A DNA stretch of 33,935 nt from Candidatus Micrarchaeota archaeon (GTDB lineage Archaea; Iainarchaeota; Iainarchaeia; Iainarchaeales; JAGVWC01). The translations under genes and the position numbers were made by a program. The notes under the pieces are model-generated. The model was not told where the DNA came from. It saw nothing but the letters and a program-made list of their open reading frames with translations, and made no database searches. The first letter of the stretch is position 1; each line of letters begins with the position of its first letter. Location of the stretch: contig JAZDJR010000036.1 in the NCBI GenBank assembly GCA_043803815.1, positions 1 to 33,935 of the forward strand, written 5' to 3'. Below, one piece after another: positions 1 to 33,935 of this stretch.

Positions 1-71
1 ATTTGCTTGCCCGCGTCTATTTCTTGTAAAACCGCGAGCTTAAAGTCCCGCGAAAACTTTCTCTTCTGCAT
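1..71 (-). CDS. IS3-family transposase OrfA N-terminus (partial)
   Basis: Manual translation gives MQKRKFSRDFKLAVLQEIDAGKQ, matching the R-k-F-s-x-e-F-K start of HTH_Tnp_1 proteins. Not in the ORF track. Confidence 0.75.
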   Translation of the reverse strand, partial: MQKRKFSRDFKLAVLQEIDAGKQ

Positions 72-138
72 ACTTTTCCCCCTATTTTTCATACAAAAAT
101 AGGCTTTTCTACTCGGGCAAATTTAGGGGTGCAGTCCA
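1..138 (-). mobile_element. Left end of an IS3-family insertion sequence (runs off the window edge)
   Basis: The minus strand from 138 reads TGGACTGCACCCCTAAATTTGCCCGAG, resembling IS3/IS150-type 5'-TG terminal inverted repeats. An AGGGGG SD and an OrfA-like start follow. Confidence 0.75.
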
Positions 139-167
139 GTCGGATGCTACCGTTACACTACAGGCGC
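139..167 (-). tRNA. 5' part of a tRNA gene (Gly-like), cut in the anticodon stem by the IS end
   Basis: Minus strand GCGCCTG-TA-GTGT-AACGGTA-GCAT-C-CGAC gives the acceptor 5' strand, U8A9, a D-arm with GG in the loop, and the start of the anticodon stem. No anticodon is visible, so the Gly identity is inferred only from the GCG start. Confidence 0.65.
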
Positions 168-218
168 TTTTAATAAATTTAATTTGCAATTTTAGTTTTA
201 TTTTTTTAGGAGTTTTTA

Positions 219-385
219 ATCGCCCGTACTTCCGCCGCTTTCGCGGGCTGATTTGGGTTCAGCCGAAGGCATTTTTTCGCAACGCGATTCAAGCTTCCAC
301 GCAAAGCAACGCTTTGCGGGGCCAGTATCCAAAGGGTACTTGGTTGCTTGAATGGCCCATTTTGGATTTAGCCAAAATCGGGACC
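219..385 (+). other. GC-rich multi-hairpin intergenic element (candidate structured RNA or repeat)
   Basis: Stems CCGC/GCGG and GGCTGA/TCAGCC; ATTCAAGC/GCTTGAAT enclosing two hairpins; then GCCCATTTTGG/CCAAAATCGGG and a T-run. Confidence 0.5.
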
Positions 386-403
386 TTTTTTTTTAAAAAG
401 GTT

Positions 404-1237
404 TTATTTGGGCTGGAGTTGGGCTTGGATTTCGGTTATTTTTTGGTGGGGCCCGATGATGGTCAGCTGGTTGTTGGATAATTGGATGGAAGTATTGGCC
501 AAAAAAATGGACAGGCAGTAATTGGGGTTTTGGAATTGCTGTTCGGCAAGATGCAAGATTTCGTTTAGGCGTTGTTTGGGAAGCAGCAGGGCTTGGGATT
601 TGGTTTTTTCGTTCAGGGCTAACGCGAGTTCTTCGACGTGGCCCACGGCGGGTGATTCGACAAGGAGTTCGGTTGCTTCCAGTTGGTTGGCAAAAGAAAT
701 GATGATTGGAATCAGTTCGGTTTTCCATTTCGTGGAAAAGCTGTCGTTAAAATCGAGCTGGCAAAGCGAATCGATTTGTTTTCCGAATATTTCTTTGTAG
801 TATTGCATTTGGCTGATGCGCTTGTCGAGGCGTTCGGCGATTTGTTTTAAGTCGGAAATGTAAAACCGCGAGTTTCCGCGCGCGGCTTTGAGCAGGTCGG
901 CATCGGCTTTGCTTCGCTCGATGAGCACGGCGAGCTGTTCGACAATGGTATCGATGTCTTGGGCGCTGTTTTTGCTTTGCAAAGTCTGGTTTAATTTCAG
1001 CAGGAGCTTGTTTTTCATTTCTCCGGAAATCATGGCTTGGCCTTTTTCGGTAGCCACGAATTTGCGTTTGTCTTTGGTAATTAGGCCGACTGCGGTCATG
1101 TCTTTGACTGCGCGCGACAAGGCGGCGCGCGCTGAGTTGACGCTGCCGTAATTGGACGCGATTTTGGATAGTAAAGAGTTGTAATCGATTCCGGGAGACT
1201 GCTTGATAATTAACAGGATTGAGTTTTTAGCGGTCAC
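404..1237 (-). CDS. Hypothetical protein with N-terminal winged-helix domain and central coiled coil
   Basis: 277-aa ORF; ILLIIKQSPGIDYNSL...LSRAVKDM..VGLI...ATEKG follows the wHTH pattern. Confidence 0.65.
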   Translation of the reverse strand: MTAKNSILLIIKQSPGIDYNSLLSKIASNYGSVNSARAALSRAVKDMTAVGLITKDKRKFVATEKGQAMISGEMKNKLLLKLNQTLQSKNSAQDIDTIVEQLAVLIERSKADADLLKAARGNSRFYISDLKQIAERLDKRISQMQYYKEIFGKQIDSLCQLDFNDSFSTKWKTELIPIIISFANQLEATELLVESPAVGHVEELALALNEKTKSQALLLPKQRLNEILHLAEQQFQNPNYCLSIFLANTSIQLSNNQLTIIGPHQKITEIQAQLQPK

Positions 1238-1308
1238 TGTTAAAGTTTGAAGTGAAAAATTAATAAAAGGAGAGTTTTGGACGAATTGTTAAGTTTTTTA
1301 CAAGAATT

Positions 1309-1500
1309 CTATTTTTTATCCGTTTGGGTATCCGAGTCGGAGGAAAATTCTTGAATCAATTCCCGCATGTTTTCTCGAACCTCGTTTTCAGTTCGCCCTT
1401 GGGTGCCAATATCCAACGCGGGACAAGAAGCCACGAACCATTTTCCTTCTTTACTGATAACAATTGGCAAAGAAATCGGGATTGTTTTTTGGGCGTTCAT
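1309..1500 (-). CDS. Solo HicB-like antitoxin-family protein
   Basis: C-terminal 63 aa of track ORF 1309..1794, from the ATG at 1500: IVISKEGKWFVASCPALDIGTQGRTENEVRENMRELI is a HicB-like signature. Confidence 0.75.
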   Translation of the reverse strand: MNAQKTIPISLPIVISKEGKWFVASCPALDIGTQGRTENEVRENMRELIQEFSSDSDTQTDKK

Positions 1501-1544
1501 GCAATAAATAGGGCAAATTAAGTATAAAAAGCTATTTTGGCCAG

Positions 1545-1823
1545 TTACACCAGTTCGGTTTTTTTCATGCGTTTGGGAATCAAAAAAGTTTTCTTTTTTT
1601 TGCAGACAGGGCATTCGGCGACAAAGGTAGGCTTTTTGTTTTGTTTTTTGACCGAAGCAGGAAACTTGTTTTTTCCGCCGTATCCCGATTTGTGTCTGCG
1701 GTTCATTTTGCGGGTGCCTTTGCTCATGGTTCGGCCTTGACCGCTTTTGAATTGCTTTAGCTTGTGGTCGGTGTGCTTGTTGCACTTGGCGCAATAAAGC
1801 GACATGGTTTTGGGAACGTTCAT
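1545..1823 (-). CDS. rpl44e: 50S ribosomal protein L44e (eL42)
   Basis: MNVPK...YCAKCNKHTDH...GYGG...KKP...ECPVC zinc-ribbon pattern. Confidence 0.95.
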   Translation of the reverse strand: MNVPKTMSLYCAKCNKHTDHKLKQFKSGQGRTMSKGTRKMNRRHKSGYGGKNKFPASVKKQNKKPTFVAECPVCKKKKTFLIPKRMKKTELV

Positions 1824-2029
1824 TTAAGCACCTAAAAAAATCGGTTTTGGGGTTTTTTTACCATTTAATCGGTTTAAAATCGATTTAAACTGTGTCATAA
1901 TTTGCGGGCAAAAGTATTTTAATACGCGCTAATTTCAGGTTTGGCGTTTTGGCAATGGCTGTTTTTTAACCAAAAACAGTTAAAAAGGTGAATTTCGTAG
2001 ATTAATAGGTTAAAAAAAGGGTTTTTTGG

Positions 2030-2848
2030 ATGATTACGGAGTTTGTTCGCGCGTTTTTTTCAGTGGTCAAAAAGCCGGGCCTTTTGGTTGTTGCTTTGAC
2101 CGCGGTTTTGGCCAATCTGGCATTGGTTTTGCTTTTAACCGACCCCTTGGCAAGCTTATTGTCGGGAGTCGTATCCGGAGAGTTTCAAAACACGGGAACC
2201 GACTTTTTTTCCCTGCCGTTACTATTGGGCAATTTCGGGTTTGAAATACTTGCGGCTTTGGTTTTGATGCTGGGAAGCTTGGTTTTTAATTGCTGGTTTG
2301 GAATGGTGCTGGGACGGTTTGCCTATTTGCAGGAAAAAAAAGAGGATAGCGTTGCCCGCTCGGTGCGGTACGGTTTTCAAAACTGGAAAAAAATCGCGGC
2401 CTGGAGCCTGGTCGGATTATTGTTCGCGGTTTTTTTAGGCGCGCTGTTTTTGATTGTCGCGGGGATTTCAAACTGGAACGGAATTATCGGCTTGCTGTTT
2501 TTTTTGGTTTGGCTGGCCATTGGAATCGGACTCGGGATTTTACTCGTGCTATCGGTTCCAATTATGGGAGTGGAAAATGCAACGGTTAAGGAAGCGTTCA
2601 AAAAAACCGCGGAACTGGCTAAAACGCATTTTTGGCAATTGGTTGGTTTTTTGGTTCTTGTTTTTGTTTTTGCTGCGGTGATAAACGCGGTTGGCAATGC
2701 TTTGGCGGATACGATTGAAGATGAAAACGTGCAGTTGGTTGTTATTGCATTGTTTTGGATGATTCAGCTGCTTATCGTGAACCTGGGTTTGCCGTTTTTT
2801 TACCTGAATCACCGCTCAAAAATCGCCGAATTGGCCAAACTGAAATAA
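2030..2848 (+). CDS. Polytopic membrane protein of unknown function
   Basis: 272 aa with about 6 hydrophobic segments; co-oriented directly upstream of the SMC gene. Confidence 0.75.
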   Translation: MITEFVRAFFSVVKKPGLLVVALTAVLANLALVLLLTDPLASLLSGVVSGEFQNTGTDFFSLPLLLGNFGFEILAALVLMLGSLVFNCWFGMVLGRFAYLQEKKEDSVARSVRYGFQNWKKIAAWSLVGLLFAVFLGALFLIVAGISNWNGIIGLLFFLVWLAIGIGLGILLVLSVPIMGVENATVKEAFKKTAELAKTHFWQLVGFLVLVFVFAAVINAVGNALADTIEDENVQLVVIALFWMIQLLIVNLGLPFFYLNHRSKIAELAKLK

Positions 2849-2903
2849 AGCGATTGCCTTACGATTACAATTAAAAAATTGGATTTTTAGTTTTGGATTT
2901 GGT

Positions 2904-5900
2904 ATGATTCGCATCAAAAAGCTGTCGCTTAAGAATTTCAAGTCTTTTCGGAAAGCCGATATTCCCTTATCCGACGGTTTTACCGCGATTGTCGGTTCCA
3001 ACGGTTCTGGCAAAAGCAATATTTTGGATTCGATTCTGTTTGTTTTGGGTATCAGCAGCTTAAAATCCCTGCGCGCGTCGCGGCTAACCGATTTGGTGAA
3101 CAACGACAGCCGCGAAGAATACGCCAAAGTCGAACTCGAATTGGAGGATGCGGTGCAGAACAAAAACTGGCTGATTAGCCGGACGGTGGATAAAAACGGG
3201 AAGTCGCAGGTGCGCTTGGATGAAAAAAAGGTGACGTTAAACGAGGTTACTTCGCTGCTGAACGAACTGGGCCTTGATGCGCAGGGCCACAATATCGTGG
3301 TTCAGGGCGATATCACGAGCATTGTTGAAATGAATGATACGGGCCGCCGCGAAATGATTGACGAAATCGCGGGCATCCGCGAGTTTGACGAAAAGCGCAC
3401 CGAAGCGTTTCGCGAACTGGAAAAAGTGGAGCAGCGAATCAAGGAAGTCCGGATTGTTTTGGCGGAACGAACCGCGTATCTTGAACAGCTGGCCAAGGAA
3501 CGCGAAGCCGCACTGCTGCATAATTCACTGTTGGAAGAAGTCAAGCAAACCAAAGCAACCCTATTGGCAGTCGAACTGGAAACAATCCAGAAAAAGCGCG
3601 AAAAAAACAAAGTCGACCGCGAAAAGCTGCAGGCCGATTTCGGGGTTAAGAACCGGAAAAAATCCGAAACTATCGCGGAACTGGACGAATTATCCGGTCA
3701 AATCGAAGCGCTGAATAAGGAATTGCTGGATTCGCGGGAAAAAACGTTTTCCGGTATCGGGCTTTTGGCGGAAGAAAAAAAATCGGAAAAAAAGGTCCGC
3801 GAGGAGCGGATGCTGTCCAAAAAAGAGCAGACTGAAAAAAACAACGGGCTTGAAAAACTGCTGGTGGATCGAAACGACCAAATTGACTCCGAACTGGTTG
3901 AAAAAAAAGAGCTGCTGAAAAAAGTGGGAATTGAACTGGATGAAATCGAAGGCCGGCTTTTGGAACTGCGGAAAAAACAATCCGAAATCAAAAGCGAATG
4001 GCAGTCCAAAAACAAGGAATTGTCGGAGTTCGAATCCGATTTGGAGCAAAAAGAAACGGCCTTGTCCGAACTGCAATCGCGGTTTTTTTCCGAACAGGCC
4101 AGCCAAAAAACGATTCAAAAAACCGTTGATTTAAAGCGCCAGTTCCAAAAAGAAGCCTTGCAGGAGCTTAACCGCATCAAAGACCGGCATTCGGGCCTGG
4201 AAGCCAAAAAAGAGACCTTGGAGTCGCTTTTATCCGGCCACCCAAGGCCAAGTGAACAAATCAAGCGGGTGCTGGACAGCCTTTCGGAGACGGAAAAGCA
4301 AATTTCGTACTGGGAAAGCACCAAGGACCACCTGCAAAAGCACATGGACGCCTTGGAAAAAGCCGCGGCCACTTGTCCGGTGTGCGAACAGTCCGTTTCA
4401 TTGGAAACCAAAAAAAACGCGGTTGGCCAAAAAAAAGCGGAGTTTAAAAAAGCGGTTTTGCAAATCGAATCGCTGAAGGAAAAAACCAAAAAATTGTTCG
4501 GCCAAAAAAGCGAACTGGAAAGCATCCAGAAAAAAGTGCAGGAATTGCAGGTTGAGCTGGGCGGATTTTCGGAATCGGTTTCGCGCATTTCGGATTTGGA
4601 ATCCAAAACAAGCGTATTGGAAAAAGAAATCTGCGAAATGGAAAAAAAACGGGATTCAATCGGCCTGGAGCGGCTGGAAGCCGAACTGCAAAAAAGCCGG
4701 GCCTTGTTTGATGAAACCGAGCAATCGGTCAGCGGTTTTAAAAAACAATTGGACGCGCGGACCTTGGCCGCGCTTTCCGAAGAAATCGAAGGGATTTCCA
4801 GAAAACTCAATGAAAAAAAAGGCTATCAAAAAGAGCTTGAATTGTCCGCGTCCATGCTGTTAAGCGAGGAAAAAAAGCAGAACATCGGCAGAATCAGGGT
4901 GCTGCAGGGCGAAAATCAGGCATTGGCCAACCAGCTTTTGGCCGAAGAAAAGGCGATTGCCGCGCTTGAAAAAGAATTGTCGCATTTGGAACTGGAACTG
5001 GCCAAAGCCGAAAAAGAATCTCGCGGGCTCGTTGAAAAAAAAGAGCGCGATTTGCAAAAACAAAGCGAACTAAAAGAGCGGGTTTTCAGGGAAGAGTATT
5101 CGCTTCGCAGCATTGAAAAAACCCAGAACGAACTGGCAATCGACGATTCCAAACACGAGGTCCGCGAAGCCGATTTGAAGGAAGAATCCGTTGTATTTGC
5201 AGGCGTCGTATTGCTGGAAAACCGTGACCTGCATTTGCTTCGCGAACGCATTTTTGAACTGGACAAAAAAATTTCCAAAATGGGCGCGATTAACCAAAAA
5301 GCGGTCATGGATTTTGGCGAGCACGAATTGGAAATGCTGGAAATCAAAAAAAAGAGCGACAAGCTCGAGGAAGAGCGCCTCGCCGTTTTGGATATGATTC
5401 AAAAAATCGAGGACAGGCGCACCGGAATTTTTATGGATTGCTTTAACGCGGTAAACCGGAATTTTAACCACGTTTTTTTTACTTTGGCGGAAGGACAGGG
5501 AAAATTGTCGCTTTCCAATCCTGAAAATCCGCTGGAAGCGGGGCTTTTGATTGAAGCGAGCCTGAAAAACAAGCCGATTTATTCCATGGATTCCATGAGC
5601 GGCGGGGAAAAAACCCTGACAGCTTTGGCGTTTTTGTTTGCGATTCAAATGTACAATCCAGCGCCGTTTTACGTGTTTGACGAAGCCGACGCGGCCTTGG
5701 ACAAGGAAAACTCGGTGCGGCTTGGAAAGATCATCCGCGAAATCAGCCAAAAAAGCCAGTTTATCGGAATCACGCACAACGACACGATTGTGCGCGAAGC
5801 AAACCAAATCATCGGAGTTGCCTTAAACGAACAAAAATCTTCGGTCATCGGATTAAAACTCAAAGCGCAGGCCGCGGACTCCGAATCGGAAGAGGGTTAA
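2904..5900 (+). CDS. smc: SMC-family ATPase with central CPVC zinc-hook-like motif and no evident hinge
   Basis: Walker A GSNGSGKSN, LRA loop, Q-loop IVVQGD, signature MSGGEK, Walker B/D-loop YVFDEADAALD, H-loop ITH, long coiled coils, and CPVC at residues 491-494. Confidence 0.9.
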   Translation: MIRIKKLSLKNFKSFRKADIPLSDGFTAIVGSNGSGKSNILDSILFVLGISSLKSLRASRLTDLVNNDSREEYAKVELELEDAVQNKNWLISRTVDKNGKSQVRLDEKKVTLNEVTSLLNELGLDAQGHNIVVQGDITSIVEMNDTGRREMIDEIAGIREFDEKRTEAFRELEKVEQRIKEVRIVLAERTAYLEQLAKEREAALLHNSLLEEVKQTKATLLAVELETIQKKREKNKVDREKLQADFGVKNRKKSETIAELDELSGQIEALNKELLDSREKTFSGIGLLAEEKKSEKKVREERMLSKKEQTEKNNGLEKLLVDRNDQIDSELVEKKELLKKVGIELDEIEGRLLELRKKQSEIKSEWQSKNKELSEFESDLEQKETALSELQSRFFSEQASQKTIQKTVDLKRQFQKEALQELNRIKDRHSGLEAKKETLESLLSGHPRPSEQIKRVLDSLSETEKQISYWESTKDHLQKHMDALEKAAATCPVCEQSVSLETKKNAVGQKKAEFKKAVLQIESLKEKTKKLFGQKSELESIQKKVQELQVELGGFSESVSRISDLESKTSVLEKEICEMEKKRDSIGLERLEAELQKSRALFDETEQSVSGFKKQLDARTLAALSEEIEGISRKLNEKKGYQKELELSASMLLSEEKKQNIGRIRVLQGENQALANQLLAEEKAIAALEKELSHLELELAKAEKESRGLVEKKERDLQKQSELKERVFREEYSLRSIEKTQNELAIDDSKHEVREADLKEESVVFAGVVLLENRDLHLLRERIFELDKKISKMGAINQKAVMDFGEHELEMLEIKKKSDKLEEERLAVLDMIQKIEDRRTGIFMDCFNAVNRNFNHVFFTLAEGQGKLSLSNPENPLEAGLLIEASLKNKPIYSMDSMSGGEKTLTALAFLFAIQMYNPAPFYVFDEADAALDKENSVRLGKIIREISQKSQFIGITHNDTIVREANQIIGVALNEQKSSVIGLKLKAQAADSESEEG

Positions 5901-5942
5901 AAAAATCGGAATAATTCAAAAGATTAACCATTTTGGTTTTTT

Positions 5943-8288
5943 TCAGCGGCTGACTTTTCCTTTCGGCCCGATTTTGACCAGCGGTTTTCGGGGCTCGTCG
6001 GAGTCCGAACTGGTTTTGGACGCGGATTTTTTTTGTTCGGGTTCGGGATTTTTTTTCGAGTCGATTTTTTTGGTTTCGGTTTTTTTGGCTTGTTCTTTTT
6101 TGGAATCGGTTTTTTTGGCATCCGTTTTGGAAGCGGGTGCGGCATTTCCGGGAAGTCCGGTCGCGGTTAGAGCGGGCAGTTTGGCGTCGATGTCGTGGAA
6201 TCGTTCCAATAATTCCGCGCGCTTGTTTTCGTAGTCCGCCATGGAAATTTTGTTTTCGATTAATTGCAGGTCGAGTTCGCGTCCTTCGTTGAGGAATTTT
6301 CGTCGGTTGGAGTGAAGCGACGATTCGATTGGAACCAAGTCTGTTTTTTTGTGTTTGAGCACTAAAAACGCGATGACGCCCCAGGATAAAACGATTAGAA
6401 GTATCGCGGCGATTAACAGTCCGTTTACGGGTTCGTTCACGGGAACAACTGTTCCGCCTTGACTGCCGTTGGGCACTCCAAACGGCGTTGCGGAAGTAAA
6501 TGGTTCTTTTGGATTTTCCCCGACTAATTCATACACTTTTTGCATTGTGGCAAACGAGCTTTCGGCTAAAAATACGATGGATACTCCGCTTTTGGCGGCT
6601 TCCAAGGCTTGGGCGGTCTGGTTTTTGTCATTAAAAAAAGCGACTTCCTGCTGGAAGTATCGGGCATGGTCCAGATATAATCGGCTCCAGGCAAACGGTT
6701 CGTTTGAAACGCCTAGTTTTTGTTCCAAATCGGAAATTTTTTGGTTAAGTGTGGCTTCCAAGGCTGGCAGGCCGCTGTCTTTGGTTTGTGTTTCGGAATT
6801 AATCAGGGCGGTAACCGAATCGGCATCCATGGCGGATGCCAAATCCCAGTTGAGCAGTTGGGACGCTTTGGCGCCGTCGTAGCGCCGCTGGATATCGTCT
6901 CGTTGGCTTGGGTCGATTAGCGGCAGGCGGTTTTCGGCTTCCACGATTTTTTGGTTTGAAAATTCGCGGGCGCTTGAATTAAGCTTGGTTTGCTTGGTTG
7001 CGCTTTGGAGCTGCATGGCCAAATCGGACGCTACTTCTTTCCAGGCAACGGCAAATTCGTAATTGCGCAGCCGGTCCAAGGGAATTGCATAAGCATCGGT
7101 CGGAGCTGTGTTTCCGGTGTCAACGACAATGGTTTGCGTGGTTAACAGGTCTTTGACATTGTTTTTGGCCCAAATCAGGCGCTGTTCGGCCGCGATTTGC
7201 CAGTCGATTTGGTCGGGCAAAACCCCTTGGCTTAATTGGACTTGCAATAAATCCAGTTCTTTTTGGAGTTCGACGAGTTTGGTGTGAAAAATCGTAGAGT
7301 TGTCGTTTAGAATCGACGGGTTTTGCGCGATGTCCCTAACCATTAAGGCGTTTACTTTGGCGGTAAACGAATAATTGGCGCTGGAATACAAAAAGTTCTG
7401 GTCAAGCAATGCTTTGGATTTTTCCAGCACTTGTTCGCTTTCGTTCAAGGAATCCAGCATGACTCCGACGAGCTGCTGGTCGGATAACAATGTTTTGTTG
7501 ACGCTGTCTTTGGCGTCTTTGACAAGGTCTTTGGCTTGCGTCCAATATCGCTGGGTAATCGGGTACAATGGCGCGGCTTGCGGGTCATACGCGATTGCTT
7601 GAGGAACAAAATCGAATTGGGTTTGCAGGATTTGTTCGTTAACATCAATTGACGCGGGGTCGGAAAATGCGAATTTAATCGCTTCATCAATGGTTTGGAC
7701 TTCCACCACTTTCATGCTCCAGTTTTTGGGGGCATATTCCACCAGATTGACGGATTCCACGCCTTTGTCGGTCCTTACGATTTGCTTTGATTCGCCTTTT
7801 GGAATAATGAATAATTTGATTCCGATTTTGGACGCTTCTTTTGCTTTTTCAAATACTCCGCCGACGGTTCCCACCTGGCCCGCTTCGTCAATGGTTCCGG
7901 TCATTCCGACAAAATCGGGAAGGGGGCGGTTTTGTAGCATGGTAATTGTAAGCAAAGAAGTGGCCGCGCCTGCACTGGGTCCGTCCACAATGGAAGCGGT
8001 TGAATTGATTTCGAATTTGTAATCGAACTTGTTGACTTCGGAGGAATAATTCTTGGCGAGCTCGACGGCCACGCGTTCGGCGTTTTGGGTGCTGGTGCCG
8101 ACCAAGGGGTTTACGCTGGAAAAAATTTTGCCTGTTCCCGAAACCAGTTCCAAGGAAAGCGTTGCGCTTAATCCTTGGCCGTCATCCGTAATCGCAAAAA
8201 TATGAATCGAATCTTTGGAAGTGACTGCTAAAACCGAAACGGATACCGTTAAAACGGCCAAAAAAAGCAAAAACAAGCGGTTTTTCAT
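5943..8288 (-). CDS. Membrane-anchored archaeal serine protease with Lon-type (S16) proteolytic domain
   Basis: Signal peptide; VDGPSAGAA (catalytic Ser) and VGGVFEK (catalytic Lys); no AAA domain; helical body, C-terminal TM helix and Lys-rich tail. ATG at 8288. Confidence 0.85.
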   Translation of the reverse strand: MKNRLFLLFLAVLTVSVSVLAVTSKDSIHIFAITDDGQGLSATLSLELVSGTGKIFSSVNPLVGTSTQNAERVAVELAKNYSSEVNKFDYKFEINSTASIVDGPSAGAATSLLTITMLQNRPLPDFVGMTGTIDEAGQVGTVGGVFEKAKEASKIGIKLFIIPKGESKQIVRTDKGVESVNLVEYAPKNWSMKVVEVQTIDEAIKFAFSDPASIDVNEQILQTQFDFVPQAIAYDPQAAPLYPITQRYWTQAKDLVKDAKDSVNKTLLSDQQLVGVMLDSLNESEQVLEKSKALLDQNFLYSSANYSFTAKVNALMVRDIAQNPSILNDNSTIFHTKLVELQKELDLLQVQLSQGVLPDQIDWQIAAEQRLIWAKNNVKDLLTTQTIVVDTGNTAPTDAYAIPLDRLRNYEFAVAWKEVASDLAMQLQSATKQTKLNSSAREFSNQKIVEAENRLPLIDPSQRDDIQRRYDGAKASQLLNWDLASAMDADSVTALINSETQTKDSGLPALEATLNQKISDLEQKLGVSNEPFAWSRLYLDHARYFQQEVAFFNDKNQTAQALEAAKSGVSIVFLAESSFATMQKVYELVGENPKEPFTSATPFGVPNGSQGGTVVPVNEPVNGLLIAAILLIVLSWGVIAFLVLKHKKTDLVPIESSLHSNRRKFLNEGRELDLQLIENKISMADYENKRAELLERFHDIDAKLPALTATGLPGNAAPASKTDAKKTDSKKEQAKKTETKKIDSKKNPEPEQKKSASKTSSDSDEPRKPLVKIGPKGKVSR

Positions 8289-8428
8289 GTTCAAAGATTA
8301 CGCCCTAAAAGGTTTTTAATCATTGGTAAACGATTTGGAAAAAATCGGCTGTTGAAAAATTGAATGATAAAAAAGTATTTGGCAAAATAAGGAAAAAAAG
8401 TGAAGAATTCGGATAAAAAAAAATAATT

Positions 8429-8731
8429 TTATCCGAACAAGGCGGAAAGGCCTTCGGCAGCCGCTTCTTCTGATTTGGCGGTGTCTTCTTCCTTTTTTTC
8501 AGCTTTCGGTGCTGCTCCGGCTGCTGCGGGTGCGGCGGCTGGGGCTGCTTGCATCATGGACGCGTTTTTGATTGCTTCGTCTATATTGACGTCTTTTAAC
8601 GCGGCAATAAGCGCTTTGACCTGGCCGGCTTCGGCTTTGACGCCTGCGGCTTGCAAGACTTCGCTTACGCTTTTTTCCGTGATTTCCTTTTTGGCTGCGT
8701 GCAACAACATGGCTGCGTATACATATTCCAT
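8429..8731 (-). CDS. rpl12: 50S ribosomal stalk protein L12 (aP1)
   Basis: [11 protein letters not shown] start, Ala-rich hinge, GLSALFG end; GAGGTGA SD upstream. Confidence 0.97.
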
Positions 8732-8754
8732 TCCTTTCACCTCGTTCGAATCAA

Positions 8755-9636
8755 TTAATCGTTAAGCTTACTCCTTTTTTCTTCCGGCACGGCTTCTTTG
8801 GCTTCGCTTTTGGCTTCTTCTTTGGCAGCTTTTGATTCGCCTTCCGACAATTCGTCTTTCGTATACTGGTTGACGATTTTGCCTTTGAGCGCGACCGCCT
8901 TGCTTGCTTTGAATGCGCGTCCGACCATAATTTCAACCGTGGCCGGAGTCATATAGCCGATTTCAAGTGCAAGACCCAAGGCGCTCATATACGCGGTTTG
9001 CAGGTTGGCCAGCATTTGTTCTTCGTCGATGTCCAAAACCGCGGGCAGGTAAACCGTGTCGCCTTCTAGCACTGCGGTCAGGTTCAATCCGACTTTAATC
9101 GGCTTGATATTCAATTTGGAAAGCACATTGGCAACGGCGGGTGTAATGAGCTGGCCTGCTTTGGCGACAATCGTATCCGCGTCCACGTGAATCGTCGGAC
9201 CCATCATTTTGACTTTAAGCCCCGCGTTTTTCAAATCCGTCAACGCCGGTCCTGGGGGAAGTCCCGTGTCTCCGGCCGGAACGGTAATGTCTTCGGGCGC
9301 GATTTGGCCCGCTTTGGCGCCGGTGCTTCCCTTGTTTTTTTTCAAAAAATGGGCCAATTCAAACGGCGAAAGCTTGGTAAAAATAACTGCGGTCATGCGC
9401 CGGGCATATTCCGGGAATTCCTTGGATTTGATTCCGCTTTCTTTTAACGCGCGCTGGATAACCAGGCGTTTGGAAACTTTGATAATTGCTTTTCCGGAAA
9501 GTTTTTTGCGCAGGCGCTGGAACAGGTCGGCGGGAAAGCCTTCGATGTTGGCTAACGCGATAACGGGATATTCCTTGGCGAGTTTTTGAAGGGAAACAAA
9601 TTCCGCTTCTTTCCACGGCTTGGTGTGCGAGGTCAT
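8755..9636 (-). CDS. rpl10: 50S ribosomal protein L10 (aP0)
   Basis: WK start motif, [32 protein letters not shown]; operon position; GAGGTGA SD. Confidence 0.95.
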
Positions 9637-9703
9637 TGTTTCACCTCGGCTTTTTGCCATAGGGCAAAAACCCGGGAAAAAATGAAACCGGTTTTCAGGG
9701 GGT

Positions 9704-10369
9704 TCATTGTTTCACCTCGTCGGTTACTTTGACGGGTTTTCCCATGGTAAGCTTGACAACCAGCGATTTGATGTTCTGCTGTTTTCCGGGCAGGGCGTTT
9801 AAGAGTGCGGTGTAAACGCTGTGGGCGTTTTTGGCGATTTCATCGTCGGTCATTTTTTCGTGTCCGATTAAAGCGTGCACCATGGGATTGAATTTTCCTT
9901 TTTTGTTTGTGATGCGGATCGCGCCTTTGACTTTTTTTAATGCGTTTTCAACCGCGGCAACGGTTGCCATAATCGGCTGCGGCATTTTTCCTTTCGGCGC
10001 CAGTACGGGTCCCAGATATTTTCCGACCGTGAGCATGACTGGCCCTTCGGCCAAAATCAAGTCGTATTCCGTTGCAAGCGTTGCCGCAGTTTTCTTGTCG
10101 ATTCCAGCGATTTCGCTTTCCGTGATTATTTTGGCGACTTTTCCGCTTAATTGCGTGATAAATTCCTTGTCTTTGGCAAAAACGAGCACTTTGGTTTCGG
10201 TTTTTCCAGTGGCAAACGGCATGGTTACGTTGACGTCGATTCGGTTTTCGGCTTTGGCAAAGTCGATTCCCTTAAAATTAACGTATAATTCGACCGATTG
10301 GCGAAACTTGCGCTGCTTTGAGTCCGCACGGCACTTTTTGATGGCTTGCTGCAATTGCTGTTCGTTCAT
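9704..10369 (-). CDS. rpl1: 50S ribosomal protein L1
   Basis: RKFRQSVEL, GKYLGPVLAPKGKMP and KLTMG motifs. Confidence 0.96.
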   Translation of the reverse strand: MNEQQLQQAIKKCRADSKQRKFRQSVELYVNFKGIDFAKAENRIDVNVTMPFATGKTETKVLVFAKDKEFITQLSGKVAKIITESEIAGIDKKTAATLATEYDLILAEGPVMLTVGKYLGPVLAPKGKMPQPIMATVAAVENALKKVKGAIRITNKKGKFNPMVHALIGHEKMTDDEIAKNAHSVYTALLNALPGKQQNIKSLVVKLTMGKPVKVTDEVKQ

Positions 10370-10374
10370 GAAAC

Positions 10375-10520
10375 TCGTCTCCCAGACAACCTTTTAGGAA
10401 ACCCAATTTTGGGTAAACCCAAAATGGGCTCTTTTTTGCCATGGGCAAAAAATTGGAGGTTGGCGAAAAAGGTACATCGCCCCATTTGCAATGGGGCATC
10501 GGTACTTCCTTCGCTCTGGT
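10375..10520 (-). promoter_or_regulatory. Structured 5' leader of rpl1-rpl10-rpl12
   Basis: CCAGA...TCTGG closes three hairpins just upstream of the rpl1 start; TATA-like TTTAAA near 10582-10587. Confidence 0.55.
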
Positions 10521-10618
10521 TTTATCGGCGAAAAAAACAGGGTTTTTTCGCTAAACTTAGCAATTTCTGGCGATAAAAGTTTTTAAATGGGTACCCCCTG
10601 CTCTTGGTTAGACAGCCT

Positions 10619-11215
10619 ATGTCCGACCAACCAACGCCCATTTGGGGGATACGAATAGGAGTTCCTTACAATAAGATAACCGAACCCTTCAAGACCGCCA
10701 CGCAAAGCGCGGAGTTTAACCTATACATTGACACGTTCAAGCCAGGATACAACACACCTGGGCGAGACCTGTTTGTAATCAACCACTGGATTCAACAAGC
10801 ATGTATGCAGTATATGCCGCCTGAACCTTACATTGGTCATATCAAACTTATTTTTTCCCCGAAAAAGCGGGAAATCATAAGCAATGATTTCCAGCCCACA
10901 GTAAAGGGAATTATGAGAAAAATGCTCGTTGCTTCGATGGCCGAACTTGCAATAAAAAAAATGCTAACCAGATATTTTCCGGATTGGAAATGCCGTTCCA
11001 TAGGAAGGGCAAGCCCGGAGCGGGAAGCCCACCTGGAAAAAACCGACCGAAAAGTCGGGGAAGCGCTTCCGATCGAGGAAGAAGTCCGGCGATTAAGCGA
11101 ATACGTACGGAAAAGAATGCGGGAAGATTATGCTCAGCGGCATCCGCCAAGAGCAAAAAGCGAGGTTCGGCCAAGAAAATCGGTTACACGAATGCGGCAA
11201 TTTCGAAAAAAATGA
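10619..11215 (+). CDS. Orphan protein with Arg/Lys-rich C-terminus
   Basis: ORF of about 198 aa opposite to the operon; ATG at 10619 follows a TTTTTAAA box; no recognisable motif. Confidence 0.65.
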   Translation: MSDQPTPIWGIRIGVPYNKITEPFKTATQSAEFNLYIDTFKPGYNTPGRDLFVINHWIQQACMQYMPPEPYIGHIKLIFSPKKREIISNDFQPTVKGIMRKMLVASMAELAIKKMLTRYFPDWKCRSIGRASPEREAHLEKTDRKVGEALPIEEEVRRLSEYVRKRMREDYAQRHPPRAKSEVRPRKSVTRMRQFRKK

Positions 11216-11291
11216 GTTTCACCGTTCTTTTTTCGGAATTTTTTTGAATGGAACTTTTGGGATTTTGGATTTTTTTTATATGAATCGCAGA

Positions 11292-11516
11292 TTAAAGATA
11301 TTTTTGGAATTTTTCGCGGTTTGTTTGGAGTTCTTTTTTGATGATTTTGTTCAATAAGCCGAGCGGAATCGGTTTTTGGGCGTGAAAAGCGATGAGAAGA
11401 ATGCGGCCATCGGCGTGCTCGAAGATTTTGTGCGAGCCTTTTTGGCGAGCCTCGCGAAAACCCATTTTTTGGACGATTCGAATCAGGTCTTGGGGATAAA
11501 GCACCGGCAGTTTCAT
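11292..11516 (-). CDS. hicA: HicA-family mRNA interferase toxin
   Basis: MGF...RQKGSH...H...GLLNKIIK; 4-bp overlap with hicB. Confidence 0.92.
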   Translation of the reverse strand: MKLPVLYPQDLIRIVQKMGFREARQKGSHKIFEHADGRILLIAFHAQKPIPLGLLNKIIKKELQTNREKFQKYL

Positions 11517-11734
11517 ACCGTAACCTTAACCATGCCCACAACCGAATCCAACTCGATTTTTTGCCGTTTGGATTTCAAATGTTCCAAATAAAGTTCGATG
11601 GCTTCTTTGATGTTTTTTAACAAGTCTTCCACCGTATCGGCGTACGAATAGCATCCGGGCAGTGAAGGAACGGAAGCGTAAAACTGTTTGGTTTGGCGGT
11701 CTTTTTCAATTACTACGTCAAACGATTGAACCAT
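11513..11734 (-). CDS. hicB: HicB-family antitoxin (short form, no DNA-binding domain)
   Basis: FYASVPSLPGCYSYADTVEDLLKNIKEAIELYLE. Confidence 0.92.
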   Translation of the reverse strand: MVQSFDVVIEKDRQTKQFYASVPSLPGCYSYADTVEDLLKNIKEAIELYLEHLKSKRQKIELDSVVGMVKVTV

Positions 11735-11809
11735 GATTAAATCACTATACTATAATTGGATTGCCAAAGATAAAATAGTATCGTTTTTTCAGCGGTTGCC
11801 GAAAACGAA

Positions 11810-12349
11810 TTAGTGTTTTTTCGCCGCTTTTTTGGCTTCTTTTTCCCTGAGCCTTTGCTTGGCTTTTTTGTTGGTAATCGTTTTGAAGCTGTCGGTTTGC
11901 AGGCCGCTGTCGATTTCGTTTTGGAATTCTTTGGCGTGCTTTCCTTCGACCGTTACGCCCATGCTGTTGCATTGTCCGATGACTTCGCGCATGGCTTTTT
12001 CAAGGTCGGTTGAGTTCATGGCGTCGATTTTCATTTCCGCGATTTTTTTGACCTGTTCCAAAGTCATGTTTCCCTTGATGTCGGTTTTGGGGTTTGCGGC
12101 CGCGGTTTCGATGCCGAGTTCTTTTTTAATCAGGGAACTAGTGGGCGGGCTTCCGACGGAAATTTCGACGTTTTTTTTGCCGTCGACTTTGATTTTGACG
12201 GGAACTTTCATTCCCACGTAAGCTTTGGTTTTTTCGTTGATTTCGGCGACGACTTGCACGATGTTGACCCCAAGCGGCCCCAATGCGGGACCCAAAGGCG
12301 CTCCGGCGGTTGCTTTTCCCGCGTCGACCATTACACTTATTTCTGCCAT
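11810..12349 (-). CDS. rpl11: 50S ribosomal protein L11
   Basis: GKATAGAPLGPALGPLG, PPTSSLIKKELG, GQCNSMGV; ATG at 12349 after a GGTGA SD. Confidence 0.96.
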   Translation of the reverse strand: MAEISVMVDAGKATAGAPLGPALGPLGVNIVQVVAEINEKTKAYVGMKVPVKIKVDGKKNVEISVGSPPTSSLIKKELGIETAAANPKTDIKGNMTLEQVKKIAEMKIDAMNSTDLEKAMREVIGQCNSMGVTVEGKHAKEFQNEIDSGLQTDSFKTITNKKAKQRLREKEAKKAAKKH

Positions 12350-12564
12350 TTTTTTCACCTGAAATTTTAATAAAAACAATTTTTGATTGGCGACTTTTTA
12401 TTTTTTTTGAATTTTTTGCTTAATTTCGAATTTTATTTTTATTTTTTGAATTTTTATTTAATTTTGCTTTGATTTTGAATTTTTTTATTTTAATTTTTAT
12501 TTTTTGTGAGCTATCCGTTTCCTCGCGCTTCGCGGCTGCTTTTGGTTTAATTTTTTGTTCGGCA

Positions 12565-13005
12565 TTACTCTTTGATGATGCGTATGCTTTCGGCTTTAAT
12601 CGTAATCGGGATTTTGACCGCGGCTTCCTGCAGTTCGATGGTGACTTCTTCTTTGGTCTGGTTGACGCGCAAAATTTTGCATTTTTCGCCTTTGAAGGGG
12701 CCGTTCATGACTTCGGCTTTGTCGCCTTCTTTGATGGATTGCATTAGCGGCTTTGCTTCCAAAAGGTTTCCGAGTTCTTCGATTTTGACTTCGCCGGCAA
12801 CCAGTCCGCGTCCCTTGACATTGGAAACATTGGTGATGGCGCGGCGAACCGTGAGTTCGTTGTCGGCTTCGATTAGAACGTATCCTTTCAGGTTCGGAAT
12901 TTGGGTAATGGAATAGATTCCAAGGCCTTCGCGGCTCGTTTTGGCGGCCAGAATGTCGATGACTAGGGTTTCCTGTCCGACTGTGGTTCGAATCGTGAAA
13001 ATCAT
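12565..13005 (-). CDS. spt5: Transcription elongation factor Spt5 (NusG)
   Basis: RTTVGQE and LKGYVLIEA (NGN domain); GPFKGEK (KOW). Confidence 0.96.
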   Translation of the reverse strand: MIFTIRTTVGQETLVIDILAAKTSREGLGIYSITQIPNLKGYVLIEADNELTVRRAITNVSNVKGRGLVAGEVKIEELGNLLEAKPLMQSIKEGDKAEVMNGPFKGEKCKILRVNQTKEEVTIELQEAAVKIPITIKAESIRIIKE

Positions 13006-13101
13006 TTTGGATTCAGTCCTTTTTTGCTATAAAAATAACGGTGACAGTTTTTTAATACATAAAAAATTGGATTGTTTTTTTAAATACTCGTTTTGGTTTT
13101 T

Positions 13102-13275
13102 TTATTTTCCAAGTCCGGTAAGAGCCATGAACAAAAAAATGATGTAGCCGATAATGGCCAGCAATATGATTCCCAGGCCCGAAACCTTGCTCATTTGCTT
13201 GTATTCGTCCATTGTGGGTTTTTTGCTGACAATGAAAATGCGGCGCGATGATTCCAAAAATCCTTTGATGTCCAT
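13102..13275 (-). CDS. secE: Protein translocase subunit SecE/Sec61-gamma
   Basis: Manual translation (57 aa, absent from the track): MDIKGFLESSRRIFIVSKKPTMDEYKQMSKVSGLGIILLAIIGYIIFLFMALTGLGK. Canonical position between ftsZ and spt5. Confidence 0.93.
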   Translation of the reverse strand: MDIKGFLESSRRIFIVSKKPTMDEYKQMSKVSGLGIILLAIIGYIIFLFMALTGLGK

Positions 13276-13284
13276 TTTTTTCCC

Positions 13285-14439
13285 TTATCCTGAAAAATCG
13301 ATTCCGATGTCGAATTCTTCGGTTCCTTGCGGGTTGACTTTTCGTCCGCCGTCCAGATAGGGAAAGCGTCCTCCGGCAATGACTACCATGGCCTGGACCT
13401 TGTTTTTGGCAAGCTTGTCGTCAATCATGGCGCCCCAAATAATATGCGCGTCGGGGTGAATTTTTTCGGAAACGGTTTCAACGATCATTTCGGCTTCGCG
13501 CAGGGTCATATCGGTTCCGCCGACTACGTTTACAAGTGCGCGCGAGGCATCGGTAATGTCAACGTCGAGTAAAGGCGAGGTTAACGCGTTTTCTACGGCT
13601 TCGAGTGCGCGGGCTTCGGATGCTTCTTCGGTTTCGCTTTCTCCAAGTCCAATCATGGCGGCGCCTCCTTTGTCCAGAATGGTGCGCAGGTCGGCAAAGT
13701 CAAGGTTAATCAGGCCAGGTTTGGTAACCATTTCGGTGATTCCTTTGACCGCGTTGGTCAAGACTTCGTCCGCGACTTTGAATGCCGCGTTAACGGGCAG
13801 GTCGGGCGCGATTTCGAGTATTTTGTCGTTTGGAATGACAATAATCGTGTCCGCGTTTTTGCGGAGTTTGGTCAGGCCTTCCATTGCGTTTTCCATGCGT
13901 CGTTTTCCTTCAACGGTAAACGGCAGGGTGACAACGGCAACGGTTAAGGCGTTCATTTGCTTGGCTACTTCCGCGATAACGGGCGCCGAGCCGGTTCCGG
14001 TTCCGCCGCCCATTCCGCAGGTAATAAAAATCAGGTCGCTGTTTTCCAATGCATCCTGCAGGTCTTGCAGGGATTCCTTGGCTGCGGCTTCGCCGACGCT
14101 GGGGTTTGAGCCTGCGCCGAGTCCGCGGGTGAGTTTTCGGCCGATTAAAAGTTTATGGTCTGCGTGCGTGCTTAAGAGGTCTTGCGCATCGGTATTGACC
14201 GCAAAGGTTTCGGCTCCGGTAATGCCGACTTCGCTCATGCGTTCAACGGTGTTGCATCCGCCGCCGCCGCATCCGACCACGCGGATTCTGGCTTGGCTTG
14301 CTTCTAAAATTTTTGCGAGTTCTTCGTCGGTAACATTTATGGGCCGTTTGGATTTTTTGTTGGCTTTGTGGGTTTCTTCATTAACAGGGGAATTTTCGCT
14401 TTTGGCTCGCTTGACCGCGTTTAATACGATTTCTTTCAA
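13285..14439 (-). CDS. ftsZ: Cell division protein FtsZ (FtsZ1-type context)
   Basis: GCGGGGCN, GMGGGTGTG tubulin signature, NLDFAD T7 loop; TTG start with GAGGTG SD. Confidence 0.98.
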   Translation of the reverse strand: MKEIVLNAVKRAKSENSPVNEETHKANKKSKRPINVTDEELAKILEASQARIRVVGCGGGGCNTVERMSEVGITGAETFAVNTDAQDLLSTHADHKLLIGRKLTRGLGAGSNPSVGEAAAKESLQDLQDALENSDLIFITCGMGGGTGTGSAPVIAEVAKQMNALTVAVVTLPFTVEGKRRMENAMEGLTKLRKNADTIIVIPNDKILEIAPDLPVNAAFKVADEVLTNAVKGITEMVTKPGLINLDFADLRTILDKGGAAMIGLGESETEEASEARALEAVENALTSPLLDVDITDASRALVNVVGGTDMTLREAEMIVETVSEKIHPDAHIIWGAMIDDKLAKNKVQAMVVIAGGRFPYLDGGRKVNPQGTEEFDIGIDFSG

Positions 14440-14596
14440 ATCGGCACCTCGTTTTTCTGTTTGGTTCGGTTCTAAAACAGCGTTTTTATTAATCCAAAAG
14501 GGTATTCTTTTGGGTTATATAAGATATAGCATTTAACTGAAAAGAGTTTAAAAGGATTGGTCTTTTAGCCCCAAAAACAAAAAGAAGGAAACTATT

Positions 14597-15562
14597 GTGC
14601 CTTTTTCAAAAAAAGTTGCCGCCATTCTGTCGGACATCCAAAACCTGAAGATTCAGGGGGCAAGCAGGGTCCAAAAAGCGGGGGTTTTGGCTTTGTATGA
14701 AACCGCTTTGCACTCTAACGCAAAGACGGTTTTTCAGTTTCGAGCGGATTTGCAAAAAACCGGTTTGGCTTTGTTCAAGTCCAGGCCGACCGAACCCGGC
14801 CTTCGGACCGCGGTTCGAATCATTTGGAAAACCGGGCATCTTTCGCCGGATTCTTTGGAAGAGGCCAAAAAACGGGTTTTGGAAAAGTGCCGTTCGTTTT
14901 CAAGGCAGCGTGAACAAATGCTGGATGGGATTGCGCAAATCGGAGCGGCGCTTATTCCAAAAAACGCGGTTATTCTGACGCATTGCCATTCCAATACCGT
15001 TGAAGCGGTTTTGAAAAAAGCGAAAAAAAAGATTGCGATGGTGTATGCAACGGAAACGCGTCCTCTTTTTCAGGGAAGGATTACCGCGGCAAACCTTTCC
15101 AAGGCGGGAATTCCGGTTACCCAAATAGTGGATTCCGCCGCGGCTTCTTTTATCGGAAAGGCGGATTTGTTTGCAACCGGATGCGACGCGATTTTGGCCA
15201 ATGGAAATGTCATTAACAAAATCGGCACCTGCGAGATTTCTTTGGCCGCACAAAAAAGCAAGGTGCCGCATGTTGTTTTTTGTTCTTCGAATGCGTTTGA
15301 CCCTTTGACTTTTTTTGGATGGACCGAGCCGATTGAGGAGCGGAGTTGGAAAGAAGTCTGGCCTGACAAGCCCAAAAACGTGCGGGTTTTGAATCCCGCT
15401 TTTGACGAGACTCCCGCAAGCCGGGTTTTCAAAATCGTTTCCGAGCACGGAATTTTGCGGCCGAAAGAATTTGTGCGGCATTTGGACAGGGAATTCGATT
15501 TTCGCCACGGCAAAAAAGAGTACATTCAAATGCTGCATCAGTTAAAAGGCGTCCAAAAGTGA
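14597..15562 (+). CDS. Ribose-1,5-bisphosphate isomerase (eIF2B-like family)
   Basis: LKIQGA, RPTEP, THCHS, ETRP, NKIGT and NPAFD motifs; AMP phosphorylase nearby. Confidence 0.85.
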   Translation: MPFSKKVAAILSDIQNLKIQGASRVQKAGVLALYETALHSNAKTVFQFRADLQKTGLALFKSRPTEPGLRTAVRIIWKTGHLSPDSLEEAKKRVLEKCRSFSRQREQMLDGIAQIGAALIPKNAVILTHCHSNTVEAVLKKAKKKIAMVYATETRPLFQGRITAANLSKAGIPVTQIVDSAAASFIGKADLFATGCDAILANGNVINKIGTCEISLAAQKSKVPHVVFCSSNAFDPLTFFGWTEPIEERSWKEVWPDKPKNVRVLNPAFDETPASRVFKIVSEHGILRPKEFVRHLDREFDFRHGKKEYIQMLHQLKGVQK

Positions 15563-15572
15563 AAATCGGCTG

Positions 15573-16193
15573 TTGGTCAAAATGGATTTAAAGTTGTCCG
15601 TAAAAAACAGGATAATTGCAATCGCAAAGGACAGCTATGAGGATGAGGATTACAAGTATCATATTTTGCCGGTGGTTAAAAACGCGCTGATTTTAGGAAA
15701 AAAACTGAACGCGGATTTGGAAGTGGTCGAAGCCGCGGCTTACCTGCACGATATCGGAAGAGCGACCAAGCGGGTTAATTTTGTCAAGGAAAACGAGCAC
15801 CATATTACGGGTGCGGCGGAGACCAAAAAAATTTTGGAAGAATTGAGGTGTCCCGATGCATTTGTCCAAAAGGTTTGCCATTGCGTTTTGGCGCATCGCG
15901 GAAGAAAAGGACCCGACCCCGAAACTTTGGAAGCAAAAATAATCGCCAATGCCGACGCCATGGCGCATTTTGACACTTTTTTGGATTTGTTCGATTTTTT
16001 CCTGAAAAGTTCGGGTTCTTTTGAGGAAGCTATTCTTGCGCTGGAGCAAAAAATGGACCGGGATTGGAACAAAAAACTGACCTTGCCCGAAGCTAAAAAA
16101 ACCGTTCGGGAAAAATACGAAGCGATTTTGGTTTTGATAAAAAGCCAGAAGGAATATTTCGAAAACGAAAAAAAAAGCTCGATGGATAATTGA
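15573..16193 (+). CDS. HD-domain phosphohydrolase
   Basis: H...YLHDIG...HH..GA...AH...ANADA HD motif set. Confidence 0.88.
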   Translation: MVKMDLKLSVKNRIIAIAKDSYEDEDYKYHILPVVKNALILGKKLNADLEVVEAAAYLHDIGRATKRVNFVKENEHHITGAAETKKILEELRCPDAFVQKVCHCVLAHRGRKGPDPETLEAKIIANADAMAHFDTFLDLFDFFLKSSGSFEEAILALEQKMDRDWNKKLTLPEAKKTVREKYEAILVLIKSQKEYFENEKKSSMDN

Positions 16194-16198
16194 TACCG

Positions 16199-16858
16199 AT
16201 GCCCACGCTCAAGCAAAAACGGATGAAGCTGCAACAACAGTGGAAAGCGCGGCAAAAACGCAGGAAACTTTTGGTTCTTTCTCCAACGGAAAGAAAAAAA
16301 GTGAATTATTCTCAGAAAAAAATGGAAGAAATCCCGTGGGGACAGGACGAAGTTAGGCCCGATACCCGTTCGTTAAAGGAAGTTAATGCGGAACATAACG
16401 TCGATTTTATGGTTCGGCTTCGGGAACTGAAACAGCGGTTCAGGAATCAGACGCTTGAAGTGCTGGATGAGGCGGCCGGAAAAAGCACGTTTGCAACTCA
16501 GCTAACAGAAGAGGCAAACCGAGAATTTGGTCCCAACGCGATTCGTATAACACGGACCGATATCCGGGAAAAAGGACTTTCGGGTTTGAAAATTGACAGG
16601 GTTCCCGTGGAAAGACTTGTTGAAAAGTATGGAAAAAATCGTTTTCATTTGGTTGTTTCAACGCTTGGAGGGCCCAACTATACTTCTATTACGTCGATAA
16701 AAGCTCTGGCTAATATTATTGAAGTTTTAAAGCCCGGCGGGGAAGCCAGAGTGAAGACACAATTCACAGACCCAAGTGTAATACGAAATCTCAAAAAAAG
16801 GTATCCAAAAATTTTCTTGTTCACACCGGACAATTGCAGGATTATGATTTTTAAGTAA
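16199..16858 (+). CDS. Class I SAM-dependent methyltransferase-like protein with basic N-terminal extension
   Basis: VLDEAAGKS (degenerate motif I), RTDI, FHLVVS, LKPGG. Confidence 0.65.
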   Translation: MPTLKQKRMKLQQQWKARQKRRKLLVLSPTERKKVNYSQKKMEEIPWGQDEVRPDTRSLKEVNAEHNVDFMVRLRELKQRFRNQTLEVLDEAAGKSTFATQLTEEANREFGPNAIRITRTDIREKGLSGLKIDRVPVERLVEKYGKNRFHLVVSTLGGPNYTSITSIKALANIIEVLKPGGEARVKTQFTDPSVIRNLKKRYPKIFLFTPDNCRIMIFK

Positions 16859-16934
16859 TAAAACCGGATTTTTCTTTTTCGATTTTTTGTTTTGTCGGCT
16901 ATCCGCGGTGCCGGCCTGCGGCGCTGGTTTGGGT

Positions 16935-17915
16935 TTAATTTTGGGAAATTTGGCCTGGATTGTTGGTTCGGATGATGTTGTAGTCTGGATTTTGGATGGC
17001 AAAGTTGACGTCGAGTGTCAGGAATCGCGAGAGGTTTTGCTTGAATTCGAAGTTCCAGTCAAAATTCGCGGTTTGATTGGAGTCGCGGGAAACCTGAATG
17101 CTTTTTCCGAACAAGAACTGGATGGGTTTTGAAAAACAGTCGGGGTTGTCGCAGTACAAAAAGACGTTGTAATCCGCGGCGACGGAATAATGCGTTCCGA
17201 TGACCGGAAGGCCGCTTTTGGGGCTTGCGTTGGAGTCGAATCGGATGGAAAAATAGGATTCAGAGTTGGCGTCGTTAAACGCGTTGGCGGGGCAGGCAAC
17301 GCCGTTGCACAGGGCGGCGTTGAGGTCTTCGCGCGAGTCGGAGAATTTTATTTTGATTTGGGTTTTGCGCGTGTTCGTCGGATTGTAGGTTCCGATGCAC
17401 TGGGAATTATTCGCATCTTCAAAAACAATCCGGTTAACGGAAAAGCGGTAAGCCATGCATTGGCGGTTTAACAAAAAATTGAGTTGATTGGCTGTTCCGC
17501 CCCAGTTCGCGTCTTTGGCGGTATTGATGTCGAGTAAAAAGCCGTGCGGAAGGCCTTTGAGGGCTTGTTTGCCGAAAAAAATCCGGTAGCCGTTTAACGA
17601 ATTGAAATAATCGGAAATTTCGCCGGGGTTTACGGGAAAGCGCTGGGAAATAAAAAACCGGTTTTGGTCGGAACCGTACGAAAACGGAAGGCCCAGGGAC
17701 AACGTGTTTTTTTTGGGGCCGTTTAAGTCCAGTTCCAACAGGCTTCGGGAAATGTCGCGGTATTTTTGCCCCGCGATTTTTAAGGCGGATAATTCGGGCT
17801 GGTTGGCAATGGAAAAATCGGAGCGCTGAATCGACGTGGTCAAAACAATAATGGCTAAAATCAGCACGAGAACGGAAACCGTGAAAATGATTCCGCGGGA
17901 ATTCATTGGTTCCAC
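16935..17915 (-). CDS. Pilin-like protein with class III signal peptide-like N-terminus
   Basis: SRG/IIFT followed by a hydrophobic helix; Asn/Cys-rich extracellular body; last gene of the overlapping operon. Confidence 0.7.
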   Translation of the reverse strand: MEPMNSRGIIFTVSVLVLILAIIVLTTSIQRSDFSIANQPELSALKIAGQKYRDISRSLLELDLNGPKKNTLSLGLPFSYGSDQNRFFISQRFPVNPGEISDYFNSLNGYRIFFGKQALKGLPHGFLLDINTAKDANWGGTANQLNFLLNRQCMAYRFSVNRIVFEDANNSQCIGTYNPTNTRKTQIKIKFSDSREDLNAALCNGVACPANAFNDANSESYFSIRFDSNASPKSGLPVIGTHYSVAADYNVFLYCDNPDCFSKPIQFLFGKSIQVSRDSNQTANFDWNFEFKQNLSRFLTLDVNFAIQNPDYNIIRTNNPGQISQN

Positions 17916-20900
17916 ATCCAGATTCGCATAATGAGATAGCGGCTTTGCAAAGAAGAGCAGTTGATTTGCAGGGCGTTATTGTTGGGGCATTCGGCTATCG
18001 CGCCGTTTCGGTTAATGACGGCATACAAATTGCCTTCTCCTTTGACGGGGTTGTCAAATGTCAGTTCGAAATAATTTCCGCAGCCGTTTTGTTTTTGGCC
18101 GCAGGCAAACGCGGAAACGGGAACTGTGGCAAGCACGGTTCCGGTTTTGGGGTTTCCTTTCAGGATTTCGATTTGGCTGGCAAGGGTGGAAAGGTATCCG
18201 TCGTTAATCGCGTTAAAGTCGAACAACGTGGTTTGGTTTCCGATTGCGTCCGCGCCAAGAACGGTCAGGGTCAAGTCGCGGTATTGTACGGGAACCTGAA
18301 TATTGACGTCCCATGGAATGGGGTTTTGGACGTGGCCGTTAATGTCTTTCCATTCCAGCACGGTTCCTTGCGGGGGAAATACGCGATTTTGGTCGCTGCA
18401 CGTTGCGCTGTTGTTGCAGTCGAACTGCATGATGAAATATCCGCTCCACGTGGTGTTTAAACTGTTCAGGTCGTTGACAAAATAGTACACGTAATTTTGG
18501 CTTCCGATAGTCAGGGAAATGCCCCCGTCAAAATCGGTGATGGTAACGCCGCTTGGAATCGGCACCAGCAAATTGGAATCCAGTATCGTTTGGGTATTTC
18601 CTTGGGCCGCGATTTCCCCGATTTTTTCGGCAATAATCAGGTATAATGCGGCTAGTGAGTTCTGGTCGCTGGCTACGTACGATGTTCCGCCGGTTGCATT
18701 GGCAATGGCTTGCAATTCGGCAACGCTGGCGTCGGCCCCGAATGCGACGGTAAAAATCGTGATTCCAGCGGTATTGGCGTCTTGTGCCGCAGACAAACTG
18801 TTTCCTTCGGTTGATTGCCCGTCCGACATCAGGACCTGGAATTTTCGCGCATTTGGATTGCGGTTAACGCCGGTTGTTAATTCGGTTGTGGCGCGGCGAA
18901 TGCCGGATTCGATATCCGTTCCGCCGCCGGAAACAAGGGCATACAATGCGGCATTGACATCGCCGCGATTATTGGTGAAATTTTTGTCCAGTGTAGCCGA
19001 GGTATTAAACGAAACCAAGGCCAGCTGGTCTTGGGGTTTCCAAAAATTGTAATCCAGTAAAACGCTTCCCGCGCTTTTGGATTGGTCGATGCGGGGGCCG
19101 GCATTCAAATCAATTGTTATGAATCCCTGGCTTTGGCTGGCCAAATAAGCGGTGCTTGCTTTGACAAACAAGCCGCGATAAGTGTAGGTGGTGTCAAAGA
19201 GTTTCACAAAAACAGGGGAAGCTGGATTGGAAACATTGACAACTTGCAAAGACGTTCCGTCCGCCATATACATCCGGTTGTTTTGAACAAAGATATCATA
19301 TGTGTTACCGGATGCTGGGTAACTTCCGGCTAAAATAGGGCTTGCGGGATTGGAAACGTTGATGATTTGCACGCCGCCAACGGAATCCGCGACGTAGGCG
19401 TAATTTCCGCTGGCAAATACGCGTACCGCGTCATTGGTATCAAGGCCGCCCAAATAGGAGGGTCGCTGGGGATTGGCAAGGCTGAAAATTTTTAAGCCGT
19501 TGGTTCCGTCGGCCAAATAGAGATAATTTCCCGACACGGTAGCATCCTGCGCGTCGGTTGTGCGGTAGGTTCCAACCAATACAGGGGACGCTTTGGTAAC
19601 GGCATTAATGACCTGCAATCCGCCGTAGGTATAGGTGCGAAGCACCAAATCGCTGGTTTGAACCACGTTGTTTTTGTAGGCTGCGCCGTTGGCGTACGGA
19701 TTCGAGCTTCGGGCGCCCCATTGGTAATAATTCGTTGCGCTGATGGTGGTTGTGGTCAATACGATATAATAGGTTCCGCCAGGGGTTACCGAAACAGGGA
19801 ACGCAAAATCCAGTTGTTTGGCGGCATACGAAGTCGTCAGGCTGGCCGCGGTTACGCGAATCGACGCCAAGTCGGTTCCATTGTATGACGAGCGCAGATG
19901 AACATTCAGGTCGGCGGCCGGGCTTCCGACTTTTCGCAATTGCAATTCGACCCCTGAAATAACGCCGTTTCCCGTGATAAACGACTGGCCGGCATTGGTG
20001 TCGGTCGTTGCGTTAAGACCGATTGAAAAATTGATGTTGGGCGCGCTGGTCGTTGTCGTGACATCATAAATTACGCCGGCGCTTGTGGTGGCCAAATACA
20101 CCAAATTATTATTTACATCAACGCCGTTGGCAGGCTGAAACTGGGTCAATGCTGAAACCGAAGACAGGCTGTTTGGGTTTGCCGCATTCACGATTCGAAA
20201 ACCGCCGGTGCCATCCGCCACGTACACATACTTGTTGGCGTCCTGGGCAACGTCATACGCGGTTCCCGGCGTGTTATACACACTCATCAACAAAGGCAAT
20301 TTGGGGTTGTTCACGTCAATCGTGCGCACGCCGCCAGTTCCGTCCGCCAAATAAGCGATGTTGGCATCCACTACGGTATCATAGGCGTTGGTGGTGGCAA
20401 CTTCGCCGTCCCAGCTCATGGAACCGCTGCGGTCCATGACCATGGTTACATCCACCGGCGGCCGACCAAAATTCATCACGTGCACGTTCAAATCCACCCG
20501 GATATCCTGGTCGCAAACGAGGTTTTGGCTTGGGTTAATCGAAACCGAAAAGGCGATATTGGCGTCGCTGGCCGCGGAAAACAACGCGGTTCCCGAGGAA
20601 AAACTTGCCTTGGAAAAATCGCCGGTGCCTGCCGAAAAACTTTTTTTTGAATCCGACTCAGAATTCGTTGAATCGGGCCAATTCCGATTAACCGCAGGTG
20701 AAATTCCGCGGTTTTTAGCGGCATTTTCATTGGGGCGTATTTTATTTCCAATCGGCTTGTTTTCAGCGGAAAAAAATACGTTTTTTGGAGCAAAAGTAAA
20801 CCAATTATTCAAGGCGTTTTGGGAATGTTCAGCGTTCAGTGAAATGTAACCGCTTTGAATCGAACAGCTTACATTCGCGCCTTTTCGGTACAGGGTGGCT

Positions 20901-21334
20901 TCCTGATAGCTCACGATTTTGTCGTTTGGAACCGCGGAACCGGCTGGCGGATAGGTTTTGAAAAGCGAAAAACAATCGGAAAATGACTGGCTAGCGTGGC
21001 AGGCATTGGAGTCATAGGCATATTCGTCCAGTTCGATTCTAAACGCGGTTCTTTTGGGCAAAATCGCGGTTAACTGGCTGAAAATGAACTGCATTTTGTT
21101 GCCGTCGGAAAGTCCGTTGGTGTCCAATGTGTTGAACACAAAACCGGTTTCATCCAAGTGAATCGCGGCATCCGTTGACGCGGAATTGAGGGTTTGGTTT
21201 TCCGAAATGGCCTGATTTTGCTGACTGGTCAAAACGGCAACGCCGGCAAACGAAACCGCCAAAATCGCGGCCAGCAAAATGTCGGTTGACAATACGAATC
21301 CGCTAGCGGAAAAGCGAGAGCCTAAACGCGGCAT
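17903..21334 (-). CDS. Large pilin-anchored adhesin: vWA domain, LVIVD repeats, beta-sandwich and CARDB-like C-terminus
   Basis: G/FVLSTD N-terminus; MIDAS DRSGS...GGGTDI...LMSDG; repeated AYLADGTGG..IDVNNP..P motifs; C-terminal LYAVIN...IAEC.NNN. Confidence 0.85.
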   Translation of the reverse strand: MPRLGSRFSASGFVLSTDILLAAILAVSFAGVAVLTSQQNQAISENQTLNSASTDAAIHLDETGFVFNTLDTNGLSDGNKMQFIFSQLTAILPKRTAFRIELDEYAYDSNACHASQSFSDCFSLFKTYPPAGSAVPNDKIVSYQEATLYRKGANVSCSIQSGYISLNAEHSQNALNNWFTFAPKNVFFSAENKPIGNKIRPNENAAKNRGISPAVNRNWPDSTNSESDSKKSFSAGTGDFSKASFSSGTALFSAASDANIAFSVSINPSQNLVCDQDIRVDLNVHVMNFGRPPVDVTMVMDRSGSMSWDGEVATTNAYDTVVDANIAYLADGTGGVRTIDVNNPKLPLLMSVYNTPGTAYDVAQDANKYVYVADGTGGFRIVNAANPNSLSSVSALTQFQPANGVDVNNNLVYLATTSAGVIYDVTTTTSAPNINFSIGLNATTDTNAGQSFITGNGVISGVELQLRKVGSPAADLNVHLRSSYNGTDLASIRVTAASLTTSYAAKQLDFAFPVSVTPGGTYYIVLTTTTISATNYYQWGARSSNPYANGAAYKNNVVQTSDLVLRTYTYGGLQVINAVTKASPVLVGTYRTTDAQDATVSGNYLYLADGTNGLKIFSLANPQRPSYLGGLDTNDAVRVFASGNYAYVADSVGGVQIINVSNPASPILAGSYPASGNTYDIFVQNNRMYMADGTSLQVVNVSNPASPVFVKLFDTTYTYRGLFVKASTAYLASQSQGFITIDLNAGPRIDQSKSAGSVLLDYNFWKPQDQLALVSFNTSATLDKNFTNNRGDVNAALYALVSGGGTDIESGIRRATTELTTGVNRNPNARKFQVLMSDGQSTEGNSLSAAQDANTAGITIFTVAFGADASVAELQAIANATGGTSYVASDQNSLAALYLIIAEKIGEIAAQGNTQTILDSNLLVPIPSGVTITDFDGGISLTIGSQNYVYYFVNDLNSLNTTWSGYFIMQFDCNNSATCSDQNRVFPPQGTVLEWKDINGHVQNPIPWDVNIQVPVQYRDLTLTVLGADAIGNQTTLFDFNAINDGYLSTLASQIEILKGNPKTGTVLATVPVSAFACGQKQNGCGNYFELTFDNPVKGEGNLYAVINRNGAIAECPNNNALQINCSSLQSRYLIMRIWMWNQ

Positions 21335-21788
21335 AGTCCCCTCCGATAGTCACAATTTTTTCCGAGGCAAACACATCCGAAAAGCCGTTGGTGTCTTTTC
21401 CAAAATTGGTGTCCAGCAAATTGTTATTCGAATCGATATCGATTCTGAATTCGTAGGCATTCAGGTTCATGATATTGCGCACCGAATTATAATCCGCAAT
21501 GGTCATGGCCCGCAGGATTGAAATTTTTTGCGGGTCCAAAACATTCGGTTCGATAGCCAGTCCGATAACCGTAACGCTTTGAAAGTTCCAGTCGATTGGA
21601 AATCCGGGAGACGACACCAATAACTCGGCATGGCTTTGCACCCGGTTTTGGATTTCGCGTGCTCGCTGCTGGATTCGGTAACGGTCCAGATTCATTGTAT
21701 AAGACTGATACAAAAAAGAAAAAACCAGCAAAAAAACAAGCACGCTGGCAATCAGGTCCAAACTCATGATTTGACCGTTCGAATTCAT
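21303..21788 (-). CDS. Minor pilin-like protein (class III signal peptide)
   Basis: MNSNG/QIMSLD plus hydrophobic helix; L.SSPG.P.DW motif. Confidence 0.8.
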   Translation of the reverse strand: MNSNGQIMSLDLIASVLVFLLVFSFLYQSYTMNLDRYRIQQRAREIQNRVQSHAELLVSSPGFPIDWNFQSVTVIGLAIEPNVLDPQKISILRAMTIADYNSVRNIMNLNAYEFRIDIDSNNNLLDTNFGKDTNGFSDVFASEKIVTIGGDYAAFRLSLFR

Positions 21789-21795
21789 CGATTGC

Positions 21796-22158
21796 TCACC
21801 CGTTCAAAACCGTTACGGTTCCCGAAATATTCCTGATTAAAACACGGCCCGCATTCAGGTTCGCCGGCAAAACACTGGCCGAAAAATTGCACACCGCCTG
21901 ATTGACCATTACCGAACGGCCGGAAACAGAACTTGCGGAATTCATAGTCAAACCGGCTCGAGTTCCGGGCCCTTGAATAAAACTTTCCTGAATAAGGCCG
22001 GCCAGGCGATTGCATTGCAAATCGTCCGGACCGTAAGAAGAAATCGAATTGGACGAAACGCCGATTTCAACGGACATGGCAATGGCCAATAAAAAAAGCA
22101 CCATGATAACGCCGATCATAATCAGGGATTCCAAGGAAACCTGACCAATCGATTGCAT
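21796..22158 (-). CDS. Pilin-like protein (class III signal peptide)
   Basis: MQSIG/QVSLE with Glu at +5, then a hydrophobic helix. Confidence 0.8.
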   Translation of the reverse strand: MQSIGQVSLESLIMIGVIMVLFLLAIAMSVEIGVSSNSISSYGPDDLQCNRLAGLIQESFIQGPGTRAGLTMNSASSVSGRSVMVNQAVCNFSASVLPANLNAGRVLIRNISGTVTVLNG

Positions 22159-22592
22159 TATCCCACCTGCTGAACCCAAACGTTCAGGTCCTGGCTTGCG
22201 GTTCGAATCAAAAACGTTCCGGGAATGATTGGAAGCGAACCCGCGACATTGGCGTCGGTATACGAAAAAAAGTTCTGGTCTCCGAATGTTGTTGCCAAAG
22301 TAAAGCCGATTTCTTTTCCCGACAAGCCGCCGACAAAACTCGTTTTGAGATTTTGAGGAAGCGTGATTCTGACCGTGACCGCGTTTCCCGTTCCTTGGCG
22401 ATACACGTGATTAATCGAATTGGTCAGGCTCAAAACCGCGTCATTGGTTTGGCTGGTCGCAACGGAATCCGAAAAAAGCAAAAAAGACAATCCCGCCAAA
22501 ACCGCGACAATCGCCAGTAAAACCGCGGCAACCGACAAAAACTCGATTCCAATCTGGCCGGTTCTGCGCTTCGAAAAGCCGAGTTTTAGCAT
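22158..22592 (-). CDS. Pilin-like protein (class III signal peptide)
   Basis: KRRTG/QIGIEF with Glu at +5; VY.QG.G...V.I.LP motif; ATG at 22592. Confidence 0.82.
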   Translation of the reverse strand: MLKLGFSKRRTGQIGIEFLSVAAVLLAIVAVLAGLSFLLFSDSVATSQTNDAVLSLTNSINHVYRQGTGNAVTVRITLPQNLKTSFVGGLSGKEIGFTLATTFGDQNFFSYTDANVAGSLPIIPGTFLIRTASQDLNVWVQQVG

Positions 22593-22821
22593 GCCATAAT
22601 AAAGCGGTTTTAAGTTAAATAACTTGCTAAATCCGCCCAAAAAGAGGCGGAAGATTGGCCTAAACAAAAGCAGTCGGAAGTTTGAATATAATCGGCGAAT
22701 TTCGATTTCGATTTTTCAGCTTTTGGCTTTCAAACGCCCGATTGTTTCGAATCGTTTTTATAGTAGAAAATCGTTCTGTTAGCGGTGCTTTTTTTTGAAA
22801 ACACAATCTTTTTCGCAGACC

Positions 22822-24297
22822 ATGCAGGCCAAAGTTTTTGACGCGGACGCGGGAACCAGCGTTGCCATTCTCAACGAAACCGACGCCAAAGAACTCGACG
22901 TTTTGGCCTTGGAGCGCGTCGAACTGTTTTGCCCCCGCACGAAAAAAAAAATAGTGGCCATTGCGGACATTACCAAAACACTGGTTCACGAAAACCAAAT
23001 CGGCCTGTTTTTAGGGCTTCAAAAAGAGCTCGGCGTCAGGCCCAACGAACAAATCCGCGTGTCCACCTGCCCCAAACCCGAAAGCGTTTTGTTTATCCGA
23101 AAAAAAATGAACGGAAACGAACTTAGTCCGTCCGAAATCAAATCCATCATTTCCGACATCAGCGCCAATCGCCTGTCCGAAATCGAAACCGCGGCATTTG
23201 TCAGCGCGATTTACATGCGCGGAAACACATTATCCGAAATCATTTCAACAACCAAAGCGCTGGTTTCTTCCGGCGAACAGCTTCGCTTTTCAAGACCGCC
23301 CGTTTTGGACAAGCATTCCATCGGCGGAATTAACGGCCGAACCAGCATGATAATTGTTCCAATCATTGCCGCCGCGGGTTTTTTAATTCCAAAAACCGCT
23401 TCGCGCGCCATCACTTCGGCCGCGGGAACCGCCGACGCCATGGAATGCCTGGGGCGGGTAAATTTTTCCGTCGAGGAATTCAGGCGCATTGTCCAAAAAA
23501 CCAACGGAATCATCGCCTGGGGCGGAGCAATCGATTTGGCCCCTGGAGACGACAAAATAATCAAAATCGAGCACCCGTTGTCATTGGACCCGGAAGGCCA
23601 AGTCATTGCCAGTGTTATGGCCAAAAAAAAGAGCGTTGGCGCGCAAAAACTCGTCATCGACATTCCAATCGGCCCCTACTGCAAAGTAACCGATTCCAAA
23701 AAAGCTAATTCCATGGCGGAAAAATTCAGGGCGGTTGGAAAAGCGGTCGGAATCCAGACCCAAGTGATGATTACCAACGGAAACGAACCCGTCGGAAACG
23801 CCATCGGCCCCGCCTTGGAAGCACGCCTTGCACTTGAAATACTGGAAAACCGCGAATTCGATTCTTTGGCTAAAAAATCCTGCCAACTGGCGGGACGGCT
23901 GCTTGAAATGACCAAAACCGCAGCTAACGGAAAAGGATTTGACAAAGCCAAAAAAATACTGGAAGACGGCTCTGCCCTTGAAAAAATGAAGGAAATAATC
24001 AAAGCCCAGCACGGAAACGCAACCGCAAGCAAACAAGTAACCGTTGGAAAACTTTCCGAAGACGTCATATCCCCAAAAAGCGGCCTCATCCGCGAAATGC
24101 ACCTCAAAAACCTTATTGTGCTCGCACGCACCGCAGGCGCTCCCGGAGACCTTTCATCCGGACTCGTGCTGCACTGCCACCCAAACGAAACCATTGAAAA
24201 AGGCGATTCCTTACTGACCGTTTACTCAAGCAACCGGCAAAAACTCGAACTGGCCCTGCAATTTGCCAAAGAAAACACCTTGGTCACGATACGCTAA
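22822..24297 (+). CDS. deoA: AMP phosphorylase (thymidine phosphorylase family)
   Basis: N-terminal extension typical of AMP phosphorylases; DKHSIGG, PKTASRAITSAAGTAD, GPALEA. Confidence 0.92.
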   Translation: MQAKVFDADAGTSVAILNETDAKELDVLALERVELFCPRTKKKIVAIADITKTLVHENQIGLFLGLQKELGVRPNEQIRVSTCPKPESVLFIRKKMNGNELSPSEIKSIISDISANRLSEIETAAFVSAIYMRGNTLSEIISTTKALVSSGEQLRFSRPPVLDKHSIGGINGRTSMIIVPIIAAAGFLIPKTASRAITSAAGTADAMECLGRVNFSVEEFRRIVQKTNGIIAWGGAIDLAPGDDKIIKIEHPLSLDPEGQVIASVMAKKKSVGAQKLVIDIPIGPYCKVTDSKKANSMAEKFRAVGKAVGIQTQVMITNGNEPVGNAIGPALEARLALEILENREFDSLAKKSCQLAGRLLEMTKTAANGKGFDKAKKILEDGSALEKMKEIIKAQHGNATASKQVTVGKLSEDVISPKSGLIREMHLKNLIVLARTAGAPGDLSSGLVLHCHPNETIEKGDSLLTVYSSNRQKLELALQFAKENTLVTIR

Positions 24298-24354
24298 AAA
24301 AAAAATCAAATTCAAAACCCGAATTCCACGTTAAAAAAACAAACAGTTAATTCG

Positions 24355-24453
24355 GTTTATAGCAAAAAGCCTAAGTATTTGAGCATCCTAACGGCTTTTT
24401 GCATATAGCAAATTGCATAAAAAGTTCAAAAACAAAAGCAATTTGCTATAAAC
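24355..24453. repeat. Tandem pair of inverted repeats, each with a 21-nt spacer
   Basis: TATAGCAAAAAGCC-N21-GGCTTTTTGCATATA overlaps TATAGCAAATTGC-N21-GCAATTTGCTATA. Confidence 0.7.
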
Positions 24454-24542
24454 AAAAAATTAATTTGCGGTTTTAAAAAAACAGTCGGTTTGCGATTAAA
24501 AAAAAACTTGATTGGAAAAATTAATTTTAATCGGTTTTTATT

Positions 24543-25367
24543 TTAATACAATTCGTTGAACAAGTCCACAAAGTCCTTGGCGGACAGCGCGTAGGTTTTT
24601 TCAACCGCGATTTTTTTTCTCCCGATTTTTTCTTTGGCCGCTGCCATCTCGATTTTGGGCTTAGGATTCAAAAACTGCCAGGCCAACTGGAGCGAATTTG
24701 CAATCGACTTGTTCTTATAGCGGAAAAGCTGGTTCACAAACCCGATAAACAAGGCGTCGTTTTTGGCCGAACCAAAGCGTTTTTTGAATTTCAGGTGAAT
24801 CAACGCCGATTCGCCCGAAGGACGCGGAAAAAAAGACGACGGGGAGACTTTGAGCACGATTTTTGTTTTGCAATAATACTGCGTAATCACGGATAACGCG
24901 TTATAATCGAAAAAACCCGGTTCCGCGATCAGGCGCTCCACGAACTCTTTTTGCATCACCAGATACGCGTCCTCAAAGCCGAGTTCGAACAGGCGATACA
25001 TCAAATCGGTTGAAATGTGGTAGGGCGGCGCGGAAACGACTTTGGAAAACTGCGGCAAAAGCGCTTTTAAAAAATCCGCGTGGATTAGCTCCACGTTTTG
25101 TGAATCCCCGAAGCGTTCCTCAAGCAGGGAAAATAAACGCTGGTCGGTCTCAACGCAAATCACTTTTTGGCAGGTCTTGGCCAGTTCCGCTGTAATAAAA
25201 CCCGTTCCGCCGCCGATTTCAAGCACAGTATCCTTTTTGGAAATCCCCGCTTTTTCAACGATTTCCGAAATCGCTTTTTCGTTAATCAAAAAATTCTGGC
25301 TCAGTTTCGGGCTCGGCTTGAAACGATACCTGACCATTAATTCGTTCAACTCGGAAAACAGGGTCAT
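24543..25367 (-). CDS. ksgA: 16S rRNA adenine dimethyltransferase KsgA/Dim1
   Basis: LSQNFL, VLEIGGGTG, SAPPYHIS, MQKEFVERL, FFPRP. Confidence 0.95.
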   Translation of the reverse strand: MTLFSELNELMVRYRFKPSPKLSQNFLINEKAISEIVEKAGISKKDTVLEIGGGTGFITAELAKTCQKVICVETDQRLFSLLEERFGDSQNVELIHADFLKALLPQFSKVVSAPPYHISTDLMYRLFELGFEDAYLVMQKEFVERLIAEPGFFDYNALSVITQYYCKTKIVLKVSPSSFFPRPSGESALIHLKFKKRFGSAKNDALFIGFVNQLFRYKNKSIANSLQLAWQFLNPKPKIEMAAAKEKIGRKKIAVEKTYALSAKDFVDLFNELY

Positions 25368-25410
25368 GACTAAAAAAGGAAGGCGGTATTTTTTATTGTA
25401 TGGGTATAAG

Positions 25411-26406
25411 TCACCTTTTTTTTTGCACGAATTCTAGGATTTTGCGGTTCAAATAGGAAACGGAGGGATTCAACGCCGAATAATTTGACACCCAAAACTC
25501 AAGTGAAACCGAATAATGGTCATGCAAAACTTTTTTAACGGAAAAAAAGCCTTTTTTGCCGACCCCGCCCTCCGGAATCGACTCCAATGATTTCAAAACG
25601 AACTTTTCAAGTTCTGCGACGTCGACCCTAAGCGGAACATCCACAACCATGTGATGCTTAAATCCGGGTTCGGGCTTGGACAAATTGACAATCCTTTGCT
25701 TGGCAAACTCGCTGTTGGAAATCGCCATTTCGTTCCCGTCCAAATCTTCCAGCCGCGCGCTGCGCAAACCGATTTTTTTCAGCCTTGCAACCTCGCCGGA
25801 ACTAAACCGCAGATAATTGTCGTACTGATACGGCTGGTCCAGCTGCAAGGCAATGCCCGCAAAAAAATTGGCCAAGGTTTCCTGCGACGCCAAACCCAAA
25901 AGCAATGCAACAATGCTGGTCAAGGCCAAAAGCCCGGTTACATCAAGCCCCACCATGGACATGGCAGCCAAAATCCCGAACGCGACAATCAAAACCCGCG
26001 AAACCTTGCGCACCACCGGAATCAAAGCAACATCCGACAAAGTGCCTCCTTCTTGCTGAACCTTAAAATAATACCAGCGCAAAATCGCCCCAACCAGTTC
26101 GGCAATCACGTACGACGCCACAATTACCAAAATCGCGAACGAATATTTTTGCAGGGCGGTCGAAATTCCCGCCAAATTTTCGACAAAATGCGAAACCGCA
26201 AAAACCGACAAAACGACAAAAACCAGCTTTAAGGGATTGCCCAGATACTCGACGACATAATCGTCCAGTTTCGTTTTCGTGCTCAAGGTCATTTTTTTGG
26301 ATAACCGCAAAACGACAAAATGAACGCCTTTTCCGACCCAAAAGCCCACAAACCCAATCAGCAATACTTCCAGGGCAATAACCGCCAAAGAAAAAACATC
26401 AACCAT
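25411..26406 (-). CDS. mscS: Small-conductance mechanosensitive channel
   Basis: TM helices, then LGLASQETLANFFAG, IGLRS and ISNS. Confidence 0.9.
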   Translation of the reverse strand: MVDVFSLAVIALEVLLIGFVGFWVGKGVHFVVLRLSKKMTLSTKTKLDDYVVEYLGNPLKLVFVVLSVFAVSHFVENLAGISTALQKYSFAILVIVASYVIAELVGAILRWYYFKVQQEGGTLSDVALIPVVRKVSRVLIVAFGILAAMSMVGLDVTGLLALTSIVALLLGLASQETLANFFAGIALQLDQPYQYDNYLRFSSGEVARLKKIGLRSARLEDLDGNEMAISNSEFAKQRIVNLSKPEPGFKHHMVVDVPLRVDVAELEKFVLKSLESIPEGGVGKKGFFSVKKVLHDHYSVSLEFWVSNYSALNPSVSYLNRKILEFVQKKR

Positions 26407-26618
26407 AACCAAAACCCGAAATAATACGCAGTTTTGGAATTTAAGGCTACTGACCCCGAACGGGTTAAACTCCAATCAGCCGCCGAAGGCTGAGGGCACG
26501 GACGGCTAAAAAACCGAAAAAACCCGAAAAAATTAAAAAATCAGAATGCAAAAATACAATAAATCAAAAAACAAGAATAAAAAATCGGAAATTAAACCAA
26601 AAATCAGTAAATCTTTTT

Positions 26619-27542
26619 TTACATCGACCGCAAAATCCGAATGCGGTCAGCAACCGGCGGATGAGTATTGAACAGGCCTTTCAGCCACATCTTGTTGTTT
26701 TTCAGCGGGTCGGCGATGTACAAGTGCGCGGTAGCCTTATTCGCGGCTTCCAAAGGCTCGGTGTCCTTTGAAATTTTTTCCAACGCTTTGGCCAGTCCTT
26801 CGGGGTAGCGCGTCAAGGCAACGCCTGACGCGTCCGCCAAATACTCGCGCCTGCGCGAAACAGCCAGCTGAATCAACGTTCCGACCAAAGGGGCCAAAAC
26901 AATGAATAGAATTCCGACAACCAGCAATATGACCGAACCGCCGCCTTTTCCTTCGCGGTTGCTTCCGCCCCAAAACATGGAGCGCAAAAAAAAGTCGGAC
27001 AATAAGACGACAAAGCCGACCATGATGCTGATTAAAGCCATAAAACGGATGTCGTAATTTTTGATGTGCGACATTTCGTGGGCCAATACCCCTTCAAGTT
27101 CGCTTCGGTCAAGTTTTTGCAATAGTCCCGTGGTGATGCAAATAACGCCGTGCTCGGGGTTCCGACCAGTTGCAAACGCGTTCGGAGCGGTGTCTTCAAT
27201 CACGAAAATCTTGGGCTTGGGAATTCCCGCGGCAATGCTTAATCCCGCAATCAGGTTGTCCAATAAGCGGTATTCCTCGTGGGTTGCTTCTCGCGCGCCG
27301 CTTAATTTGAGCACGATTTTATCCGAATAATAGTACGAGCCGACACTCATGAGAATTGATAAAACAAGCGCGATTCCGACGGCAAACGCGCCCCAGCCCA
27401 TAACACTGGCGATAATCCAGACCAAGGCGACAATGAAAAGGAAAAAGAAAAAAGTCAGTAAGACGGATTTTAATTTGTTTCCCGACATTTCCTGTACAAA
27501 ACTCACGATTCCACCTGCAAAATAAACATGCAACCAATCCAA
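26619..27542 (-). CDS. htpX: Membrane zinc metalloprotease HtpX (M48); true start probably a few codons downstream
   Basis: PNAFATG, AHEMSH, SRRREYLAD, THPP. Confidence 0.95.
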   Translation of the reverse strand: MDWLHVYFAGGIVSFVQEMSGNKLKSVLLTFFFFLFIVALVWIIASVMGWGAFAVGIALVLSILMSVGSYYYSDKIVLKLSGAREATHEEYRLLDNLIAGLSIAAGIPKPKIFVIEDTAPNAFATGRNPEHGVICITTGLLQKLDRSELEGVLAHEMSHIKNYDIRFMALISIMVGFVVLLSDFFLRSMFWGGSNREGKGGGSVILLVVGILFIVLAPLVGTLIQLAVSRRREYLADASGVALTRYPEGLAKALEKISKDTEPLEAANKATAHLYIADPLKNNKMWLKGLFNTHPPVADRIRILRSM

Positions 27543-27576
27543 TAAATACTCTTTGGTATTTTTACCCCAACCGCGG

Positions 27577-27972
27577 TTATTTTTCGATTAACCGCTTTAA
27601 AACCCGCAAATTTTCTTGTTTTAACGGAGCTTCGATTTCGTTGTCAATGCCATTTTCCTCCGAATAGGTCAAACGCGTTCCTGCCGGCGTGCGGTCAAAC
27701 CGGTACGAACAGGTGTACTGCGAATTGGCGAGATGAAAATCCAATTGTTTGTTTAAAAAAAATCCCGTTATGACCAAAGACGTTTTTTTTATTTTTCCCG
27801 CCGAATCAACCACCTTTTGGGAATAAATCGTTCCAAGACCGACATGTGGCTTGTCGGTTTTTTCTTCCAGAATAGACGAAATCCATTTCGGCGTATTCGC
27901 GGGATTGATGCAGAACTGGAAAACGGCTTCAACCGGCCGCTTTATTTCAACGGTTAAGACGTTTTTTTTCAT
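27577..27972 (-). CDS. SRPBCC/START-fold protein
   Basis: VEIKRPVEAVFQF..NP.N.PKW...GTRLTY...L..LK.LIE. Confidence 0.85.
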   Translation of the reverse strand: MKKNVLTVEIKRPVEAVFQFCINPANTPKWISSILEEKTDKPHVGLGTIYSQKVVDSAGKIKKTSLVITGFFLNKQLDFHLANSQYTCSYRFDRTPAGTRLTYSEENGIDNEIEAPLKQENLRVLKRLIEK

Positions 27973-27995
27973 AAAAATAAAAAGTGAAAAAAGAA

Positions 27996-28547
27996 TCAGA
28001 ATTTGACGCTTATCGGTTCGCGGCTTTTTTCTTCGATTTCAAAGAACGGGTGGCCGGTGAAACCCATCATTCCGCCGATCATGTTTCCGGGAAAAGTCTG
28101 CAGGGCGTTGTTAAAGGACAGGACCGAATCGTTGTAGAATTGCCGCGCGTACGCGATTTTTCCCTCGATTCCGGAGAGTTCTTCCTGCAGCATCAAGAAA
28201 TTTTGGCTTGCTTTCAAGTCGGGATAATTTTCCGCGACCGCAAAAAGACTTTTGAGCGCGCCGGTCAGCATGTTTTGGGATTCTGCTTTTTCTTCCATGG
28301 TTCCGGCTTTCATAATGGAAGCGCGGGCTTTCGTGACTTCTTCAAAAACGCTTTTTTCGTATTTGGCGTATCCTTTGACGGTTTCCACCAGATTGGGCAC
28401 CAAATCAAACCGGCGCTTTAACTGGACGTCGATTTGGCTCCATGCGTTATTAATCTGGTTTCGAAGCGAAATCAGGCCGTTAAACAGGGCAATAACCGCG
28501 ATTACGATGAGGACAAAAATTCCAAGGACAATCCATTCCAAAACCAT
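27996..28547 (-). CDS. lemA: LemA-family protein
   Basis: [42 protein letters not shown]. Confidence 0.96.
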
Positions 28548-28636
28548 TTTCAAAACCCCGCAAAAGTTATTCAATAGTATAAGCGCAGTTTTAGCTTAAA
28601 AATGTTTTTATTAAAAAAGGAAAAAGAATCAGCCGC

Positions 28637-29221
28637 TTAGAATCGTCTTTCGCGGTCAAACCGCCCCATTTCGCGTTCTCTGGGCGGAAAGCGCGTGAAC
28701 AAATGGTGCTTTTCGTCTTCGTCTTCCAGTTCGGTCATTATGCGGCGCACAAACGCTTTTTGGATGTGGCCGACGCCGGAAATGCGCTCTTCGAATTCCA
28801 TAAATGACGAAAACGGCTTTTTTTGTCGTTCGTCCAGAATCAAAAACACGTGTTTTTTCCCGATTCCCGGAATCAGTTCCAATTGATGGCGGCGCAAAGT
28901 AATCGGGTTGGAATTGTTCAAAAAATCGACAAAGCGCGGCTGGTTTTCGGCAACGACGGCTTCAACGGCTTTTTCGATTTCGCCTGCGGCTGTTGAAGTA
29001 AGCTCCTTGAATGGGATGCGGCGCTTAATCAGTTCGATGTCTTCGCGCGTGTCTTTTCCGATGTAAACGCTCGAGCCGATTTTGAGTTCGCGCTTGGGAA
29101 TCACTTCAAGCAGGGAAAAAAAATCCGTGCCTAATACCTGGGCAATCGGTTCGGTCTTAACGCTGGAGGATTTGCCGCGCGGCAAATAGTCAAGTACGAT
29201 GGCGTGTTCTTCGTTCGGCAT
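28637..29221 (-). CDS. DUF655-family putative RNA-binding protein
   Basis: AIVLDYLP.G, LLE and HQLELIPGIGKK motifs; conserved position after rpoF. Confidence 0.92.
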   Translation of the reverse strand: MPNEEHAIVLDYLPRGKSSSVKTEPIAQVLGTDFFSLLEVIPKRELKIGSSVYIGKDTREDIELIKRRIPFKELTSTAAGEIEKAVEAVVAENQPRFVDFLNNSNPITLRRHQLELIPGIGKKHVFLILDERQKKPFSSFMEFEERISGVGHIQKAFVRRIMTELEDEDEKHHLFTRFPPREREMGRFDRERRF

Positions 29222-29286
29222 TCTACATTTCCTCTGCGATTGTTTTTTTGTTTTGTTTTCAGGTTCAAGGAAAATCACTGGTGAGA

Positions 29287-29619
29287 TTAAACATACTTTT
29301 TAACCGTATCCACGATTTGGGTTTGGCTTTCAGGGGACAATTTTATGTTTTTGGCAAGCAATAATTCCAATACGGTTTTTTCAACCGGCAAAACATCCGC
29401 GATTTTGACTGCGAGCCAGTCGCTCACGCCGTCTATTTTCATCAGGTCGTGGACGAGTTTTTCGCTTTTGGCCGGAGTCAGGCGCGAAAATTTTCCCGTG
29501 TATTTCAAGCTCATGTCCTGTTCGTACGTCGGCGTAACGTCTTTGGTCCGCGTTTTCAATAAATCCTGCGCTTTGGTCAAAGATACCGGTGTTTTTCCCA
29601 AAATTTTTTCAGCTAACAT
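29287..29619 (-). CDS. rpoF: RNA polymerase subunit F (Rpo4)
   Basis: TYEQ...Y..KF...AVKIADVLP; lies between rpl21e and DUF655. Confidence 0.9.
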   Translation of the reverse strand: MLAEKILGKTPVSLTKAQDLLKTRTKDVTPTYEQDMSLKYTGKFSRLTPAKSEKLVHDLMKIDGVSDWLAVKIADVLPVEKTVLELLLAKNIKLSPESQTQIVDTVKKYV

Positions 29620-29632
29620 TTTGTTTTCTCCT

Positions 29633-29947
29633 TTATGCCGCTTTGGCTGTTCCCGGAGCCTTGACTTGCCGCAAATGCGCGGGAGTAAAAGTCCATTGCT
29701 TGGACTTGTTCTGGTCGAAAAATTCCACGACTACGCCTGTCCGGCCTTTTTTGGCGATTACTTCGCCGGTCAAGCCGACAAAGCGCTTGAACGTATGGCC
29801 GCCATGCACGGACGGGTCAACGGTAATATGGACCTTGGTTCCGGGCTTAAAATCCGCCAGGCGGGTTCGAATCGTCAATGGCGCGCCTTTTCTGCTAAAC
29901 TTTTGGCGCGTTTTGGCACGCCGGCCTTTTCCTTTTTTGTTGGACAT
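29633..29947 (-). CDS. rpl21e: 50S ribosomal protein L21e
   Basis: G.R.KTR, G.KVHI..DPSVHGG, RF.G.TG.V, PAHL. Confidence 0.95.
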   Translation of the reverse strand: MSNKKGKGRRAKTRQKFSRKGAPLTIRTRLADFKPGTKVHITVDPSVHGGHTFKRFVGLTGEVIAKKGRTGVVVEFFDQNKSKQWTFTPAHLRQVKAPGTAKAA

Positions 29948-30122
29948 TCATTCGCCTTTTTTAATACTAAGAATTGTTCCAAAGAAACCTTTAAAATAGA
30001 AAAGCCCAAAACCTGTCAAATTATCCAAAAGAACTGGGTTTTCAAGCCATTCCATTTTGAACCCCTTTTTAAATACATTTTTAAAGGTTTTTAAAGGGTC
30101 TTTTGTAAAGGGGTTGGGAAAA

Positions 30123-30743
30123 ATGAAATATCAAATAGTGAATTTGGTTGCCAGCGCTAACCTGAACGCCACACTCGATTTGTATAATCTTGCGGTGACG
30201 ATTCCCAATATCGAGTACGAGCCCGAACAATTTCCGGGCGCGATTTTGAAACTAAAAGAGCCGAAAGTTTCCATGCTATTGTTCAAAAACGGAAAAGTAA
30301 TTATTTCCGGCGCAAGCTCCGAGGAGCAAATCACGCAGGGAATCCGAAAAGCGTCAAAACTGATTCATGAAATCCAGCCGGCAGTAAAAGTCGTCAACAA
30401 GCCGGATTTTGAAGTTGTTAATCTGGTGGCTACCGCCAATTTGAACATGGCTTTGGACTTGTTCAAAACCGCTTTGGAACTGGATAACGTGGAATATGAA
30501 CCCGAGCAGTTTCCCGGAGCGATTCTTCGGATTGCCGACCCCAAAATCACGTTGCTCTTGTTCAAAAACGGCAAAGTGATTTGTGCCGGCGCCAAGCGCG
30601 AAGACTTGCTGCGAAAAGGCCTGAAAAAAGCCGCGGAAATGGTTGCCGCCGCCAACAAGAACGTCAAGAGCTTTGATGACGAGGATTTAAACGACGAGGA
30701 AAAAGCCCCGAAAAAAGCCGCGAAATCCAAAGCCAAAAAATAA
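30123..30743 (+). CDS. tbp: TATA-box-binding protein
   Basis: Two repeats of NLVA.A...EYEPEQFPGAI...LLFKNGKVI..GA; ATG at 30123. Confidence 0.98.
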   Translation: MKYQIVNLVASANLNATLDLYNLAVTIPNIEYEPEQFPGAILKLKEPKVSMLLFKNGKVIISGASSEEQITQGIRKASKLIHEIQPAVKVVNKPDFEVVNLVATANLNMALDLFKTALELDNVEYEPEQFPGAILRIADPKITLLLFKNGKVICAGAKREDLLRKGLKKAAEMVAAANKNVKSFDDEDLNDEEKAPKKAAKSKAKK

Positions 30744-30814
30744 GGGATTTTGGCCAATAACCCGCAAAAGCCCCAAAGCGGAGCCTTTTTAATCTTTTTT
30801 AGGGGAAATTATTT

Positions 30815-30934
<120 letters not shown>

Positions 30935-31111
30935 CTATTTATTTATTTTTTATTTCGCTTTTTTTCGGTTTTTTTTAGATTCGAAGTTTCAAATCGTTTA
31001 ATCGTTAAACGAAATGCCGCGAATTTTGTTCAATCATTGAACGAACTGTCTTGGCTGGTTGGCTCCCTAATTGTTCAAACGAACGTGCCTCCTAAAAGCA
31101 GTATTCAAATT

Positions 31112-32113
31112 TCAGTTTTTGGGTAATTGATTTCCGCTTGATTTTGCGGAATGCTGACCAATTACTTCTTCCGCGAGGAACTTGGTGAACGGCTTGTAGT
31201 CGTTCGTGTTTCCGGCGGCCTGTGTTCCCATATAAGGACTTCTTTTTTTTAGCGGAATGTTGGTAAATGGAAATTCTTTTTGTTGCAAAATATAATTTAT
31301 TAAAAGCCGGGCCATGCGGCCATTGCCGTCCGCAAACGGGTGAATCGACGTAAATTGGGTGTGGAATTTGGCGGCGAGTTCCACGGGATGAATTAGTTCG
31401 TGGTTGTCAAAATACCAGTCCACCAGTTTTTTCATTAGACTCGGCACTTGTGCGGGCAACGGAAATTCGTGCATCGAACCGCGGATAAAGACCTGAACGG
31501 GGCGATAAATGCCTTGGTACTTTTCGTAATTCGGAATGTCTTGCAATAGAATGTAATGCAACTGCAGAATAATTTTTTCAGACAACGGTTCGTTGATTTT
31601 GAGGTATTGTTCGTAGCGGTCGAGGCAATGGTTCAGGTTGATGGCTTCCTGTTCGTCCTGACTCATGCCGGTTATGATTGGACGGTTTTTTTTCTTTAGG
31701 CTGTGGAATTTTTTTTCCTGCGACAAAACCTGTTCGGTTTCGTGATATGTCAGCGAACTGCCCTCAATCGCGTTGGAATCTGAAATGAAGGTTATCCGTT
31801 CGCGCTCCAAAAACTCCTTGCGCTTGTCCGCCGGCAATTTTTTCAGAAATTCGAGCCTGTTTATGCGAGCCGCTTCCAAGGCAACGGCTTTTCCAGCGGT
31901 AATGAACTCTGTTCGCGGCGGAACCAAGACCGCGTGTTTTTTTGAAAGCGCTTTTTGCCGTAATTCTTGGAAGGCCTTGATCAGTTCGCTGGTTGAAGGC
32001 GATTGGGCTCCCAAATACACGCTTTCCTTGACCCATTTGCCGGCCAGTTTGAACGATTCTTCCAAGTAGTAATAGAGGGAACCCTTGACTGTTCTTTGAA
32101 CGATGTGGCTCAT
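31112..32113 (-). CDS. Fic-domain protein (class II, N-terminal inhibitory motif)
   Basis: HPFADGNGRMAR active-site motif; SNAIEG inhibitory motif; extra N-terminal domain. Confidence 0.93.
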   Translation of the reverse strand: MSHIVQRTVKGSLYYYLEESFKLAGKWVKESVYLGAQSPSTSELIKAFQELRQKALSKKHAVLVPPRTEFITAGKAVALEAARINRLEFLKKLPADKRKEFLERERITFISDSNAIEGSSLTYHETEQVLSQEKKFHSLKKKNRPIITGMSQDEQEAINLNHCLDRYEQYLKINEPLSEKIILQLHYILLQDIPNYEKYQGIYRPVQVFIRGSMHEFPLPAQVPSLMKKLVDWYFDNHELIHPVELAAKFHTQFTSIHPFADGNGRMARLLINYILQQKEFPFTNIPLKKRSPYMGTQAAGNTNDYKPFTKFLAEEVIGQHSAKSSGNQLPKN

Positions 32114-32118
32114 ACATA

Positions 32119-32203
32119 GTTATCACTGAAACCAATATTTAAACTTAATCCAGTGATAACTTGTTATCACCGAAAACAAGACCCAAAACCGCCCAGTGAT
32201 AAC
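32119..32203. promoter_or_regulatory. Four-box operator-like array around the fic TATA box
   Basis: GTTATCACTG-N22-CAGTGATAAC-TT-GTTATCACCG-N21-CAGTGATAAC; the first spacer holds TTTAAATA on the minus strand. Confidence 0.75.
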
Positions 32204-32236
32204 CTAAAAGTAGTAAAGCCGTGCCCGACCCGCTAA

Positions 32237-32668
32237 TCACTTTTTATTCACTATTTTTTGAACCACTTCCAAAAATCCTTCCGCCATTTTAATTGCGGTA
32301 TCGGCGTTTGATTCTCGGACTTCCGCGTTTTTTTCAAGGCCATACATGAGCTCGTGGCGCGTCAAACGCAATGAGTTAAATTCGCTCAAATATTTACGTT
32401 CGATTTTGTCAGAATATTTTTTGGAAACAAAAACGTAAACCGCAAAGTGGCTTCGTTCCTTAAAGCCGTCCTTGAAAAGCAGTGCTCGGGCGGTGTGAAA
32501 CATGGAGGCATACGCGTTGATGATGGCGCCTTCAAAAATAACATGCTCGAATTCGGTTTGGCTAAGCTCCAATTTGTGTTTTGCCATTTCAAGCGAGGAT
32601 TTTGCTTTTGCGGGGTCGGCTTTGATTTTGGCCAAAAGCCCCTGTTCAAGGCAATCGGTTATGTTCAT
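32237..32668 (-). CDS. HEPN-domain protein
   Basis: AY.SMFH.ARALL...G..E.SH and RHELMY; overlaps the MNT gene. Confidence 0.88.
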   Translation of the reverse strand: MNITDCLEQGLLAKIKADPAKAKSSLEMAKHKLELSQTEFEHVIFEGAIINAYASMFHTARALLFKDGFKERSHFAVYVFVSKKYSDKIERKYLSEFNSLRLTRHELMYGLEKNAEVRESNADTAIKMAEGFLEVVQKIVNKK

Positions 32669-33213
32669 AATACCACGGGCCGCTCGCCAAACAATACAAT
32701 GGAGTCATAGATAACGTTTTCGTAAAAAACCTTGTCGGTAAACGCTTTTTTTTTCCAATCTGAAAAGGAAAAAATCGAAACATTGGCCTCTTTTTTTAGT
32801 TTGTTGATAAAACCTAAATCCGTTTTTACGGACGCATTAGTGATAACCAGTAAATCAATGTCGCTTTTTTCGTCGTTGGTTCCGCGGCTCCAGCTTCCGT
32901 ACAATAATACCGATTGGACATTCGGAATTTTTTGGGTGATTTCGTTCGTAATTTTTGAGTCGGCCAGTTTGTCCAGATTAAACAAAATTTTCCAGTGCCG
33001 GCATAATGCACTTTCAAGGTTTGCTTTGTATTGGTAGGTATTGCCGGCGATTTTAAGGGAAACTATGCCTTTTTCTTTCATATAATCAAGTGAAGTTCGT
33101 GCGGCACCGGGGCTAAGCCCCGTTTTGGCCGCCAGGCCCCGAACCGAAAAACTTGTATTTGGCGAATCGGTAATAATGTGAATAGCAGTTATCAGCGCGT
33201 ACTTTTCGAGCAT
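32665..33213 (-). CDS. wHTH-fused minimal nucleotidyltransferase (MNT antitoxin)
   Basis: N-terminal HTH SVRGLAAKTGLSPG; LLYGSWSRG...SDIDL. Confidence 0.9.
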   Translation of the reverse strand: MLEKYALITAIHIITDSPNTSFSVRGLAAKTGLSPGAARTSLDYMKEKGIVSLKIAGNTYQYKANLESALCRHWKILFNLDKLADSKITNEITQKIPNVQSVLLYGSWSRGTNDEKSDIDLLVITNASVKTDLGFINKLKKEANVSIFSFSDWKKKAFTDKVFYENVIYDSIVLFGERPVVL

Positions 33214-33306
33214 TACAATATAAAATACGATTGTATATTTAAATATAACGAACTTTTTTCAATAACAATATAAAATTCATATGCTCGCCAAACCGCCGAC
33301 TCCGGT

Positions 33307-33744
33307 TTAAACGATGTTGAGCTGTATTTTTTTTGAAATGTCAAAGCTCACGGCCAAATCAAGCGACGCGGCCAAGTACCATTGGACCGGCTGGGGCCAT
33401 GCGCCTAACATTTGCGCGGCCTGAAGTACCGTTCCCATCACGCCTTCCGTGTCCGTCTTGGGCGCAAAAAGGTTTTGCGGAATCGTGATTTGAAACGGGT
33501 ATTCCTTATAACCGAAATATTCTTTTTCGCCGTCCAGATTAAGTGAAAATTCATAGACGCGGCTCAACCGGCGGTTTTTGCCGTAGCCGGTAATTTGTTC
33601 CCCGAAAAATTCAATGCGAACTCCGCGCGCTTTTTTGGGGTTATTGACCTGCAAGGTGACCGTTCCGGCGATTGTTTCGCCGGAAGCGAACTGGAACTTG
33701 GCGAGTTTAATGTCGATTTTGCCTTCGCCGATTCCAAAAACCAT
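33307..33744 (-). CDS. Arrestin-N/Spo0M-like beta-sandwich protein
   Basis: F..GE.I.G.V.L...K.RGV.I.F.G...YPFQI.IP...WYL.A.LD pattern; ATG at 33744. Confidence 0.65.
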   Translation of the reverse strand: MVFGIGEGKIDIKLAKFQFASGETIAGTVTLQVNNPKKARGVRIEFFGEQITGYGKNRRLSRVYEFSLNLDGEKEYFGYKEYPFQITIPQNLFAPKTDTEGVMGTVLQAAQMLGAWPQPVQWYLAASLDLAVSFDISKKIQLNIV

Positions 33745-33935
33745 AGGATTGGATAATGCAAAACTGGAATTTAATGGTTTTCTTTGGCTTAAAACGGGGG
33801 ACTCCTGACAATGGCGGTGGGTAACCACCGCCAAAAAGAAAGGGTTTCTTGTAAGAGTTGGGCGAATCGTTGTTTGATGCTGGTTTTTGGCGGGTAATGA
33901 ACGTAGCCGAGCCTAACGGCTGGGGGTTTGCGGCC

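What the first reader, a model, noticed from the sequence alone, without database searches (positions are those of the whole stretch)
2904..5900. Condensin-type SMC head joined by a Rad50-like zinc hook instead of a hinge
Seen: the head motifs are those of canonical Smc rather than Rad50 (NFKSF, GSNGSGKSNILD, LRA, IVVQGDI, IDEIAGI..FD, MGAIN, MSGGEK, PAPFYVFDEADAALD). The middle of the protein is continuous coiled coil with a single CPVC at residues 491-494 of 998 (nt 4374-4385), the fold-back point. I see no Gly-rich globular hinge. Established: prokaryotic Smc (~1150-1200 aa) dimerises through a ~150-aa hinge, whereas Rad50/SbcC uses a central CxxC zinc hook; the length deficit here roughly equals one hinge. 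Inference: this is a chimeric 'hook-SMC', possibly a different condensin ring architecture in a small-genome archaeon. No mre11, scpA or scpB is adjacent. Hinge-less archaeal SMC-related proteins (ClsN, Sph) are known, so novelty depends on the head grouping with true Smc.
Basis: partly seen in the sequence, partly recalled or inferred. Interest (0 to 1): 0.9.

Follow-up and report, generated by a model that had tools for sequence, protein, structure and literature searches.

The report
Natural zinc-hook Smc without hinge
This small archaeon's chromosome-organising Smc protein has lost the usual hinge that joins its two copies and carries a Rad50-type zinc hook there instead, a swap previously made only by engineering.

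Summary
Window 2904-5900 (+) encodes a 998-aa protein with a canonical Smc ATPase head, two arms of about 320-330 aa and one CPVC at residues 491-494. No hinge domain is detected.

The head is Smc-type. It scores 521 bits with SMC_prok_A, at most 98 bits with Rad50 models and 84 bits with ASRP. Against solved structures, Pyrococcus Smc scores 7e-92 and Rad50 scores 5e-16.

The genome (85.6% complete) encodes ScpA and ScpB elsewhere. No hinge-bearing Smc was found in it.

The feature belongs to a lineage. All 49 relatives' Smc genes that I inspected from 19 families of the same order carry one central CxxC (48 are CPxC). The flanking arm is only 16-34% identical. Sister orders keep 1007-1171-aa hinge-bearing Smc.

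A profile of 30 hook regions finds the P. furiosus Rad50 zinc-hook structure first in the PDB (E 5.8e-10).

My reading is an orthologous Smc-ScpAB condensin that dimerises through an inter-chain Zn(Cys)4 hook. This is the natural counterpart of the engineered B. subtilis Smc(Zh). Zinc binding and dimerisation are inferred, not shown. The dimer prediction gave no verdict.

I found no published report in the searched library. I rate it a new variant of a known kind, of high interest to SMC researchers.

The parts
2904..5900 (+). The smc gene: 998 aa, with a hook where canonical Smc has a hinge.
   Evidence: ORF and translation. SMC_N covers residues 4-979. SMC_prok_A scores 521 bits.
2904..3398 (+). 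N-terminal half of the Smc ATPase head (about aa 1-165). It holds Walker A GSNGSGKS (aa 31-38, nt 2994-3017), R57 and the Q-loop residue Q134.
   Evidence: This part aligns to the Pyrococcus Smc head 5xei, residues 3-250. K37, R57 and Q134 are invariant in the 95 rows of A1. The domain boundary is my estimate from the model.
3375..4361 (+). Ascending arm helix (aa 158-486).
   Evidence: DSSP on the AF2 model gives H158-445 and H449-486. The region aligns to SMC_prok_A profile positions up to 497.
4314..4415 (+). Rad50_zn_hook-like stretch (aa 471-504).
   Evidence: Pfam PF04423 scores 14-17.9 bits here, below its 24.3-bit cut-off. This stretch is nevertheless the best PF04423 match in the whole genome. 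The family profile A2 matches the Pf Rad50 hook 1l8d at E 5.8e-10.
4374..4385 (+). CPVC (aa 491-494), the proposed zinc ligands at the apex of the arm.
   Evidence: It is the only CxxC in the protein. C, P and C are invariant in 30 of 30 regions, and a central CxxC is present in 49 of 49 genomes. It lies in the loop 487-499 between the two arm helices.
4401..5393 (+). Descending arm helix (about aa 500-830).
   Evidence: The AF2 model shows helices from 500 onward, with breaks at 552-554, 586-587, 616-617, 703-709 and 766-775. The region aligns to SMC_prok_B profile positions 685 onward. The end of the arm is my estimate.
5394..5861 (+). C-terminal half of the Smc head. It holds the signature SGGEK (aa 899-903, nt 5598-5612), Walker B FYVFDE (aa 922-927, nt 5667-5684), the D-loop residue D929 and the H-loop residue H958.
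   Evidence: This part aligns to 5xei residues 279-511. S899, G900, G901, E902, K903, D926, E927, D929 and H958 are invariant in A1.

Best explanation
The gene is the organism's single chromosomal Smc, orthologous to the Smc of Smc-ScpAB condensin. In an ancestor of most of this Iainarchaeota/Diapherotrites order, the hinge domain of about 170 aa was replaced by a short Rad50-type zinc hook with the consensus ..L.K..A.CP[VTI]C[DE]S.L...KK..L.

Each chain folds back on itself at the hook, so that its N- and C-terminal halves form one Smc ABC head at the far end of an antiparallel coiled coil about 320-330 aa long. Two chains are then held together permanently at the apex by one Zn2+ bound to four cysteines, two from each chain. 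This is how Rad50 dimerises.

ATP-dependent head engagement, and bridging of the heads by the kleisin ScpA with ScpB, would close the ring as in canonical Smc-ScpAB. The complex would then organise and segregate the chromosome.

Shown here:
- the domain architecture;
- the Smc identity of the head;
- intact ATPase motifs;
- absence of a detectable hinge;
- conservation and apical position of CPxC;
- sequence likeness to Rad50 hooks;
- presence of scpA and scpB in the genome;
- tightly conserved arm lengths.

Inferred:
- zinc binding;
- hook-mediated homodimerisation;
- ScpAB binding;
- the chromosomal function.
For: **Head identity.** TIGR02169 SMC_prok_A scores E 4.6e-156 and 521 bits. Protein residues 4-488 align to profile positions 2-497. 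TIGR02168 aligns residues 501-977 to profile positions 685-1171. The protein therefore matches both halves of the Smc profile, and only the hinge part is missing. Rad50 models score at most 98 bits, ASRP 84.5, arcadin-4 63 and RecN 59. Among solved structures the Pyrococcus Smc head 5xei scores 7.2e-92, and the best Rad50 scores 5e-16. Foldseek with the full model gives condensin Smc4 at 4.5e-38 and the Smc head 5xei at 3.7e-29. Rad50 first appears at rank 14.

**ATPase residues.** K37, R57, Q134, S899-K903, D926, E927, D929 and H958 are invariant in 95 homologues.

**No hinge.** None is found in the protein or in the 85.6%-complete genome.

**Partners.** ScpA (267 aa, PF02616, 56.7 bits) and ScpB (194 aa, PF04079, 112.6 bits) are encoded on other contigs. 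ScpA is found in 194 of 215 genomes of the phylum and in 58 of 58 high-quality ones.

**Hook conservation.**
- 110 of the 120 best database homologues carry one CPxC.
- 30 of 30 plus 19 of 19 genome loci from 19 families of the order carry a central CxxC.
- Across the roughly 600-aa arm of A1, only C491, P492 and C494 are invariant. Those rows were chosen for having the motif.
- In the unselected set A2, L484, C491, P492 and C494 are invariant although identity is 16-34%.

**Likeness to Rad50 hooks.** The A2 profile finds the Pf Rad50 Zn hook 1l8d at 5.8e-10 and 6zff at 1.7e-9. The next hit is keratin at 0.0045. PF04423 matches 29 of 30 hook regions at E<=1, with a best value of 8.2e-7. The hook-only model (pLDDT 90.6) is a helical hairpin, and its top two Foldseek hits are the chains of 1l8d.

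**Arm length.** The distance from Walker A to CxxC is 456-460 aa in 90 of 96 sequences. The distance from CxxC to SGGE is 405-408 aa in 88 of 96.

**Phylogeny.** 48 hook proteins plus 3 f4 proteins form a clade with 100% SH-aLRT support. This clade lies inside the phylum's Smc, with hinge-bearing Smc of sister orders outside it.

**Distribution of the hinge.** It is found in 17 of 19 genomes of the sister orders but in only 2 of 196 genomes of the window's order.

**Functional precedent.** A B. subtilis Smc whose hinge was replaced by the Pf Rad50 zinc hook supported normal growth on rich medium (PMC5344682, passages read).
Against: No experiment or confident model shows zinc binding or dimerisation.

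The window's own hook scores below Pfam's Rad50_zn_hook cut-off: 14-17.9 bits against 24.3.

The Foldseek match of the hook model to 1l8d ranks first but is not significant. Its E-value is 0.073, and 0 of 635 hits reach E<=0.001. Helical hairpins are a generic shape.

The protein falls below the curated equivalog cut-offs for Smc: 521 against 729 bits, and 398 against 567 bits.

Relatives in family f4 have neither a hinge nor any central Cys. A dimerisation module at the apex is therefore evidently not indispensable in this lineage, which weakens the argument that the hook must be the dimeriser.

The genome is incomplete (85.6%), so a second Smc that bears a hinge cannot be strictly excluded.

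ScpA and ScpB are not adjacent to smc, and their binding to it was not tested.
Confidence: 0.75

Rival explanations
1. The CPxC hook does not make the constitutive Smc homodimer. Instead it works in trans. It might tether two Smc-ScpAB complexes, as Rad50 hooks can bridge Mre11-Rad50 complexes. Or it might pair with the CxxC hook of the Rad50 in the same cell to form a mixed Smc-Rad50 assembly.
For: Hook-bearing Rad50 coexists with hook-Smc in the lineage. A Rad50 of the P0140 type is found in 60 of 61 sampled genomes of the phylum. All 12 inspected Rad50 loci carry a central CP[LVT]C, including loci from the hook-Smc families f10 and f11. The two hooks share the CPxC..L core.
Against: The window's own genome has no hook-bearing Rad50. 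Its Mre11 partner is a 572-aa Rad50-like protein without CxxC, and P0140 finds nothing in G000 at E<=1e-25. Yet the Smc hook is kept there.

The residue after CxxC is D or E in 45 of 49 Smc hooks. In the phylum's Rad50 hooks it is K or R in 7 of 12 and D or E in 1 of 12. The phylum's Rad50 hooks score only 24.9-43.5 bits with the Smc-hook profile. Both results fit diverged hooks that may be kept separate.

Without a hinge, an Smc needs some constitutive dimer contact, and the hook is the only conserved candidate.
Confidence: 0.08
2. The CPxC is a structural, redox or regulatory motif in the turn of the hairpin and does not dimerise the protein. The two Smc chains are held together only by arm-arm packing, ATP-engaged heads and ScpA.
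For: Family f4 of the same order has Smc of 928-935 aa with a plain coiled-coil apex, no Cys and no hinge. It still keeps ScpA in 9 of 9 genomes. Marine hinge-less SMCs without CXXC have been reported (PMC12153180, passages read).
Against: Two cysteines per chain cannot complete a tetrahedral zinc site alone. The motif, its spacing and its flanks match the inter-chain Rad50 hook. Invariance of C, P and C across 49 genomes, with flanks only 16-34% identical, points to strong selection. The engineered Smc(Zh) shows that such a hook can carry the dimerising role (PMC5344682).
Confidence: 0.1
3. The protein is not the chromosomal condensin. It would instead be a Rad50/SbcC, ASRP/ClsN-type or defence-type (Wadjet/Lamassu-like) SMC relative.
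For: It has a central CxxC and no hinge, as do Rad50 and ASRP. NCBI records name most homologues only 'AAA family ATPase'.
Against: Rad50 models score at most 98 bits and ASRP 84.5 bits, against 521 bits for SMC_prok_A. Real Rad50s retrieved by the hook profile show the reverse pattern, with Rad50 models at 168-297 bits and SMC_prok_A at 115 bits or less.

Relatives encode a separate Rad50. No other Smc is found in the genome. ScpA and ScpB are present. The gene sits among housekeeping genes, close to ribosomal proteins L10 and L1, with no nuclease or defence partner beside it. It is orthologous to hinge-bearing Smc in the tree.
Confidence: 0.03

Closest known systems
Canonical prokaryotic Smc of Smc-ScpAB (for example Pyrococcus and B. 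subtilis Smc; NCBIfam TIGR02169/TIGR02168)
   Same: The head has the same sequence type and fold. All ATPase motifs are intact. The arms are full length and align to the Smc profile up to the hinge junctions. ScpA and ScpB are present in the genome. The protein is orthologous in the tree.
   Different: The hinge domain of about 170 aa is missing, and a loop of about 13 aa containing CPVC takes its place. The scores fall below the curated cut-offs.
Engineered B. subtilis Smc(Zh), in which the Smc hinge was replaced by the P. furiosus Rad50 zinc hook (Burmann et al. 2017, PMC5344682), together with the reciprocal hook-to-hinge swaps in Rad50 (Tatebe et al. 2020, PMC6969161)
   Same: The architecture is the same: Smc head, Smc arms and a Rad50-type CxxC hook. 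The engineered protein supported growth, and its function still depended on arm length (passages read). The natural family likewise keeps its arm lengths within about 2-4 aa.
   Different: The protein here is natural, old enough to span 19 families of one order, and archaeal. Its hook flanks form a sequence family of their own, with D or E after CxxC. None of the passages I read in those papers mentions a natural example.
Rad50/SbcC zinc hook (Pfam PF04423; structures 1L8D and 6ZFF)
   Same: There is a CPxC at the apex of an antiparallel coiled coil with similar flanks. The profile match to 1l8d has E 5.8e-10, and 29 of 30 family members hit PF04423.
   Different: The head is Smc-type and not Rad50-type. 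There is no adjacent mre11. The arms are longer than in the Rad50s of the same phylum, whose open frames are 787-815 aa in the 12 loci I inspected, some with upstream read-through.
Archaea-specific SMC-related proteins (ASRP: ClsN/coalescin, Sph1/2; PMC9389158)
   Same: They are archaeal members of the SMC superfamily with a zinc hook where canonical Smc has a hinge (passages read).
   Different: ASRPs are a separate and much shorter family (the model has 593 positions). The window's protein scores only 84.5 bits against a cut-off of 300 and has a true Smc head.
'Hinge-less' SMC of marine Actinomycetes-like bacteria (Sussfeld et al. 2025, PMC12153180)
   Same: They are SMC-clade proteins that have lost the hinge.
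   Different: The authors state that those proteins lack the CXXC motif (passage read). They resemble the Cys-less f4 variant seen here and not the window's hook form.

Membership tests
Prokaryotic Smc (condensin Smc-ScpAB) | Smc-type bipartite ABC ATPase head with Walker A, Q-loop, signature motif, Walker B, D-loop and H-loop | tested here: met
   SMC_prok_A scores 521 bits across both halves. The 5xei Smc head scores 7.2e-92. The catalytic residues are invariant.
Prokaryotic Smc (condensin Smc-ScpAB) | Long antiparallel intramolecular coiled-coil arm of canonical length | tested here: met
   The AF2 model shows helices 158-486 and from 500 to about 830. The protein aligns to the Smc profile right up to the hinge junctions. 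The arm length of about 320-330 aa is my estimate.
Prokaryotic Smc (condensin Smc-ScpAB) | Central SMC hinge dimerisation domain (PF06470) | tested here: not met
   There is no hinge hit in the protein or in the genome. The hinge block of relatives aligns to a gap.
Prokaryotic Smc (condensin Smc-ScpAB) | Score above the curated equivalog cut-off (TIGR02169 729.4 bits; TIGR02168 567.35 bits) | tested here: not met
   The scores are 521.4 and 398 bits. The shortfall corresponds to the unmatched hinge part of the profile.
Prokaryotic Smc (condensin Smc-ScpAB) | Kleisin ScpA and kite ScpB partners | tested here: inconclusive
   Both genes are present in the genome. ScpA is found in 58 of 58 high-quality genomes of the phylum. 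Physical binding was not tested.
Prokaryotic Smc (condensin Smc-ScpAB) | Orthology: descent from hinge-bearing Smc, and the only Smc in the genome | tested here: met
   In the tree the hook clade lies within the phylum's Smc, with hinge-bearing Smc of sister orders outside it. The only other SMC_N-like hits in the genome are a Rad50-like protein, an ABC-F protein and a 260-aa frame. The genome is 85.6% complete.
Rad50/SbcC | Rad50-type head | tested here: not met
   Rad50 models score at most 98.4 bits against cut-offs of 700-1087. Genuine Rad50s show the reverse score pattern.
Rad50/SbcC | CxxC zinc hook at the apex of the coiled coil | tested here: inconclusive
   The motif, its position and its flanks match. 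The window's own PF04423 score is below the cut-off: 14-17.9 bits against 24.3. Zinc binding cannot be tested with these tools.
Rad50/SbcC | Operon partner Mre11/SbcD | tested here: not met
   The neighbours are a membrane protein and a protein containing Lon_C. The genome's Mre11-like gene sits beside a different, 572-aa ATPase on contig C29.
ASRP (ClsN/Sph) | Match to NF045487 above its cut-off, and the short architecture of about 600 aa | tested here: not met
   The score is 84.5 bits against a cut-off of 300, and it covers only coiled-coil residues 292-646. The protein is 998 aa.

The most novel reading that the evidence does not exclude
An entire order of DPANN archaea (Iainarchaeota/Diapherotrites) runs its chromosome on Smc-ScpAB complexes that are closed at the apex by a zinc hook and not by a hinge. 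Nature would then have carried out the Smc(Zh) experiment. That would show the hinge, including its proposed DNA-binding and gate roles, to be dispensable for the core SMC mechanism, while arm length stays under tight constraint.

The hook was probably captured from a DPANN-type Rad50. It now coexists in the same cells with a hook-bearing Rad50, which implies two zinc hooks that do not cross-pair.

The same order also holds intermediate and alternative end states: degenerate hinge remnants in f9 and f2, and an apex with neither hinge nor Cys in f4. Together they form a natural series for asking what an SMC apex must do.
Probability: 0.55. Interest if true: 0.85.

Novelty: new variant of a known kind. 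Interest (0 to 1): 0.78.

Why it matters
What the SMC hinge does beyond dimerisation is a long-standing question. Proposed roles include DNA binding, acting as a DNA entry gate, and contacting the heads. The main evidence that the hinge fold is dispensable comes from one engineered B. subtilis chimera.

A natural, ancient and widespread hook-Smc would give independent evolutionary evidence on this point. It keeps ScpA and ScpB and holds its arm lengths within a few residues. It would also provide a small protein family for structural and single-molecule work.

The finding raises a new problem. Two zinc-hook proteins, Smc and Rad50, share one cytoplasm, so something must prevent them from cross-pairing.

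There is a practical point too. These genes fall below the Smc equivalog cut-offs, and many are named only 'AAA family ATPase' in public records. Surveys that are seeded on hinge domains would probably miss them or file them under Rad50. This is my inference from the methods passage of PMC5344682 read.

Tried and rejected
**Dimer prediction.** I ran complex prediction on two copies of residues 426-560 (alignment A1) with one Zn riding along. The score was 0.12 against a mark of 0.42, and the controls were not run. This is no verdict. It counts neither for nor against binding.

**Fold search with the hook-only model.** The 1l8d chains rank first and second, but at E 0.073. I treat this only as weak corroboration.

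**Donor of the hook.** I tested whether the phylum's own Rad50 is the closest hook. It is not. Those Rad50 hooks score 24.9-43.5 bits with the Smc-hook profile; 11 of 12 were reported, and one fell below the reporting threshold. Short Rad50s of Micrarchaeota type score 57-68 bits. Capture from a resident Rad50 is therefore not supported. Capture from an older or DPANN-type Rad50, or convergence, remains open.

**The genome's own Rad50-like protein as a query.** The 572-aa protein found matches in only 4 of 91 sampled genomes at E<=1e-8, so it was a poor probe. P0140 then found Rad50 in 60 of 61.

**Tree.** The long-branch rows (f2, f9, the f8 hook protein of G023, and f33 with a hinge) cluster together, and the tool gave an explicit long-branch warning. 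I draw no conclusion about the order of hinge decay, or about one origin of the hook against two. I left out of the tree L044, L049 and L050 (partial or duplicate pieces of G038 and G027), L046 and L048 (partial G155), and L059 (a 1781-aa frame of G213).

**Arm-length count.** Only 96 of 170 distinct sequences matched all three regular expressions. The other 74 were not counted.

**Distribution outside the phylum.** I could not survey it systematically. Named hook-Smc records are Diapherotrites. One cluster at 90% identity also holds two short contigs labelled Micrarchaeota.

**Literature.** Five searches and passages read in eight papers turned up no report of a natural canonical Smc with a zinc hook. 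Table S4 of PMC5344682, which lists natural SMC arm lengths, could bear on this, and I could not see it.

Full report
**The object.** The window holds one long ORF at 2904-5900 on the + strand, 998 aa. It has a single CxxC, CPVC, at residues 491-494 (nt 4374-4385), and only four cysteines in all. Pfam places SMC_N across residues 4-979 (E 3.9e-53) and finds no SMC_hinge. The only hit in the middle is a sub-threshold Rad50_zn_hook match at residues 471-504, with 14 bits against a cut-off of 24.3.

**Which family the head belongs to.** NCBIfam settles this.
- SMC_prok_A (TIGR02169) scores 521 bits, with protein residues 4-488 on profile positions 2-497.
- SMC_prok_B (TIGR02168) scores 398 bits, with residues 501-977 on profile positions 685-1171.

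Both halves of a canonical Smc are therefore present, and only the hinge part of the profile has no counterpart. The best Rad50 model scores 98 bits, ASRP (ClsN/Sph) 84.5, arcadin-4 63 and RecN 59. Against solved structures the best match is the Pyrococcus Smc head 5xei at 7.2e-92, while Rad50 heads reach only 5e-16. A full-length AlphaFold2 model (95-row alignment, mean pLDDT 78.8) matches condensin Smc4 (4.5e-38) and the 5xei Smc head (3.7e-29) best, and Rad50 first appears at rank 14. The catalytic residues are invariant in 95 homologues: K37, R57, Q134, S899-K903, D926, E927, D929 and H958. Because the hinge is missing, the protein falls below both curated Smc cut-offs. That may be why many public records call its homologues only 'AAA family ATPase'.

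**The apex.** In the model a continuous helix runs from 158 to 486, a loop at 487-499 holds CPVC, and a helix resumes at 500. A separate model of the 114-aa apex region is a confident helical hairpin (30-row alignment, pLDDT 90.6, pTM 0.75) with CPVC in the turn. I aligned the protein with hinge-bearing Smc from sister orders, which are 1133-1171 aa (two f33 proteins are 1007 and 1058 aa). Their hinge block of about 170 aa faces a gap in the hook proteins, and CPxC sits exactly at the junction. From the model I estimate arms of about 320-330 aa, close to a canonical Smc arm. For comparison, B. subtilis Smc has 344 aa according to PMC5344682.

**Conservation.**
- Of the 120 best database homologues, none has a precomputed hinge domain. 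110 carry one CPxC; in 109 it is central, and in one it is displaced by an intein. Ten proteins of about 920-939 aa have none.
- In whole genomes of the phylum (215 species genomes), the protein has a match at E<=1e-30 in 199 of 215, and in 56 of 58 high-quality genomes.
- I inspected the Smc genes of 49 genomes from 19 families of the window's order. These were the 30 best loci and 19 more chosen to cover further families, not counting family f4 and the f2 and f9 variants described below. All 49 have one central CxxC: 48 are CPxC and one is CLVC.
- In the 30 unselected apex regions, identity to the window's is only 16-34%. Yet the Leu seven residues before the first Cys, together with C, P and C, is invariant. 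A Leu and a Lys after the motif are conserved in at least 90%.
- The distances from Walker A to the hook (456-460 aa in 90 of 96 sequences) and from the hook to the signature motif (405-408 aa in 88 of 96) are held within a few residues. Only 96 of 170 distinct sequences matched all three patterns.

**Likeness to Rad50 hooks beyond CxxC.** A profile of the 30 apex regions, searched against all PDB sequences, finds the P. furiosus Rad50 zinc-hook fragments first: 1l8d at 5.8e-10 and 6zff at 1.7e-9. The next hit is keratin at 0.0045, which shows the coiled-coil background. The printed alignment pairs the family consensus around CPVC with the Rad50 hook and its flanks. Pfam's Rad50_zn_hook matches 29 of 30 apex regions at E<=1, with a best value of 8.2e-7. 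The window's own region scores 16.6 bits. By fold, the two 1l8d chains rank first and second for the apex model, but at a non-significant E of 0.073.

I also searched the profile against 1.84 billion representative proteins. It gave 625 hits at E<=1e-3. The best 150 fall into two groups. One is hook-Smcs of about 985-1030 aa. The other, in the length classes I sampled, is Rad50-type by NCBIfam: nine of the nine such proteins scanned, including three that carry inteins. The best-scoring Rad50s carry Micrarchaeota names. The phylum's own Rad50 hooks score lower, at 24.9-43.5 bits. Whether the hook was captured from a Rad50 or arose by convergence is therefore open. I lean towards capture from a DPANN-type Rad50, but I cannot name a donor.

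**Genomic setting and partners.** The genome is 1.08 Mb in 36 contigs, 85.6% complete with 1.3% contamination. A six-frame search finds no SMC hinge in it. It does find ScpA on contig C24 and ScpB on C4, both above the Pfam cut-offs. The only other SMC_N-like loci are a Rad50-like gene, an ABC-F protein and a short frame. The smc gene lies between a membrane protein and a protein containing Lon_C, close to ribosomal proteins L10 and L1. That is a housekeeping neighbourhood with no nuclease or defence partner. Across the phylum ScpA is found in 194 of 215 genomes and in 58 of 58 high-quality ones.

**Where the swap happened.** The hinge domain is found in 19 of 215 genomes. It is present in 17 of the 19 genomes of the sister orders, but in only 2 of the 196 genomes of the window's order. 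One of those two, G134, has 260 contigs and 3% contamination, and it also carries a hook-type Smc. In a maximum-likelihood tree of 61 Smc proteins, 48 hook proteins and the three f4 proteins form one clade with 100% SH-aLRT support, and the hinge-bearing Smc of families f34, f35 and f37 lie outside it. Four long-branch lineages cluster together under an explicit long-branch warning: f2, f9, the f8 hook protein and f33 with a hinge. I do not interpret their position.

The same order holds other end states:
- Family f4 Smc (928-935 aa) has a plain coiled-coil apex with no Cys.
- Family f9 (1082-1084 aa) and family f2 (934-1003 aa) keep short central stretches that are not coiled coil. These align to parts of the hinge but are not detected by Pfam.

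**Mechanism.** The best-supported reading is a hook-dimerised Smc-ScpAB. Two chains are joined at the apex by one zinc ion bound to four cysteines, as in Rad50. That chemistry is established for 1L8D; I recall it, and the paper is cited in PMC9764264. Head engagement and ScpAB would close the other end. The architecture, the head identity, the conservation, the presence of the partner genes and the arm-length constraint are shown here. Zinc binding, dimerisation, ScpAB binding and the chromosomal role are inferred. The single dimer prediction I could run gave no verdict.

The strongest outside support is experimental. A B. subtilis Smc with its hinge replaced by the P. furiosus Rad50 hook supported normal growth on rich medium, and it remained sensitive to arm length (PMC5344682, passages read). 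The reverse swap works in yeast Rad50 (PMC6969161, seen in the search listing and in passages read; also PMC7752040).

The main caution comes from family f4. It does without both a hinge and cysteines, so an apical dimeriser may not be strictly required in this lineage.

**A consequence worth testing.** Hook-bearing Rad50 is widespread in the phylum. It is found in 60 of 61 sampled genomes, and all 12 inspected loci carry a central CP[LVT]C. Many cells therefore hold two hook proteins. The residue after CxxC is acidic in 45 of 49 Smc hooks. In the phylum's Rad50 hooks it is K or R in 7 of 12 and D or E in only 1 of 12. This is a possible specificity determinant. It is untested and the sample is small. 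The window's own genome is an exception. Its Mre11-like gene is paired with a 572-aa Rad50-like ATPase that has no CxxC and a hydrophobic stretch in the middle.

**Novelty.** Five full-text searches and passages from eight papers gave no report of a natural canonical Smc with a zinc hook. The nearest items are:
- the engineered Smc(Zh);
- ASRP/ClsN, a different and shorter family with a hook (PMC9389158);
- marine hinge-less SMCs that explicitly lack CXXC (PMC12153180).

The library lacks many journals, supplements are closed, and the scan's own earlier notes were unavailable. 'Not in print' is therefore provisional. I rate the finding a new variant of a known kind. It is real, conserved and of high interest to researchers who work on SMC mechanism.

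Noticed in passing
own genome contig C29, locus L003:118-1833(-) and L003:1845-2927(-): An Mre11/SbcD-like gene (361 aa) sits beside a 572-aa Rad50-like ATPase. The ATPase matches only the head-proximal parts of Rad50 profiles. It has no CxxC, and it has a hydrophobic, transmembrane-like stretch where the distal coiled coil and hook would be. In contrast, 60 of 61 sampled relatives have a Rad50 of the P0140 type, and all 12 loci inspected carry a CxxC hook (open frames 787-815 aa).
   Followed up: partly
relatives: L056 (G019), L057 (G016), L079 (G011), family f4: These Smc orthologues of 928-935 aa have neither a hinge nor any central cysteine. The apex is plain coiled coil. They form the sister group of the hook clade in the tree, with 84% support. 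ScpA is present in 9 of 9 f4 genomes. How these proteins dimerise is unexplained.
   Followed up: partly
relatives: L047 (G027, f9, 1082 aa), L043 (G006) and L045 (G001) (f2, 934 and 1003 aa): These Smc orthologues have short central stretches that are not coiled coil. The stretches align to fragments of the hinge but are not detected by Pfam, and they look like degenerate hinge remnants. They sit on long branches, so their placement in the tree is unsafe.
   Followed up: partly
relatives: L084-L095 (Rad50 loci) compared with the Smc loci L013-L042 and L060-L078: Hook-Rad50 and hook-Smc coexist in genomes of families f10 and f11. The residue after CxxC is D or E in 45 of 49 Smc hooks. In Rad50 hooks it is K or R in 7 of 12 and D or E in 1 of 12. 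This could keep the two hooks from cross-pairing.
   Followed up: partly
relatives: P0082 (1538 aa); the Smc frames of G084, G105, G111 and G177 (1541-1576 aa); Rad50s P0127, P0128 and P0228: Several relatives appear to carry an intein near the Walker A P-loop of Smc, because their matches begin at query residue 36-37. P0082 carries Pfam intein and homing-endonuclease domains. Some short Rad50s also show intein-type hits in their N-terminal part. The window's gene has no intein.
   Followed up: no
window 5943-8294 (-): This 783-aa ORF converges on smc. Its only Pfam hit is a Lon_C proteolytic domain near the N-terminus (residues 82-179). The remaining 600 or so residues have no family assignment.
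   Followed up: no
G134 (contig C241) and G155 (contigs C31 and C40), same order as the window: These are the only two genomes of the order with a Pfam hinge hit. G134 also has a hook-type Smc on another contig, is fragmented into 260 contigs and has 3% contamination, so its hinge may be foreign. G155 (family f19) appears to have a genuine hinge-bearing Smc with short arms.
   Followed up: no
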